Part shown: piece by piece, positions 1-64,000 of the stretch | How positions within the stretch are numbered: position 1 is the stretch's first letter | Layout of the letters: each line of letters starts with the position of its first letter | Source of the DNA: a bacterium | GTDB taxonomy: Bacteria; Omnitrophota; Gorgyraeia; Duberdicusellales; 4484-171 | DNA: 64,000 bases | Direction: 5' to 3' | NCBI GenBank assembly: GCA_021796115.1 | Contig: JAJYOP010000005.1 | Span: 13,039-77,038 of the forward strand | Notes under the pieces: model-generated | The model's database searches: none | Told to the model about the DNA's origin: nothing | The model's input: the letters and a program-made list of their open reading frames with translations, nothing else | Program-made: the position numbers and the translations under genes

Positions 1-2
1 CT

Positions 3-221
3 ATGGTCGGCACATTCTATCGTGCACCATCGCCTGGTGCAAAACCTTATGTTGAGGTGGGTGATACGATAAAATCAGGGGATGTGGTCTGCATTATCGA
101 AGCAATGAAGTTGATGAATGAAATAAAAGCAGAAATCGGCGGAAAAATATCTCAAGTATTGATTGAAAACGGACAGCCGGTTGAATTTGGGCAAACATTG
201 TTCGTTTTGGAGCCGGCATAA
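3..221 (+). CDS. accB: Biotin carboxyl carrier protein, C-terminal part (5' end lies outside the window)
   Basis: Biotinylation motif EAMKLMNEI in a biotinyl/lipoyl fold; directly upstream of accC. Confidence 0.85.
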
Positions 222-387
222 TATTGATGGAGAAATAACCAAGATACAAGAAACAATAACCAAACAATGAACAATAACCAAATCTCAATAACCAAACAAA
301 AAGTAAAATCACTGTTTGGTCATTGGATATTGGATATTGAAATTTGTTTGTATCTTGTTTCCTGGTTATTGGTTATTTAATAAGAAT
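222..387. repeat. Long imperfect intercistronic palindrome: a CCAA-rich arm (4 x AATAACCAA) followed by a TTGG-rich arm
   Basis: Left arm aataaccaa units at about 234, 255, 271 and 285. Right arm is tgtttggtcattggatattggatattgaaatttgtttgtatcttgtttcctggttattggttattt. It shares a tttggtcattggatatt core with 31940-32121. Confidence 0.6.
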
Positions 388-1740
388 ATGTTTTCGAAAA
401 TTCTAATTGCCAATCGCGGCGAAATAGCAATAAGAGTAATCCGCGCCTGTAAAGAATTAGGCATTAAGACGGTTGCGGTTTATTCCGAAGCCGATAAAAA
501 TTCTTTGCATCTTGAATTTGCCGATGAGGCTATTTGCATAGGCAAGGCCCAATCCTCAGAGAGCTATCTTAATATATCAAGCATCATCAGTGCTGCAGAA
601 ATCACTGATAGCGATGCAATTCATCCCGGTTACGGTTTCCTTGCGGAGAATCCATCCTTTGCCGAGGTATGCGAGTCCTGCGGCGTAAAATTTATCGGTC
701 CCTCTGCGGAAAATATCCGGCTCATGGGCGATAAGTTGCGCGCAAAAGAAACAATGCAAAAAGCTAATTTACCGCTTATCCCCGGGACTAAAGGCGCAAT
801 AAAATCAAAAGAAGATGCGCTTAATACAGCAAAAAAAATGGGTTATCCGGTTATTCTTAAAGCCAAAGCCGGTGGCGGTGGCAAGGGCATGCGCGTTTGC
901 CACAGTGATGTCCGTTTGGTTAGCGCACTTTTGACTGCCCAGTCAGAGGCAAAAGCCGCATTTGGCGATTCGGAAATATACATGGAAAAATTCATCGAGA
1001 ATCCGCGCCACATCGAAGTTCAGATTGCCGCTGATAACTATGGAAATGCAATTTATCTTGGGGAGAGAGATTGCAGCATCCAGCGCCGGCACCAAAAAAT
1101 TATCGAAGAAACTCCGTCTCCGGCGGTTGACCAACGTTTGCGAAAGAAACTTGGCGAACTCTGCATTAAAGGTATAAAGTCAATGAATTACCGCAGCGTC
1201 GGTACTATTGAATTTCTTCTCGATGAGAAAGGCAATTTTTATTTTATGGAGATGAATACAAGAATCCAGGTTGAACACCCCATAACCGAAGAAGTTACCG
1301 GTATAGATCTTGTAAAATTACAGATGCTCCTGGCCGCCGGAGAAAAATTAAAAATAAAACAGGATGAGGTCCAGGTTAGGGGCGCTGCCATGGAGTGCCG
1401 TATAAACGCAGAAGATCCCTCCAACAGGTTTATGCCCTGCCCCGGTAATATTGAATTTTGTTACATTCCCGGAGGAAAAGACGTAAGAATAGATACTCAT
1501 ATATACAGCGGCTACGCCATTCCGCCTTATTATGACTCACTTATTGCCAAAGCTATAACCAGAGGGGATAATCGTAAAGAAGTATTGAAAAAGATGGAAA
1601 GAGTCCTTGATGAATTCCTTGTGGAGCCTGTAAAAACAACTGCATCGTTTTGCAAAGAGGTAATTACCGACCCGGATTTTCAAAGGGGTAAGTACCATAC
1701 GGGATTTTTAGAAAAATTTATAGGCAAGGAGGAAGAGTGA
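388..1740 (+). CDS. accC: Biotin carboxylase subunit of acetyl-CoA carboxylase
   Basis: MFSKILIANRGEIAIR N-terminus, ATP-grasp motifs (GGGGKGMR, EMNTRIQVEHP). ATG at 388 is preferred over the track start at 316, which lies in the hairpin repeat. Confidence 0.95.
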   Translation: MFSKILIANRGEIAIRVIRACKELGIKTVAVYSEADKNSLHLEFADEAICIGKAQSSESYLNISSIISAAEITDSDAIHPGYGFLAENPSFAEVCESCGVKFIGPSAENIRLMGDKLRAKETMQKANLPLIPGTKGAIKSKEDALNTAKKMGYPVILKAKAGGGGKGMRVCHSDVRLVSALLTAQSEAKAAFGDSEIYMEKFIENPRHIEVQIAADNYGNAIYLGERDCSIQRRHQKIIEETPSPAVDQRLRKKLGELCIKGIKSMNYRSVGTIEFLLDEKGNFYFMEMNTRIQVEHPITEEVTGIDLVKLQMLLAAGEKLKIKQDEVQVRGAAMECRINAEDPSNRFMPCPGNIEFCYIPGGKDVRIDTHIYSGYAIPPYYDSLIAKAITRGDNRKEVLKKMERVLDEFLVEPVKTTASFCKEVITDPDFQRGKYHTGFLEKFIGKEEE

Positions 1741-2081
1741 GCAGAAATGTAAGCTCTGAATACGGCAAGATAAAGATACACCGGAGAGTGATAATCCAGG
1801 TAGCGGAAACAGCCGCCAGGCAAGTAAAAGGCGTTGAGGCTGTGGGGTGGGAATGCTACGGCTGGCTTGGCCCAATTTTGAAATTTTTTAACTGGGCAGG
1901 CACACGGGTTAAATTCGAAAATGAAATTAAAATAGTGCTTCCTGTGATAATTTTTTGGGAAGTAAACATCGTAGATGTTGCCTACGAAGTGCAGAAAAAA
2001 GTTATTACGCACATGCTTAATGGTCTGAATATCGATTCTGTAAGCGTAGATGTAAAAGTTAAAAAAGTAAAGAGGGGGTAG
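1737..2081 (+). CDS. Asp23/Gls24-family alkaline shock protein
   Basis: YGKIKIHRRVIIQVAETAARQVKGV resembles the Asp23-family N-terminus; GTGA overlap with the accC stop. Confidence 0.6.
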   Translation: MSRNVSSEYGKIKIHRRVIIQVAETAARQVKGVEAVGWECYGWLGPILKFFNWAGTRVKFENEIKIVLPVIIFWEVNIVDVAYEVQKKVITHMLNGLNIDSVSVDVKVKKVKRG

Positions 2082-2083
2082 AG

Positions 2084-2668
2084 ATGGCTTTTCTTACTAT
2101 AATTGCCTATGTGGCGGTTTCTTTCTTCGTCGGCTGCGTTTTTATAGGATTGTCTCTCGATTGGGTTGATATAAATTATGCGATAAGTTACTTTCAGCAT
2201 AAAATAATGTCGGTTTGGCCTTTACGTGCGGCATTTGGCCTTACCGGTTTATTGATTATTCTTTTATGCCTGCGCCATCTTTTTCGGACAATTTTCAGAA
2301 GAGAACGCTCCGTGGTTACAGAATCTTCGTATGGAAAGGTAAGCATTACTCTTTTTGCCATAGAAGATATGTTAAGGAATATGCTTGAGAGCGAAAGTGG
2401 CTTATCACATGTGCGCCCAAGAATCATTTGTAAAAAACACCGGATAGAGGTAATAATCAGAGGTAATTTAAACGCTGAAGCGAATTTGCCGGTTTTTACG
2501 AAAAATATTCAGGAGAAAACAAGGGAAAAACTTCAAAATCTTTTAGGCGAAGACAAAGAGATCAGGATAAAAATTGAAATACGAAAAATGGTTTTTAAAG
2601 GCAAGAAAAAGATAATCGAAAGCCCGGAAGAAGTTACGGAAGCGGAAATACCGTACAGATATTATTAA
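2084..2668 (+). CDS. Membrane protein, possible AmaP-like anchor for Asp23
   Basis: Two N-terminal TM helices, about 190 aa, immediately downstream of the Asp23-family gene. Confidence 0.4.
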   Translation: MAFLTIIAYVAVSFFVGCVFIGLSLDWVDINYAISYFQHKIMSVWPLRAAFGLTGLLIILLCLRHLFRTIFRRERSVVTESSYGKVSITLFAIEDMLRNMLESESGLSHVRPRIICKKHRIEVIIRGNLNAEANLPVFTKNIQEKTREKLQNLLGEDKEIRIKIEIRKMVFKGKKKIIESPEEVTEAEIPYRYY

Positions 2669-2770
2669 TCAAATGAAGCAGCAATTTTCAAGCCTAGACT
2701 GCCCGAAGAGCAGCCCAACAGGGCGTCCTGGTGGACAGGCATGGCGCAGAAAATTTGCGTAGCTGAATTT

Positions 2771-2879
2771 GACCCCCACACCAACTTTTGTTTTTATGTT
2801 GAATGTGGCTCATTGGATTGTTTCGCAAGCATATTTTTGTTAAAACAAAAACATTCTTTCAAAAGTTGGTGTGGGGGTT
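2771..2879. promoter_or_regulatory. Inverted repeat of 19 of 20 bp (gacccccacaccaacttttg / caaaagttggtgtgggggtt) upstream of pfk
   Basis: Arms at 2771-2790 and 2860-2879, 69 nt apart. An inner hairpin tttttgttaaaacaaaaa lies at about 2835-2852 and a second hairpin ataacttacgc..gcgtaagttat at about 2898-2937. Confidence 0.5.
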
Positions 2880-2960
2880 AATTCACAGACGCTTCGCTAT
2901 AACTTACGCTCGTTTTGGCAAACTCGCGTAAGTTATCTGTTCATTAAAGGAGGTTTCGCA

Positions 2961-3986
2961 ATGAAGTTAGGTGTTCTCACTGGAGGCGGGGATTGCCCTG
3001 GCCTAAATCCCGTAATACGCGCCGTAGTAAGATCAGCCATTAACGATGAAACGGAAGTGGTTGGCATAAAAAATGGCTGGAAGGGTTTACTTGAAAAAGA
3101 TTATATGCCACTTGATCTAAGATCAATTTCCGGCATTCTTCCTAAAGGCGGCACGATTCTTGGGACTTCCCGCACGAATCCTTATAAAAAAGAAAATGGC
3201 TTAGAAATCGTAAAGAAAAATTTCAAAGAATTAAAATTGAATGCCCTGGTTGCCATCGGCGGAGAAGATACTCTCGGTGTGGCAACTAAGCTTTTTAAAG
3301 ACGGCCTTTATACTGTCGGTGTGCCGAAAACCATAGATAATGATTTAGGCGCAACGGATTTTACTTTTGGTTTCGATACCGCGATCAATATTGTTATGGA
3401 ATGTATTGACCGGCTTCATACAACTGCAGAGTCGCACAATAGAATTATGGTTGTAGAAGTTATGGGCCGGCATGCCGGTTGGATTGCCGCCTACTCTGGT
3501 ATCGCCGGAGGAGCAGATTATATTCTTGTCCCGGAAATTCCGATTGATGTTGATGAACTATGCGATTCGATACAGAAGCGTCATAAACGAGGCAAAAATT
3601 TCAGCATCGTCGTTGTTTCGGAAGGAGCAGCTTTTAACGATGCTTCACTTTTTACTCAGGAACAAAAACTCGATGAGTTTGGCCATGTTCGCCTTGGCGG
3701 GATAGGGGATACCTTAGGTAAACTAATCGAAGAAAAAACCGGCTATGAAACAAGAGTTACGGTTTTAGGCCACATTCAAAGAGGCGGTTCGCCTACGGCA
3801 TTTGACAGGGTGCTGGCCACTCGTTTTGGCGTAAAAGCATACGAATTAGTGAAAAACAAGGAATTCGGTAAAATGGTAAGCTTAAAAGGAACCGAAATAG
3901 TGGCGGTTCCGCTTGAAGAAGCAACCAAAGCCCTCAAAACACTTGATTTACGGCTTTACGATCTAGCCAAGATATTTTTTGGATGA
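2961..3986 (+). CDS. pfkA: 6-phosphofructokinase, PfkA family (Asp/Lys signature suggests a PPi-dependent enzyme)
   Basis: MKLGVLTGGGDCPGLN, GGEDT, PKTIDNDL and MGRHAGW motifs. RBS aaaggagg precedes the ATG at 2961. Confidence 0.9.
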   Translation: MKLGVLTGGGDCPGLNPVIRAVVRSAINDETEVVGIKNGWKGLLEKDYMPLDLRSISGILPKGGTILGTSRTNPYKKENGLEIVKKNFKELKLNALVAIGGEDTLGVATKLFKDGLYTVGVPKTIDNDLGATDFTFGFDTAINIVMECIDRLHTTAESHNRIMVVEVMGRHAGWIAAYSGIAGGADYILVPEIPIDVDELCDSIQKRHKRGKNFSIVVVSEGAAFNDASLFTQEQKLDEFGHVRLGGIGDTLGKLIEEKTGYETRVTVLGHIQRGGSPTAFDRVLATRFGVKAYELVKNKEFGKMVSLKGTEIVAVPLEEATKALKTLDLRLYDLAKIFFG

Positions 3987-4558
3987 TGCGAATAGAGAAA
4001 ATTATTAAAGAATCGCTCGATAACCATCTTGAAGTGCTTGATTTTTTACAAGCGCATCAAGATTCGATAAAAGACATTGCCGCGCTTTTTATTTCTTCGC
4101 TGCGCAATTCAGGAAAAATCATATTCATGGGAAACGGCGGCAGCGCTTCGGATGCCAACCATCTGGCAGCCGAGCTTGTGGGAAGATTCAAAAAAAACAG
4201 AAAGCCTTTCGCTTCAATTTCACTTTCGAGCAATATTTCTCTTATTACGGCTATCGGCAATGATTTGGGTTTTGAAGAGATATTCAGCCGGCAGCTTGAG
4301 GCTTTAGCAAAACCCGAAGATGTAATTGTGGCGATTTCAACTTCCGGCGAGTCATTGAATGTAATAAACGCGGTTAAAAAAGCGAAAAATTTAGGGTTAA
4401 AAAGCGTAGGCTTTTTAGGAAGAGACGGAGGAAAACTTAAAAATATCGTAGATTTATCTTTAGTAATACCAACTAAGGATACGCCTCGCATTCAAGAGAT
4501 GCATATTTTGGTGGGGCATATAATCTGTGAGATTATCGAAGAAGAACTCCTGGCTTAG
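3983..4558 (+). CDS. gmhA: Phosphoheptose isomerase (SIS domain)
   Basis: GNGGSASDANHLAAELVGRF and STSGES motifs typical of GmhA. Confidence 0.85.
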   Translation: MMRIEKIIKESLDNHLEVLDFLQAHQDSIKDIAALFISSLRNSGKIIFMGNGGSASDANHLAAELVGRFKKNRKPFASISLSSNISLITAIGNDLGFEEIFSRQLEALAKPEDVIVAISTSGESLNVINAVKKAKNLGLKSVGFLGRDGGKLKNIVDLSLVIPTKDTPRIQEMHILVGHIICEIIEEELLA

Positions 4559-4594
4559 CCTTCGAATCCATATATTCACTTCAAAACAGCTCTA

Positions 4595-5053
4595 ATGATT
4601 AAAGTCAAGGCATTATTATCGCTAAAGAAAATAGTCGCAAACCTCAAAAAGAAAGGTAAACGCATTGCCTTTACCAACGGCTGTTTCGATATTATCCATC
4701 CTGGCCACATCAAAATATTAAAAGAAGCAAAATCGAAAGGCGATATCCTTGTGGTCGGGCTTAATTCGGATAGCTCAATAAAAAGAATAAAGGGTTTGAG
4801 CCGGCCGATAATGCCGGAGCAAGCGCGTATTGTTGTGCTTTCGGCTATAGAGTATGTAGATTTTGTGATTGTATTTGATGAAGATACTCCTTATGAACTC
4901 ATCAAAGCATTGAAGCCGGACATATTGATTAAAGGCGAAGATTGGCAAAAAAACAAAATAATCGGAAGGGAATTTGCCAAAAAAATATTTCGCATTAAAT
5001 TCTATACTGGTTATTCCACCACTTCGATTATCGAGAGAATGAAAAATGCATAA
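4595..5053 (+). CDS. rfaE2: D-glycero-beta-D-manno-heptose 1-phosphate adenylyltransferase (RfaE domain II type)
   Basis: Cytidylyltransferase motif FTNGCFDIIHPGHIKIL; about 150 aa; adjacent to gmhA. Confidence 0.8.
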   Translation: MIKVKALLSLKKIVANLKKKGKRIAFTNGCFDIIHPGHIKILKEAKSKGDILVVGLNSDSSIKRIKGLSRPIMPEQARIVVLSAIEYVDFVIVFDEDTPYELIKALKPDILIKGEDWQKNKIIGREFAKKIFRIKFYTGYSTTSIIERMKNA

Positions 5054-5459
5054 AAAACGTCTTTTAAGGGTTATTGATGCAAATTTCAACCGCCTCAAAG
5101 AAGCATTACGAGTAGTCGAAGATATTTTTAGATTTATTTACGAAGATAACGGTTTAAGAAAAAAAACTAGAAAGTTAAGACATGCTTTAGATGTCATAGC
5201 AGATGATGACAAGTTTAGTGAAGTTACACTTGAAAGAGATTCCGGAACTGATTTAGGAAGAAAAACCGATTTACTCGAATTAAATAGAAAAAACTTTTCC
5301 GATATACTTTTTATCAACTTACAAAGAGCAAAAGAATCATCCAGAGTACTTGAAGAGTTTTTTAAAATTAGTTTTCCTGCTAAAGTTTCAGTGTTGAAAA
5401 AGTTACGCTATGATATCTACGACTTAGAAAAAGAAGCTTATAAATATAAAAGGAAATGA
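5046..5459 (+). CDS. Stand-alone domain resembling the N-terminal extension of some ThiE proteins (ThiD2-like)
   Basis: RVIDANFNRLKEALRVVEDIFRF resembles the ThiE N-terminal-extension motif; abuts thiC. Confidence 0.4.
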   Translation: MHKKRLLRVIDANFNRLKEALRVVEDIFRFIYEDNGLRKKTRKLRHALDVIADDDKFSEVTLERDSGTDLGRKTDLLELNRKNFSDILFINLQRAKESSRVLEEFFKISFPAKVSVLKKLRYDIYDLEKEAYKYKRK

Positions 5460-6719
5460 ATGTTTAACCGTAATTTTTTGAAAAAAATTGCAAAAAAAGA
5501 AAATGTCGGTCTTGCCTTTCTGGAAAAGCAAATAAAAAATGGCCAGGCAGTTATTCCGCTAAACCGAAAAAGAAGGATTGATAATCCTCCTGTCATAGGA
5601 AAAGGTTTTAAAATCAAGGTCAATACCAATATCGGTACTTCTACGGAAAAAAATAAAATCAAGGAAGAACTGGAAAAGCTAAAAATTGCAGTTAATTGCG
5701 GTACGGATACGGTTATGGATTTAAGTACTGGAGGTAATTTACGCGCGATTCGAAAAGAGATAATCAAAAATTCCGAAATTCCTCTTGGCACTGTTCCGGT
5801 GTATGAAGCTGCGGAACTTGCTGAAAGCCGGGATAAAAACCTTGACAGGATGACCTTTAGTGATATTTGGGATGTATTAAAAGGCCAGGCTGAGGACGGA
5901 GTCGATTTTTTCACTATTCACGCCGGGATTCTTAATAATTTTACCAAAATTGTTAAAAAACAAAAGCGTATCGGCGGCGTAGTCAGCCGCGGCGGAGCAA
6001 TACTTACGCGTTGGATGTATGTAAACGGCCGCGAAAATCCTTTTTATGAAAATTTTGACAAAATACTTGATCTGGCAAAAGACTATAATATTACACTAAG
6101 CCTTGGCGACGGTATGCGGCCGGGCGCAATTTATGACTCGACAGACCAGCTGCAGATTTCCGAATTAATTGTCCTTGGCGAGCTTGTCAAGAAATGCCGT
6201 AAAAAAGGCGTGCAGGTAATGGTTGAAGGTCCGGGGCATATTCGTTTTGATGAAATTGCCTATAACATGGCCATAGAGAAAAAAATTTGTCACAATGCAC
6301 CATTTTATGTTTTAGGGCCACTGCCAACCGATATTGCTGCTGGCTATGACCATATTACCGGAGCTATCGGCGGCGCCTTGGCCGCATATTTTGGCGCGGA
6401 CTTTCTTTGTGTGGTAACTCCTGCCGAGCATCTACGGCATCCGTCAGTTAGTGATATCCAAGATGGCGTTATAGCTTCTAAAATTGCCGGGCATTGCGTA
6501 GATGTTTTGCGTTTTAAAGATGAATGGGAAAAAGATTACAAATTATCATATTACCGGGCTAAGAGAGATTGGAAAAAAGTTTTTCCGCTTACTCTTGATG
6601 AAGAAAAAGCAAGAAAATACCGTGAGAGCCTTAAAACTTCCTCAATGGACATGTGTGCCATGTGTGGAAAATTCTGTTCATTAAAAATATTGGAAAAATG
6701 TAAAATACTACACCGCTGA
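5460..6719 (+). CDS. thiC: Phosphomethylpyrimidine synthase
   Basis: Radical-SAM ThiC core (TIHAG, VEGPGH, DHITGAIGGA) and C-terminal CAMCGKFCSLK cluster motif. Confidence 0.95.
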   Translation: MFNRNFLKKIAKKENVGLAFLEKQIKNGQAVIPLNRKRRIDNPPVIGKGFKIKVNTNIGTSTEKNKIKEELEKLKIAVNCGTDTVMDLSTGGNLRAIRKEIIKNSEIPLGTVPVYEAAELAESRDKNLDRMTFSDIWDVLKGQAEDGVDFFTIHAGILNNFTKIVKKQKRIGGVVSRGGAILTRWMYVNGRENPFYENFDKILDLAKDYNITLSLGDGMRPGAIYDSTDQLQISELIVLGELVKKCRKKGVQVMVEGPGHIRFDEIAYNMAIEKKICHNAPFYVLGPLPTDIAAGYDHITGAIGGALAAYFGADFLCVVTPAEHLRHPSVSDIQDGVIASKIAGHCVDVLRFKDEWEKDYKLSYYRAKRDWKKVFPLTLDEEKARKYRESLKTSSMDMCAMCGKFCSLKILEKCKILHR

Positions 6720-6803
6720 AATGCAAAATCCCGCAAAGTCGCAAAAAAGTTTTTTGTGTTTTTGCGGAATTTTTCGGCTTTGTGGTGTAAAGATAATAAT
6801 TAC

Positions 6804-6875
6804 GCGGGATTAGCTCATCTGGTAGAGCGCCAGCTTCCCAAGCTGGAAAGACGGGTTCAAGTCCCGTATCCCGCT
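6804..6875 (+). tRNA. tRNA-Gly (anticodon CCC)
   Basis: Hand-folded cloverleaf: acceptor GCGGGAT/ATCCCGC, D arm GCTC..GAGC, anticodon stem CCAGC/GCTGG with loop TTCCCAA, T arm ACGGG-TTCAAGT-CCCGT. Confidence 0.9.
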
Positions 6876-6879
6876 TTTT

Positions 6880-6970
6880 GAAGTAGAGAGTAGAGAGAAT
6901 ATCAGTGTTATCGGAGCCAAGGTTTTTAAAAATTACTGGATTTATTTTTATCTCTCTACCCTCTACTTTC
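6880..6970. terminator. Long imperfect inverted repeat downstream of tRNA-Gly
   Basis: gaagtagagagtagagaga (6880-6898) against tctctctaccctctactttc (6951-6970). Confidence 0.4.
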
Positions 6971-7026
6971 TACTTAGTAAAATCTGTATTGAATTACTTA
7001 CGAATTTAAGGTATCATATATACCCT

Positions 7027-7548
7027 GTGGCTATGAAAGTAATATTGTTTTTATCCACAATTCTAATCTTTATTTCTTGCGCTCCAGCCACTGTGTCTAA
7101 CCAGCCGTGTGTCTACACCCCTCAAAGCCCGCATGTCAATTATTCAAGTTATGTCAGTATTCCCACCGGAAGTTTACATTTCATCTGGCCTATAAAAGGT
7201 GAAGTTGTTGATTCTTTTGGCGAGAACATAAATCATGTTTGCAACAAAGGGATAAATATACGGGTAAAAACCGGGGGAGCTGTTGTTGCTTCCGAATCAG
7301 GAAGGGTGATCTACGCCAATCGCATAAAAGGTTGGGGTAAAACATTAATACTGCAGCACTCCAATGATTTCTATAGTGTCTATGCTAATTTGGATGATAT
7401 TTTTGCTCAGGAAGGGTTTGTTATAAAGAAAGGCGAGACTATCGGTAGGGTAGCATCGTTGGGAAAAAAAGGCGAAACCATACTGCATTTTGAGATAAGA
7501 AAAAAATATTACGCCCAAAACCCGTTGTCGTATCTTAGATATAATTAA
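7027..7548 (+). CDS. M23-family peptidoglycan metalloendopeptidase, secreted or lipoprotein
   Basis: Signal peptide with a Cys (ISCAP). M23 core: WPIKGEVVDSFGE, GINI, GWGKTLILQH, LHFEIRK. An ATG at 7033 is also possible. Confidence 0.8.
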   Translation: MAMKVILFLSTILIFISCAPATVSNQPCVYTPQSPHVNYSSYVSIPTGSLHFIWPIKGEVVDSFGENINHVCNKGINIRVKTGGAVVASESGRVIYANRIKGWGKTLILQHSNDFYSVYANLDDIFAQEGFVIKKGETIGRVASLGKKGETILHFEIRKKYYAQNPLSYLRYN

Positions 7549-9140
7549 TGCAAGTTCAGGATTTTTGGAAAACAAAACTGAATATATTGGACAAAAGGCT
7601 TAACGCTTTTTCTCAAGGATACAGGCAAAACCTTGCCGTTCTGGGTGATGACAATGAAGAAATTTCTTATCTTTTCGATAATTATTTTAAATCAAATAAA
7701 CTTTCGGATATCATCCATATCCGCACTTCGGCAACGCATATCGACCGTAGAAGTTTTTTTAAATGCATAGTCTTCTCTATTTTGAGTGAATATCTAAAAA
7801 AAGAAGATACGCTGGATAACTTACTTATAGCTAACGAAAGTCTCCTGCCCCTTACCGTTGAATTTGCCAAAGACATATTAAAACGTACAAACGTGCCTTC
7901 CTTCCTCGATATTCTCGAGGCCATAAACAAATTTGTCAATGAGAGTTCGAGAAAATGTGTTTTTATCATTGAGAATTTCCTAAGCTTGCGAAGCATTTTC
8001 CCCAATTTCCATCAAGATTTCTCAAAATTCATTATTCTTCAAAACAACTGCATGCTTATTTTAGCGGATATTAACAGCCGGGATTGCGAAAAAACGCTTT
8101 ATTCTGATTTAAATTTCCTCTTCGGCAATTTCGAGAAAATCTGCATAGACGAAAATAATTTTTTAGATAGCTATATCTCTTTTAGCAATTCTTTTTCGGA
8201 TTCTCCGCGCTCTCCATTTATGATATCATTTTTTGCAAATATTCTTGGAGCAAATACAATTTATCACAATCTCATAAAGCTTGCGCTGTTAAAAAACATT
8301 TCTGCTGGCGACGAAGAAATCTCAATAATTAATACCCTGGAGGAGACTATTTATACGAAAGAAACCTATTTTTTTCAAAAATTTATCAAAAAAATAAATT
8401 CCATCGAAGATACTTTCCGTAATCCTTCTACGCTTATCAAGATATTGATATCAATAAGCGAAGGTTACATCAGAGAAGCGGAACTTGCTTCTTTACGCAT
8501 CTTTGACTCGAAAAGCCTGAAAACCAAGCTTCAGAAGCTTTGTGATTTAAATTATGTGGAAAACCTTGGCGATATATATAAAATCAAAGATCCGTTATTT
8601 TCTTTCTGGCTAGCACATGTTTTTAAATTACACTTTAGCGTGCCGGTTTTTGATACGGAAAGATGCCGCGTTTTGTTTCGAAAAAATGTTCAAGAAACTA
8701 TTTCGCTTTTTAAGGAAGATTTTTATAAAGAAAAGATTAAACGTGTCCTTGAACTTTTTGGTTCTTTTAAGAATGATGTTTTGTGGCTCGGGAAAGACAG
8801 ATATAAACTTCCCTTGATTGAAAAAAGCCGGCTGGTTTCTTATCCGCAAACGCGCACGCATTTTCTTATCGGGGAAGGAAAAGAGATAGTTTTCGTCGGC
8901 ATTAAAGAAGGCCGCGTAGATGATACCGATATGTTTGATTTTATGGAAAAAGGCGGCAGTATAAAAGGCAAAAATGTAAAAAAAATATTCATTTCGCTTG
9001 ATTTTTTTAGTTCCAGCGCAAAATTAATTGCAAAGAATAACAAATTCATCGCCTGGGACATTAATGAAGTGAACAATCTCTGCCGCGCATATAATAAATC
9101 CATTGTTTTATTAAACGAAACATCAGATAAGGCATTTTAA
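7548..9140 (+). CDS. Hypothetical 530-aa protein with distant ATPase_2 (Arch_ATPase)-like layout and degenerate Walker motifs
   Basis: LAVLGDDNEEISYLF sits where a P-loop is expected and CVFIIENF where Walker B is expected. TAATG coupling to the M23 gene. Confidence 0.35.
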   Translation: MQVQDFWKTKLNILDKRLNAFSQGYRQNLAVLGDDNEEISYLFDNYFKSNKLSDIIHIRTSATHIDRRSFFKCIVFSILSEYLKKEDTLDNLLIANESLLPLTVEFAKDILKRTNVPSFLDILEAINKFVNESSRKCVFIIENFLSLRSIFPNFHQDFSKFIILQNNCMLILADINSRDCEKTLYSDLNFLFGNFEKICIDENNFLDSYISFSNSFSDSPRSPFMISFFANILGANTIYHNLIKLALLKNISAGDEEISIINTLEETIYTKETYFFQKFIKKINSIEDTFRNPSTLIKILISISEGYIREAELASLRIFDSKSLKTKLQKLCDLNYVENLGDIYKIKDPLFSFWLAHVFKLHFSVPVFDTERCRVLFRKNVQETISLFKEDFYKEKIKRVLELFGSFKNDVLWLGKDRYKLPLIEKSRLVSYPQTRTHFLIGEGKEIVFVGIKEGRVDDTDMFDFMEKGGSIKGKNVKKIFISLDFFSSSAKLIAKNNKFIAWDINEVNNLCRAYNKSIVLLNETSDKAF

Positions 9141-9142
9141 CA

Positions 9143-9640
9143 ATGAGAATTTTGATTATCTCGGATACGCATATTCCGGCTGTCGCCAAGGAACTTCCGC
9201 CAATAATCAAAGAAGAAGCCTCGAAGAGCGACTGTTGTATTCATGCCGGCGATTTAATCGTTGCTTCGGTCTTGGACGATCTATCCCGTCTTACAGAAAC
9301 CTACGCGGTTTGCGGCAATATGGACAGCTTTGATTTAAAAAAAGATTTGCCGGAGAGAACTGTCATTGAACTGGAAGAAGTCAAAATAGGACTTATACAC
9401 GGCAGAGGCTCTCCCGCCACCCTTATGGATTACCTAAAGAAAGAATTCAAACAACAGACAAAAGAATTAAATATGATAATTTTTGGGCACACTCATTACC
9501 CTTTAGATAAAGAAATGGACGGTTTAATCTATTTTAACCCCGGTTCTCCCACCGATAAAATTTTTGCTCCATATCCTTCCTATGGCATTATTGAGATTGC
9601 TGGTAAAAATATCAAGAGGAGGATAGTTAAAATTGGATAA
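9143..9640 (+). CDS. YfcE/MJ0936-family metallophosphoesterase
   Basis: ISDTH, HAGD, GNMD and GHTH motifs; 165 aa. Confidence 0.8.
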   Translation: MRILIISDTHIPAVAKELPPIIKEEASKSDCCIHAGDLIVASVLDDLSRLTETYAVCGNMDSFDLKKDLPERTVIELEEVKIGLIHGRGSPATLMDYLKKEFKQQTKELNMIIFGHTHYPLDKEMDGLIYFNPGSPTDKIFAPYPSYGIIEIAGKNIKRRIVKIG

Positions 9641-10103
9641 ATTGTGGGCTCCCTGGAGAATCAAATACGTTTCCGGAATCAAAACGCGCGGCTGTATTTT
9701 TTGCAAAGCATTTAAGGGAAGAAACGATAAGAAAAATTTAATCATTTATCGTTCAAAGCATTCCTTTGCCATCTTGAACGCATTTCCTTATAATAATGGC
9801 CACGTTATGATTGTGTCAAACCGTCATGTGGCTTCGCTTGATAGGCTTACGGATATGGAAGTACTTGATATTAATAAGGCTATCGTGGTTATGGTAAAAA
9901 GATTGAAGAAAGCGCTCAATCCGGCAGGCTTTAATATGGGTATTAATTTAGGCAAGGTTTCCGGCGCAGGGATCGATAAACATCTGCATGTGCACCTTGT
10001 TCCGCGTTGGCTTGGCGATACGAATTTCATGCCGATTGTTTCAAATACCAAGATAATTTCTCAAAGCCTCGGGGAACTTTATAAAAAGATAACTAAAACA
10101 TGA
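9633..10103 (+). CDS. HIT-family nucleotide hydrolase/phosphorylase
   Basis: Histidine triad HLHVHLVPRW; N-terminal WAPWR motif. Confidence 0.85.
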   Translation: MDKLWAPWRIKYVSGIKTRGCIFCKAFKGRNDKKNLIIYRSKHSFAILNAFPYNNGHVMIVSNRHVASLDRLTDMEVLDINKAIVVMVKRLKKALNPAGFNMGINLGKVSGAGIDKHLHVHLVPRWLGDTNFMPIVSNTKIISQSLGELYKKITKT

Positions 10104-11308
10104 GCGTAACAGGAAGTATTAAAACAGAAAAAAACCTAGAAAGGCTTAGCCGGCAGGATATTGAGGCGTATGAAGAAAAATTTCTTTCGCCGCTGGCCAT
10201 GAAAGCAAGGTGCTCGCGCGGAAGGCGTTACGAGGAGAAAGAGCACTCTTACCGTTCGCTGTATCAGCGCGACAGAGATAGGATAGTGCACTCCGCAGCT
10301 TTTAGAAGGCTTGAATATAAAACGCAAGTTTTTATTTACCATGAAGGTGATTATTTTCGTACCCGCTTAACTCACACGCTTGAAGTTGCGCAAATTGCCC
10401 GCACCATAAGTAAAATTCTACGTCTTAATGAGGACCTTACTGAAGCAGTTGCGCTGGTGCATGATGTCGGCCATACCCCGTTTGGCCATGCAGTCGAAGC
10501 AGTGCTTGACGAATTCATGAAAGAGGAGGGAGGATTTAACCATAATGAGCACGGCCTCAGGGTCGTGGATATTCTTGAGGAGAAATACCCGGATTTTAAA
10601 GGTCTTAACCTTTCCTGGGAAACGCGTGAAGGGATAATCCGCCACAGCTTAAATACGGGCAAAGACTTTGCCGTGCGCTTCGCAGAATTCAATCAAGACA
10701 GGCAGCCTACCCTTGAGACGCAGGTTGTAGATGTCTCTGACGAAATTGCCTACGATAATCATGATATCGATGATGGTATAAAATCAGGGCTTATCGCTGA
10801 ATCGGATTTAAGAAAAAAATCAGCGCTCTGGAACATCACTCATAAACGGGTCAAAGCACAATATTCTAATTTGGAGGAAAAGCTTTTAGTCTATCTGATA
10901 ATACGCAACCTGATTAATTTGCAGGTTACAGATTTAATTGATACCACGCAAAAAAATGCAAAAAGATTAAAAATAAAAACTTATAAAGATGTAAAAAAAT
11001 GCGAGAAAAGAATCGTAGCCTTCAGTAACGAATTAGATGCGCTGCGCAAGGAAATGAGGCATTTTCTTTTTGATAACCTGTATTTTAATTGGCACGTTCT
11101 GCGTATGTCGGATAAAGCCAAAAGGTTTATCAGTTCGCTTTTCGGTATTTATCTTAATAACCCGCGGCTTCTTCCGCCGGAGTTTACAGCAGAATCAAAA
11201 AATATCCATGACATAAGACGAAAAATATGCGATTATATAGCAGGGATGACCGATAGGTATGCTCTTAATGAGCACAAAAAACTATTCGAACCATATGAAA
11301 AGGTATAA
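10100..11308 (+). CDS. dgt: Deoxyguanosinetriphosphate triphosphohydrolase-like HD protein
   Basis: YQRDRDRIVHSAAFRRLEYKTQVF, RLTHTLEV and HDVGHTPFGH motifs. Confidence 0.9.
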   Translation: MSVTGSIKTEKNLERLSRQDIEAYEEKFLSPLAMKARCSRGRRYEEKEHSYRSLYQRDRDRIVHSAAFRRLEYKTQVFIYHEGDYFRTRLTHTLEVAQIARTISKILRLNEDLTEAVALVHDVGHTPFGHAVEAVLDEFMKEEGGFNHNEHGLRVVDILEEKYPDFKGLNLSWETREGIIRHSLNTGKDFAVRFAEFNQDRQPTLETQVVDVSDEIAYDNHDIDDGIKSGLIAESDLRKKSALWNITHKRVKAQYSNLEEKLLVYLIIRNLINLQVTDLIDTTQKNAKRLKIKTYKDVKKCEKRIVAFSNELDALRKEMRHFLFDNLYFNWHVLRMSDKAKRFISSLFGIYLNNPRLLPPEFTAESKNIHDIRRKICDYIAGMTDRYALNEHKKLFEPYEKV

Positions 11309-12329
11309 AACAATATTCTCGACGTTTCATACGGTATACCGGTTGATTACTACAAGCGGCGACGTGAGGAATTTTGCAACTGGTATTTGCCGGCTTTACA
11401 AAAATGCTTTTGGAGCAGACAGCGTAACCATCGTGCTTAAAAACGTAAATAGCCATGGTTTTCTAAAAATGCGTCTCAAAGACAGGCGGCAATTCTTTAA
11501 AAAAGGAGGCATTTCGATATTAACACATGCGGAAAGGGAGATGCTGGACCATGAGAAAGAAGCTATCCTTGAGAATCGTTTAACTTACCCATTTATTTTT
11601 TCAGATACTCTTGGTGCGGTATGTGTCAGGCGTAGCTTGAACGATTTCGGTTTCAGCGAACTCGAAAAAAGATGGTTTTTATCGCTTTCAGAAGAAATAA
11701 GCGTGGCGCTTCGGATTTTTAACCTTTACCGGGAAGAAAAACGCCTGATGATCAATTACATAAAATCCTTGACAAAACTGCTTGATCAATACGTGCCAAC
11801 ATCATATTTACATACAAAGAGTATCTATAAATTAATTAAAGCAATCGGTAAAGAAATGAGCCTTTCTGAATCAGAGACAAAATCTCTGGAATATGCCTCA
11901 TTACTGCATGATGCCGGCAAGATTCAGCTTCCTTCAGGGATTTTAAGGAAACAAACGCCTCTTACGGATGAAGAATATAAGATGATAATGAAGCATCCGC
12001 GTAAAGGTGTTGAGATGATTAAGGATTTAGAAATTTTAAAGCCGGTTATACCCATTATCTTGCATCATCATGAACGCTATGACGGCAAAGGCTATCCTTC
12101 TAAGTTTAAAAAAGACCAGATACCGTTGGGCTCAAGAATATTGTCATTGCTTGATGCATTTGATGCCATGTATTTCGGCCGGCCTTACCGCAAAAGAATA
12201 CTTATGAACGATATCGAAAAAGAGTTGCGGTTGCAAATGGGCAAGCAATTCGACCCCCATATTGTTGAGATTTTCCTGAAAATATTAAAGCGTAAGAATA
12301 TCAGAAAATACTTGCGTTCTTTTTTATAA
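11295..12329 (+). CDS. HD-GYP domain c-di-GMP phosphodiesterase with an N-terminal sensory (GAF-like) region
   Basis: LLHDAGKI and HHHERYDGKGYP motifs. ATG at 11295 is preferred over the track start at 11259. Confidence 0.85.
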   Translation: MKRYKTIFSTFHTVYRLITTSGDVRNFATGICRLYKNAFGADSVTIVLKNVNSHGFLKMRLKDRRQFFKKGGISILTHAEREMLDHEKEAILENRLTYPFIFSDTLGAVCVRRSLNDFGFSELEKRWFLSLSEEISVALRIFNLYREEKRLMINYIKSLTKLLDQYVPTSYLHTKSIYKLIKAIGKEMSLSESETKSLEYASLLHDAGKIQLPSGILRKQTPLTDEEYKMIMKHPRKGVEMIKDLEILKPVIPIILHHHERYDGKGYPSKFKKDQIPLGSRILSLLDAFDAMYFGRPYRKRILMNDIEKELRLQMGKQFDPHIVEIFLKILKRKNIRKYLRSFL

Positions 12330-12441
12330 AACCTATAATAACACTTTACCCCGCCTTTGCATGAATAAGTCTATAAACGTTAATGAATGCTAAAACATGT
12401 TCGGCGGGATGTTACTGTATAGGCAAAACTTGAGGTGTTCC

Positions 12442-13050
12442 ATGCGCAACGAACAATTAAGGCTTTTTACCCCGGATGACGATTCTAATTTAAGGAACCG
12501 GCGGCGCCTGATAATCATACCACTTGATACTTTCATTTTATCTTCGGTAGTGATAATTCTTTTGTTTATTCTTGCCTTTTCTTTAGGGGTTGAGAGAGGA
12601 AGAAAAATTTATTATGCGAACTTAGAGAGTAAAGAAAATTTAGAAAAAGACATAGTGCCAGATGATGGACAACCGGCTAAAATTCAGACTAAAATGGAAA
12701 ATAAACTAGTTGCGGAAACAAAAAACGAGCCAGTTAGACCGATAGTTTCTATTAGCGTGCCGCGGCCAGCCCAGCCGCAAGTAAAACCGGATACTACGGC
12801 TAAGATTGAAACGCCCAAAGCCGGTATAAGCGGAAACTACAGCATACAGATAGCAACTTACAATAAAGAAAGCTATGCACAGATAGAAGCCAAGGTTTTG
12901 CAGGCGAAAGGATTCCCGGCATTCATCGCGAAAAAATCCAATTACGTTGTTCTTTACGTGGGGCCTTTTAAAACTAAACCGGAGGCAGATAAATATCTAT
13001 CAGTAATTAAAAAAACATATAAAGATTGTATCTTAAGGAGGTTGCAATGA
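12442..13050 (+). CDS. SPOR-domain membrane protein
   Basis: One TM helix, a proline-rich linker, and a C-terminal SPOR-like YSIQIATYNKESYAQ..GFPAFI..YVVLYVGPF. Confidence 0.75.
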   Translation: MRNEQLRLFTPDDDSNLRNRRRLIIIPLDTFILSSVVIILLFILAFSLGVERGRKIYYANLESKENLEKDIVPDDGQPAKIQTKMENKLVAETKNEPVRPIVSISVPRPAQPQVKPDTTAKIETPKAGISGNYSIQIATYNKESYAQIEAKVLQAKGFPAFIAKKSNYVVLYVGPFKTKPEADKYLSVIKKTYKDCILRRLQ

Positions 13051-13367
13051 GTTTACATTCATCGCTAAAAAGAGCAGAGAAGCTGGCTTCTGCACGCTCG
13101 GTAATGAAACGTACGGAAAGATTAAAATGGCTAAGAGAAAGAGGCACATGGAAAGAAGGCGGCCGTGTGTCCGGTCTTCCGAAGATAAAAGTAGTCAAAC
13201 TTAAGACGGTTAAGAAGGAAAAGAAAGAAGAGAAACCGGCAGAGGGTGCAGTTACTCCGGCTGCAGCTACAGCGCCTGAAAGCTCGCAAGTTGCGGCGAA
13301 ACCCGAAAAAGCACCGGTTGCTGCGAAAACTTTGGCCGCAAAACCTCAAGCCCAGCCTAAAAAATAA
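13047..13367 (+). CDS. Small basic protein (PVC-group type), Ala/Pro/Lys-rich tail
   Basis: MSLHSSLKRAEKLASARSVMKRTERLKWLRERGTW..GLPKIKV. RBS aaggagg precedes the ATG at 13047. Confidence 0.5.
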   Translation: MSLHSSLKRAEKLASARSVMKRTERLKWLRERGTWKEGGRVSGLPKIKVVKLKTVKKEKKEEKPAEGAVTPAAATAPESSQVAAKPEKAPVAAKTLAAKPQAQPKK

Positions 13368-13372
13368 GTACA

Positions 13373-14077
13373 ATGAATAGCAAGAAAGCCCCGTTAATAA
13401 GGTTTTGGCCGTGGCCAAACTCTGGATTAACGGCCATTTTTCTTTTATTTTTACTTTTCTCTTTTAAAGGGTATTGTGTGGAAAATGCTCAAGTCAAAAA
13501 GAAGAATATAAATGTCAGGGTAGACGCAACCGTTGCTTCACCTGTTTTAGGCACCCTTAACAAAGGTGAGATAGTAAGCGTCGTCGAAGAGAAATTTGAC
13601 TGGTCTAAAATTATACTTCCCAAAAGATTTTCTGCCTATGCCGCATCGCAATTTCTGAAAAAAATTGACGACAATAAAGTTGAAGTCATTGTTTCTGACT
13701 TAAATCTTCGAAATGCGCCATCGCTTTATTCATACACAATAGGAAAAGCAGACAAAGGGAATGTATTTTTTTATCGGAGTGAAGGCAATGGATGGTTTGA
13801 ATTAAGAGCTTACCCGTATATTTACGGATGGGTAAACAAGAATTTTTTGACTAAGGTTGAGAAGCCAGTCAGTGTGGAGGGAATAATTTCTCCTGCGCAG
13901 AATTATACTTGCGAAGCAAACTGCGTTCTAAAAACAAATGTCACAGAGTATCTGGTAAGCCTGCTTTATAAGGGCAAAACGAAATTCATGAATAAAAAAG
14001 TAAGAATCGAAGGCGTACAGGTAAAAGGGAGCGGATGCACTTATATCTATGTAGAGAAGCTGGTATTTGTAAAATGA
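13373..14077 (+). CDS. Secreted protein with two bacterial SH3-like domains
   Basis: Signal/TM segment. Two segments NVRVDATVASPVLGTLNKGE..W and LNLRNAPSLYSYTIGKADKG..W. Confidence 0.6.
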   Translation: MNSKKAPLIRFWPWPNSGLTAIFLLFLLFSFKGYCVENAQVKKKNINVRVDATVASPVLGTLNKGEIVSVVEEKFDWSKIILPKRFSAYAASQFLKKIDDNKVEVIVSDLNLRNAPSLYSYTIGKADKGNVFFYRSEGNGWFELRAYPYIYGWVNKNFLTKVEKPVSVEGIISPAQNYTCEANCVLKTNVTEYLVSLLYKGKTKFMNKKVRIEGVQVKGSGCTYIYVEKLVFVK

Positions 14078-14694
14078 GCGCCCTCCCGGTTATCTTGCTT
14101 TTATTCATTTTGTTTTTTTCGCTTACCCTGCATGAATATGCCCATGGATGGGTGGCGTATAAACTTGGCGACCCCACAGCTAAAGCGAGCGGGCGCCTCA
14201 CTCTGAACCCGCTTGCCCATATCGATCCCTTTGGAACCATCATTTTGCCCATTCTTCTTTTAATTATCAGTCATTGGAATTTTTCGTTTGGTTGGGCAAA
14301 ACCCGTGCCGATAAATCCTTATCAATTTAAAAATCCAAAAAAAGATATACTTTGGGTTGGTTTAGCCGGGCCTTTAGCAAATTTTTTCCTTGCAATTTTC
14401 TTTATTCTTATTTTAAAAGTTTTTAATTATTCTTTCCTGCCAGAAATACTTAAGGAAGCTATAGTCATTAATATAATATTCGTAGTATTTAATCTTGTGC
14501 CGATACCGCCACTTGACGGTTCCCGAATAGCTAGCGCGCTTTTACCGTTTAAATTGTCTCTTTTATACCGTAAAATAGAGCCGTTTGGAGTATTCATCGT
14601 TATGTTTTTAGTTATGATTGGTTTTTTTCGCTGGTTTATTTTGCCCATTGTAATATTTATTCTTTCTCTGTTAAAAATAAAAATTGTGATGTAA
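14074..14694 (+). CDS. Site-2 protease family (M50) zinc metalloprotease
   Basis: HEYAHGW zinc motif, RLTLNPLAHIDPFGT, multiple TM helices, NLVPIPPLDG. Confidence 0.8.
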   Translation: MSALPVILLLFILFFSLTLHEYAHGWVAYKLGDPTAKASGRLTLNPLAHIDPFGTIILPILLLIISHWNFSFGWAKPVPINPYQFKNPKKDILWVGLAGPLANFFLAIFFILILKVFNYSFLPEILKEAIVINIIFVVFNLVPIPPLDGSRIASALLPFKLSLLYRKIEPFGVFIVMFLVMIGFFRWFILPIVIFILSLLKIKIVM

Positions 14695-14705
14695 AATAAT
14701 AAAAC

Positions 14706-15794
14706 ATGAAAACTATAAAGATAAAACTTCCCGAAAGTTCTTACAATATTAATATCGGACCCAATTTATTCAGAAATATTTTGCCGAATATAAATCGACT
14801 AAAAATTGGTAATTTCGCAGTTATTGTCAGCTCAAAGGCCGTTTATTCTTATTATAAGGCGCAGATTGAAAAAAATTTTAAAGGGTTGCCTTGCAAAATT
14901 ATTGTGCTTCCCAATGGCGAAGGAGCAAAGACTAAAGAAAGCCTTTTTAAAATCATAGACGGCATAACAAATGTTGATAAGCTGGGCAGGAAAATATTTC
15001 TGGTGTGTCTTGGCGGCGGTACAATCGGTGATGTTGGGGCTTTTGCTGCATCAATTTATAAACGCGGCATAGCTTATGTGCAAATTCCTACCACTTTGCT
15101 TTCCCAGATTGACGCGGGTATCGGTGGAAAAACCGCTATCGATTTAAGGCAAGCGAAGAATATACTCGGCACCTTCTACCAGCCAAAAGCAGTTTTCATC
15201 GACCCCCTTTTTTTACGTACATTGTCAGAGAAAGAGCTTAAGGAGGGGCTTAGCGAGGCGGTTAAGTATGGTATTATTCGAGATAGCCGTTTTTTCTATT
15301 TTTTAAAAGAAAATTATCGAAATTTACTGTCTTTACGGCCATCCGCAATATTGCGCTTAATCCAGACTTGCGCTGCAATAAAAGCGAAAATTGTGGAAAA
15401 AGACGAAAAAGAAAAAAAAGGGATACGGACGGTGCTTAATTTTGGTCATACTCTCGCGCACGCCATAGAGGCTGTCTCAAAATATAAAAAGATTTCACAT
15501 GGCGCAGCAGTTTCTGTCGGCATGTTGTATGCCGCATATCTTTCGCATAGCCTTGGACTTTGTAGCCACGCCGAGATTAAAGAGATTAAAGATATATTGG
15601 CTAAACTAAAACTTCTGGTAAAAATTAACTTTGATTATGCCAAAATTTATAAAGCAATGAGCTACGATAAGAAGTTCATTCGTGGCAAGTTCCGCTTCGT
15701 AGCTTTACGGAAAATCGGGCAAGTTAAAGTTATCGAAAATATTCCTAACAATTTGATACGTAGTACGTTACAAAAACTTAACGCCTCGGTTTGA
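14706..15794 (+). CDS. aroB: 3-dehydroquinate synthase
   Basis: GGGTIGDVGAFAAS, IPTTLLSQIDAGIGGKT and NFGHTLAHAIE motifs. Confidence 0.9.
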   Translation: MKTIKIKLPESSYNINIGPNLFRNILPNINRLKIGNFAVIVSSKAVYSYYKAQIEKNFKGLPCKIIVLPNGEGAKTKESLFKIIDGITNVDKLGRKIFLVCLGGGTIGDVGAFAASIYKRGIAYVQIPTTLLSQIDAGIGGKTAIDLRQAKNILGTFYQPKAVFIDPLFLRTLSEKELKEGLSEAVKYGIIRDSRFFYFLKENYRNLLSLRPSAILRLIQTCAAIKAKIVEKDEKEKKGIRTVLNFGHTLAHAIEAVSKYKKISHGAAVSVGMLYAAYLSHSLGLCSHAEIKEIKDILAKLKLLVKINFDYAKIYKAMSYDKKFIRGKFRFVALRKIGQVKVIENIPNNLIRSTLQKLNASV

Positions 15795-15829
15795 CAAATG
15801 GGCAAAAATATGTTATATTAATTAAATTT

Positions 15830-16147
15830 ATGGCATACGAAAGAAGAAAAAACACACGCGCCTATGTTTCGTTTCCGCTGGAATGTAATGTCCTTCCTGG
15901 CAAGGGCTATTTCTATACCGTCAGTAAAGATTTAAGTGTTGGAGGAGCAAGGATACTCTGCAACGAATTCCTGGTAAAAGATAACCAACTTTTGCTTAAT
16001 ATAAATTTTATCGATAAAGTTATGGATATCAGGGCTAAGGTTGTTTGGTGCAACAAAGAGCGGACATCAGACAGGTATTATGCCGGAGTAGAATTCCTGG
16101 AATTGTCCGAAGATAGCAAAAAATATTTGAATTCAATAACAAGGTAA
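15830..16147 (+). CDS. PilZ-domain protein
   Basis: Both c-di-GMP-binding motifs present: RRKNTR (RxxxR) and DLSVGG (D/NxSxxG). Confidence 0.75.
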   Translation: MAYERRKNTRAYVSFPLECNVLPGKGYFYTVSKDLSVGGARILCNEFLVKDNQLLLNINFIDKVMDIRAKVVWCNKERTSDRYYAGVEFLELSEDSKKYLNSITR

Positions 16148-16151
16148 GATT

Positions 16152-16298
16152 ATGGCAAAAGCCGAAGAAAAAAGAAAAAATTGTCTTGCCTGCAATAAAT
16201 CATTGAAACGCATAAAATGGTACTACAGGAATAACGGCCATTTTTGCAATAAAAATTGTTTTAAGGAATTTCTTAAAAAACAAGCTGCAAAAACTTAA
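16152..16298 (+). CDS. 48-aa Cys4 zinc-ribbon (TRASH-like) protein, absent from the ORF track
   Basis: MAKAEEKRKNCLACNKSLKRIKWYYRNNGHFCNKNCFKEFLKKQAAKT, pattern CxxC-x17-CxxxC. Its TAATG overlaps the next PilZ gene. Confidence 0.4.
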   Translation: MAKAEEKRKNCLACNKSLKRIKWYYRNNGHFCNKNCFKEFLKKQAAKT

Positions 16299-16675
16299 TG
16301 GTTGAGAAGAGAAGTTACCCCCGCATTGAAGGTATATTGCCCCTTAAGCTTTCCGGTAGCGAATCCGATATCGTAACCGAGACAAAAAATATAAGCGCTA
16401 GCGGCGCATATTGTATTGTCTGCGAATCAGTTGAGCCCATGACAAAGCTTGATATGGTTTTGTTTATGCCTGCCACCAAAGGCAGTGTCAAGGCAGTTAA
16501 AAAAATATGCTGTAAGGGGGTTGTGATAAGAAGCGACCGCTTCGAAGATAACGGGAGAACATCTTATTGTCTCGGCATATATTTTAGTGAAATAAAAGAA
16601 AGCGACAGAAAAAGCATAATTACCTACGTTAATTCAGCCCTAAAAGAATCCGGCCATATTTCAAACGTCTTCTAA
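16298..16675 (+). CDS. PilZ-domain protein
   Basis: KRSYPR (RxxxR) and NISASG (NxSxxG) motifs. Confidence 0.75.
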   Translation: MVEKRSYPRIEGILPLKLSGSESDIVTETKNISASGAYCIVCESVEPMTKLDMVLFMPATKGSVKAVKKICCKGVVIRSDRFEDNGRTSYCLGIYFSEIKESDRKSIITYVNSALKESGHISNVF

Positions 16676-16686
16676 TAATCCTATAA

Positions 16687-17220
16687 ATGCTTTATAGGAA
16701 TTTTCCACTACCGGTCAAATTTATTTGTTCCCTGATATATCATAAGGAAGAGGTGTATCAGAAAACACGCGCCATACTTCAAAAAAAATTCGGCAAGATA
16801 GATTTTGAAACGAATTGCCTCAACTTTAATTTTACCCATTATTACGAAAAAGAAATGGGCGCACCGTTATCCAGGCGATTTATCTCTTTTGCGAAGCTGA
16901 AACGGCCCGATGATTTGGTTTCGGCAAAACTTTTTTGTATGAAAATCGAGAAAAAATTCGCCAAAGCCAATATGCGTTCGGTAAATATAGATCCCGGCTA
17001 TCTAAATGAAGCAAAGTTAGTGTTAACTACCACGAAAGATTATCATCACCGTATTTATGTCGGCCGCGGTATATTTGAAGAAGTTACTTTATATTATGCG
17101 AAGTCCGATTTCAGGAATTTTGACACAACATATCCTGACTACCGGACAGTGGAATATAAGAATTATTTCCGGACTATCAGGGGAAAATACCGGCAGGATA
17201 TAAAAAAGCATGAAAAATAA
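16687..17220 (+). CDS. Conserved hypothetical protein (possibly DUF4416)
   Basis: 177-aa soluble ORF that overlaps and is probably co-transcribed with the radical-SAM gene. The family call is from memory only. Confidence 0.35.
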   Translation: MLYRNFPLPVKFICSLIYHKEEVYQKTRAILQKKFGKIDFETNCLNFNFTHYYEKEMGAPLSRRFISFAKLKRPDDLVSAKLFCMKIEKKFAKANMRSVNIDPGYLNEAKLVLTTTKDYHHRIYVGRGIFEEVTLYYAKSDFRNFDTTYPDYRTVEYKNYFRTIRGKYRQDIKKHEK

Positions 17221-18148
17221 GGTAAAGTTAATCGGCAAGAAAATCAATGATTTAGAGAAGAATCTGGAGAATTGTTCTATTTGCCCGAGAAACTGCAGGG
17301 TTAACCGTGTTGCTGGCCAAATTGGCTATTGCGGAGCTGGCCTTAGGGCGGTTACCTATACTTCGTTTTTGCATAGGGGAGAGGAGCCGGCGATAAGTGG
17401 AAAGATGGGTAGCGGCACGATATTCTTTTCCGGTTGCAATCTAAGGTGCGTTTATTGCCAGAATCATAAGTTTTCACACTCCATTCAAGGTGAAGTTTTG
17501 ACCCGTCAAGCACTTTGCAGCCTTATGCTTAAATTGCAAAAAGAGGGAGCGCATAATCTAAATTTAGTCACCCCAGCGCATTTTATGCCGCAGATATTGA
17601 GAGCGCTTAGCATGGCCTTATCTAGAGGGCTAAATATCCCTATTGTCTATAACACTTCCAGCTACGAAAAAAAAGAAATTATCGAACTACTTTCCGGTAT
17701 TGTTGATATCTACCTGGCTGACCTACGTTATATCGATGGAGAGGTTGCTAGTTTGTATTCAAACGCCAAAGATTACCCCTTTTATGCAAAACAAAGTATC
17801 CTTGAGATGTATAAGCAACAGCCTGAGCCGGTATTTGATTCCGGACTATTAAAAGAAGCCCTGGTTATCAGACACCTGGTTCTTCCGGGATATATAGAGG
17901 AGTCGAAGAGGATTCTGGAGTGGATAAAGAAAAATACACCCAACGCTATCTTAAGCCTAATGTTCCAATACCAGCCGTATCATAAAGCCGGTAATTACCT
18001 TCCTATAAACCGGACAGTTTCAAGGGAAGAATATAATAAATTGATTGGATTTCTGAAGGGCCTTGACCTTAATGGTTGGGTTCAGGATTTAATTTCTGAA
18101 GAGAGCCTAGCGGGGGTGCATTTTAAGCCATCGGCCAAAAAAAGTTAA
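17210..18148 (+). CDS. Radical SAM protein, PflX-like (pyruvate formate-lyase activase homologue)
   Basis: CNLRCVYCQN radical-SAM cluster motif plus an N-terminal CSICPRNCRVNR..YCG auxiliary Cys motif. Confidence 0.8.
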   Translation: MKNKVKLIGKKINDLEKNLENCSICPRNCRVNRVAGQIGYCGAGLRAVTYTSFLHRGEEPAISGKMGSGTIFFSGCNLRCVYCQNHKFSHSIQGEVLTRQALCSLMLKLQKEGAHNLNLVTPAHFMPQILRALSMALSRGLNIPIVYNTSSYEKKEIIELLSGIVDIYLADLRYIDGEVASLYSNAKDYPFYAKQSILEMYKQQPEPVFDSGLLKEALVIRHLVLPGYIEESKRILEWIKKNTPNAILSLMFQYQPYHKAGNYLPINRTVSREEYNKLIGFLKGLDLNGWVQDLISEESLAGVHFKPSAKKS

Positions 18149-18170
18149 CTGGTTTATTTTATTCTACAAA

Positions 18171-18650
18171 ATGAACAAACTTAAGATATCCTTCCGCAAA
18201 TTTTTACGGTTTCTCTATGTCGAATTAGTAAAAATCAACGATACGCCCCAACGTGTGGCGCTTGGCCTTGGTATAGGGGTATTTTTTGGTATTATGCCCG
18301 CCATGGGACCTTTAGCGGCAGTATTTACGGCCTCAATATTTAAAGCTAACCGCGCAAGCGCTCTTATTGGAAGCCTGCTCACCAATACCTGGATTAGCTT
18401 TGTCACCTTTCTTGTGTCAATAAAACTAGGCTCTTTTATAATGGGTATTGACTGGCAAATTGTTAAAAATGAATGGTATTTACTTTTCAAAGATTTTCAC
18501 TTTAGCACATTGCTCAAAGCATCGCTCTTACAGACGATTTTACCGATTATGACAGGCTATCTGGTATTGGCAGTTTTTTTTGGTTTTTTATCCTATCTGG
18601 CAACTCTGCTATTTTTTAGTATTCGAAAAAGGCTATTTAGGCGCTCATAG
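18171..18650 (+). CDS. DUF2062-like membrane protein
   Basis: TPQRVALGLGIGVFFGIMP motif and 3-4 TM helices. Confidence 0.55.
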   Translation: MNKLKISFRKFLRFLYVELVKINDTPQRVALGLGIGVFFGIMPAMGPLAAVFTASIFKANRASALIGSLLTNTWISFVTFLVSIKLGSFIMGIDWQIVKNEWYLLFKDFHFSTLLKASLLQTILPIMTGYLVLAVFFGFLSYLATLLFFSIRKRLFRRS

Positions 18651-19071
18651 GCTAATCTAAAAGGCACTAAACGTCTGCTCTACAAGAGGCTAAAAACCCG
18701 CTTATAAGGATATCCATCCCAAAACTTAACCCTGCTTTTGGTACTTAAATTTAGGCCATTTCTGGCATTTTTTAGGGCATTCCTATCGATAATATATATA
18801 AAAATACTCCTAAATATACCAGCTAATCCGCAAGTAGGAGAACAATTGATAAAGTAAGAATATATGGATAGAGGTAAGAATGTTTTCGCCAATTCACAGG
18901 GTTTTCTTGAAACTCGTAAAAGCATTGATTTTATTAACTTAAGAAGCATTTTTGCCAATAATAAAAGTTAACATAAGATATATTATAGGAAGTTAGGTAT
19001 ACTCTCTGATTTTCCTGTGGGGTATATAAAATGTAATTTTTAAGGGGGCGAAAATAAAAAAATATTTGACG

Positions 19072-19278
19072 TTATTTCTGCGCTACTACCTGATCTTGAG
19101 GATTATAATGGATGTTTAAAAAATCCAAGACTATTTTCCGGATATATACCGAAGGTTCCAGGTGTGCCTTTTGCGCCCAGTTCAGGATTTCAACCCACTG
19201 CTCACGCGTAAGCCGGACATTTATAGTTTTAGTGTATTTTACCATCTTTTTTGGCCGTCCTCTTTTAGTATTAGGCAT
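19072..19278 (-). CDS. Small ribbon-helix-helix-like DNA-binding protein
   Basis: Basic N-terminus (KRGRPKK), then INVRLTREQWVEILNWAQ, consistent with an RHH strand-helix-helix. Confidence 0.4.
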   Translation of the reverse strand: MPNTKRGRPKKMVKYTKTINVRLTREQWVEILNWAQKAHLEPSVYIRKIVLDFLNIHYNPQDQVVAQK

Positions 19279-19418
19279 TTTTTATCTTCTTGGTTGCAGA
19301 AAGCAGATTGTGATTTTTGAGGCTACAGAAAAACACAAAAAACCACCAAAAAACACGTAAAAAGTATAGCATAAATATCTGGATTTGTAAACTATTTATC
19401 TAAGGCTATTTTTGGGTT

Positions 19419-20078
19419 TTATAGGGTTTCTTGGACCAGATTTATGGTGGTCATGGGGGTGTTTGGCGGGCCATCTACGCCATTGTACAGCACAAGAATG
19501 CCGTCGCTTTCCCTAAACCAATAAAAAGCATGCCAGAATATAGAACGAAAACCGGCGAGTACAACTTTTACCTTATAGGCACGAATTTCTTTGCAGTTTA
19601 CCTTAACGGTCTCAATACCGTAATTTAAGGCTTTTATCTTGTAGGGTGTTAAGTCAAGCGGATTTAATGTCCAAAATATGACAACTTTCTTCTTCTTAGC
19701 TTTTATAAATTTTGACAAAGAAAAAGACATCGGCTGATACCAGGGGTCAACGTCTATACCAATTTTTGTATTTAGGGGTTTGCCCTTAAAAGTACCATTA
19801 ATTTGTATGGAATTTTTATTACGTTTAGCCAGGATGTCGGTTTTTTCTACGCTATTCTTGTATTGCCACTCTAAAGCATTAAGGTTGAAGTCATTGGTTG
19901 TTATATAGCTTTCCTCTCCCCGTTTATACCCAAAAGTTACCCAATGTTTTTCATTCTTTATATCCCAGAATATTTCCCGGCACCGGGAACCTGTTGTTTC
20001 AATATATTTTAAAGTTTTAGCTTCAGCACAAAGGCTAATAGTAAAAAACAACAAAAGATATACAAACAAATACCGCAT
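19419..20078 (-). CDS. Secreted hypothetical protein
   Basis: N-terminal signal peptide MRYLFVYLLLFFTISLCAEA; no recognised motif. Confidence 0.5.
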   Translation of the reverse strand: MRYLFVYLLLFFTISLCAEAKTLKYIETTGSRCREIFWDIKNEKHWVTFGYKRGEESYITTNDFNLNALEWQYKNSVEKTDILAKRNKNSIQINGTFKGKPLNTKIGIDVDPWYQPMSFSLSKFIKAKKKKVVIFWTLNPLDLTPYKIKALNYGIETVKVNCKEIRAYKVKVVLAGFRSIFWHAFYWFRESDGILVLYNGVDGPPNTPMTTINLVQETL

Positions 20079-20079
20079 A

Positions 20080-20412
20080 CTATTTAGATTTTATTACCGC
20101 TATTTTTAAAGTAACATGCTCTTCGTCATTCCATGGCCAAAACATTGCGATTATCGTTCCGTTTTGAGAGTCTTTCTTAAAAAGTGCCTGATTGTCCCAT
20201 ATGCCGCCATAATTTCTTGTGAGTTCGGCCATCTTATTACTAGGCTTTTCACCAGGTTTTTTAACAGCCGGGCCAAAGATATCCGTTAACGTTTTTAATA
20301 AAGCAGGCGTATTTAGCAGGACTAATTCGTTATAATCATCCCGTATCGAGCGCCTTTCCTGAATGCCAAGTTCTTCTAATTGCGTAACAATTTTTGCTAT
20401 ATCCATTTGCAT
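20080..20412 (-). CDS. Hypothetical protein
   Basis: 110-aa ORF tightly packed with its neighbours; no recognised motif. Confidence 0.45.
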   Translation of the reverse strand: MQMDIAKIVTQLEELGIQERRSIRDDYNELVLLNTPALLKTLTDIFGPAVKKPGEKPSNKMAELTRNYGGIWDNQALFKKDSQNGTIIAMFWPWNDEEHVTLKIAVIKSK

Positions 20413-20414
20413 AG

Positions 20415-20612
20415 TTAAAGTGAGGTGACCAGCTTTTTAAGATTAGAAACGTCGCTTTTTAGCTCCATTCCATTTCTTTTCAGGGCTTTTTGCATGCGCT
20501 CATAAACCTGGAGTAAGGTCGTGCCTTCGGTCAGATAATTTACGCAAACAGCGGCATAACCACGGCGATTCTTTATTTTAAATATTTTAATTTTGCGCGC
20601 ATTGATTTTCAT
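20415..20612 (-). CDS. Hypothetical small protein (weak HicB/UPF0150-like pattern)
   Basis: GYAAVCVNYLTEGTTLLQVYERMQKAL loosely resembles the HicB-fold core. Confidence 0.3.
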   Translation of the reverse strand: MKINARKIKIFKIKNRRGYAAVCVNYLTEGTTLLQVYERMQKALKRNGMELKSDVSNLKKLVTSL

Positions 20613-20645
20613 ACCGCCTCCTTTTTATTCATAGATATAATTAAA

Positions 20646-21215
20646 TTAAGCGTCATGGTCTATATCATTAATTATATCGTTACCGCGGGTATTTTGCCCG
20701 ATATTCTTCGGCAAATCGCTCGCTTGGCTTTGCGATTGGGCGTTTGACTTTTTATCCGGCTGAATCTCCTTTTCAGCTAAGGCGGAATTTAATTTTACGG
20801 TAAGTTCTTTTACCTGGTCGGCTAACTTTTTATTTCCATTTTCTTTTTCTATAAGTTTTTCTTTTAAGCTTTCATTCTCAGCTCTTAAGAGGTCAATTCC
20901 AGACTTGTTATTGTCTTCGGCAAGGCGCATATTCTGCAAGTCTTCTCTCATTGCATTTTCATTAGCGTGAGCCTCTTCTAATTCTGCTTTTGCCGCTTCC
21001 AGGGCTTTTTTTATCTTTTCGGTCTCATCAGCTAAGCCCGTCCGTTCAAATTCTAGCTTTTGGAGTTTCACGTTCTGAGAGATTACTTGTTGTTTTAAAT
21101 CGTAGATAGTATTTTCTCTTTGGTGCTTATTTTTTACTTCGCCTGAACTTGAAAAAAAAGTATATAAGGCAAACCCAATACCAAGTGTGACAATAATTAT
21201 TAACACGAATTCCAT
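20646..21215 (-). CDS. Membrane-anchored coiled-coil protein
   Basis: N-terminal TM helix, a long heptad-like Glu/Lys/Leu-rich region, and a Ser/Gln-rich tail. Confidence 0.55.
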   Translation of the reverse strand: MEFVLIIIVTLGIGFALYTFFSSSGEVKNKHQRENTIYDLKQQVISQNVKLQKLEFERTGLADETEKIKKALEAAKAELEEAHANENAMREDLQNMRLAEDNNKSGIDLLRAENESLKEKLIEKENGNKKLADQVKELTVKLNSALAEKEIQPDKKSNAQSQSQASDLPKNIGQNTRGNDIINDIDHDA

Positions 21216-21219
21216 TTAA

Positions 21220-21939
21220 TTACTCCTGTTGGCTATGGCTTAAATTTCTTTCAACGAAATCGATTATTTGTTCCTGTGCCCGTTGGCTGATATCGTGAAA
21301 TTCTATGCCCATAGCCGGTGATTCAACGGGTTGTATTTCTTTATCGGCTTCCCATACCACTTTAGCATCGACTTCCAGGATACCCGGCACTGGTTCAAGA
21401 TGTAGGCGCGTGGTCAGCATTTCGCCGACAGAAAAGATCTTTTCGGCAATGATGAAGGCACCTATGGCGCTCAAATTTTCAATCTTTCCTTTAAGGTATG
21501 CCAGATTTGCAGCATATTTTTGTTTATATTCGATGGTACGCTGTAGCGGCACACGTTTGAAGCGCCGGCGCAAGCGTTGTTCCAGGATATGCGAGAACAA
21601 TTCTTCTTCTTTGAAACTTTTTATAGCGGTTTCTTCGTTTTCATAATAATCGAATACTTTATCTAATCCAACCACAGAAAATAATTTTTGTACGTGGCTT
21701 GGCACGTGAACCAGCTTCATTTTTCCTTTGTGGTTCAAGACGTTTTTGTATGCCACGGCTATCAAGGAAATGCCCACATAATCTATAAGGTTTATCCCTT
21801 CAAAATTACAGAGGATATTTTTGGATTTAGTGACCAGGGCCCAGCCGACAGTTTCGACAAAATCCGAGGCATTTATGTCGATGCTTCCTTCTATATCAAG
21901 AATGACGATATTTTCAACTTCGCGTATATTTATTTTCAT
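21220..21939 (-). CDS. STAS (anti-sigma-factor-antagonist-like) domain fused to a PilZ domain
   Basis: N-terminus IVILDIEGSIDINAS..INLIDYVGISLI..KLVHVPSHVQKLFSVVGLDKVF is STAS-like. C-terminus has RRRFKR (RxxxR) and NLSAIG (NxSxxG). Confidence 0.75.
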   Translation of the reverse strand: MKINIREVENIVILDIEGSIDINASDFVETVGWALVTKSKNILCNFEGINLIDYVGISLIAVAYKNVLNHKGKMKLVHVPSHVQKLFSVVGLDKVFDYYENEETAIKSFKEEELFSHILEQRLRRRFKRVPLQRTIEYKQKYAANLAYLKGKIENLSAIGAFIIAEKIFSVGEMLTTRLHLEPVPGILEVDAKVVWEADKEIQPVESPAMGIEFHDISQRAQEQIIDFVERNLSHSQQE

Positions 21940-21966
21940 ATATGGTTAAGAATAGATTCAGTCATA

Positions 21967-22242
21967 TTAATGCTTTAATAGCAAGAGAAGGAAAAATAAC
22001 AGTATGGCAAGTCCTGTTGCAATCATAATATATTCTAATAGATGGGAGTTTTTTGTTGCAGGGATTTCCGGGAGGGATTCTTCTTTTTTTTCGGTAATGC
22101 CTGGCCGGTCCATTGTTTGACCAAGGTACTCACGGCACTCGTTACACACACAGAGATGCTCTTCGACTTTCAGTATCTCGGCTTCTGTTGCCGTGTGTTT
22201 TATGTAGGCAGGAATTATGGTTTTGATTTCTTCGCAACTCAT
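21967..22242 (-). CDS. Putative zf-HC2 anti-sigma factor with a C-terminal TM helix
   Basis: MSCEEIKTIIPAYI..EEHLCVCNECREYL (H-x3-C-x2-C) plus a hydrophobic C-terminus. Confidence 0.6.
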   Translation of the reverse strand: MSCEEIKTIIPAYIKHTATEAEILKVEEHLCVCNECREYLGQTMDRPGITEKKEESLPEIPATKNSHLLEYIMIATGLAILLFFLLLLLKH

Positions 22243-22317
22243 ATAAAAAGGTAGAATTTTTGCCTGAACTACCGTAACACATTTATCCTATGAGCATAAA
22301 AATCGGAAGAGAAGGAA

Positions 22318-22479
22318 TTAGCGTTTCCCTTTTGCAGCTTTTCGTCTTTTTTGAGAAGGTTTTGTATAATATTGGCGCTCTTTAAAATTTTCAACAATGC
22401 CTTCTCTCTTGCACTGTATTTTAAACATGCGCAAAGCTTTTTCAAAATCTTCTCTCCTGTCTATTCTAACTTCAGCCAT
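22318..22479 (-). CDS. rpsU: 30S ribosomal protein S21 (53 aa, absent from the ORF track)
   Basis: Hand translation gives MAEVRIDRREDFEKALRMFKIQCKREGIVENFKERQYYTKPSQKRRKAAKGKR. AGGAGGT RBS upstream. Confidence 0.85.
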   Translation of the reverse strand: MAEVRIDRREDFEKALRMFKIQCKREGIVENFKERQYYTKPSQKRRKAAKGKR

Positions 22480-22742
22480 CTGCGTTAAACACCTCCTAAG
22501 TTACTAACCAACCCCACTCACTTCGCCTCAAGCTTTGCTTGGGGCAACTCGACTAACTCTTTTTGCTTTGCAAAAAGACAGTTTCATTGTTTGGGGATAA
22601 TTCGCACTTATCTTTTTTAGGAAAATCCTAAAAAAGATTGTGTCCTTATTATATCAAATAAATCTAATACCGCAAGCAAAATAAGCCAAAAAATACCCCC
22701 CTCCTCAACCGATTGATAAAAACTTTTAGAACTCGCAAATCA

Positions 22743-22815
22743 TGCCCCCACCCCGAGTCGAACGGGGATTTCAGCCTTAGGAGGGCCGCGCTCTGTCCGT
22801 TTGAGCTATAGGGGC
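22743..22815 (-). tRNA. tRNA-Arg (anticodon CCT)
   Basis: Hand-folded: acceptor GCCCCTA/TGGGGGC, D arm GCTC..GAGC, anticodon stem CGGCC/GGCTG with loop CTCCTAA, T arm CCCCG-TTCGACT-CGGGG. Confidence 0.85.
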
Positions 22816-22874
22816 AATTAAACAGATGATAGATAACACCTGCCTGCCGGCAGGGATGACAACAAGAAATAGGG

Positions 22875-23387
22875 TTAAAACTTTATTAATGAATAAACCG
22901 GATAATTTCTTAACTTATCTTTTCCATTCAAGCCGGTTAATTCAATAAGAAATGTTACGCCCACGATGTCAGCTTTTAGTTTTTTGGCAAGCGCAATAAG
23001 AGCGAGAGCTGTTCCGCCTGTAGCAAGAAGGTCGTCGAGTATCAGGACTTTTGAATTTTCAGGAAAGGCATCTTGATGGATTTCCAGGGAATCGCAGCCG
23101 TATTCAAGCGAATATGTGTGCTGGTATGTTTTATATGGGAGCTTCCCCGGTTTTCTTACCGGCACAAGTCCACATCCTAATTTATAGCATAAAGCTCCAG
23201 CAAACAAGAACCCGCGTGATTCCGCAGCAACAATGTAATCAATTTTTTTATTTTTTAAAAGTTTTGCCAAATTGTCAATGGCACTTTTAAATGCTTTTTT
23301 GTTATTCAAGAGAGTGGTTATATCTTTGAAAAGAATCCCTTTTTTAGGAAAGTCAGGTATGTTGCGGATATACTTTTTCAAATCCAT
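22875..23387 (-). CDS. apt: Adenine phosphoribosyltransferase
   Basis: PDFPKKGILFKDIT N-terminal motif and PRPP-binding VLILDDLLATGGTA. Confidence 0.9.
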   Translation of the reverse strand: MDLKKYIRNIPDFPKKGILFKDITTLLNNKKAFKSAIDNLAKLLKNKKIDYIVAAESRGFLFAGALCYKLGCGLVPVRKPGKLPYKTYQHTYSLEYGCDSLEIHQDAFPENSKVLILDDLLATGGTALALIALAKKLKADIVGVTFLIELTGLNGKDKLRNYPVYSLIKF

Positions 23388-23393
23388 ATTATG

Positions 23394-24215
23394 CTAGCTT
23401 TCTAAATCTTTTTTTTGCTCTTCTATTGCATATTTCTTCAATTTATCTAAGGCGTCTTTTTCTATCTGTCTTATGCGTTCACGCGAAACGTTCAAAGCTT
23501 TCGAAACGTCAGCCAGTGTATGCGATTTACCATTGATTATCCCAAAACGTAAATTCAATACTTGGCGTTCCCGTTCGTTAACGAAATCTAAAAAGTGGAT
23601 AACTCTTTCGTGGTTAAAAAATTTCTCAACCTCCTTATTGGTATCAGCGTATTCCTCGCTTTTAATAAAATCGCCAAGCTGTGATTCACCTTCTTCTCCA
23701 ACCGGCGCTTCAAGGGAGGCTTTTTTCTGCATCCACATCTCAATTTCCCCGACCTTTTCCGCCGGTAATTTCATTTTTGCGGCAATTTCGCTTCTTGCCG
23801 GCTCTCTTTTTAGGCTCTGGCGCAAATGTTCGTGAATTTTTTTGTATTTCGACATGAATTCGCTCATGTAAACCGGAATACGGATGGTTTTGCCCTGATC
23901 GATTAACGCCCGGGAAATCGCCTGGCGTATCCACCAGGCAGCGTAAGTTGAAAAGCGAAAACCTTTTTTGACATTGAATTTATCGATGGCCCGCATTAGA
24001 CCAATGTTACCTTCCGCTATTAAGTCCATGAGCGGCAGGTCAAAATGGCTGTAATGTTTTGCAATGTTTACAACAAGCTTGAGGTTTGCATTGATAATTT
24101 TGCGGCGCGCCTCACGGTTGCCTTTTTTTGCTTTACGTATCAACTGCTCCTCGTCTTTTTTTGAAAGAAGAGGTATGTTTTTAATCTTATCCAGATAGGC
24201 TTTGATTGCTTCCAT
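23394..24215 (-). CDS. Sigma-70 family RNA polymerase sigma factor (RpoD/RpoS-like, no region 1.1)
   Basis: Region 2 DLIAEGNIGLMRAIDKFNVKKGFRFSTYAAWWIRQAI and region 4 TLADVSKALNVSRERIRQIE. Confidence 0.9.
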   Translation of the reverse strand: MEAIKAYLDKIKNIPLLSKKDEEQLIRKAKKGNREARRKIINANLKLVVNIAKHYSHFDLPLMDLIAEGNIGLMRAIDKFNVKKGFRFSTYAAWWIRQAISRALIDQGKTIRIPVYMSEFMSKYKKIHEHLRQSLKREPARSEIAAKMKLPAEKVGEIEMWMQKKASLEAPVGEEGESQLGDFIKSEEYADTNKEVEKFFNHERVIHFLDFVNERERQVLNLRFGIINGKSHTLADVSKALNVSRERIRQIEKDALDKLKKYAIEEQKKDLES

Positions 24216-24217
24216 GG

Positions 24218-26974
24218 TTATTTTTTCTTTTTGCTTTTTGCGCTCGGTTTATTATTTAAAACCGCCTGTGCTGCGGAAAGCCTGGCTATAGGCACTCTGA
24301 AAGGCGAGCAGGATACGTAATCCATGCCTACTCTATGGCAAAAATCAATCGATCTGGGCTCTCCTCCGTGTTCTCCACAAATCCCAACTTTTAATTCTTT
24401 ACGGGTTGTTCTTCCTCTTTCGATGCCGATTTTAATAAGCTGGCCAATGCCTTCCTGGTCAATGGTCTGGAAGGGATCGTCGGATAATACCCCTTTCTTA
24501 AGGTAGTCCGGAAGAAATCCGCCGATATCATCACGTGAGAATCCAAAGCCCATTTGCGTCAGGTCGTTGGTTCCGAAGGAGAAAAATTCCGCAAGCTTTG
24601 CGATTTCGTCAGCAGTTAAAGCCGCGCGCGGAATTTCAATCATGGTTCCGAACATTGACGGCATGTTTTTTAACGAATATTTCTTCATAACCTCATTCTT
24701 AATGCGTTGTACGATAGCCAGCTGGTCGCTTAATTCTTTTACTGTGCAGACGACAGGAATCATAATTTCCGGCTCAATTTTTTTCCCAACCTTGATTAAT
24801 TCCGCAGATGCTTCAAGTATTGCCCTTACCTGCATTTCGGTAATTTCAGGATAGGTAATACCGAGCCGGACTCCGCGATGGCCCATCATTGGATTACTTT
24901 CATGCAGGGCTTCGGCGCGTTTTTCAAACTCTTCAATAGAAATTCCCAAGCTTTGGGCTAATTCTTTACGTTGCGCTTCTTCTCTTGGCACAAACTCATG
25001 TAAAGGCGGATCAAGCAAACGGATAGTTACAGGATAGCCATCCATGGCCTCAAGGGTTTTTTTGATATCATCTTTGGCATACGGGAAAAGTTCGGCTAAT
25101 GCCTTGCGCCTTTCTTCCTCGGTTTTTGAAGCGATCATTTTACGAAGAAGAAATAGCGGCTGTTCCGAACCTTTTCCGTAGAACATGTGTTCGGTTCTGA
25201 ATAGGCCAATTCCTTCCGCACCGAATGAGCGGGCTTTTCTTGCATCTTCTGGAGTGTCGGCATTAGCGCGAATTTTAAGCCGGCGCACGCCATCGCACAT
25301 TTTTAAAAAATCTGCAAGCACTTTATTTTCTTCAGAGGCATCCACCATTTTTAGTTTTCCAAAATAAACATTTCCTTTCGTGCCATTTAAGGTCAGCCAC
25401 TCGCCTTCTTTAACGGTTTTGTCGCCGATCTTTACGGTTTTTGTATCATAATCTACATGCAAGGCGCCGCAACCGACGATGCAGCATTTTCCCCAACCCC
25501 TTGCAACGAGTGCAGCATGTGAAGTCATGCCGCCTCTTGCCGTAAGTATGCACTGGGCAGCCCTCATACCTTCAACGTCTTCAGGATTTGTTTCTTCTCT
25601 TAGAAGAAGAACTTGCTTGCCTTCTTTTGACCATTTAACTGCGTCATTTGCGCTAAAAACAATCATTCCAGCTGCACCACCCGGACCGGCAGGAAGGCCT
25701 TTGGCAATGGGTTTATTTGCCGCCTCTTCTCTGGGGTCAATTATCGGATGAAGCAATTCATCCAACTGCGCAGGGGTGACCCTCGATACTGCGGTTTCTT
25801 TACTGATGCGTTTTTCCCTGACCATATCAACAGCCATTTTTACTGCAGCAGGGCCATTGCGCTTTCCAACGCGGCATTGAAGCATGAAGAGTTTACTTTT
25901 TTCAATCGTAAATTCGATATCAAGCATGTCGTGATAGTGTTTTTCCAGGCGGTTTCTTATATCAACAAGTTCTTTGTAAATCTTAGGCGATGATTCTTCT
26001 AAACTGATCAATCCTTTGTTATGTTCGCTTTTTGAGTATTTATTAAGCGGCGCTGGCGTGCGGATTCCGGCAACCACGTCTTCGCCTTGTGCGTTTACGA
26101 GATACTCACCGTAAAATGCGTTTTCTCCGCTACCCGGATTTCTGGTAAAAGCAACGCCGGTTGCGCTATCGTCGCCCATATTTCCGAAAACCATGGTTTG
26201 GACAGTTACCGCTGTTCCCCATTCATTAGGAATATTTTCGATGCGCCGATACGCAATTGCTCTTTTTCCGTTCCAGGAAAGAAATACTGCAGAAATTCCT
26301 CCCCATAATTGTTCCATTGGGTCATCGGGAAATTCTTTCTTCAGTACTTCTTTTATTTTTGTTTTAAACAAGGAGCAAAGAGTTTTTAAGTCACTCGCGC
26401 TAAGTTCGGTATCGCTCTTTGCGCCTTTTTTGCTCTTCATTTCCGTCATGATTTTTTCAAGCTGTTTGCGGATGCCCATTTCATCATTTTCCGGTTCAAT
26501 GCCGGCAGCCTTTTCCATGACGACATCGGAATACATCATAATCAAGCGCCGGTAAGCATCATATACAAACCGTTCATTCTTGGTTTGCTTGGTTAATCCA
26601 GGTATGGTTTTTTCGGTAAGGCCCACGTTTAAAACTGTTTCCATCATTCCCGGCATTGACTTTCTTGCGCCGGAACGCACGGAAACAAGAAGCGGATTGT
26701 TAACATCGCCAAATTTTTTGCCCATTAAGGTTTCTACTTTTTTTAACGCTTTCACTACGTCTTCCTTCAGAATTTTAGGATAAGTACGTTTGTTAGCGTA
26801 ATAATAAGTACAAACTTCGGTTGTGATTGTGAATCCCGGGGGAACCGGTAGACATAAATCTTTATGGCCGGCCATTTCAGCAAGGTTGGCGCCTTTTCCG
26901 CCAAGAAGATTCTTCATGCTTTCATTGCCGTCGGCTTTTCCTCCACCAAACGAATACACATACTTTTTCGCCAT
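24218..26974 (-). CDS. ppdK: Pyruvate, phosphate dikinase
   Basis: 918 aa. Phosphohistidine motif GGMTSHAALVARGWG and C-terminal PEP-utilising TIM barrel (FSFGTNDLTQ, CGEHGG). Confidence 0.95.
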   Translation of the reverse strand: MAKKYVYSFGGGKADGNESMKNLLGGKGANLAEMAGHKDLCLPVPPGFTITTEVCTYYYANKRTYPKILKEDVVKALKKVETLMGKKFGDVNNPLLVSVRSGARKSMPGMMETVLNVGLTEKTIPGLTKQTKNERFVYDAYRRLIMMYSDVVMEKAAGIEPENDEMGIRKQLEKIMTEMKSKKGAKSDTELSASDLKTLCSLFKTKIKEVLKKEFPDDPMEQLWGGISAVFLSWNGKRAIAYRRIENIPNEWGTAVTVQTMVFGNMGDDSATGVAFTRNPGSGENAFYGEYLVNAQGEDVVAGIRTPAPLNKYSKSEHNKGLISLEESSPKIYKELVDIRNRLEKHYHDMLDIEFTIEKSKLFMLQCRVGKRNGPAAVKMAVDMVREKRISKETAVSRVTPAQLDELLHPIIDPREEAANKPIAKGLPAGPGGAAGMIVFSANDAVKWSKEGKQVLLLREETNPEDVEGMRAAQCILTARGGMTSHAALVARGWGKCCIVGCGALHVDYDTKTVKIGDKTVKEGEWLTLNGTKGNVYFGKLKMVDASEENKVLADFLKMCDGVRRLKIRANADTPEDARKARSFGAEGIGLFRTEHMFYGKGSEQPLFLLRKMIASKTEEERRKALAELFPYAKDDIKKTLEAMDGYPVTIRLLDPPLHEFVPREEAQRKELAQSLGISIEEFEKRAEALHESNPMMGHRGVRLGITYPEITEMQVRAILEASAELIKVGKKIEPEIMIPVVCTVKELSDQLAIVQRIKNEVMKKYSLKNMPSMFGTMIEIPRAALTADEIAKLAEFFSFGTNDLTQMGFGFSRDDIGGFLPDYLKKGVLSDDPFQTIDQEGIGQLIKIGIERGRTTRKELKVGICGEHGGEPRSIDFCHRVGMDYVSCSPFRVPIARLSAAQAVLNNKPSAKSKKKK

Positions 26975-27047
26975 GATGCCATTCCTCCTTGCTTATTTTA
27001 GTCCACACCCCGTAGACCATAAGTCACAGTTCTAGATCTGTGGGTCA

Positions 27048-28406
27048 TCAACTGTCGACTGTGGACTGTTTCTTGTTGCGTTCTTTTATGTAATCAAAAA
27101 CGTTATCTACTGTCACTCTTTCCTGTTTCATGGTATCCCTATCCCTTATCGTAACTTTTTTATCATTTATGCTTTCGACGTCGACGGTTATGCATAACGG
27201 TGTGCCGATTTCGTCTTGACGGCGATACAGTTTTCCGATGGCGCCTGTATCGTCATATAAAGCAGGCAATTTCTCTTTTATATCACAAAAAATCTTTTTT
27301 GCAAGTTCAATCAATTCCGGCCGATTTTTTAAGAGCGGGAATATCGCTGCCTGATACGGGGCAAGCGCACTATTTAATTTTAAGACGACGCGAATTTTGC
27401 CATTTACCTCTTCTTCCTGGTAGGCATCGCAAATTACGGCAAAGAATGTCCGGTCAACACCGGCTGAAGGTTCAATAACAAAGGGTACTACTTTTTCCTT
27501 GGTTTGTTCGTCAAAAAAGGAAAGGTCTTTTTTGCTGACTCTGCCATGTTCGGTTAAGTCAAAATTTCCGCGGTTGGCAATGCCTTCCAGTTCGCTGAAA
27601 CCAAACGGGAAATTGTATTCGATATCAGTGCAGGATTTTGCATAATGAGCAAGTTCGTCTTTCGTATGTTCACGCAACCGTATATTTTCTTTTCGCAATC
27701 CGATTCTTGAAGTATAAAAATTATAGCGTTCGTTGACCCAGTATTTATAGTATTTGTCGGCTTCTTCAGGCTTTACGAAATATTCGATTTCCATCTGCTC
27801 GAATTCTTTCATGCGGAAAATAAAACTTCCGGTAGTTACTTCATTCCGGAATGCTTTTCCGATTTGCGCGATACCCACAGGCAGTTTTCGATGACAGGAA
27901 TTTAAGACGTTTATAAAGTTTACAAAGATACCTTGTGCGGTTTCCGGCCGCAAATAGCCGTAATACGGCTCATCTTCTGTGGCGCTGACATTAGTTTTAA
28001 GCATCAAATTAAATTTACGTGCTTTGCTTTTTTGTGTATCAATATCAGTGCCGCATTCCGCGCATTTATATAAATTCTCGCTTTTCTTTTCAAGCTTATC
28101 GATACGGAAACGTTTCTTGCATTTAGGGCAGTCGACCAACAGGTCAGTAAAACCTTCGAGGTGGCCGGAAGCCTTGAAGACATCCTCGTGCATAATTATA
28201 CTGCTATCAAGGCCAAGAATATCTTCCCGTTTCTCAACGTAAGTATCCCACCAGATATCTTTTATGCGTTTTTTAAGTTTAGCGCCAAGGGGCCCGTAAT
28301 CCCAGATGCTGGACAGGCCACCGTATATTTCGGAGCCGCCAAACACAAATCCGCGCCTTTTACATAAAGATACTATCCTTGCCAGCTTATCTTCCGCCAT
28401 ATGCAT
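27048..28406 (-). CDS. glyQS: Glycine--tRNA ligase (dimeric class II type)
   Basis: RRGFVFGGSEIYGG, YLRPETAQG, a zinc-ribbon-like insert, and an anticodon-binding C-terminus. Confidence 0.95.
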   Translation of the reverse strand: MHMAEDKLARIVSLCKRRGFVFGGSEIYGGLSSIWDYGPLGAKLKKRIKDIWWDTYVEKREDILGLDSSIIMHEDVFKASGHLEGFTDLLVDCPKCKKRFRIDKLEKKSENLYKCAECGTDIDTQKSKARKFNLMLKTNVSATEDEPYYGYLRPETAQGIFVNFINVLNSCHRKLPVGIAQIGKAFRNEVTTGSFIFRMKEFEQMEIEYFVKPEEADKYYKYWVNERYNFYTSRIGLRKENIRLREHTKDELAHYAKSCTDIEYNFPFGFSELEGIANRGNFDLTEHGRVSKKDLSFFDEQTKEKVVPFVIEPSAGVDRTFFAVICDAYQEEEVNGKIRVVLKLNSALAPYQAAIFPLLKNRPELIELAKKIFCDIKEKLPALYDDTGAIGKLYRRQDEIGTPLCITVDVESINDKKVTIRDRDTMKQERVTVDNVFDYIKERNKKQSTVDS

Positions 28407-28543
28407 TATAATTATTAATTATTATCAATTTGCTGAAAATGACTAACAAGACATATATTATACATTAAAATAATATTTTTTAAAGCACTAATCTGAATTT
28501 CTGACTTTTAAATTGCAGGGATTTTTGAGGGCAATTAACCCGG

Positions 28544-29394
28544 CTAATAAACTAGGGTTAATTCAAATTTCTTTGTTTTTTGTGCCAGATCCTTGGGAAA
28601 CGGCGGAAACGGTACTGCCTGTTTTAGGGCTTCTAGGGCATAAGGGTCGAGCTTGAAATTAGTGCTTTTTGTTACGGAAGGATTCTCTAACAACGTGCCG
28701 TCATCTGAAAGGGTGAACGCGATTTTGACTTCGCCCCTCTCCTTGTCAGGTTTATGGGCCCGGCTTATTTCTCGTATGCGATTTACAAGCAGGCTGTAAT
28801 AACTTTCCGGAGGTATATCGCCCGAAAGATTTGTCTTTGGATTGACGATTCGTTCTTTGACGAGTTTCCCACCGACCATGCTGATAACAGCACCGTCCTG
28901 TGGTTTTATTTCCGCAAAATCCGTATATGCTGCTTCTCCAGAAACAATATGGGGCGTTAGAAGTATTATTAAATCGTTTTTATCAACTTCATCGGAGGTG
29001 CTGCTGAAAAGGTAACGTAATCCCGGTAAATCACCAAGAATAGGTATCTTTTTTACGGTTTTCTTATGCTGGTCCTGCCGGAGGCCGCCGATGATTATGG
29101 TTATGCCGTCTTTTACCATAACGGTTGTCTCTGTTTCCGATGAGGTTACGATTGGCACGTCAGTTTTTTTATCCTGAGAAATTATTGTTTTTGTTTCGGC
29201 AGAGCTTATTTCTGGTTTTATTTTCATAGTTACAAAACCCTTGGTGTTGATAGTCGGCGTTACAAAAAGCTTGATTCCGGTTTCGACAAAATTAACTGAG
29301 TCGGCAGTAACGGCATTTCCCTCGGTTTGGGTTACGGTTGATGTTATGTAGGCATCCTTGTAATTGGCGTAATCTAATTTTTTCCTGACTTTTC
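28544..29394 (-). pseudogene. N-terminally truncated secretin (GspD/PilQ C-domain) fused to a TonB_C-like domain
   Basis: Secretin core FVETGIKLFVTPTINTKGFVTMKIKPEISS..IPILGDLPGLRYLF..LLTPHIV. The open frame starts right after a TGA at about 29395, and the first ATG is at 29227. The tail KIAFTLSDDGTL..LDPYALEALKQAVPFPPFP is TonB_C-like. Confidence 0.55.
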
Positions 29395-29428
29395 TCGGTC
29401 AAAATAGCATCGGGTGCAGACTAGATTC

Positions 29429-29457
29429 TCTATATCACTAATTTGATGATTTGTCAA
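29429..29457 (-). promoter_or_regulatory. Sigma70-type promoter facing the truncated secretin gene
   Basis: On the minus strand, TTGACA (29457-29452), a 17-nt spacer, then TATAGA (29434-29429). Confidence 0.4.
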
Positions 29458-29550
29458 ATAATTTTTACTTTTTCGCAAACAAAAGATTATATCTTTTTAA
29501 GGTAAGAACGAATGCCGCTGGTTTTGCTGAATCGGACGTTAATCCATTTT

Positions 29551-29660
29551 GCCGGAATTCCGCGAGCTTGGCCCGTGGGTTGGTGGCGGAAAGGGGCGTC
29601 GCCCGCTTTAAGCGGGCAAGGTAAAAAGGACCCGCGGGCCTTGCCCGTGCGGGCTCCAGT
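29551..29660. other. GC-rich structured island (75 of 110 nt are G+C by hand count) of unknown function
   Basis: ggcccgtgggt (29570-29580) pairs with acccgcgggcc (29630-29640). Local hairpin gcccgc-tttaa-gcgggc. Competing helix gcgggcaagg / ccttgcccg. Confidence 0.4.
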
Positions 29661-30418
29661 CAGGGAAGGGTTATTTCGTCAGGTGAGCTTGCAATTATTT
29701 CGGTGTATTTATTGTATTGCCGAATCCTTGCACTTACTTCAACGGTCTTTCCAATATAGAATTTAAGGGGGTCTATCCCCTTTTTATAAAAATCCCCAGA
29801 TGAATTATTGAATATGATTATCCTAACAATTCCTTTTCCCTGTGTGGCGAAGCTAAGAGCAATGAATTTCTTTGTCTGACGGGAATTGTTAATTTTCCCC
29901 CTGACTGTCCGTATTTGATTTACATATTGAGGGGCTTCTTCGGCACTCACGGTTTCGTAAACACCCCACATTCCTTTTTTGTCTTTCCGTGCAGCACGCT
30001 GCAGGGCGACGAATGTGTCGACATATTTGACATTAGGGGGGATTGTATAAGTTACGGCAAAGCCCTCTTCTATTAGTTTTGCGTTTACGAAAGTGTTTCC
30101 AAGAAAACAGTAGCCAAGCAGTCTTCCGTATATGTCCTTTTTCTCGACATCAAATTCTATGCGCACATATTTATTCTCTACTAATTTTTGATTTAATCTT
30201 TTTGCATCGATGGCAAATGGTTGAGGGTTATAGATAAAGCGTCCACCTTTCTTTATCCGCACTTCCGGTGTGTCAAGGCCGATGTAACGCAGGTTTTTTC
30301 CATTTTCAAGTTTTACAGTATCTCCATCGATTACTTTTATTACCTTTATGCGTGAGTAATCGCAGGTTTGATTGCAGGCACAAAGAAAGATTAAAAAAGG
30401 TAAAAGTTTTTTTATCAC
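29660..30418 (-). CDS. Thermonuclease (SNase-like) lipoprotein with a C-terminal OB-like extension
   Basis: Lipobox-like LIFLCAC. SNase motifs VIDGDTVKL..RYIGLDTPE, YGRLLGY, LIEEGFA. Confidence 0.75.
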   Translation of the reverse strand: MIKKLLPFLIFLCACNQTCDYSRIKVIKVIDGDTVKLENGKNLRYIGLDTPEVRIKKGGRFIYNPQPFAIDAKRLNQKLVENKYVRIEFDVEKKDIYGRLLGYCFLGNTFVNAKLIEEGFAVTYTIPPNVKYVDTFVALQRAARKDKKGMWGVYETVSAEEAPQYVNQIRTVRGKINNSRQTKKFIALSFATQGKGIVRIIIFNNSSGDFYKKGIDPLKFYIGKTVEVSARIRQYNKYTEIIASSPDEITLP

Positions 30419-30837
30419 CGTAAGTCTTCCGCAATTTTCACGAATATTTTTTGGGCAAATTGAGGCTTTGGCATGAGGTGTCTACGCGCGGAAATTTTTA
30501 ATTTCTGCATTTTCGGACTCATTTCATCTATTTTGACCGTAACGTCATGGCCAGATATTTTTGCTTTAATGAAGCCTTTTGATTCATTGGAAACAGATAT
30601 ATCTGCCTGCATGCTTTGCAGCTTATCGACAGTAATATCCCAAAGAGTGCGGTAATCACATTTTATATCTCCGATAGCGGAATCAGTGCTTAGTGAATAT
30701 CCTATTATAGCGCCGGTACCGGCAATGATGACAGGAACACACGCGATTAAAGTATTTAAAAATAAAGCAAAAGCAATAAAATAGGTAATTTCTTTTAAGG
30801 AAAATTTTTTAATCGGTGATATTTTTTGAAAATTCAT
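30415..30837 (-). CDS. Small membrane or lipoprotein, hypothetical (DUF3568-like)
   Basis: Hydrophobic N-terminus ending in a Cys; about 100-aa soluble domain. The family call is from memory only. Confidence 0.4.
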   Translation of the reverse strand: MNFQKISPIKKFSLKEITYFIAFALFLNTLIACVPVIIAGTGAIIGYSLSTDSAIGDIKCDYRTLWDITVDKLQSMQADISVSNESKGFIKAKISGHDVTVKIDEMSPKMQKLKISARRHLMPKPQFAQKIFVKIAEDLR

Positions 30838-30850
30838 TTTTTTATCAATT

Positions 30851-31939
30851 TTATGCGGGAAAGTTTTTAATAAAAAAGCTGCTGATTATTTCCTCGACCC
30901 GCCCGACCTCTTCGCTTGCCGTCCCGCCGAAAGAAAAATTATGGGCGCCGATAGCAAGGATAAGTATATCAAACCGGGATTCGCTTTGCAAGTATTGCGT
31001 TGCCAGTTTAAGCGATACATCGTGGGTAAAATACAAAGAAATTTCCTGTGCTTGCGTACTTTCGTAACATCCGAAGGCTATCTCCACTCCCAATGCTGCC
31101 GCATCAATGAAAATTACAAGATCGCTTCCGGAATTAGATATTTTACTTAAATAACTTTCTAAAGCTGTACCCGCCTCAATGACAGTTAAGCTGACACGGC
31201 CTTTTACTTTCTGTGCTATCGTTACACCAGCCCTGTCATCGGACTTCAACGAATTTCCAATTCCTACCAGAAGAGTTTTTTTGTGGCTTTTAATCTTTTC
31301 TCTAATCCCTCTTAATATTTCTTTCTCTTTTTCTTCAGGTATGAGTACGGAAATCATCTTAAGCTCTGATATTAGATTTTCAAAACTGGTAAAATGTATG
31401 GCCGATAATTTAAATTGTTTTGCTTGATGGATTAAGTCGTGGCGATCGTCAATGTAAATTATGTCTTCATATTTACAGCCACTAACCTTTTTTAATTCTT
31501 CATATATAGCTTTTTCTGGTTTTAGCGCCTTTACCTTAAATGAAAGCACTAGGTGGTCAAAAAAAGCAAAAACTTGCGGATATTTTTTCTGAAGATATTC
31601 GTAATGTAGCTCATTGATGTTTGAAATAAGGCAGGTGGGATACAAAAGGCTGATTTTTTCGACAAGTTTTATCATTTCCGTATTTGGAGAAAAAATTTCC
31701 GTCCAAACCGTAGAAAATTCTTCATACGTAACTGACGCCTTGAACCGGATTTTAAACTTATTATAAAAATCAAGGCCTGAAATAGTACCTTTCTCAAAAT
31801 CGTCGGCAAAATTATTTACGAAAAGCTCATTTATAATTTCGTCAGGCGGGACTAAAATCTTGTCTTTTATTTTATCCAGAGCAATCTCGTAATCAAAATC
31901 AAAAAGAACCCTGCCTAAGTCAAAGGCAAAACATTTCAT
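30851..31939 (-). CDS. Fusion of a HAD-superfamily hydrolase and a hydrogenase maturation endopeptidase (HycI/HyaD family)
   Basis: N-terminus FAFDLGRVLFDFD (HAD motif I) and IYIDDRHDL. C-terminus LLVGIGNSLKSDDRAGV, VIFIDAA, FTHDVSL are protease motifs. Confidence 0.7.
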   Translation of the reverse strand: MKCFAFDLGRVLFDFDYEIALDKIKDKILVPPDEIINELFVNNFADDFEKGTISGLDFYNKFKIRFKASVTYEEFSTVWTEIFSPNTEMIKLVEKISLLYPTCLISNINELHYEYLQKKYPQVFAFFDHLVLSFKVKALKPEKAIYEELKKVSGCKYEDIIYIDDRHDLIHQAKQFKLSAIHFTSFENLISELKMISVLIPEEKEKEILRGIREKIKSHKKTLLVGIGNSLKSDDRAGVTIAQKVKGRVSLTVIEAGTALESYLSKISNSGSDLVIFIDAAALGVEIAFGCYESTQAQEISLYFTHDVSLKLATQYLQSESRFDILILAIGAHNFSFGGTASEEVGRVEEIISSFFIKNFPA

Positions 31940-32121
31940 GAATTTATCCTGCTATAAAGTTCCAAATCCCGATTTCCAATGACCAAACAAATTCTAATAT
32001 CCAATGACCAAATTCTCAAGCCTAAAATTTTGGACATCGGAACGCGAAAATTAAATTTGTCTGGAATTTGTCCTTGGAGGTCGAATGGGTTTGAGCTTGG
32101 TGCTTGGAATTTTCTCATGCG
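31940..32121. repeat. Second copy-class of the CCAA/TTGG intercistronic palindrome
   Basis: ttccaatgaccaaacaaattctaatatccaatgaccaaa on +. Its reverse complement carries tttggtcattggatatt, as at 314-330. Confidence 0.6.
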
Positions 32122-32721
32122 CTAGGAACTAAACACTGTTTCTCGGCGGCAATCAGGGCACAGGATACTGAACCTTGAAGCGCGTTTAAGCAGCTTATCT
32201 GCGGCATAGCATTTTTTGCCGAAAAGCATACTTTGAGCAAAGGTAAGTAGTGTTGTATTTGGCGGATATAAGGCCCCGAGTTTTTTAATTGTCCAATCCA
32301 GGTGGTCTTTGCAGGCAAAAGCTCTATTGCAGCATTCGCAGAAAATCATCTCTTTCTCTATTGTCTGGATAAGACTTTTTCTGTTTTCTGTTGTTGCAAT
32401 GTCGAATTCGTTGGAGAGCATTATTCCTTCAACACTTACGCAGTTTAATTGGCATTGCCCACAGGCAATGCATACATCCCAATTAACCGTGAACACTCTT
32501 TTTGCGCGGCCATTCTCCGCCACGTCCTTAAAGTTTAAAGCTTTTGTCGGGCAAACATTAACACAAGCGGTGCAGCCGATACACTTATCTTCATAATAAT
32601 AAGGCCGGCCGCGGAACGCGCGAAAAGGAATGCAAGGCTTTTTAGGAAACTTTGTTGTATAAGCCTTTGAAAATAAAGAAGTTATGGCGCCTTTTATTTC
32701 GCGTAATTTTGGATATTTCAT
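32122..32721 (-). CDS. NuoI/MbhN-like 2x[4Fe-4S] subunit with a Cys-rich C-terminal extension
   Basis: CIGCTACVNVCP and CIACGQCQLNC motifs. Extra CECCNRAFAC..CPDC motifs. Confidence 0.75.
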   Translation of the reverse strand: MKYPKLREIKGAITSLFSKAYTTKFPKKPCIPFRAFRGRPYYYEDKCIGCTACVNVCPTKALNFKDVAENGRAKRVFTVNWDVCIACGQCQLNCVSVEGIMLSNEFDIATTENRKSLIQTIEKEMIFCECCNRAFACKDHLDWTIKKLGALYPPNTTLLTFAQSMLFGKKCYAADKLLKRASRFSILCPDCRRETVFSS

Positions 32722-32744
32722 TTTATTACCCGGTTAAATCATTA

Positions 32745-33059
32745 TTACTTATATTCGTTGCCGACACTCCCTTCGCACAACTTCTCTCCTGATTTATGCG
32801 CTGCGCGCGCCAAGGCGTGAGAAGAAGTCGGCGAACTAAATAGCAAAAATATGAGTGCAAGTAAACATTTTATTCCCGCAGCATTAAAACCTAAAACTAA
32901 AAATGTGCCAAATAAAATATTACAAGTGCCAAAAGTAACGCATTTTGTCGAAGCCTGTAATCGATTATACACATCAGGGAATCTGAAAAGGCCGAGGCAC
33001 CCAATCAAGTCAAATGCAAGGCCTAGAGTAATAAAAATTACCCCGATTATATTATTCAT
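32745..33059 (-). CDS. Mrp/Mnh antiporter subunit G-like (MbhC-like)
   Basis: GLFRFPDVYNRLQASTK motif; three TM helices. Confidence 0.75.
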   Translation of the reverse strand: MNNIIGVIFITLGLAFDLIGCLGLFRFPDVYNRLQASTKCVTFGTCNILFGTFLVLGFNAAGIKCLLALIFLLFSSPTSSHALARAAHKSGEKLCEGSVGNEYK

Positions 33060-33420
33060 CGAAATCCTTTCCTTCTAAAAACTTTGCAAAGGCAAGAGTT
33101 GAGATAAAACTTTGTAATGCCCAGGCAATGCCTATATCCATATACCAACTCCTTTTTGTGCTTATGCTTAACAGCGCACATATGCCCACAATTAAAATTC
33201 CAAGCATATCCATACCGACAATTCTGTCGGCAGCATTCGGTCCGCGTAGTACACGAAAGAGACAAAAAAATGCACTTAAAAGAATTATACTCATTCCCCT
33301 TTTTAGGATATTTAAAAACGGCAGATCAGGATACATTAAAATATTAAGTGGGTGGAACAATAGCGCAGAAAGAATTACTGCCAGCAATAAAGCACTGATA
33401 AAATAACGCACTGTTTTCAC
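33052..33420 (-). CDS. Mrp/Mnh subunit F-like (MbhB-like)
   Basis: FRVLRGPNAADRIVGMD motif. GTG at 33420, coupled to the upstream sORF stop, is preferred over the ATG at 33444 that lies inside the repeat. Confidence 0.65.
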   Translation of the reverse strand: MKTVRYFISALLLAVILSALLFHPLNILMYPDLPFLNILKRGMSIILLSAFFCLFRVLRGPNAADRIVGMDMLGILIVGICALLSISTKRSWYMDIGIAWALQSFISTLAFAKFLEGKDFDE

Positions 33421-33527
33421 CAAGCCCTTCCTTTTTTTAAACATTTTCCGAGTGCATCTTTGTTTTGTTCCAACCTTTCCATATCTTTATAGATAAACAT
33501 CGTTTGTTTTGGAAGGGCTGGGTTCAT
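33417..33527 (-). repeat. Intercistronic cassette copy 1: 36-codon sORF plus SD-sequestering helices
   Basis: The ATG lies 1 nt after the mrpE-like stop, and its TGA overlaps the GTG of the next gene. Peptide MNPALPKQTMFIYKDMERLEQNKDALGKCLKKGRAW. 95 of 111 nt are identical to 35506-35616. Confidence 0.6.
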
Positions 33528-33528
33528 C

Positions 33529-34017
33529 TTATTCAAATATTTTCTTTATAAGATTCTCAAATTTATTGACCGCGGCCGTTATGATTTCTTTTTTATCGCC
33601 AACTTCAATGCAATGGAGATATAGACAACTCTCTTCTTTATCTAAATCAACGGTTATGGCGCCCCGAGTTAAGGTAATTATATTTGCAAGATAAGTCAAG
33701 CCTATATCTGTTTTTAGCGAGGTTTTTACCTTAATAATTCCTGGTTTGAGGGAAAGATTGGGGCTGATAATATAGCGCGCGATATCCAGGTTTGCTTTAA
33801 AGCATTCCCAGATAAAGACGGGCATAAGGTATAAAAACCATAAATAGCGCTGCACTTTGAAAAATTGGGCCGGACGATTGGTAAAAAGGTCGCCCAAGAG
33901 TAACGTCACGAAAGCGGCAACGATAATTCCGATGAATATATGTTGTGCGTCTACTGGAAAGCGCAACAAACACCAAATAATAAAGCCAACGATAAATAAT
34001 ATTAACTTACTTCTCAT
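33529..34017 (-). CDS. Mrp/Mnh subunit E-like (MbhA-like)
   Basis: 162 aa, N-terminal TM helices, position within the Mrp gene order. Confidence 0.65.
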   Translation of the reverse strand: MRSKLILFIVGFIIWCLLRFPVDAQHIFIGIIVAAFVTLLLGDLFTNRPAQFFKVQRYLWFLYLMPVFIWECFKANLDIARYIISPNLSLKPGIIKVKTSLKTDIGLTYLANIITLTRGAITVDLDKEESCLYLHCIEVGDKKEIITAAVNKFENLIKKIFE

Positions 34018-35509
34018 TTGTCACCTTTAAAATCATATCTTTATAATCTTTTCCCTGCGCTAATACGTTTTTGGCCGGTTCGGTAAAATAATTGCCGAAT
34101 TTCGGTAAAATAATTACACCGCTAAAGATGCAAACGATTGATAAAATTACCATTGAGGTTTGCATTAGGAAGGGGACTTCCCGCGTACTTTCCAATTCTT
34201 TAGGTGCCGGGCCAAAAAATGCGGATTTTTGGAATTTCATAAAATAGGAAATAGTTAAAACACTACCTATAATTGCCCAGATGCCATAGCCGATGTAACC
34301 GCTTTTTATGCAAGCAAAAATAATCAGCAATTTGCTGAAAAAACCATTAAACGGCGGTATTCCAGAGATACCCATAGAAGCGATTAAAGATGTATTCGCG
34401 GTTATCGGCATTTTTTCGCGTAGCCCTCCAAGCTTTTCTAAATCCCGCGTGCCGGTGGCATATTCCACTGCTCCGGAGTTTAAGAAAAGCAGAGATTTGA
34501 ATATGGAGTGATTAAATAAATGAAACAGCGCTCCAAGTATAGCCATAGGAGTACCGATACCTAAGCCTAAAATTATATAACCAACCTGGCTTATGGATGA
34601 ATAAGCCAGCATTCGTTTTAAATCTGACTGACCGAGGGCGAGTAAGCCGCCTACAATTATTGAAACTGCGCCTAAAAACATTAATAAGCTTAAAAAAGAC
34701 GTAGTGACGCCTAAAACGTTATAAAAAATCCGGCAGAGGCTGTATATTCCCAGGGATTTAATCAGAATTCCGGAAAGCATGGCCGAAATCGGTGCCGGTG
34801 CTGCCGGATGAGCATCGGCAAGCCAGGCATGAAACGGAACAATTGCTGATTTTATGCCAAAGCCCAAGATGAATAAAATACTTGAGAAAATAACTGTCTT
34901 GTTGATTCCTTGGTTTGAAATAACCTCTGAAAGATGAGCCATATTTAGCGTAGAGGCGTTTGAATAAAGAAAAACAATTCCCAGAAGAATAAAAAGAGAA
35001 CCCATTGCGCTCATGGCCATATATTTGAAAGACGCTTCCATCTCTTCCGCTCTGCTTCCGAAGGCAACAAGTGCGTAACTTGCGATTGAAGCAAGCTCAA
35101 AAAAGACAAAAAGGTTAAAAATGTCTCCGCTGATAACTACGCCGTTCATTCCGCCAACCATAAGGAGAAACAAAGTGTAAAACTTACTTTTTGCCGTAAA
35201 TTTTTCCATGTAGTTTACCGAGTATAAGTTAATCATAAAAGAGATAAAATTTACGATTAAAAGCATAAAAGCCGTTAAGCTGTCGACAACCAGAGGTATG
35301 CCAATAGGCGGAGCCCATCCTCCAACTTTATAAATAAGAGGAAGTATTTGTGTATTGGTATTGTAGAGCGTAATCAGAGAAATAATAAAAAGAAGCAAAG
35401 TTATTGCGTTAGAAAAAATATCGCAAAAAGCCCCTTTTCTCTTTCCGGAAAGCGAAAGCAAAAAAGCAGCTCCAAGCGGTAAGATTATGAATAAAGGAAT
35501 TAATTTCAC
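34007..35509 (-). CDS. MrpD/NuoM/NuoN-like antiporter subunit (second antiporter-like subunit)
   Basis: 500 aa, about 14 TM helices, proton-conducting-transporter motifs (WLADAHPAAPAPISAMLSG, MLAYSSISQVGYI). Confidence 0.85.
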   Translation of the reverse strand: MKLIPLFIILPLGAAFLLSLSGKRKGAFCDIFSNAITLLLFIISLITLYNTNTQILPLIYKVGGWAPPIGIPLVVDSLTAFMLLIVNFISFMINLYSVNYMEKFTAKSKFYTLFLLMVGGMNGVVISGDIFNLFVFFELASIASYALVAFGSRAEEMEASFKYMAMSAMGSLFILLGIVFLYSNASTLNMAHLSEVISNQGINKTVIFSSILFILGFGIKSAIVPFHAWLADAHPAAPAPISAMLSGILIKSLGIYSLCRIFYNVLGVTTSFLSLLMFLGAVSIIVGGLLALGQSDLKRMLAYSSISQVGYIILGLGIGTPMAILGALFHLFNHSIFKSLLFLNSGAVEYATGTRDLEKLGGLREKMPITANTSLIASMGISGIPPFNGFFSKLLIIFACIKSGYIGYGIWAIIGSVLTISYFMKFQKSAFFGPAPKELESTREVPFLMQTSMVILSIVCIFSGVIILPKFGNYFTEPAKNVLAQGKDYKDMILKVTNEK

Positions 35510-35616
35510 CCAGCCCTTCCTTTTCTAAAACATTTTTTTAGTAAATCTTTATCTTGTCCCAACCTTCCCATATCTTTATCGGTAAACATAGTTTGTTTTG
35601 GAAGGGATGGGTTCAT
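35506..35616 (-). repeat. Intercistronic cassette copy 2: 36-codon sORF plus SD-sequestering helices
   Basis: The ATG lies 1 nt after the mrpC-like stop, and its TGA overlaps the GTG of mrpD. Peptide MNPSLPKQTMFTDKDMGRLGQDKDLLKKCFRKGRAG. Confidence 0.6.
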
Positions 35617-35617
35617 A

Positions 35618-35995
35618 TCAGCCTTTTAACCTATTTATTTTTGTTATATCGAATGTGCCGTATTTTTCATAAATTCTTATGGCGATTCCGACAAGCAACG
35701 CCGTAGTAGCCAAGCCGATTACTATAGAAGTTAATGCCAAGGCCTGCGGCAGCGGGTCAACCATGTTTACTATTTCCTGCCTAGGAGAGTATATCGGGGA
35801 ACGGCCGTTCATTTTGTATGCAAAGAGTGCAAGAAATAGATTGACCGCATATTCGCAGATGATAATACCGATAATTATTTTTATGATATTTCGTTTTCGA
35901 ACAATTGCGTAAAGCCCTACGCAAAATAATATCAAGCAGAGAAAATAAGTAAGCATTTTATTCCTCGTCTTTTTCCAAATCTTTTTTCGGAGCAA
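35618..35995 (-). CDS. MrpC/NuoK-like subunit (MbhG-like)
   Basis: 125 aa, three TM helices, PLPQALALT motif. Confidence 0.8.
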   Translation of the reverse strand: MLRKKIWKKTRNKMLTYFLCLILFCVGLYAIVRKRNIIKIIIGIIICEYAVNLFLALFAYKMNGRSPIYSPRQEIVNMVDPLPQALALTSIVIGLATTALLVGIAIRIYEKYGTFDITKINRLKG

Positions 35996-36437
35996 ATTTC
36001 AATAAGACCAGCACCAGAAATATTCCAAATAAACCAAGCGATACCTCCAAGAGCGCAAGCGCGACATTTGAAATTGGTATGGTTCCGGCAGAGAGAAGTT
36101 TAAACGGCATTCCTTTGGGAAGCCAATTGTAAAAGAAATATCCGCCGCTAAAACCTAAAAGTGCAATAACTAAAAACATAATTACGCCTAAACTTTCAAG
36201 GATGGAAATCATTCTTTCAGGGATTCTTTTTAATATTTCTTCTTTTCCGAAAGCAAGCATGAAAAGAATGTAAGAAAGCGCAATAATAAATCCGCCGGCA
36301 AATCCTCCGCCCGGAGAAACATGCCCATGCAGGACAATATAGATTCCATAGAGAAGTATTAAACCCACAAAAATACGGGTAACAGTCTTAACGATAAGGC
36401 TCATTCCTTTATTATCTGAATTGTTCTTAGCCTTCAT
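35958..36437 (-). CDS. MrpB/MnhB-domain subunit (MbhF-like)
   Basis: HVSPGGGFAGG motif typical of the MnhB domain. Confidence 0.7.
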   Translation of the reverse strand: MKAKNNSDNKGMSLIVKTVTRIFVGLILLYGIYIVLHGHVSPGGGFAGGFIIALSYILFMLAFGKEEILKRIPERMISILESLGVIMFLVIALLGFSGGYFFYNWLPKGMPFKLLSAGTIPISNVALALLEVSLGLFGIFLVLVLLKFAPKKDLEKDEE

Positions 36438-36966
36438 CTTTTTCCCCTAATTTTTTACGTGCTTTTTTGCGCATTACACTCATTACGCCTATGGCGGCAG
36501 CAAATAAGACAGTAGCTTCACCTAGGGTGTCATAGGCACGGAAATTCAGGTTTATCGCCGAGACCAGGTTGGTCGCATGAGTTTTTTGGCTCGCTTCGTT
36601 AAGAAAGAATTCAGAAACCCGCATCACAGGGCTACCGAAAACCGGCAGATTTTTTAAAGCCTGATAGCCCGCATAGAGAAAAACAGCTAAAAATAGGCAA
36701 GTTGCCACAGTATTGAAAAGCCAGCGCCCCGAAGTTGAAAAAGGCAAATCGTCTCTCGCGGTCGCCCTGATTAAAATAGCTAAACACAGGATTTCAACGA
36801 CCAATTGGGTAATTGCTAAATCAGGCGCTTTTAGCATTAAAAAAGTTATGCAAAGCCCAAGGCCGCTTGCGCCAACCGCAACAACCGCCGAAAGCAAATC
36901 TTTTACATTAATGGCAACGAGCGCACCAAGGATAATGAAGATTAATAGAAAATTTATTTCAAGCAT
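36427..36966 (-). CDS. MbhD/MbhE-like fusion (MrpA C-terminal-like plus MnhB N-terminal-like)
   Basis: APDLAITQLVVE motif, then NFRAYDTLGEATVLF. Confidence 0.6.
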   Translation of the reverse strand: MLEINFLLIFIILGALVAINVKDLLSAVVAVGASGLGLCITFLMLKAPDLAITQLVVEILCLAILIRATARDDLPFSTSGRWLFNTVATCLFLAVFLYAGYQALKNLPVFGSPVMRVSEFFLNEASQKTHATNLVSAINLNFRAYDTLGEATVLFAAAIGVMSVMRKKARKKLGEKDEG

Positions 36967-37061
36967 TTTAAGTTTTCACACCGTAAAGCCACTAATACCG
37001 AAAAAGCGCAAAAGATTTTTTTGCGACTTTATGCCTTCTTTACAATTGGACGGTATTAATT

Positions 37062-38693
37062 TCATTTAAAAAGATAAAAAAATAATCCGATTGCTCCAAT
37101 CAGACACCAGACTAGATAAGTAGACAATATCCCATTGTGCAAATAACGCAAAAATCTAATGATAATGAACGCAAATTTTTTAAGTAGTTCATAAATATCA
37201 AATATTTTTTCTTCTGCGAATTTATAAATATTCTTTAAAAGTGGCATCTCTTTGATGGCATTATAAAAATCCCCTATTTTTACCTCTTCTGTCGGTAACA
37301 ACTCTTCTCCTCCGATAAAAGAAGCGCTTGTGCGAACTTTTTTCTTCATTATCGAAAAAATGATTAATCCTAACACTAACCCCGCGATTATCAGGTATGT
37401 GGCAAGTTGCGGTTGCCATAGGCCGATTTCGACAAAACTCCCTGCGCTTTTTTGTATGAATTTTAAAATGGTAGAATAAGCGAAAATACCGAAAATTAAA
37501 CAAAGCAAAGAAAGAATAACCGGTGTAAATAGAAGTAATTTTCCGGCTTCTTTAACCTCCTTTTCGGGATTACCTAAAAATATTCCCGCATTCAGCTTTA
37601 AGAATGAGGCAAGCGTAAGCCCGGAGCCAATAAGCGCAAAAACCAGCGATAAAGCGATGGTGAATTTTAAAGTGAGAGAACCGGCGGAATTCATAAAATC
37701 AATTAAACCCTGGTAGACCATCCATTTGGAGATGAATCCATTTAGCGGCGGGATGCCGGAAATTGATAAAGACGCAATTAGCGTTGTAAGAAATGTTATC
37801 GGCATAAATTTGCCTAATCCGCCCAGCTTTTCGAGCTCAACCGTGCCGGAGCTTTTTTCTACATTACCGATGTTCAAAAACAGGCAGGATTTGTATATTG
37901 CATTGTTAACCATATGGAATAACCCAGCCGCAAGCCCAAGCGGTGAACCACAGCTAATGCCAAGTACCATATAGCCAACCTGGGAAACCGCATGATAACC
38001 TAAAAGCTTTTTAGCATTATGCTGGATGAGCGCCATCATTACCGCACAAATGACCGTAAGACCGCCAGCAACAAGCAGGATAATTTTTGCAATATCGTTA
38101 AGGACAAAAAAATCTTTAACGATTCTGGCCAAAAGGTAAATTCCTAAGAGTTTGTCTAAAGATGCCGGCAAGTAGGCAACCACCGGAATACTTGCTTTTT
38201 CCGCTACTTCCGGAACCCAGATATGAAACGGCATACATCCGGCTTTAGCAAAACAGCCGATAGCAATAAAAATAAAGGAAAGTAAAGAAAGAGGCGTGTT
38301 GATAAGTATAATATTTCCGGCTACAAGGGTACTTGCGGTTATGTAACTATAAATCAGAAATCCAAATAAAAGAAAGCCATCGCTCCCGCCGACAATAATG
38401 AAACTTTTTTTTGCGGCTCTGGCGATATCCTTATCAGTATAGGAGTAAAGATTGACTAACTTAAAAAGCGACATCCCGAGAAAGCCCCAGAAAATAACGA
38501 TATAGATTAAGTTAGCACTAAAAACTACCCCCAAAGAGACAATTGATGTCAGGAAAAACCAAAAGTAATACTCCAGCTTTTTGCTCTTTATAAAACCTAA
38601 AGAGTAAATGAAAATTACGGCAGTAAAGAAAATAATAAACGTGCCGACCAATTTCGAAAGCGAATCAAAAAGTAAAATATTTTTAAAGTCCAT
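37062..38693 (-). CDS. MbhH/NuoL/MrpA-like antiporter subunit
   Basis: 543 aa polytopic protein with HIWVPEVAEKASIPVVAYL and LLGYHAVSQVGYM motifs. Confidence 0.8.
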   Translation of the reverse strand: MDFKNILLFDSLSKLVGTFIIFFTAVIFIYSLGFIKSKKLEYYFWFFLTSIVSLGVVFSANLIYIVIFWGFLGMSLFKLVNLYSYTDKDIARAAKKSFIIVGGSDGFLLFGFLIYSYITASTLVAGNIILINTPLSLLSFIFIAIGCFAKAGCMPFHIWVPEVAEKASIPVVAYLPASLDKLLGIYLLARIVKDFFVLNDIAKIILLVAGGLTVICAVMMALIQHNAKKLLGYHAVSQVGYMVLGISCGSPLGLAAGLFHMVNNAIYKSCLFLNIGNVEKSSGTVELEKLGGLGKFMPITFLTTLIASLSISGIPPLNGFISKWMVYQGLIDFMNSAGSLTLKFTIALSLVFALIGSGLTLASFLKLNAGIFLGNPEKEVKEAGKLLLFTPVILSLLCLIFGIFAYSTILKFIQKSAGSFVEIGLWQPQLATYLIIAGLVLGLIIFSIMKKKVRTSASFIGGEELLPTEEVKIGDFYNAIKEMPLLKNIYKFAEEKIFDIYELLKKFAFIIIRFLRYLHNGILSTYLVWCLIGAIGLFFYLFK

Positions 38694-38739
38694 TTAACCT
38701 CGTTTTGCCGGTAGAGTACAGATAACAGAAATAAAAAAA

Positions 38740-39933
38740 TTATTTTTTATCATTGCCGTAAATTTTTTTTATTTTTTCCGTTTTTTCGATAGATAATCTA
38801 ATAAGATCCTCGCCTTTTAAGATTTTTTCTCCGGTTAGAGTGAATGCCGCGCTTCTTTCTGTGCAGCAATAACAAGGATCAACCGCGGCAAGAGTCAGCG
38901 CAGCATCTGATATTGTATAACCCGGAACAGTTACGAGATTTGTTGCAACATTTACGAATGAAGGCGCTCTGATTTTGTGGCGTACCGGCCGGTTTGTGCC
39001 ATCGCTTCGGATATAATGAAAGCACTCGCCTCTTGGTGCCTCTACCCGCCCTATGCCTTCACCTTGAGGGATATCGCGCACTTCGGTTTCAATTTCGCCT
39101 TTTGGGATTCTGTCCAAACACTGTTCAATTATCGAGCAGGATTCAATCATTTCCAGAACTCTTACTAGTAGCTTTGCGTGGATATCGCCTTCGTTTCGGG
39201 TTATGACTGACCAGCTTAGTGTATCATAGCGCGCGTATCGGTCATCTCTGCGCACGTCAATATCTATTCCGCTTGCTCTTGCCGTAGGGCCCACTGCGCC
39301 AAAGGATATACCGTCTTCTTTTTTTAATATCCCCACACCTCTGGTTCTTGTTTGAATAACCGGGTCATCCTGTATGGCTTTCTGGAACATTTTTAAAGTC
39401 GGATATAAATTCTTTATGGTTTTTCGAATTACAGGGTAAGCCTCTTCCTTAATATCACGCCTTACCCCGCCAATTTTTAGCATCGCGTAGTTTTGCCTAT
39501 TTCCGGAAATTAGTTCGAATAAATCCAAGACAGGTTCTCTGGCTTTCCAGGCCCACATCCAAATTGTGTTGTAACCGATAAAGTGTCCGGCTAAACCAAG
39601 CCATAAAAGATGCGAATGCAGCCTCTGTAATTCATCGATAATCATCCTAATGTAATTGGCTCTTTCCGGAACCTCTATCCCCAATAAATCTTCTCCGGCC
39701 AGGCAATAGGCAAAAGGATGAGAATTTGAGCATATGCCGCAGATTCTTTCAACGAGGAACGTTATCTGGTCCCAGTGCTTTTCTTCAGCGAGCTTTTCTA
39801 TCCCCCGGTGGTTATAACCAATATCAATTTCAAGCTCAACAACGTGTTCGCCTTCGACGATGAGTTTGAAAAATTCAGGTTCTTCCTGAAGCGGATGATA
39901 AGGGCCAATTGGTACGATTTTTCTTTCAGCCAT
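38740..39933 (-). CDS. Group 4 [NiFe]-hydrogenase large subunit (NuoD/MbhL-like)
   Basis: N-terminal RICGICSNSH and C-terminal DPCYCCTER Ni-Fe ligand motifs are both intact. A tail of about 37 aa follows the C-terminal motif. Confidence 0.9.
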   Translation of the reverse strand: MAERKIVPIGPYHPLQEEPEFFKLIVEGEHVVELEIDIGYNHRGIEKLAEEKHWDQITFLVERICGICSNSHPFAYCLAGEDLLGIEVPERANYIRMIIDELQRLHSHLLWLGLAGHFIGYNTIWMWAWKAREPVLDLFELISGNRQNYAMLKIGGVRRDIKEEAYPVIRKTIKNLYPTLKMFQKAIQDDPVIQTRTRGVGILKKEDGISFGAVGPTARASGIDIDVRRDDRYARYDTLSWSVITRNEGDIHAKLLVRVLEMIESCSIIEQCLDRIPKGEIETEVRDIPQGEGIGRVEAPRGECFHYIRSDGTNRPVRHKIRAPSFVNVATNLVTVPGYTISDAALTLAAVDPCYCCTERSAAFTLTGEKILKGEDLIRLSIEKTEKIKKIYGNDKK

Positions 39934-40357
39934 TTTTTCTGCTCTTCCTTAATGGAAAATCATCTTTCGGCCAATCGTCGTCAAGGAGCAAATGCTTTAA
40001 CTGGTGATGGCCAACAAAATTTATTCCCAACATTTCATGTATTTCACGTTCGACCCAGTCACTGGCTCTAAAAATTTCTACCAGCGAATCAATTTCTGGC
40101 TTATCTTTTTCCAGGAATACACGCACGCTAAAGATTTCTCCGGTTGCATCAAGCCCGAAATGGTACAGGAGCTCGAAATTAATTTCGTTATCAGCGCCGG
40201 TTATGGTCGATAAACGCATCTTTTTATCCCGGTGGAGAAATTTCGCTACAGTTTTTATATCTTTTTTGTCAATGGTAAAATAAATTCTTTTAGGATTTTT
40301 AACTATCCAGTCTCTGATTTGGTTTTCTAAATTATTTTTTATCTCGTCTTTTATCAT
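39926..40357 (-). CDS. NuoC/MbhK-like subunit
   Basis: 30-kDa-subunit-like core (ASDWVEREIHEMLGINFVGH). Confidence 0.8.
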   Translation of the reverse strand: MIKDEIKNNLENQIRDWIVKNPKRIYFTIDKKDIKTVAKFLHRDKKMRLSTITGADNEINFELLYHFGLDATGEIFSVRVFLEKDKPEIDSLVEIFRASDWVEREIHEMLGINFVGHHQLKHLLLDDDWPKDDFPLRKSRKNG

Positions 40358-40365
40358 TTTAGTAA

Positions 40366-40785
40366 TTATTTATTTACCTTATTTATAAGTTTAGCCAGCC
40401 CTGCGATAATTGCTTCCGGTCGCGGTGGGCATCCTGGAATATATAAATCTACAGGCATGATTTCATCTAATGGCGACTGCATGGAATAACTCCCCTTAAA
40501 CATGTGCATTGAGCATGGGCATATCCCCACCGCAACAATGAAGCACGGTTTTGGCGCCTGCCCGCAAACTTTCTTAAAGCGTTTGAGGGCTTTTTTGTTC
40601 ATTGCGCCGGTAACTAAAATTACATCCGCATGCCTGATACTTCCAACAAGCTGGATTCCCAATCTTTCAACGTCGAATCTTGGGGTAAGGCAATCAAGGA
40701 TTTCGATATCGCAGTTGTTGCAGGAGCCAACACTGGCATGAAACACCCATAATGATTTAGTTAAAATTTTTTCTTTTATACCCAT
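40366..40785 (-). CDS. NuoB/MbhJ-like hydrogenase small subunit
   Basis: GSCNNCDIE, GICPCS and PGCPPRPEAI cluster-N2-type motifs. Confidence 0.85.
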   Translation of the reverse strand: MGIKEKILTKSLWVFHASVGSCNNCDIEILDCLTPRFDVERLGIQLVGSIRHADVILVTGAMNKKALKRFKKVCGQAPKPCFIVAVGICPCSMHMFKGSYSMQSPLDEIMPVDLYIPGCPPRPEAIIAGLAKLINKVNK

Positions 40786-41711
40786 TATAAACCTTTTATG
40801 GCTAAAATTATACCTAATATTCCCAGCGGAAAAAGGAAAAACCAGAAAAATCCCAGAATTTCTTTTATACGCAGGCGCGGATTTATGTTTTTAATTACCG
40901 AAATTAATAAAAGAATTAGCACATATTCGATAACGAATGCCGAATATTTATGCAACGGATTATTTATTGCGATTTGCCCGAACAACGCGATTACGAATAA
41001 GGGTAGCGAAAAATAAAGCAAAGTTTTTGCGATGCGGTAAAACCCGAGAAGCGGGCCGGAATATTCAATGGCTGTTCCAGACATTATTTCTTGTTCGGCT
41101 TCTGCAGCATCAAATGGCACTATGCCGAGTTTAGCCTGGATATAGAAAAGAGCCAGGATAAAACCAATTGTGCCGGAAGCGCTTTTAAGATACATTCCGC
41201 GGTTTATCTGGTTATTTAGGATATCAGCAAGCATCAAATTACCGTTGGATTTGATTATGATAATTACCAGGCTGATTATAAATATAAATTCATAAGAAAG
41301 CATGAGCTTTGTTTCCCGTGAAGCGCCAACTAAAGCCAGCGGGTTGCGGGAACTCGATGCACCAAGAATTATGAAAAGCGAAGGGATAATTAAAAGATAA
41401 AGCATAACCAGGATATCGCCAACAAAACTTTTATCTAAAAAGTAATTTTCTGTCAACATAAGATTAAACATAAGCACCGCAGAAAATGTCAGCAGCGGCG
41501 AAAGAATAAATAAAATCTTCGATGCTCCACCAGGGATAATCGTTTCTTTCAGAAATAGCTTCAGGATATCAAGAAAAGTTTGATACCACGGCGGGCCAAC
41601 TCGGTATTGAAAGCGGGCGGTAAATTTGCGCTCCAGCCACCAGCCCATACCGCCTATAACCAGCGAAAAAATAAACCCCGGGAAAATTAAATAATTGAAC
41701 AATGCTTTCAT
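40785..41711 (-). CDS. NuoH/MbhM-like membrane subunit
   Basis: 308 aa polytopic protein with RFQYRVGPP, PFDAAEAEQE and EYSG motifs. Confidence 0.8.
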   Translation of the reverse strand: MKALFNYLIFPGFIFSLVIGGMGWWLERKFTARFQYRVGPPWYQTFLDILKLFLKETIIPGGASKILFILSPLLTFSAVLMFNLMLTENYFLDKSFVGDILVMLYLLIIPSLFIILGASSSRNPLALVGASRETKLMLSYEFIFIISLVIIIIKSNGNLMLADILNNQINRGMYLKSASGTIGFILALFYIQAKLGIVPFDAAEAEQEIMSGTAIEYSGPLLGFYRIAKTLLYFSLPLFVIALFGQIAINNPLHKYSAFVIEYVLILLLISVIKNINPRLRIKEILGFFWFFLFPLGILGIILAIKGL

Positions 41712-42202
41712 CTTTTTTTATATAAGACCCTATCGTCTAAAAACCATTTTTTCGGATGTTTTACGGCAAGGGAATCGGATACAATATAAATATTTTGTAC
41801 AATATCATCCGCAGCTATGTCTCTGATTTCGATTACATTATGCGGACAAGTTTCCATGCATAGCTTTTTATCTCTCCCGATACAGAAATCGCATTTCGAA
41901 TCAAGGAAGTCAAGGAAGTCATCAAATATAACGCCGAATGGGCAGGCAATAGCGCAGGTTTTACATGAAGTGCATAAAAATTTTGCCCGCTTGATGATTT
42001 TATTCTCATCTTTTGCCAGTGCGTTATGATAACAGGAATTTATGCAAGGCGCCTCTTCGCATCTGTGGCAAACAACTGCGAACGTTGCTAATTCCCTAAG
42101 CGAAGTTATGCCTTTGTTTTGCGGATGGTAAATGTAACCGCACTTAACTACGCACTCCAGGCATTTATCGCACTTTTCCAGGTCTAACAATAGTCTTTTC
42201 AT
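41708..42202 (-). CDS. HycB/HydN-like multi-[4Fe-4S] ferredoxin
   Basis: CDKCLECVVKC, CHRCEEAPC, CTSCKTCAIACP and CDFC..C..CP motifs. Confidence 0.75.
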   Translation of the reverse strand: MKRLLLDLEKCDKCLECVVKCGYIYHPQNKGITSLRELATFAVVCHRCEEAPCINSCYHNALAKDENKIIKRAKFLCTSCKTCAIACPFGVIFDDFLDFLDSKCDFCIGRDKKLCMETCPHNVIEIRDIAADDIVQNIYIVSDSLAVKHPKKWFLDDRVLYKKR

Positions 42203-42270
42203 GTTTATCTAATCACGAATGATTATTCCGTCCTTCATCCTTCGTTATCTCTGTTCATCTGCACTGCATA

Positions 42271-43083
42271 TCAATCCCAAATATCCCACATATCCTTAAT
42301 ATCCTGCAATTTAAAAACCGGACCGTCTTTGCAGATATAATATTTACCCAGCCGGCAATGTCCGCATTTTCCCAGGCCGCAGCTCATATTTTTTTCCATG
42401 GAAAGATAAACTTTATCTGGGGCAAAGCCTAATTCAAGTAATTTCAGGCTGACAAATTTCATCATAATCGGCGGGCCGCAGACGATACCGGTAGCGGATT
42501 TTGTATCGATAGGTAATTTATCCAGCGTCGTAGTAACTATGCCGACATTTCCTTTCCAGGTTGGCTCTGCCCTGTCAACCGTTAAACGGAACTCCACCTT
42601 CGTTTGGTCCTTAAATTCATCAAGTTGATACTTATAAATAATATCCTGCGGGCTTCTTGCGCCATAGCAGATAACTATTTTTTTAAAATCATTTATACGG
42701 GCGTAAAGCGCGTAAATTAAAGAGCGTAAAGGCGCAAGCCCGACGCCACCGCCAACAATGAGCAGCTCCTTGCCTTTAAAATCATCAAGCGGATAACCGT
42801 TTCCGTATGGACCGCGTACCCCAAGGACTTCCCCTTCTTTGGCATTGTGGAATAATTCCGTAACTCTTCCGACACGCATAATCGTTACTTCGAATTCGTC
42901 TTTTTTGTTTGGGCTGGAAGAAGGTGTAAAAGGAGCTTCGCCTGCTCCCGGATAGGTCAATTCTACGAATTGGCCGGTCTTAAACGAGAAAGATACATGG
43001 GGTTTAAAAACAAATGTCTTAATCGTGGGCGTTTCTTCGATTATTTTTATTAGGGTGACTTTATTGGGCAAATACAGGCTCAT
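42271..43083 (-). CDS. FAD/NAD(P)-binding oxidoreductase with a C-terminal [2Fe-2S] (sulfhydrogenase gamma / AsrB / PyrK-like)
   Basis: FNR-like fold (GQFVEL, LLIVGGGVGLAPL) and CGLGKCGHCRLG motif. Confidence 0.8.
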   Translation of the reverse strand: MSLYLPNKVTLIKIIEETPTIKTFVFKPHVSFSFKTGQFVELTYPGAGEAPFTPSSSPNKKDEFEVTIMRVGRVTELFHNAKEGEVLGVRGPYGNGYPLDDFKGKELLIVGGGVGLAPLRSLIYALYARINDFKKIVICYGARSPQDIIYKYQLDEFKDQTKVEFRLTVDRAEPTWKGNVGIVTTTLDKLPIDTKSATGIVCGPPIMMKFVSLKLLELGFAPDKVYLSMEKNMSCGLGKCGHCRLGKYYICKDGPVFKLQDIKDMWDIWD

Positions 43084-43086
43084 GTT

Positions 43087-44115
43087 TTAGTGTTTCTGGT
43101 TTTTGTCAAGTGTTGCAAATATTTTTCTTAAGTCAATCTTTGCCGGGCAATCTTCGACACAGCGGCCGCATCCGGTGCAGGCGTAAGTGTTTATCCGGCT
43201 AGGAAAAAACTCGAATTTTTTTATATATCTATTTCGCAGTCTATATTCGCGAAACCGTAAGGCACTCGCTCCGCCTGCCACACGGGTAAAATTCTTATAT
43301 TGGCAGCCATCCCAAATTCTGCCTTTAAAATAACCATTTTCATCTTTTGTATCGAAGAGAAGAAAACAATGACAAGTCGGGCAATTCATGATGCAAGCTC
43401 CGCATTCTACACAGCGCAACGCTTCACTCGGCCACACCCCATCACCGTACCCATTTTTCATTAAGTCATAGAGTAATTCTTTTTGAGGAAAATTTAACTG
43501 GCTTACCTGAAGGGTTAATTTTTTTACAATGTCACTTCTTTTTCTCTCATGTTCTTCGCGCATTTGCCAGGTAATATCTTTGAAAAGATCTTTATTTTCC
43601 GCTACGATTTTTTCTCCCCTATCCGAACCAATTCTTACGGCATAACCATTTTCAGCTGGTGAGATATTTAAATCAAAAAGTTCTTCCGGGTAAGGCTTGA
43701 TTCCGAATGCCAGACAGAAACATGTTTCTTTAATGGCTGTGCAGTCAGATGAGATAATGAGGTTTTGCTGTCTCATTTTTTTATAATTTTCATCAACATC
43801 TCCTTCAAGGAATACGTAATCCTGGACTTTTAAGGCATTGCTCAAATCGCACGCTTTTGCACCTACGATGCAAAACGGCTTAGAATTTTCAGTTTTTGTT
43901 TTAAAATAGTCGCCTATAGGCTCAACAGCCGAAGTCAAAAATTGACGAATGGAAGTAACAGCGCGGTAATTATTAAATGCAAAATTCCCTGTATAACTTT
44001 GCCAGAAATAATTTTTTTTCGTTTCAGCAGGAAAGAATACCTGGTAAGCTTTCGTGAGGTTATTAAGCAATTTAAGAAAATTATTGCTCTCTATAAAATC
44101 AAGGGTGTGGTTCAT
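43087..44115 (-). CDS. Fe-S subunit resembling sulfhydrogenase beta / AsrA
   Basis: CVECGACIMNCPTCHCF and CTGCGRCVEDCP motifs; 342 aa; directly precedes the AsrB-like gene. Confidence 0.75.
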   Translation of the reverse strand: MNHTLDFIESNNFLKLLNNLTKAYQVFFPAETKKNYFWQSYTGNFAFNNYRAVTSIRQFLTSAVEPIGDYFKTKTENSKPFCIVGAKACDLSNALKVQDYVFLEGDVDENYKKMRQQNLIISSDCTAIKETCFCLAFGIKPYPEELFDLNISPAENGYAVRIGSDRGEKIVAENKDLFKDITWQMREEHERKRSDIVKKLTLQVSQLNFPQKELLYDLMKNGYGDGVWPSEALRCVECGACIMNCPTCHCFLLFDTKDENGYFKGRIWDGCQYKNFTRVAGGASALRFREYRLRNRYIKKFEFFPSRINTYACTGCGRCVEDCPAKIDLRKIFATLDKNQKH

Positions 44116-44122
44116 GTTTATA

Positions 44123-44138
44123 TGTGAATTTTTTCACA
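44123..44138. promoter_or_regulatory. Perfect TGTGA-N6-TCACA palindrome (CRP/FNR-family half-sites) 8 nt upstream of the first hydrogenase-operon ATG
   Basis: + strand reads tgtga-attttt-tcaca at 44123-44138. Confidence 0.4.
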
Positions 44139-44168
44139 ATTAAAGTTAAAATAAAAATAAACTTTTAC

Positions 44169-44196
44169 AGTATAACAGTGAATGGCTTTTTGTCAA
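44169..44196 (-). promoter_or_regulatory. Sigma70-type promoter of the hydrogenase operon
   Basis: On the minus strand, TTGACA (44196-44191), a 16-nt spacer, then TATACT (44174-44169). Confidence 0.45.
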
Positions 44197-44205
44197 GACT
44201 AGCGC

Positions 44206-45399
44206 TTATTGGACCGGAGTTTTTTCAAGGACATCTCTCTGAAGCTTCAGAGCATTTTCGATATCTTCGGGCGTGACATAGCCTAAGTCTTTAAGGATTT
44301 CGCCAAGAATGACCCCTCTCTTCCAGTGCGTCGTTAATGCGTTGTCAAGCTGCTCATCTGATATTTTTTTGTGTTCAAGCAAGATTTGGCCAAGCGGCCG
44401 ATAGTAATTTATGAACAAATTTTCTTTTTTGTATACCTGCAAATCCGAAGTGTCGCCCGAGGTTGTTCTTCTGTCAGCCATGAATTTGCTTCCCGGAACA
44501 CTTTTTAAATAGCGTTTTATTTCCGCAATACGCTCGTTTATTTCAACGGTATTTTTAAACTCATGGGGCTTGTTTTTGTTAACAAGAGCAACGGTTACGC
44601 TCATTAAAGGCATTCTTTGTATTTGTTTTAACCGGTTACGGGCAATGACAAAATTCTGCTCACGGTCTTTTTTTGTATAATGAAATGGAATCAGATTGTC
44701 GAATAAAAAAATAAAATGCCGGCAAATTTCCTTGTATTTTTCCGGTGTTGTTATAAATACGAAATCATCCCCTCCAATATGACCGATAAAGTCATCATTA
44801 CTGCTGAATTTTTTAATTACAGTATAAAGAATATAAGCGGTCTGCATGAGAACCCTATCCCCTTTTATATAACCATACACATCATTAAAGTATTTAAAAT
44901 TATCGATATCAATATGCGCAAAGGCAAAACAAGAATCCTTCTCGATTTTTTCCTTGAGAATATCTTCAATAAGGCGACCGCCCGGCAATCCGGTAAGCGG
45001 GCTTGAGTAGAAACTATATTGTGAGCGCTTTATGGCAATTTCTATGCGTGTTCTTAAATCAAGAGGATCCGGAGGCTTTATAAGATAATCGTCTACGCCT
45101 TGTTTTAAAGTAAGAAGCTGCTCGCGCAGATGACCTTTATCGATGAGGGTGATAATCGGGATAAGAGCGGTAATAAAATCTTCTTTCAGCTTCCGGCATA
45201 TCTCAAGATGAGGTTTCGTTGCGGAATGAACATCGATAATTATGGCATCAGGAGAAATTTTTTTAATTACCACGATATCATCTATACGTGGTTCGTGTAT
45301 GAAGACTTCATAGCCCCATCCGTCAAAACAAAAATGTAAAATGTCACGCAGGTGCTTATCGGTGGTTATTATCAGGAGGCGCCTTACTCGCTTTTGCAT
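44206..45399 (-). CDS. Response-regulator receiver + degenerate GGDEF (GGDDF) + C-terminal MshEN/GspE_N-like domain
   Basis: REC N-terminus (LLIITTD..DAIIIDV). GGDEF fold with HIGGDDFVFI. C-terminus PLGQILLEHKKISDEQLDNALTTH and ILGEILKDLGYVTPEDIENALKLQ. Confidence 0.75.
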   Translation of the reverse strand: MQKRVRRLLIITTDKHLRDILHFCFDGWGYEVFIHEPRIDDIVVIKKISPDAIIIDVHSATKPHLEICRKLKEDFITALIPIITLIDKGHLREQLLTLKQGVDDYLIKPPDPLDLRTRIEIAIKRSQYSFYSSPLTGLPGGRLIEDILKEKIEKDSCFAFAHIDIDNFKYFNDVYGYIKGDRVLMQTAYILYTVIKKFSSNDDFIGHIGGDDFVFITTPEKYKEICRHFIFLFDNLIPFHYTKKDREQNFVIARNRLKQIQRMPLMSVTVALVNKNKPHEFKNTVEINERIAEIKRYLKSVPGSKFMADRRTTSGDTSDLQVYKKENLFINYYRPLGQILLEHKKISDEQLDNALTTHWKRGVILGEILKDLGYVTPEDIENALKLQRDVLEKTPVQ

Positions 45400-45435
45400 A
45401 AAAATATTATATCACTTCTTTTTGAAAAGTTGCAT

Positions 45436-46476
45436 TTACTTTTCAAAAGGTGCTTTAAGAATTGATAAAGCAATTTCTAAAACTTCCTGGGGAGTTATGT
45501 TTTTCAGGCAAACAAAATTTTTCTTACAATTATGCGCAAGACATTTTACTTCTTCGCAGCCTTTATGGAGATAAAATGATTTTCTTCCAAGCGGCATCCA
45601 GCGTTTCGGAGATAGCCCCGGATCGTTTCTCCCAAAGATAGAAATAACCGGTATATCCAGGCTGGCCGCAATATGCACCGGTCCGGAATCGTTAGATATG
45701 AATAATTTTGCCTGTTTAAGAAGGGATGCCGTATCCGATAAGCTTAGAGTTTCGCTTAAATCGATAATCTCATTTTCCCGGCGCAAATTTTCCAGGAAGT
45801 CGCGTTTTTGTTCGTCAATTATTATAATTTTTAGGCTGGTTTTTTGTTTTAATAATCCGATAAGTTCTACGAAGTATTCCTTGGGCCAGCGTTTCGAAAT
45901 GCAGGATGCCCATGGATGCATGACAAGGAACCCCCTATTTTCGATGCCGGCATTTTTGAGAAGCGCTTCAATTTTTTGTTCCGAAGATTTTTTTAAGGGG
46001 AAATATGTCTGTCTATCCGTAGCGCTGATTCCTGTTGCGCGCAAGATATCAAGAGTATATTCAAGTTCGTGTTTCTTGCCTTCGTGCTTTGTGTCTTCAA
46101 TTTTATGGCTCAAAAATCTACCCATTTTTCTATTTAAACCTACTCTTGTTGGAATACCGGCGAAAAATGTAATCAAATTGGCGCGGCTCGAAGGATTTAA
46201 AATAAATGCGATGTCAAATTTCTTTTTGCGCAGGAAAAAACAAAAGTTAATTGAAGAAAAAATACTTTTATGTTTGTTATTTTTATCGTAAACGATAATT
46301 TCGTTTAAATAGGGATTGCTTTCTACGATCTCTTTAGTATATGGGCGCAACATAAACGCTATGTGTGCGTCAGGATATGCAAGGCGTAAGTTCTTAATTA
46401 CCGGAGTAGATAGAATTACATCACCAATCCTGTCCGTCCGTACTATAAGTATCTTTTTAATTTCTTTTTTTAGCAT
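45436..46476 (-). CDS. Glycosyltransferase family 9 (LPS heptosyltransferase-like)
   Basis: ILIVRTDRIGDVILSTPVI N-terminus and SNDSGPVHIAA motif. Confidence 0.8.
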   Translation of the reverse strand: MLKKEIKKILIVRTDRIGDVILSTPVIKNLRLAYPDAHIAFMLRPYTKEIVESNPYLNEIIVYDKNNKHKSIFSSINFCFFLRKKKFDIAFILNPSSRANLITFFAGIPTRVGLNRKMGRFLSHKIEDTKHEGKKHELEYTLDILRATGISATDRQTYFPLKKSSEQKIEALLKNAGIENRGFLVMHPWASCISKRWPKEYFVELIGLLKQKTSLKIIIIDEQKRDFLENLRRENEIIDLSETLSLSDTASLLKQAKLFISNDSGPVHIAASLDIPVISIFGRNDPGLSPKRWMPLGRKSFYLHKGCEEVKCLAHNCKKNFVCLKNITPQEVLEIALSILKAPFEK

Positions 46477-47396
46477 AATATTTTAGATAAACGACTGACC
46501 GCATCAACAATTTCATCCGGCCCTATATCCATGCATTCATGATTATAGCGGCAGCAAGGCATCTGGCATGGTACGCAGGGCAAGTCGTTTCTCCCTAGCA
46601 GGATGAATTTTTTTGACCATGGCCCGTATTTTTGAGTGCTGGTTGGCCCAAACAATCCTATTATGGGGGTATCAACGTAACTTGCGATATGAAGTATGCT
46701 TGAATCTACGCATATTGCCATAGAAGCATAATTTTTCAGAAGGTAAAAAATTTCATGAATTTTGGTTTCTCCAGTCAAATCAATGACGTTTTCCATAGAA
46801 CCGATATCGCCATAAAACCTTTTATCCGATTCCTGCCCGATTATGACTATTTTTTCCCCGGTTTTTAATTTTTGGATCGCTTCCTTCAAACATTTATACG
46901 GGTAGCGTTTAGGATCTGAATTAGAAGCGCAGGCGATAAATATTGAACGAGAAAAATTATAGGCATTCCATTTCCCCCTTTCTTCTTCGGTCAGTAAAAA
47001 ATCCCCTGCCTTATCGGTTTCCTTGGGAGCAAATTTTTTTATCAGCGAAAGATATATATCTTTTGAATGCTTATTATCTGTAAAATTTCTGAAAAACGAG
47101 GTATGCCGGCAACCCGCGAAAAATGGCAGCATCGAATTTTTTAAATCAACCATAAGGTCATATTTTCCCCGAAGTGATAGCGAGAATTGTATTTTGTTCC
47201 GGATTTTTGCGTATTTATCGTAAAGAAGCGTATTGTTGATAAAACTGTGCCGGCTTATGAATTCTATTATGCGGTTTGAGCAGATTGCGGAAATGTTTGC
47301 GTCAGGATAATTTGCGTGCAGTTTGTCTATTACCGGAAGAGCTATCACGCTATCGCCGATATTTGTAGGCAGATTTACCAGGATATTTTTATACAT
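46470..47396 (-). CDS. Glycosyltransferase family 9
   Basis: ILVNLPTNIGDSVIALPVI and VDSSILHIAS motifs. ATG at 47396 is preferred over the track start at 47435. Confidence 0.75.
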   Translation of the reverse strand: MYKNILVNLPTNIGDSVIALPVIDKLHANYPDANISAICSNRIIEFISRHSFINNTLLYDKYAKIRNKIQFSLSLRGKYDLMVDLKNSMLPFFAGCRHTSFFRNFTDNKHSKDIYLSLIKKFAPKETDKAGDFLLTEEERGKWNAYNFSRSIFIACASNSDPKRYPYKCLKEAIQKLKTGEKIVIIGQESDKRFYGDIGSMENVIDLTGETKIHEIFYLLKNYASMAICVDSSILHIASYVDTPIIGLFGPTSTQKYGPWSKKFILLGRNDLPCVPCQMPCCRYNHECMDIGPDEIVDAVSRLSKILC

Positions 47397-48402
47397 TTTC
47401 CAAAAGTAATTTTGCTTCAACAAACGCGTCATCAACGCTTATATTTTTCATGCAAACATTGTCAACGCAATCAAGTTTATAGCAAGGCACCTGGCATCCA
47501 TGAGGTTTTTCTAGTATTTTAACATTTCTTCCTCGAGGCGATGTCATTTTAGGTGACGTAGGGCCGAAGAAAACAAGCGTTGGAACGCCTAATGATGCCG
47601 CAAGGTGGGCAGGCCCTGAGTCATTGGATATAAAAAGATCCATATGTTCGATAAGATGCGCCAACTCTTTTACATCAGTTTTGCCACAGAGATTAAAATA
47701 TTCATTCTCCATCATTTGAGTTACGGCGCTAACGGTCCCGGAGTCGCTTTTTGCGCCAATAAAAAATATACCGCAGTTTAATTCCTTTATCAATTTATCG
47801 CATAGTAAGGCAAACATTTTCTGTGGCCAGCGTTTAAGCAGCCAATTTGCCGAAGGATTTATCCCCGCGAGGTATTTGTATTTATTGTGCGCCGCACTTA
47901 TTAAATCTTCGTGCCTTTGAGTTTTGTCTTCGGATGTGTATATTTTAGGAAGCCGGTCTTTTATCGTTATCCCCGACTGCTCAAATAATGAAAGATAATA
48001 ATCCTGGCGATGGATATCGTTGCAAACCGGCGGTTGGACCGATTTATTTATAACGAAAATATTTTTTGGGCGCAAATATCCGATTCTTTCCGGAATCCCG
48101 GCCAAAAAACACACAAGAGCTTTGGTGAATGATCGGTGGATTAGAAATACTGTTTCGAATCGCCTTTTTCGTAATTTACCAACGAATTTAATTTTTTTAA
48201 AAATACTTTTATGATTCTTTTTTTCATCGAAAATAATTATTTCATCAATGTAGGGATTATTTTCAAATACTTCTTCAACTCTTTCAATGCAGAGTACGCC
48301 AACATACGAATCAGGAAATTTTTCCTTTATGGCTTTAAATACCGGCGTGGTAAGTATCGCATCGCCTAGCCAATTAACATTGACGACAAGTATGCGTTTC
48401 AT
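47389..48402 (-). CDS. Glycosyltransferase family 9 (heptosyltransferase II-like)
   Basis: ILVVNVNWLGDAILTTPVF and SNDSGPAHLAA motifs. Confidence 0.8.
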   Translation of the reverse strand: MKRILVVNVNWLGDAILTTPVFKAIKEKFPDSYVGVLCIERVEEVFENNPYIDEIIIFDEKKNHKSIFKKIKFVGKLRKRRFETVFLIHRSFTKALVCFLAGIPERIGYLRPKNIFVINKSVQPPVCNDIHRQDYYLSLFEQSGITIKDRLPKIYTSEDKTQRHEDLISAAHNKYKYLAGINPSANWLLKRWPQKMFALLCDKLIKELNCGIFFIGAKSDSGTVSAVTQMMENEYFNLCGKTDVKELAHLIEHMDLFISNDSGPAHLAASLGVPTLVFFGPTSPKMTSPRGRNVKILEKPHGCQVPCYKLDCVDNVCMKNISVDDAFVEAKLLLENV

Positions 48403-48503
48403 GTGATTTTAGTAGTTTGTGATTTACAGTTAGCATGCAGTCGAATTGGAATCCCGAAATTTTTGTTTAAGCAAACTGCCAGCTGCAAACTGCTAACTAC
48501 ATT

Positions 48504-49271
48504 TTAATATGGTTTTTTTATTTTTTTAAAGATATTGTAATATCCGCTTAATTTTGCCCAGAGAGTAAAATCGTTGTCATTATCCGTCACTTTTATCCGG
48601 CGTAGCGCAAAGCGATTAAGGCTGCGGCTGAATCCTCTATTTGTTGCGCAGGCGCAAAGATAGCCGGAATCATCAGCATCTTTTAGCACTTTTTCGTTAA
48701 AAGCACCGCCAGGATAGGCAAGGGTTTCTATATTCTGGTTGAACATTTTTCCAAGTGCGCTTTTTGAACCTGTAAGCTCCTCTTTTAATTCTTTATCGGA
48801 AAGCTTTGATAGATCAGGATGTGTATTTGTATGCGAACCTATACCTATTTCATCATTTTTTAATGATGAAATTATTTCTTCTTTGGATAAGAACCCGGGG
48901 TTTCCTATCTCGTTTGTTATCAGAAAAACTGTTGCAGGGAAATTAAATTGTTTTAATATTTTAAAGGCCGGTAAATTATCTTTATATCCGTCGTCAATAG
49001 TTATTACAATAAGATTTCTGGGTATCGGTTTTTTATCTTTTAATAATTTACAATAATAAGAGAGACTAGCCACATTATATTTACTTTTCTTGATGAATTC
49101 CATTTGGCGGTAAAATTTTTCAAGCGACACCGCGGCATAATCTTCAACTCTTTTTTTGTCAAAAGAATGATACATCAAAATTGGCGTTGCATGGTGCAGG
49201 TAAAGATACAGGTAAAAAGCTAAAAAAAACAGAACAAGAAAAGAAAAAGTCAGCTTTAATAATTTTTTCAT
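48504..49271 (-). CDS. Polysaccharide deacetylase (NodB / CE4)
   Basis: ITIDDGYKD, GSHTNTHPDL and LAYPGG motifs; N-terminal TM helix. Confidence 0.8.
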   Translation of the reverse strand: MKKLLKLTFSFLVLFFLAFYLYLYLHHATPILMYHSFDKKRVEDYAAVSLEKFYRQMEFIKKSKYNVASLSYYCKLLKDKKPIPRNLIVITIDDGYKDNLPAFKILKQFNFPATVFLITNEIGNPGFLSKEEIISSLKNDEIGIGSHTNTHPDLSKLSDKELKEELTGSKSALGKMFNQNIETLAYPGGAFNEKVLKDADDSGYLCACATNRGFSRSLNRFALRRIKVTDNDNDFTLWAKLSGYYNIFKKIKKPY

Positions 49272-50344
49272 GAGAAAGCTTGTTTATAAACCGCCTCGGT
49301 ATTATGTGCCATTTCTTCCATGGTAAATTTCGCAATACAGGCGCGGGCATTTTCTATTATACGGCAACGGAGCGCATTATCGGTCATAATTTCTTCTATC
49401 GCATTTTTCAGGTAAAGCTCGTCGTATTTATAAAAAAGTAGGCCGTTTTCTCTGTCTTTTATTATTTCGGCGATTCCTCCGGTGGCAAATCCGACAACCG
49501 GTATCTGTTTTATAAACGCTTCCACTATTGCGTACCCAAAACCTTCGTGTTTGGATGGCACGACAAGAATATCCGGTATGTCGAGAAAATATTTTGCTTC
49601 TATATCGAAGAATTTTACTTTTTTCTCCATCTCCGCAACCTTTATAAATGTTTTGAGCTCTTCCTCAAGTTTTCCTCTTCCAGAAATTGCCAGATAGACA
49701 TTATCATATTTATAAGAAAGCAATTTTATGGCGCTTGCGGCAAGGAAATGCCCTTTTTCTTCCGATATTCTCCCAAGTATTCCTACCACAAAATCCGTAT
49801 CCTTAAAATCGTAATCATTTTTGGAAAACTTATGCGGTTTAAATTCTTCGACATTTACACCGTTATAGACAACGCTTATTTTTTCACTTTTTATATCAAA
49901 ATCATTAACAAGATGTTCCTTTACCGCTTCGCTTACTGCGATTGTTTTTATGCCTTCGAATTTCATTAATCTGCGTTCAAGGCTTTTACGGTGGAAGCCA
50001 TGGAATGCGCTTATATAAGGTATCCCCAGGCTTTTATAAACTAGGAAGCTTAGAAATTGCGTTACGCGGGTATTAGCATGCAAGATTTCAATCTTTTCTT
50101 TGCGCAAAAATGAAAAAAGTGCAAATAATGAAAAAAATATTTTATGGCTGCAGATGGATTTCGTATCGATGGGGATGATTTTGCAAGGTATATTTTCTTT
50201 CGCTAAAACGTCCAGCCACTGGCTATTTTTAGCACAGCCAACCCACACTGAATGGTTTTGTCTTTTTAGTTCATGCGCTAAAGTTAATACGTAGCGCGAT
50301 ACCCCACCGGGATTTAAATGGGTAGTTAAAAGCAATATTCGCAT
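49268..50344 (-). CDS. Glycosyltransferase family 4
   Basis: GGVSRYV N-terminus and EGFGYAIVEAF..PVVGFATGG motif. Confidence 0.85.
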   Translation of the reverse strand: MRILLLTTHLNPGGVSRYVLTLAHELKRQNHSVWVGCAKNSQWLDVLAKENIPCKIIPIDTKSICSHKIFFSLFALFSFLRKEKIEILHANTRVTQFLSFLVYKSLGIPYISAFHGFHRKSLERRLMKFEGIKTIAVSEAVKEHLVNDFDIKSEKISVVYNGVNVEEFKPHKFSKNDYDFKDTDFVVGILGRISEEKGHFLAASAIKLLSYKYDNVYLAISGRGKLEEELKTFIKVAEMEKKVKFFDIEAKYFLDIPDILVVPSKHEGFGYAIVEAFIKQIPVVGFATGGIAEIIKDRENGLLFYKYDELYLKNAIEEIMTDNALRCRIIENARACIAKFTMEEMAHNTEAVYKQAFS

Positions 50345-50450
50345 ATATCTTTAAAAGTTTAGGATTAATCCTTCGCAGAAATCCTTGGATTTAAAACTGA
50401 GAGGCGAATGCTTTCCTTGAGATTTCTGCTTAAGAAGGGAGCTGCAGACT

Positions 50451-52556
50451 TTAGTCCGTCGGGCTCCACTCGGTTTTTGAGATAATTTCGTTTATTTTTA
50501 AAAAAATTTCCTGTGGCGTTATTTTTTCCATGCAAGGTATGTTTTTACCGAGTTTACATTTAGGTTTATAGCAAAAAGAACACAATAAGTCCTTACAGAA
50601 AACATAAAGGTTATCGCCTTTTACCGTATGGCGCCGTGGGTCAGTCGGGCCAAAGAGCGCAATAGTTGGAACATTTAGAGCTTCGGCAAGATGAAGAGTC
50701 GCGGTATCCGGGGTAACGAAAGCTTTCAATTTTTTTATTATTGCCGGTAAATCTTGCAAAGAGGTTTTACCGCAAAGATTATATGGTTTTGGTGTAATAT
50801 AAGATTCTATTTTGTCTGCAATCTCCTTTGCTGCCGCATCGCCAACTAAAACTACCCTATAGGAGGATAAATTTTTATTAATCAATTCAATGAAAGTTAA
50901 AATATTATTTAATGGCCAATTTTTAGTCTGCCACTTATTTGATGCTGATATATTTATGCCGATTAGTTTTCTTTCGGTAGGAAGTATTTTATTTTCCTGT
51001 ATATCTGTTTTTATTTCCCAAAATGCAAGTTTTTTTTCTTTTATTCTCAGCCCAAGTAACTCCAATATCTTTTCTTGCGAAGAAAGCGGGTCAAGGTCCC
51101 GGTCTAATTTCAGTTTCTTGGTTAAAAGAAAACCCAGGCGCAAAGAATAGCCAAAAGAATACCGCGGGAAACTCAAAAAAGAAATAAGATGCGACACACG
51201 GTTGTTTTGAAAATCAATTATATAGTCAAATGCTTTCATTCGTAATTTTTTAGCTAAGGCAAAAACGTTCTTTAATTTTTTATAGTCATCTTCGAGGGTA
51301 ATGATTTCATCAACATATGGACAACCGTAAAGTATGGGAGCGTACTTTTTTAGTGTTAGCACGCTTAGTGTTCCGTATGGAAAATTTTCTTTTAATGTTT
51401 TTAAGGAAGGTATTGCCAGTATAATATCTCCAAGCGAGGATATTTTTATCGCCAAAATTCGAGTAAAATCAGCCGCTTTTTTGTAAATTTCTTTTGTTTC
51501 GACAAGAGACTTTTCCATTGAATATAATTTCTCGACTTTTTCTCTGGCATTTTTTGCCATGTTTTCGCAAAGGCTCGGCTCGTTAAGGAGCCGGATCATT
51601 GCCTGAGCGATTTGGTCGCTATTCTTTGGCTCAATAAGAATGCCGCTTATATTATTTTCTATGATTTCTGATACCCCCCCGACTGCTGTAGCGATTACCG
51701 GGGTACCGGAGGCACAGGCTTCAAGAACGGCTCGCGGGAAAGCTTCGTCTATCACCGAGGGGATGATTGTCATTCTTGCTTCGGCAAGTACATTTTCTAC
51801 ATCGGAGCGAAAGCCGGTAAATTGTACATTGTGATTTAATGAAAACCGGTTTACCAGGGTTCGTAAATGATCAAAGTAATCCATCTTGGTCGGCTCAGGC
51901 GCGCCGACTATTTTTAATTTTAAATAAGGATTCTGCCTTACGATTTTTTTGAAACCTTCGATTAAATACTCATATCCTTTTGAGGGAGTAATTCTTCCGG
52001 CGCTGACTATAACATTACTGTCTTTACGCGCCTCTAGCCCGCAAAACCTGAATTTTTCAAGATTTACCCAACGATTTATGATAATTATTTTTTCTTCAGG
52101 CACCAGGAAGTTTTCCTTCATATGCCTGGCAACTGCTCGCGATGGACAGATAACGAATTTACCCCAGCCCATCACCTGGCTCGATTTGGGACTTTTATAA
52201 ATACCGTGAATTGTGGTTATGTAGTGTGTTTTAGTACCGCGTGTGGCAAAAAAACTTATCCATCCGGGAACACGTGAACGAGCATGGACTATGTTTATAT
52301 TTTCGTTTTTAAGGATTTTTTTTAATTTAGGAATAACAAGAATTGAAAATAATGATTTTTTGTGGACAGGAAGCTCGTAATGTTTTATTTCTTCCTTGTC
52401 GAGTTCTTTAAGCAAGCGTCCGCCGGAAGAGATAATTATATTTTCTATAACGTCGGAATTATCTGTGCGATATTTTTTAAAGAAGGTAGATAAATCAAGA
52501 ACACCGCGCTCAACTCCTCCTACTTCCATTTTTGGCAAAATCTGAATAATGCGCAT
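50451..52556 (-). CDS. Bifunctional GT4-GT9 glycosyltransferase fusion
   Basis: Residues 1 to about 370 are GT4 (EAFPRAVLEACASGTPVIATAVGG). Residues about 375-701 are GT9 (ILAIKISSLGDIILAIPSL, PDTATLHLAEA). Confidence 0.8.
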   Translation of the reverse strand: MRIIQILPKMEVGGVERGVLDLSTFFKKYRTDNSDVIENIIISSGGRLLKELDKEEIKHYELPVHKKSLFSILVIPKLKKILKNENINIVHARSRVPGWISFFATRGTKTHYITTIHGIYKSPKSSQVMGWGKFVICPSRAVARHMKENFLVPEEKIIIINRWVNLEKFRFCGLEARKDSNVIVSAGRITPSKGYEYLIEGFKKIVRQNPYLKLKIVGAPEPTKMDYFDHLRTLVNRFSLNHNVQFTGFRSDVENVLAEARMTIIPSVIDEAFPRAVLEACASGTPVIATAVGGVSEIIENNISGILIEPKNSDQIAQAMIRLLNEPSLCENMAKNAREKVEKLYSMEKSLVETKEIYKKAADFTRILAIKISSLGDIILAIPSLKTLKENFPYGTLSVLTLKKYAPILYGCPYVDEIITLEDDYKKLKNVFALAKKLRMKAFDYIIDFQNNRVSHLISFLSFPRYSFGYSLRLGFLLTKKLKLDRDLDPLSSQEKILELLGLRIKEKKLAFWEIKTDIQENKILPTERKLIGINISASNKWQTKNWPLNNILTFIELINKNLSSYRVVLVGDAAAKEIADKIESYITPKPYNLCGKTSLQDLPAIIKKLKAFVTPDTATLHLAEALNVPTIALFGPTDPRRHTVKGDNLYVFCKDLLCSFCYKPKCKLGKNIPCMEKITPQEIFLKINEIISKTEWSPTD

Positions 52557-52563
52557 TTTTTAT

Positions 52564-54366
52564 TTATAGTAATTTCCGGATAGCTTCCCGTACAATTTTC
52601 CGATTTTCTTCAAAAACCGGTGCGATAACCGGCTTGATTTCAGATATATTATACGGATTCTCCAGAAAATTTACATCTTTTTCTATTGAGGCGAGAAACA
52701 CCTTGTGTTTGTCGAAATAATTTTCGAGTAAAACGCAAATGCAGGGTTTCTTCAGCGCTACCGTTTCGGAAATCATGGAAATGCTTTCCCCGCTCGTGAA
52801 GACAATCTCCGAAAGTTCAACAAACCCCTCAAAAACAAAATCATAATTGTTCTGGCTTGGAATTACGATTGCCTCGGTGTCAGCAAAGGTTTTTAACTCT
52901 TTATCAATCAATTCCTCGACATTTTTTTGCGTTCTTCGGGAGGTGCTTATGAGTATTTTGTAGTGTTTTTCTGTTACGAAGGCTTTTAGTTTTTCCAAAA
53001 ATAGTTTTAAATTATTGAGATAAATCTTTTCGCTGGAAAGATATCCACCGACAAAAAGAGAAATCTTTTTATTATTATCGAGCTTAAATAAATTCCTGCA
53101 TTCATTTGCCTTTTCTTTTGGATTCAGGGGGTAGGAAAGAGCGCCTTTTATAGTTATGGTATTTTTTGCTTCAATGCGATCATGCGCAGGAATGATACAT
53201 AAATCGAATTTTCTAAGAGGCGTGTTTGGCCGTAAAATTACAATTGATTTAGCTCCAACCGTAAAAGCGGCTATGCGATTTATTGGCGCAGGGATACTGC
53301 CGGTGCTTACAACCATGTCGGCATAGGTTTCGTCAATTTTTTTACAGGTATCTTTATCTAAAAAAATCCATAGCGGTGAATGCCCCAGAAAATACTTTCC
53401 GGAAAAAAAGGCGATAACTTCCGATATAAAACGTTGGAATCCATTAATTGCTTTCAACTCGATAGTCTGGCTTCGGATTTGAAAATCTTCTTCCTTAAAA
53501 AATGAAAGGAATGCCTCGGATTGCTTCAGGTGGCCAATCTTGCCATCGCTTAATATGAGGACATCCATATCCCGTTTTCTTTTAAAGCGTTTATAAAACC
53601 AAAGGTATTCGCGCGGGTATTTTGTTAGATATTTTTCATATATGCGGTTTAGTTCATTTAAGAGTTCTAAATCTGTTTTTGTGCCTGGCTCGATTGGCTT
53701 TCCGATTTCGATAGTATGTGAAAACCCTGATTTTCGATAACCAAAGCAAGGATAGATTTTTTTATTTAGTTTTCTTGCTAAATAAACTGCGCCTTTGGGA
53801 GTTGGAACTAAATGCGAAAAGAAATTAACCAAAAGAGCATTATCTTCCGCTCCATGGTCAACCACCAGGCCGATTAAATAATTATTTCTAATACTTTGTA
53901 TAGCATCTTTTAACGAAAAACAAAGCTCCAATGAATATTTTTTTCTCAGCTCCGTTAAAAACAAAGCGAATTTTTTTTCTCTCTGTTCTTTGGCAAACAT
54001 TTTATATTTTAAATCTTTGGCAATGAAAAAATTATAAAGTTCCCAGCTGCCCTCATGTATTGCGACAAGTATCCCTCCGTCTTGGGCTATGTCTTTTGCA
54101 CCTTTTAATTCCACATAAGGAAAAATTCTATCAGCAATAAGGCTTTCCAGTACCCCCAACCCTAAATTTACAAACGAATTTTTAACGATACGATTTATTT
54201 CGCGGTTACTTTTGGCAGGAAAAACAGATTTTACATTTTTATAGGCAACCTCTCTTTTTTTTCTATCGAGATAAAGGATGTTACCGATTAGTTTACCCAG
54301 AAGAAAAACTAAAAATAACGGTAATTTTGCTAAAATTTTCTGCACTATCATTGCGGCTTTATGCAT
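52564..54366 (-). CDS. Fusion of a LpxL/HtrB-type lipid A acyltransferase and an ELM1/DUF1022-like domain
   Basis: N-terminus has the HEGSWE (HxxxxE) acyltransferase motif. From about residue 275, VLILSDGKIGHLKQSEAF is ELM1-like. Confidence 0.65.
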   Translation of the reverse strand: MHKAAMIVQKILAKLPLFLVFLLGKLIGNILYLDRKKREVAYKNVKSVFPAKSNREINRIVKNSFVNLGLGVLESLIADRIFPYVELKGAKDIAQDGGILVAIHEGSWELYNFFIAKDLKYKMFAKEQREKKFALFLTELRKKYSLELCFSLKDAIQSIRNNYLIGLVVDHGAEDNALLVNFFSHLVPTPKGAVYLARKLNKKIYPCFGYRKSGFSHTIEIGKPIEPGTKTDLELLNELNRIYEKYLTKYPREYLWFYKRFKRKRDMDVLILSDGKIGHLKQSEAFLSFFKEEDFQIRSQTIELKAINGFQRFISEVIAFFSGKYFLGHSPLWIFLDKDTCKKIDETYADMVVSTGSIPAPINRIAAFTVGAKSIVILRPNTPLRKFDLCIIPAHDRIEAKNTITIKGALSYPLNPKEKANECRNLFKLDNNKKISLFVGGYLSSEKIYLNNLKLFLEKLKAFVTEKHYKILISTSRRTQKNVEELIDKELKTFADTEAIVIPSQNNYDFVFEGFVELSEIVFTSGESISMISETVALKKPCICVLLENYFDKHKVFLASIEKDVNFLENPYNISEIKPVIAPVFEENRKIVREAIRKLL

Positions 54367-54368
54367 AA

Positions 54369-55376
54369 TTAGTTGATTTTTTGTTTAATTTCTTCGAGAA
54401 ACCGGGATTCCTCGTCGATTTTTATTTCTATCTCGAATATATAGAAATTTATTTTATGATTCATCTCGGGCAAATGATATTTATCCTTATATGTTATCAG
54501 GCAATTTCTTATGCCATTATTTTCAAGCCCTTCTTCGACAATACCGAATTCATTTTTTGTAAATTCATAATGATCGGGATAGGCTATCGTTTTTATAACT
54601 CTAATTCCGGATTTTTGTATTTGGTTGAAAAACCCTTGCGGGTAGCCGATTGCTGCCAATGCCGCTATTTTTTGATTCTGTAAAGCCGAAATGGGGATTT
54701 CTTTTCCATTCAAATCAAAAATGCGTTTGAGCTTATAATATGCACCAAAAACTTTCAGATGACTGTATTTGGTTTGTATTTTAGACTTAATTTCCGAAAA
54801 ATTCACCATATCATCCGAATAATTGATTATAAGTATGTTTGCGCGTTTTAAAGCAGACAATGGTTCCCTGAAAATTCCCGCCGGTAACAGGCGGATTTTT
54901 CTCTCAAATTCCCTTGCGCCCATAACCACGATATTTAAATTGCGGTATAACTTGCGGTATTGGAAGCCGTCATCAAGCAGAAAAAGATCAAAATTTTCCG
55001 ATAATTTTTTCACCAAGTTCACTCTATTTACGGAAGAGAACACTTCAGCCTTCTTTTCTCCGAATAGTTTCTCTTCATCATCACCGTAACCTCTGCGTAG
55101 AACACATAACTTATATTGGCTTGATAGTTTTTCGTATAAATAAAGCGCCAAAGTGGTTTTGCCGGTGCCCGACCAGGAAAGATTTCCGATGCTGATTATT
55201 TTTTTATCACACCTGTATATAGGCAATATTTTCAGGCCATAAAGGAAATCTCTAATGCTTATGATTGCAGCATGAAGTAACGATAATAGCCATAACAAAA
55301 ACAGCAGGATTGTTTGCCGGACATTTAGTTTGTTTTTTTCTAGAAAATTTATATACCAAATTTTTATTTTATGCAT
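54369..55376 (-). CDS. lpxK: Tetraacyldisaccharide 4'-kinase
   Basis: P-loop GNLSWSGTGKT; RGYG; LLDDGFQ. Confidence 0.85.
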   Translation of the reverse strand: MHKIKIWYINFLEKNKLNVRQTILLFLLWLLSLLHAAIISIRDFLYGLKILPIYRCDKKIISIGNLSWSGTGKTTLALYLYEKLSSQYKLCVLRRGYGDDEEKLFGEKKAEVFSSVNRVNLVKKLSENFDLFLLDDGFQYRKLYRNLNIVVMGAREFERKIRLLPAGIFREPLSALKRANILIINYSDDMVNFSEIKSKIQTKYSHLKVFGAYYKLKRIFDLNGKEIPISALQNQKIAALAAIGYPQGFFNQIQKSGIRVIKTIAYPDHYEFTKNEFGIVEEGLENNGIRNCLITYKDKYHLPEMNHKINFYIFEIEIKIDEESRFLEEIKQKIN

Positions 55377-56644
55377 TTTAAAATTAATTTTAAATTTTCC
55401 TCAAGAATCTTTTTTTCTCCGGCGAAAACGTCAAGGCAATTTAAGCGCAGCTCCTCTCTTTTATTTTTATCGGTTATAAGCGAAAACATAACTTCTTCAA
55501 AGGCTTTTTCATCCATAATTTTTATTCCAGACTTTTTTGAAAGGATGATTTCTTCAATATCTTTGAAATTTTCCATATGTGGGCCGAAAACGGTTGGTTT
55601 TGAAAAGAAAATCGGCTCAAGTATGTTATGCCCGCCGTAATCCGCAAGACTTCCGCCTACGAAACAGATATCGGCAAAGCTATAAAAATAAAGAAGGTCG
55701 CCTATTGTATTCAGAATGAAAACATTTTCCTTTTCTGGATCATATCCGGATACGTTGCTTAGTTTGACAGGATTAAGCCCTGCAGTGATAATAATTTTTT
55801 CTATAGCGGGAACACGTTCTATGTGTCGAGGCGCAATAAGCAAGGTTAAATCTTTGGTTTTTTCTTTTATTTTGTTATAGAGACTCAAAATAACGGTTTC
55901 TTCAGGCGGGTGAGTGCTGCCAGCTATAAATAATAAAGAATTATTTTGTTTGAAAAAATGCAAATATTTTTTTCGCAAGATTTCAAGCCGCACCTCATCA
56001 ATGTGAATGCCACCAAACTTCATATTTCCGGTAACGGCGATTTTATTTTTATCCGCGCCCAGATAGATAAATTTTTCTTCATGACTGGAATTCTGCGCCC
56101 CGATATGATCGCATTTTTTCAAAATATTACCTATAATCGGACGCAGCATTTTATAACGCTTGAAAGCTTTTTCAGAAATTCGAGCATTTATGATCACTAT
56201 CGGTATATTCTGTTTTTTAAGGCAATGAAATAAGTTCGGCCATATTTCTGTCTCAATGGCAATAAAAATCTTTGGTTGAATGAAACGAATCAACCGGTTT
56301 AGGGCAAATGAGATATCAAACGGAAAATATAATATCTTAGCGAACGCACCATATTTTTTTTGAGCAAGTTTGTTGCCGGAAAGGGTGGTTGTGGTGATTA
56401 TGATGTTGCAATCGAGAAGTTCATGCAATCTTTCAACCAAATTTTCGATCAGATTAACTTCGCCGACACTTACTACCTGTATCCAAACGGAAGATTTAGC
56501 GGCTAAATTTAATTTTCCAAATATTCCGAATTTTTCCTTGAAAGCGGAAAAAGTTATTTTTTTACGGCCAGCATAAAACGGCAGATAAATAACCAGTCCT
56601 ATAGTAAAGATTAAATCGTAGATGAAAAACATTATCTTTGACAT
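55364..56644 (-). CDS. waaA: 3-deoxy-D-manno-octulosonic acid transferase
   Basis: WIQVVSVGE, IITTTTLSG and GGSL..GGHNILEP motifs. The start is taken at 56644 or 56632 because the track start at 56686 lies in a hairpin cluster. Confidence 0.85.
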   Translation of the reverse strand: MSKIMFFIYDLIFTIGLVIYLPFYAGRKKITFSAFKEKFGIFGKLNLAAKSSVWIQVVSVGEVNLIENLVERLHELLDCNIIITTTTLSGNKLAQKKYGAFAKILYFPFDISFALNRLIRFIQPKIFIAIETEIWPNLFHCLKKQNIPIVIINARISEKAFKRYKMLRPIIGNILKKCDHIGAQNSSHEEKFIYLGADKNKIAVTGNMKFGGIHIDEVRLEILRKKYLHFFKQNNSLLFIAGSTHPPEETVILSLYNKIKEKTKDLTLLIAPRHIERVPAIEKIIITAGLNPVKLSNVSGYDPEKENVFILNTIGDLLYFYSFADICFVGGSLADYGGHNILEPIFFSKPTVFGPHMENFKDIEEIILSKKSGIKIMDEKAFEEVMFSLITDKNKREELRLNCLDVFAGEKKILEENLKLILKCIK

Positions 56645-56655
56645 ATCTTTGTATG

Positions 56656-56750
56656 TTCGTCTATCGGTTGCGGTTGCGCTGCCCATATCGGTTACGTTTT
56701 ACGTCATACGCAGGACGATAGACGAATCGAGTTACGTAACCGCAACCGAA
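56656..56750. promoter_or_regulatory. Cluster of three interleaved perfect inverted repeats between xerC and waaA
   Basis: ttcgtctatcg/cgatagacgaa (56656-66 / 56716-26), tcggttgcggtt/aaccgcaaccga (56664-75 / 56739-50), cggttacgt/acgtaaccg (56689-97 / 56735-43). Confidence 0.45.
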
Positions 56751-56761
56751 TAGTTCAACCA

Positions 56762-57640
56762 TCATGCCCGGGGATGTGCTTTCGCGTAAACTTTCTTAAG
56801 CCCATCTATAGTAAGATGTGTATACACTTGAGTTGTTGATATACTTGAATGCCCCAGTAATTCCTGTACGCTTCTTAAATCCGCGCCTCTATTCAAAAGG
56901 TGAGTAGCAAACGAATGCCGGAATGTGTGTGGCGATACTTTCAGTGATATTGCCGCCTGTTTTATGTATTTTTCAATAATAACCCGAACGCCCCTGTCTG
57001 TTAATCCTTTGTTCTGCTTGTTTATGAATAGCGATTGGCACTTATCGTTACGCGTATCCAGGTATTTTTTTAAAGCCAATATCGCCGGTTCGCCCAAAGG
57101 AAGAAGCCGTTCTTTCCTGCCCTTACCCATAACCTTTGCTATCCCGCTTATCAAATCAACATCATTTATTTTAAGTGAGACTAATTCGGATACTCGCGCG
57201 CCGGTTGAATATAAGACTTCCAATATTGCTTTATCGCGTAAAGCGAGCAAGCTTTCGGGTTTAGGAAGGCTGATAATATTCAAAACTTCGCTTTCGGTTA
57301 GAAAATTGGGAAGATTTTTTTCAAGGCGCGGATAGATTAATGAAACTGCCGGGTTATTTTTGATCTCCCCCTCCTTTATCATAAATTTAAAAAAGCTTTT
57401 TAAGGTGGAAATCTTGCGCGAAATGCTGCGTTTATTTAGATTTTTCTCAGAAAGCGTTGCTAAAAATTTACGTAATACAAAATAATCTATTTCTTTTATG
57501 TCAATTTGGCCGGCCCGATTGAGGAATGTTTCGAATTCTTTAAGATCAATCTCATAATTAATGCCGGTATACTGCGAGTAGTTTTTTTCAATATTAAGGT
57601 AATTTAGGAATTTTTCTATGTAATACGAAAAAGGAACCAT
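56762..57640 (-). CDS. xerC: Tyrosine recombinase XerC/XerD
   Basis: SAM-like N-domain; catalytic ARVSE, HTFRHSFATHLL, LLGHSSISTTQVYTH. Confidence 0.85.
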   Translation of the reverse strand: MVPFSYYIEKFLNYLNIEKNYSQYTGINYEIDLKEFETFLNRAGQIDIKEIDYFVLRKFLATLSEKNLNKRSISRKISTLKSFFKFMIKEGEIKNNPAVSLIYPRLEKNLPNFLTESEVLNIISLPKPESLLALRDKAILEVLYSTGARVSELVSLKINDVDLISGIAKVMGKGRKERLLPLGEPAILALKKYLDTRNDKCQSLFINKQNKGLTDRGVRVIIEKYIKQAAISLKVSPHTFRHSFATHLLNRGADLRSVQELLGHSSISTTQVYTHLTIDGLKKVYAKAHPRA

Positions 57641-57654
57641 ATCTTGGTTTAATT

Positions 57655-59673
57655 TTAACTATCAGTTTGACTTGGTTGTTGCTCATTATCGATTTCCGGC
57701 CCGTTATTAACATTATTATTTGTATTATTTTGTTCTCCGCCTTCCGGTAAATTTCGGCTTGTGTAACGGCATTCCGGAAATTTTGAACAACCATAAAAAT
57801 GTTGGCCCCGTTTATTACGGCGCTCGATTAATTTTCCAACCTTGCATTGCGGGCAAGTTACCTCGGTGGTAATACTTTCGGCGTAACGGCATTGGGGGAA
57901 TTTCGAACAACTCAAGAAACGTCCTTTTCTCGACCATTTAACAACCAGCGGGCTTTGGCATTGCGGGCAATTTCTTCCGGAAAACTCAACTTCTTTTGTG
58001 ATTAGACTGGTAGCATTGTCGATTTTTTCTTTAAAAGAAGGGAAAAAACCGGAAAGGACACTGTGCCATTCCATTTTTCCTTCCTCGACCTCATCGAGCT
58101 TCTCTTCCATTGAAGCGGTAAAATCTTCATTTATAATTTCGTTGAAATATTTATCCAGAAGGTCGCTTACCTTTATGCCTAAGGCGGTAGGTACGAAATA
58201 TCCTCGCTCCCGGCGCATGTAATTTCTTTTAACCAGCGTATATATAATTGGCGCGTATGTTGATGGCCGGCCGATGCCTTTTTCTTCAAGGATTTTTACC
58301 AAAGACGCATCGTTAAAGCGTGCTGGTGGTTTTGTGGTATGCTCAACCACTTCGCAATCAATAAAGGCAAGTTCCTGGTTTAACGCCAATGGCGGAAGTT
58401 TTATATCTTCATCGTCTCGGCCATAAACTCTAAGGTAACCGTCAAAGACCATACGTTTGGCTTCGGCAATAAATTCCGCAGAGACAGAAGCGATTACTGC
58501 TTTTGTATTTTCGAAAATTGCGGCACGCATACGGGATGCGGTAAATCGTTTCCATACCAGCTCATATAAACGTGCTTCATCTTCGGATAGAAACATGATG
58601 ATTGTTCCTGGTTCACGGATAACACTACTCGGGCGTATCGCTTCATGGGCCAATTGCGCCATCTTTTTTGCTTTATGTTTGTGTTCTTTTTCGGGGATAT
58701 AATTTTCTCCGAAGTTTTTTATGATGAATTCATTAGCTTCTTCCTTTGCGCGGTTACTTATGGCAAAGGAATCGGTACGCATGTAAGTGATAAGGCCGAC
58801 CATAGTTTCGTTAATTTGAATACCTTCATAAAGTTTTTGCGCTATCATCATCGTCCGCTGCGAAGAGAAATGCAGTTTATTAAATGCATCCTGTTGAAGC
58901 AGGGATGTGATAAATGGTGATGGCGGGTTGCGTTTTGATTCTTTTTTTATGATTTCTTTGACCAGAAAAGCCTGTTTTTTGATTTCTTCTTTTATCCGGT
59001 CTGCTTCTTCCCGAGTTTCGAAAATTGCCTTTTTACCGTGATATTTTTCAAGTTTTGCGTTAAAAACTGCATCATTAGCGCGAAATTTTGCTTCGATGGT
59101 ATATGTTTTTTTTGAAATAAAGCTGTTTATTTCTTTCTCGCGGTCAACAATAAATTTTAGCGCTATGGATTGCACCCTTCCCGCCGAAAGGCCGCGCACG
59201 ATTTTTTTCCAAAGAAGCGGTGAAAGGTAATAACCAACAATCCTATCCAATACTCTGCGGGCGGTTTGGGAGTTTATTTTATTGATATCGAATTCTTCAG
59301 GCTTAGCAAAAGCATCTTTCAGCGCTTCTTCGGTTATTTCGTGGAAAATAACGCGTTTAAAAGTATCTGCATCTTCGGCGAGTTTTTCTTTAATGTTCCA
59401 GCCTATCGCTTCTCCTTCCCTGTCAGGGTCGGTTGCGATAAAGACTACTTCTTTTTTCTTTGCGCTTTTTTTGAGTTGTTTTATTATTTTTTCTTTGCCG
59501 GGGATTACTCTGTAATTAGGCTGGAAGTTATTTTCTATGTCTACAGACAGGCGACTCGACGGCAAATCTATTACATGCCCCATCGAAGATGTTACTTCGT
59601 AATCTTTCCCTAAAATGGCATGGATTGTTTTTGCTTTCGTCGGAGATTCGACTATCACAAGATATTTACTCAT
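57655..59673 (-). CDS. topA: DNA topoisomerase I
   Basis: MSKYLVIVESPTKAKTI Toprim N-terminus, Tyr-domain motifs, C-terminal CPxC zinc ribbons. ATG at 59673 is preferred over the TTG at 59688. Confidence 0.95.
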   Translation of the reverse strand: MSKYLVIVESPTKAKTIHAILGKDYEVTSSMGHVIDLPSSRLSVDIENNFQPNYRVIPGKEKIIKQLKKSAKKKEVVFIATDPDREGEAIGWNIKEKLAEDADTFKRVIFHEITEEALKDAFAKPEEFDINKINSQTARRVLDRIVGYYLSPLLWKKIVRGLSAGRVQSIALKFIVDREKEINSFISKKTYTIEAKFRANDAVFNAKLEKYHGKKAIFETREEADRIKEEIKKQAFLVKEIIKKESKRNPPSPFITSLLQQDAFNKLHFSSQRTMMIAQKLYEGIQINETMVGLITYMRTDSFAISNRAKEEANEFIIKNFGENYIPEKEHKHKAKKMAQLAHEAIRPSSVIREPGTIIMFLSEDEARLYELVWKRFTASRMRAAIFENTKAVIASVSAEFIAEAKRMVFDGYLRVYGRDDEDIKLPPLALNQELAFIDCEVVEHTTKPPARFNDASLVKILEEKGIGRPSTYAPIIYTLVKRNYMRRERGYFVPTALGIKVSDLLDKYFNEIINEDFTASMEEKLDEVEEGKMEWHSVLSGFFPSFKEKIDNATSLITKEVEFSGRNCPQCQSPLVVKWSRKGRFLSCSKFPQCRYAESITTEVTCPQCKVGKLIERRNKRGQHFYGCSKFPECRYTSRNLPEGGEQNNTNNNVNNGPEIDNEQQPSQTDS

Positions 59674-59674
59674 C

Positions 59675-60030
59675 TTAACACTTGGCAAAACATGAAGGGG
59701 TGATCTCCCGGATTAACCCATTCAATTGAAGGTTGAGTATTATTTTATTTATAACCGGCTGTGCAAAATTGCTTTTTAGAATTATTTCTTCAAGATGTGT
59801 TCCATCGCTTTCGATCATTTCGAAAACGACCCTTTCCTCACCCTTTAACGTTATTGGGCTCTCTTTTTCGTTGGTTGCTTCAAATTTTATATTTAACTCG
59901 TCTAATATATCGGTAATCGAATCGACTAATTTCGCCCCTTCTTTAATCAAGATGTGCGTACCTTTACTTAACGGCGAATTGACTTTACCGGGGAGCGCAA
60001 ATACTTCCCGGTTCTGACTCACTGCAAATG
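59675..60030 (-). pseudogene. dprA: 3' fragment of dprA (end of the Rossmann domain plus C-terminal winged helix), separated from its 5' part
   Basis: AVSQNREVFALPGKVNSPLSKGTHILIKEGAKLV matches the DprA 'REVFAVPG..G.N.LI..GA' region. Similarity stops at about 60030. Conserved dprA-topA synteny. Confidence 0.7.
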
Positions 60031-61640
60031 AATTCATACGGTTTATCCTGCTCGCCTGCCGGAGAATCAAGAATGGTTATTATATCAACATCACCATTCT
60101 TGTAAACAATTACCTTGTCTAAAGCATCTCTAAGTAATTGCTGTTTCTCTTTTTGGCTAAAATTATCTATATTACCCTTAATGGTCGAAAGGTTGGCTAA
60201 CTTCTGTTCTTTTATGTTACTACCTGCTATCTGTAGTCTTAAACTGTTTATTTCCCCTTGAATACGGGATTTCCTAAACTTTATCTTAGGCATCTGCTTT
60301 TTAAGGTCTTCTTGTGTTAAGTCTCCCATAGAAAAAGCATCCAATAGCCTATCCTCTGCCTTAATTAAACCATCAAGCTGTTTATCTAACTCCTTAAGTC
60401 TATCCGGAATAATCTCTTTCGCTTTGCTTAACTCCTTCTGTTTTATGCGTATAGTCTCATCTAAGGCTTTTTGGGGTTGCTTAACCAAATATTCTATGGC
60501 TTTCCAGACCTTGCTGTCTATCTCTTGCGTTTTTAGATAAGGCAAGGCGCAGTCTTTCTTGACTCTACCATAGCATTTATAATAGCTGGCTGTCTTCCAC
60601 CGTTTAATCAAATAACCCCTCTTGTCCCTTATAAGATTGCCATCCTTATCTTTTTTTTCATAGGCCTTGAAGGTCGCTCCCTGTAACTTGCTTTCGCACT
60701 CCGCACAATACAATAAACCGGATAAAAGATATTCGTTCTTAGTATTCCTATCAGCCCATTTCGCCCTGTTCTTTATGTTATCCTGAGCCGTCTTGAACTC
60801 TTCATATGATATAATCGGCTCCACTGTTTGCTTAATCCATTCGCTTTCCGGTCTTCTGCCTATGGTCTTGCCATTTTTGTGTTCTACCTTGTTATAATTG
60901 TAAACTCCGTAGTATATAGGATTAGTGAGTAATCTCCAAACAACCCCACCTGTCCAAGAGCCTATCTTAAAACCCTTGCCTTTATATGAACCTTTCTTCT
61001 CCGCAAACTCTAAAGGTGTTGGTATTTTATTTCGATTAAGGTATTCTGCAATTGCAACTGTGCCTAAGTTCTGCGCATTGCAAAGTTCAAAGATTTTCTT
61101 TATAACCTCAGCCTCTTCCTGCACAATGCAAAGTTTCTTCGTAGTCTTATCGTATTTGTAGCCAAGCCTAAAATGGTTACCAATATAAACCCCCCTGGTA
61201 ACCGCCTCAAGAGAACCTCGTTTCATACGCTTAAGTAATTTTTTCTTCTCTCTCTTCGCCAAAGCACCAAATAAGTCTGAAAGAAAATCATCCTCATCAT
61301 CACTTAAATCATAGGTCTGATTAGGAGTAGCTATCTTAATCTTATTATCCCTAAAGGTCTTCTTTATGGTAAGCCAATCAAATAAATCCTCATCTCTTGA
61401 AAGACGCTCAAGCTCTATAACAAGACAAACGTCAAACTTCTTTGCCTTTGCGTCCCCTAAAAGCCTCATTATCTGAGGCCGGTTCTCTAAGGTTTCCCCT
61501 GAGCCTGCACCCTCGTTATAAAAAATATAATCCCACTCTTTAGTCTTAGCATACTCAACAAGAATTTTTTCTTGAGCTGGAAGACTAAACTTCTCTCTTT
61601 GTCTCTCTGTAGAAACTCTTATATAGATTGCGCAGGTCAT
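59985..61640 (-). CDS. Large serine recombinase (resolvase catalytic domain, recombinase domain, zinc ribbon, coiled coil)
   Basis: CAIYIRVSTERQ catalytic Ser motif, LERLSRD, CAECESKL..YYKC zinc ribbon, long coiled coil. The 3' end runs across the junction into dprA sequence. Confidence 0.9.
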   Translation of the reverse strand: MTCAIYIRVSTERQREKFSLPAQEKILVEYAKTKEWDYIFYNEGAGSGETLENRPQIMRLLGDAKAKKFDVCLVIELERLSRDEDLFDWLTIKKTFRDNKIKIATPNQTYDLSDDEDDFLSDLFGALAKREKKKLLKRMKRGSLEAVTRGVYIGNHFRLGYKYDKTTKKLCIVQEEAEVIKKIFELCNAQNLGTVAIAEYLNRNKIPTPLEFAEKKGSYKGKGFKIGSWTGGVVWRLLTNPIYYGVYNYNKVEHKNGKTIGRRPESEWIKQTVEPIISYEEFKTAQDNIKNRAKWADRNTKNEYLLSGLLYCAECESKLQGATFKAYEKKDKDGNLIRDKRGYLIKRWKTASYYKCYGRVKKDCALPYLKTQEIDSKVWKAIEYLVKQPQKALDETIRIKQKELSKAKEIIPDRLKELDKQLDGLIKAEDRLLDAFSMGDLTQEDLKKQMPKIKFRKSRIQGEINSLRLQIAGSNIKEQKLANLSTIKGNIDNFSQKEKQQLLRDALDKVIVYKNGDVDIITILDSPAGEQDKPYEFICSESEPGSICAPR

Positions 61641-61647
61641 TTCTTTT

Positions 61648-62517
61648 TTAAGATATTCGCCCATTAAAGAATTTTTCACTCAATTTATTTAAAATATTAT
61701 CTGTTTTTTCTTTCCCGCCACAAAAAGTAGGCTCTCTCGCTATTGTTATGAATGGTGCTCTCTGAATCAACTTATTTAAGAATTTCTTACCAGACCATCC
61801 AGCTGTAGTATGATAATTACTAATTACATCAAATTCATCATGATAAAAACGCTCATCCCAAATATAATGACCTCTCGAACAGTAAAAAGTAAAATAGTCT
61901 AAATCGAAGTCAAGCAAAATAGGCTCTTTATTCATAGTAGCAGTTCTTCCTTTAGAACCTAAATACCAACCTATAATATCTCGAGTCGGTTTAAATAATT
62001 CTTCATGATAGTTATTACCAAGTATTTTTTTAGAATCGAAAACACCCTTTAACATTCCTATATTCTTAAATTGATGCGTCTTCTCATCTACATCCACATA
62101 ACCTTCTTCAATATACTTTTTAAAATCACTATTTGCATTTCCTCCAATCAAAACTGCATCCTTGACAATCGCCAAATCCATCAACACCTTAAGCCAAGTA
62201 TCGTTTGATTTTCTTATCCCGCCATTTTGAGTAATTTCAAAAGCTTCTTCAAAGCTTTTTGTTTTTTTAAGAATTTTGATTGCTGCTTTAAACTTCTCGT
62301 CCCTATCTTCTTTTTGGTCATTTGCATCATGATGCTGGTCAAAATAGACCATATTAAGCGGACACTTTATCATACCAATTGATTTAGCCAGCCATAAAAT
62401 AGGCACAATAAACCTATGGTCATCATAAACAATTACAGATTTGCCATTAAAATCATAATGGCTATAATAATCGCTATTTTTAATGACTGTTAAAAACATA
62501 TCTATTGGTTGACTCAT
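61648..62517 (-). CDS. UPF0489-like protein (arginase/deacetylase-fold family), function unknown
   Basis: VIVYDDHRFIVPILW..MVYFDQHHDAN and ILLDFDLDYFTF resemble UPF0489 signature blocks. ATGA overlap with the upstream HTH gene. Confidence 0.5.
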   Translation of the reverse strand: MSQPIDMFLTVIKNSDYYSHYDFNGKSVIVYDDHRFIVPILWLAKSIGMIKCPLNMVYFDQHHDANDQKEDRDEKFKAAIKILKKTKSFEEAFEITQNGGIRKSNDTWLKVLMDLAIVKDAVLIGGNANSDFKKYIEEGYVDVDEKTHQFKNIGMLKGVFDSKKILGNNYHEELFKPTRDIIGWYLGSKGRTATMNKEPILLDFDLDYFTFYCSRGHYIWDERFYHDEFDVISNYHTTAGWSGKKFLNKLIQRAPFITIAREPTFCGGKEKTDNILNKLSEKFFNGRIS

Positions 62518-62690
62518 CTTCCCGTTATCCTCTTCAACTTCTTTAAATCTTCTTCTGTCCAATATCTATATCCGGACATAGGGTCTCTTTTGGCCTTTGG
62601 GATTTTCTTAGCCTCTTCCCAGAGATATAAGGTTTTTCTGGATATATCTAAGATTTTAATTACTTCGGAAATACGATAGCGTTTTTGCAT
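62514..62690 (-). CDS. MerR/excisionase-type HTH protein (58 aa, absent from the ORF track)
   Basis: Hand translation gives MQKRYRISEVIKILDISRKTLYLWEEAKKIPKAKRDPMSGYRYWTEEDLKKLKRITGR. Confidence 0.6.
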   Translation of the reverse strand: MQKRYRISEVIKILDISRKTLYLWEEAKKIPKAKRDPMSGYRYWTEEDLKKLKRITGR

Positions 62691-62692
62691 AT

Positions 62693-63922
62693 TTATTTTT
62701 CTCTCCCAGAAGCTTTTTTAAGTTTTTCAATAAATTCAGAGTCAACCTTATACCCTAAGCTCTCAGCTTTATGCATATCATCCCAAGATTTATTGTAGTC
62801 TTTATTATAGAAATATGCGGCCCCTCTGTTATAGTAAACGCCGCCATTGTTAGGATTAAGCTCTATTGCCTTATCGCACTCGATAATAGCCTGGTCGTAT
62901 CTACCTGTATTAAGATAAGCATAACTTAACCCAGCATAAGCATCTGTATATTTAGGATTTATTTCAATGGCTTTGATAAAATCAGAAATAGCTTGGTCAT
63001 AGTTGTTCTTATCATTATAAGCGTTTCCTCTGCTATAGTAAGCAACACCATTGTTAGGATTAATTTCTATTGCCTTGTTGTAATCTAAAATGGCTTGGTA
63101 GTCGTTGCCTTTACGCTTATAAGTAAATCCTCGGAGCAAGTAAGCGGCGTCGTTATTAGTATTAATTTCTATCGCCTGGTTGTAATATATGATAGCTAAA
63201 TCATAGTATCCTTTGGCAGAAGAATCGTAGCCTTTTTGCAATAGGTCTTTATAGTGGTCTACATTTGAGAAGTTATTTTGCTGCTCGTTAGCTATGCCAT
63301 TATGTTGAACCTCTATTGATTTAGAATAATAAGCAGAATGAAAAACAAGCCAAACTAACCATGCGATAAAAATAAAACCAAGAACTAAACGCATAGAACC
63401 TAAAATCTTTTGTTTATTTTCTATTCCTTTCTCTAAAACTTTATTTAACAGATAAATGGCGGCAAGAACGAAAGCTATCCCGCGCAAGGCTGGGAATACC
63501 ATTATTCCTATAATGCCTAAAGTCCACCATAAAGCAGTATTATTTTTCTTCTCTTGAGTTGTAGACGTTGAGCTCTTTCGCTGTGAATCACTTTGTTTAT
63601 ACTTATTATTATTTTCAGAACTATAACTTTCTTGATGAGCTTTGCTTTCGTTTTGAGAATAATCATATTTTTGATAAGTATTGTAAGTATTAGAATATCC
63701 TTGGGAATAATCATACTGTCTTCTTTTATAAGGGTCGCTTAACACCTCATAAGCTTCGGAAATCTCCTTAAACTTTTCCTCTGCCAAATCAGATAAAGGA
63801 TTATTGGGATGTTTGTCTGGATGGTATTTCAAGGCTAATTTTCGGTAAACTCTCTTTATTTCTTCTTCTGTAGCTGTCTTAGAAACACCTAAAATTTTAT
63901 AGTAATCTTTTTTTATAGCCAT
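62693..63922 (-). CDS. J-domain protein with two TM helices and C-terminal TPR repeats
   Basis: [20 protein letters not shown] (HPD motif). A low-complexity linker and hydrophobic segments. At least four AIEINPNN-type TPR repeats. Confidence 0.8.
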
Positions 63923-64000
63923 ACTTGATTCCCGCCAAGATGATGAAACTAGTCATTTTTCTTTGTAAAAGTTATCATAACACAATCTTTTCCATTTATT

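Follow-up and report, generated by a model that had tools for sequence, protein, structure and literature searches.

Genes at the dprA-topA locus

The DNA analysed (the window) is a 64,000-nt stretch of a Candidatus Omnitrophota contig. The genes described here, from the dprA fragment through the recombinase gene to the genes upstream of it, are all co-directional on the minus strand. Host topA was located at 57655..59658 (Topoisom_bac, 3.5e-121) and is followed downstream by xerC. Directly upstream of topA, as a sequence-only reading of the window had stated, only the C-terminal part of dprA is present. This 3' part (59675..60002) comprises 108 host codons, codons 250-357 of a 357-aa DprA, reading FALPGKVNSPLSKG... 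to the stop codon, and encodes the winged-helix domain together with the last part of the Rossmann-fold domain. It lies within an open reading frame of 131 aa (60070..59675) that matched Pfam DNA_processg_A at positions 175-211 of 212, the final 37 of the profile, and the DprA winged-helix domain (DprA_WH). The earlier count of about 115 remaining dprA codons was too high, the codons beyond 108 being an element-encoded mimic of dprA, and the boundary placed at about 60030 was moved to a 7-bp core at 60003-60009.

A large serine recombinase (LSR) gene abuts this junction (59985..61664). It encodes 559 aa from an ATG, or 564 aa from a GTG at 61679 (550 aa in the earlier reading); the assignment itself held, with matches to Resolvase (3.8e-28), Recombinase (PF07508, 2.9e-19) and Zn_ribbon_recom (PF13408, 2.6e-06) and to the PHROG 95 integrase (2.6e-95). 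The N-terminal catalytic domain (PF00239) spans residues 17-164, with the predicted catalytic serine in IYIRVSTERQ, and a weak coiled-coil match was observed at residues 399-481 in the C-terminal region. The LSR is intact. The best NCBIfam matches, CcrC, CcrB and XisF, were weak (E 4e-30 to 4e-24), and the LSR was placed outside these subfamilies because its scores were far below the family cut-offs (105 versus 900 bits).

Upstream of the LSR gene, an unassigned protein of 289 aa (304 aa from a TTG at 62562) is encoded at 61648..62517. No significant match to it was found in Pfam, PHROG, PADLOC or NCBIfam. It had been described as UPF0489-like, an assignment that was dropped since the sole Pfam match scored 10.4 bits (E = 0.89), well short of the cut-off of 27. 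The helix-turn-helix (HTH) and J-domain/TPR genes named in the same reading were both recovered. The first (62514..62690) encodes a 58-aa MerR/HTH_17 protein with an excisionase-type helix-turn-helix (MerR_1 1.5e-08, HTH_17 1.5e-06), which may serve as a regulator or as a recombination directionality factor. The second (62693..63922) encodes a 409-aa cargo protein (DnaJ 1.1e-28, TPR_1 6.6e-30) whose hydrophobic segments suggest, on inspection of the sequence, that it is probably membrane-spanning. The window edge cuts a further element gene (163 aa, completed from the contig extension L001/L027), whose 3' part lies at 63949..64000.

The two halves of dprA

Two further sequences, L001 and L027, were identified as the same contig as the window, with 0 mismatches over 11,308 nt. 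Extension of the contig past 64000, as had been proposed, revealed the missing 5' half of dprA and a second attachment site 13.3 kb away. Codons 1-249 lie exactly 13,284 bp upstream of the 3' part, in the same orientation. Here dprA continues from its 249 own codons into 33 element-encoded codons, giving a 282-aa product (P0016) that was found on three contigs. Neither half contains a frameshift, stop or indel. Joining the halves at the core gave a gap-free 357-aa DprA, 76-81% identical to intact orthologues (P0001-P0005), with which the 3' part aligned seamlessly and with which the rejoined protein shares an invariant Q-x-R-E-V at the junction. The junction falls within the Rossmann-fold domain and corresponds roughly to residue 244/245 in chain 3UQZ, the solved DprA of S. 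pneumoniae.

In relatives, topA is immediately preceded by a complete 357-aa dprA. Synteny was compared between uninterrupted (L003/L004) and split (L027/L001) loci, and one relative combined an uninterrupted site with the identical left-flank order GH72, PagL, acetyltransferase, acyl-CoA dehydrogenase, shikimate kinase, dprA, topA. The locus thus shows the marks of a split gene: co-oriented halves, a full-length orthologue when these are joined at the core, and an uninterrupted site in a relative. No second dprA was detected within the 64 kb of the window; the analysis as a whole took in some 80 kb of the 287-kb contig, and another copy elsewhere in the genome is conceivable. No intact dprA allele of the same species was found either, the best intact DprA being 81% identical.

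A chimeric assembly, or natural fission of the gene with a short C-terminal DprA ORF as the normal state of the locus, was considered very improbable. In its favour, the assembly is metagenomic and several of the related contigs end within the element. Against this, identical attR junctions occur in independent assemblies (ENA, Logan) and the same junction was seen at about 20 loci from different samples. Short C-terminal ORFs are moreover not native here, as relatives have intact dprA in the same synteny, which answers a question left by the sequence-only reading.

Attachment site

Direct comparison of both junctions identified the 7-bp core GGGAAGT (ACTTCCC on the plus strand) in attR at 60003..60009, and an identical core in attL at positions 630-636 of L001, outside the window. 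The crossover falls inside this core, in codons for E-Q-x-R-E-V|F-A-L-P-G. No longer direct repeats flank the element beyond the 7-bp core; a short core common to attL and attR, without long flanking repeats, is what an LSR attachment site presents. Inverted-repeat symmetry in attB and attP gave no clear centre from which the crossover dinucleotide could be assigned. The reconstructed attB reads ...TTGAGCAAAGCAGGGAAGTATTTGCGCTCCCC... and the reconstructed attP ...GAGTCAGAACCGGGAAGTCCAATTTATATCGC..., while the element-side arm of attL, following ...Q-x-R-E-V of the dprA 5' half, is CCAATTTATATCGC... Joining the left side of attL to the right side of attR restores ...ALEQSREV|FALPGK...

The element-side arm of attR (the attP left arm, 60010..60055, minus strand) lies inside the last 15 or so LSR codons, so that the attachment site of the element is located within the 3' end of its own recombinase gene, where it imitates part of the dprA motif. 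In the dprA frame the arm reads FAVSQNREV, about nine DprA-like codons that are element DNA and not host dprA. The LSR gene had been thought to run across the junction with its last 15 or so codons. The overlap with DprA-like sequence was borne out, but only five codons and the stop (ICAPR*) lie beyond the core; the gene stops 18 nt past the junction, in host dprA DNA read in another frame. Within the arm, GTATGAATTGGTTTGCAATGAGTCAGG is conserved across the related loci. The strongest synonymous-site constraint of the LSR gene is at this attP arm: among 12 family members, the last 15 or so codons had the lowest third-codon-position entropy of the whole gene, 0.16-0.29 compared to a mean of 0.74. 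Because the attachment site is inside the gene, integration would replace a tail of 24 element-encoded residues with five host-encoded residues, and this swap of the C-terminal tail might help to control directionality.

A strong promoter-like site (60079..60106, minus strand; TTTACA, a 16-nt spacer and TG-TATAAT, 11/12 matches) overlaps the last part of the LSR coding sequence and faces the dprA fragment and topA. Its synonymous-site entropy was close to the gene average, so extra constraint on such an outward promoter is not supported. Host topA is now located downstream of the LSR operon of the element, and no terminator-like site was seen on the minus strand in the interval that separates it from the LSR gene.

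Size and cargo of the element

The element measures 13,284 bp, of which about 4 kb lies inside the window and another 9.3 kb beyond it, up to attL. The only phage-type genes detected were those for the small and large terminase subunits and the integrases. Capsid, portal, tail and lysis genes were absent from searches with PHROGs, Pfam and NCBIfam, several small ORFs being outside the PHROGs scan. A complete temperate prophage was therefore rejected, given the lack of virion and lysis genes and the size of 13.3 kb. A PICI-like phage satellite would fit the size, the lack of structural genes and the small terminase gene, which relative L030 has as well; the large terminase is atypical for such a satellite, and no replication gene was identified in this element. 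Among the other products of the element is a NucT/Nuc-like PLD nuclease, whose hydrophobic N-terminus is, by inspection, probably a secretion signal.

A tyrosine integrase gene (Phage_integrase domain) is present at positions 4111-5031 of L001, and it was considered whether this enzyme, rather than the LSR, made the insertion. The presence of the gene would favour this, but it is judged highly unlikely: the gene lies mid-element, flanked by those for the two terminase subunits, none was detected in the recovered parts of other family members (none of them complete), and the element lacks long flanking direct repeats. The LSR gene, on the other hand, abuts the junction in every locus of the family and carries the conserved attachment arm. 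The arrangement thus points to the LSR as the recombinase that probably made the insertion, by attP x attB recombination.

Related loci in Omnitrophota

LSR homologues with downstream DNA were found at about 20 loci (38-85% identity), and all were followed by a dprA 3' fragment, beginning at residue 239-241 or so, and then by topA. The hosts are divergent, as TopA is only 47-63% identical across the loci. Recombinases of one clade are thus found at a single position of dprA in many divergent Omnitrophota, and the cargo of the elements differs, with terminases, CBASS and replication genes among it. Together with the two halves, the common core and the seamless rejoined DprA, this supports the intragenic LSR-mediated integration that had been proposed from the window.

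Copies of the HTH protein, 65-83% identical, are encoded close upstream of the LSR in L005, L006, L009-L012, L014, L016, L018, L022, L023 and L030. In at least eight relatives (L005, L006, L009-L012, L018, L022) the HTH gene directly adjoins the LSR gene, so that the 289-aa protein, encoded between the two in the present element, is absent there. Both ends were recovered for one element only, and the other family members are represented by the attR side; no second complete element was obtained, since L030 and the other 10-kb flanks end before attL. A neighbour-protein search with L009 returned homologues in unrelated defence islands. IMG/VR viral contigs were scanned for LSR relatives, the conserved attP arm and the reconstructed attP, with no matches.

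Most of the Omnitrophota DprA proteins recovered were intact, and only one of the 120 best matches was truncated at the junction site. The many matches of 285-305 aa retain the FALPG motif and lack only the winged-helix domain, so they were rejected as additional split genes. For annotation, DprA entries beside topA that are labelled 'short' or 'partial' in Omnitrophota MAGs can stem from insertion, and the element is a likely cause of contig breaks at the dprA-topA locus. The LSR clade is coherent (38-100% identity) with a highly conserved attB and one complete reconstructed attB/attP pair, which makes it useful for studies of broad host range in serine integrases and as a source of candidate orthogonal integrases.

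Proposed mechanism and function

The best explanation, with a probability of about 0.9, is that a 13,284-bp integrative element was inserted into the dprA coding sequence of a Candidatus Omnitrophota bacterium by site-specific recombination through its own LSR. The LSR would recombine at the 7-bp GGGAAGT core inside dprA and so separate the 5' part, with its 282-aa product, from the 3' part adjoining topA. DprA is presumably non-functional in the integrated state, because the end of the Rossmann fold and the winged-helix domain are detached. Precise LSR-mediated excision would be expected to restore an intact dprA; it would probably need a directionality factor, for which the conserved 58-aa HTH protein is a candidate.

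DprA is the universal loader of RecA on incoming DNA, and dprA is the most widespread transformation gene, present in many bacteria even where competence is not known. This wide distribution fits a simple explanation, in which the sequence encoding EQxREVFALPG serves as a conserved landing pad, loss of DprA is tolerated and blocked transformation brings no benefit. The junction motif is indeed the second most conserved block of DprA (96 Omnitrophota proteins), the LSR clade spans the divergent hosts described above, and an ultra-conserved target may well give the element a broad host range. Such a neutral choice of site is a real possibility, though held with less than even confidence. Other ultra-conserved sites, for example tRNA genes, could be used without destroying a gene; targeting of competence genes by mobile genetic elements is a documented, repeated pattern (PMC12378983, section 13; PMC4774983); and the element carries the probably secreted nuclease as well.

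The opposite proposal is that loss of DprA benefits the element, since it may shield the element from deletion through transformation-driven recombination. A phylum-wide LSR clade specialised in knocking out DprA against transformation-mediated curing, reinforced here by the probably secreted Nuc/NucT-like nuclease, is a tentative and somewhat less probable idea than the neutral one. If true, these uncultivated ultra-small bacteria would be actively undergoing natural transformation, and the process would matter to their ecology.

Less probable again is a regulated intervening element, by whose excision the host would gate transformation or recombination as in the reversible skin/sigK, SPbeta/spsM and Listeria comK phage systems. 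The undamaged dprA halves, the intact LSR, the recurrence of the arrangement across the phylum and a small HTH_17-type gene close upstream of the LSR in most members, a possible directionality factor, would all suit such a switch. A recent insertion explains the undamaged halves equally well, however, and the highly variable cargo is of a selfish-element type, which argues for a mobile and not a domesticated element. The predominance of intact DprA in Omnitrophota also speaks against a switch, and no excised circle, attP junction or attB form was found in the assemblies.

Comparison with known systems

Insertion into competence genes has been described for AbaR and other islands in comM and for prophages in comYC, comFA, comGA and ssbB, and has been explained as a way for the element to avoid being cured by transformation (PMC4774983; PMC12378983; PMC11441513). 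The ecological pattern of the dprA element is the same, while recombinase families and hosts differ. dprA is absent from the targets given in a 2025 review of elements inserting into competence genes, and this review and literature searches agree with the earlier impression that targeting of dprA had not been described. The present element thus adds dprA to the competence genes struck by site-specific mobile elements, extends the pattern to an uncultivated phylum and lends support to the view that mobile elements and transformation are in general conflict.

In architecture the LSR is similar to the Ccr recombinases of SCCmec and to XisF of the Anabaena fdxN element, which have different target sites. 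In B. subtilis, a small accessory protein sets the directionality of SPbeta/spsM (SprA-SprB) and skin/sigK (SpoIVCA) recombination (PMC5499854). As in these systems, the LSR is located at the end of the element and the gene is split into intact 5' and 3' halves; the B. subtilis elements are developmental with host-controlled directionality, whereas no such programme is known for the dprA element. Another close likeness is to the Listeria monocytogenes comK prophages A118 and phi10403S, which are integrated by an LSR and whose precise excision restores comK (PMC3556126; PMC12378983). In both cases an LSR-encoding element interrupts the coding part of a competence gene that precise excision would restore, an event inferred for the dprA element. 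The target is here the RecA loader and not a regulator such as comK, and the dprA element, found in an uncultivated Omnitrophota host, is 13.3 kb in size and carries terminase genes with no detected capsid or tail genes.

Gene arrangement at the split locus

All relevant genes of the locus lie on the minus strand of the window. In 5' to 3' order, a DnaJ/TPR protein of 409 aa (63922..62693) and a MerR/HTH_17 protein of 58 aa (62690..62514) are followed by a 289/304-aa protein (62517 or 62562..61648) and a large serine recombinase (LSR) of 559/564 aa (61664 or 61679..59985) with Resolvase, Recombinase and Zn_ribbon_recom domains. Next comes a 131-aa dprA 3' ORF (60070..59675), whose match to Pfam DNA_processg_A is confined to the final 37 positions of that family and which also matches the DprA winged-helix domain; topA and then xerC lie on its 3' side. 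The ORF positions and domain matches confirmed the sequence-only reading of a dprA fragment, an LSR gene and co-directional genes upstream. The 289/304-aa protein had no significant family match; its earlier label as UPF0489-like was unsupported (E = 0.89). Divergent Omnitrophota share the gene order dprA, topA, xerC, then kdtA, lpxK and a gene for a lipid A acyltransferase (window 56762-60070; related loci L021, L023 and L030).

Element ends and empty site

A look-up with the DnaJ/TPR protein retrieved L001, a piece of a 287.5-kb ENA/NCBI contig, which is identical to the window across 11,308 nt and reaches 9.9 kb further. Its far end encodes P0016 (282 aa), composed of DprA residues 1-249 and 33 unrelated residues. 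Extension of the contig beyond 64000, as had been proposed, thus yielded both the 5' part of dprA and the second att core. GGGAAGT is common to the two junctions, with the attL copy at L001 630-636 and the attR copy at L001 13914-13920 (window 60009..60003), which gives the element a length of 13,284 bp. A search for longer direct repeats flanking these 13,284 bp found none. Joined to attR-right, attL-left reads ...HYALEQSREV followed by FALPGKVNSPLSKG..., and the rejoined DprA gave a gap-free alignment with intact Omnitrophota DprA proteins of 357 aa (76-81% identity). All sequences in this alignment share Q-x-R-E-V at the junction, and LEQSREVFALPG ranks second in conservation among the 12-residue blocks of DprA (4th of 346 windows in 96 full-length Omnitrophota proteins). 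That both halves are undamaged fits a recent or a reversible insertion.

The suggested comparison with relatives gave an intact dprA at matching synteny. In the relative encoding P0003 (L003/L004), topA directly follows dprA, GH72, PagL, acetyltransferase, acyl-CoA dehydrogenase and shikimate kinase genes lie ahead of it, and attB reads CAGAACAGGGAAGTGTTTGCC. The contig studied (L027) has exactly the same order as far as the dprA 5' half, and topA, xerC, kdtA and lpxK lie on the other side of the element. Judged by this gene order, the locus is a simple insertion.

The junction had been placed at about 60030 because DprA-like codons, FAVSQNREV, run on to there. These codons are element DNA, the actual core being at 60009..60003; the attP left arm CAGAACCGGGAAGT is closer to the consensus dprA sequence than the host's own CAAAGCAGGGAAGT. 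The core lies within the LSR gene, which does cross the junction in another frame as proposed, with five final codons and a stop (ICAPR) from the host, not about 15. In the excised circle, LSR would instead end in ...EPGS-PIYIAKTLQENSRIRKVTIRIPANTAR and a stop. Host-encoded tails vary in length and sequence across the family, which makes an essential role for the tail unlikely. When 12 LSR genes of the family were aligned by codon, third-position entropy over the whole gene was lowest at codons 541-550 (0.16-0.29 vs a mean of 0.74), immediately upstream of the core. This is the pattern expected where coding sequence doubles as a protein-binding DNA site, and it gives independent support to the att assignment.

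The recombinase family and its cargo

GTDB genomes and JGI metagenomes were scanned and LSR homologues looked up. About 20 loci with downstream DNA were recovered, with LSRs 38-85% (mostly 70-85%) identical to that of the window, and in every one a dprA fragment that begins at residue ~239-241 comes after LSR, with topA and usually xerC behind it. Both ends were recovered for the window's element only, the other members representing the attR side. Host TopA proteins are 47-63% and DprA fragments 31-59% identical to those of the window. LSR is thus far less diverged than the surrounding housekeeping genes, which indicates horizontal spread of the recombinase among divergent Omnitrophota.

Contigs L005, L006, L007, L021, L022 and several short metagenome contigs often stop inside or just beside the element, and some related contigs break within the LSR gene or up to 1.3 kb upstream of it, which suggests that the locus is heterogeneous between strains or contains repeated sequence in metagenome assemblies. 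L006 (CAYSSS010000077.1), labelled "uncultured Planctomycetia", shows LSR, dprA fragment, topA and xerC arranged as in the Omnitrophota loci, with a junction matching that of L012; its bin label may be wrong.

The recurrent part of the family is a small HTH gene and the LSR gene, while the cargo varies. The window's element carries small and large terminase subunits, a tyrosine integrase, a Nuc/NucT-like PLD nuclease, an Ada-type zinc-binding protein and the DnaJ/TPR protein. L009 carries a CBASS-like patatin and SMODS pair, an HNH protein and a Rep_O replication protein; L023 and L025 carry DnaB and Rep_O, and L030 a TerS-like gene and a small resolvase. In L009 (1775-3677) the patatin phospholipase adjoins the SMODS/DncV-like nucleotidyltransferase, a CBASS-type anti-phage pair, and a response regulator is also present. 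The odd placement of the tyrosine integrase gene between the two terminase genes (L001 3555-6891) suggests a mosaic or nested origin. The PLD-family nuclease (182 aa, L001 7251-7799), in the element but outside the window, resembles NucT/Nuc (NCBIfam 2.4e-20, below cut-off; PLDc_2 3.8e-34), and by inspection its hydrophobic N-terminus looks like a secretion signal. DNases encoded by mobile elements are a known means of blocking transformation, and the nuclease could therefore act together with dprA disruption.

Likely consequences for DprA and topA

The junction maps within the Rossmann-fold domain of the solved S. pneumoniae DprA (~residue 244/245 of chain 3UQZ). According to the structural literature, the detached segment contributes to DprA dimerisation and RecA interaction, and for both reasons the 282-aa fragment is most probably inactive. 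The 64-kb window contains no second dprA. Many Omnitrophota DprA proteins (P0089, P0102, P0115 and others) have 285-305 aa, lack the C-terminal winged-helix domain and keep the insertion motif intact, apparently a short form that occurs naturally.

topA adjoins dprA, and no terminator-like site was found between the LSR gene and topA. A strong, near-consensus extended -10 promoter-like site lies within the LSR 3' end (60079-60106, minus strand), facing the dprA fragment and topA. topA may thus now be transcribed from the element, and this site could maintain its expression after insertion. Synonymous-site conservation at 60079-60106 was not above that of the rest of the LSR gene.

Comparison with known systems

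Both dprA halves, a shared core, an empty site and an LSR family at the same dprA position support the proposed LSR-mediated intragenic integration, and the finding is real. Excision, DprA loss of function and adaptive meaning are what we infer. Integration of mobile elements into competence genes is a reviewed pattern (PMC4774983, PMC12378983). The targets in PMC12378983 are comYC, comC, comGA, pilB, pilQ, comFA, comEC, ssbB, comM, comK, yjbK and scr; dprA is absent from this list, and no report of integration into dprA was found in the full-text literature searched, a corpus without most subscription-journal papers. Both agree with the earlier remark that targeting of dprA was not known as described. 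The added value is a new target gene, a specificity conserved across the family and an uncultivated host phylum. The case is serine-recombinase integration into a competence gene, a known type of event, and the mechanism is the same as that of the Listeria comK phages (PMC3556126) and the SPbeta/spsM and skin/sigK elements of B. subtilis (PMC5499854).
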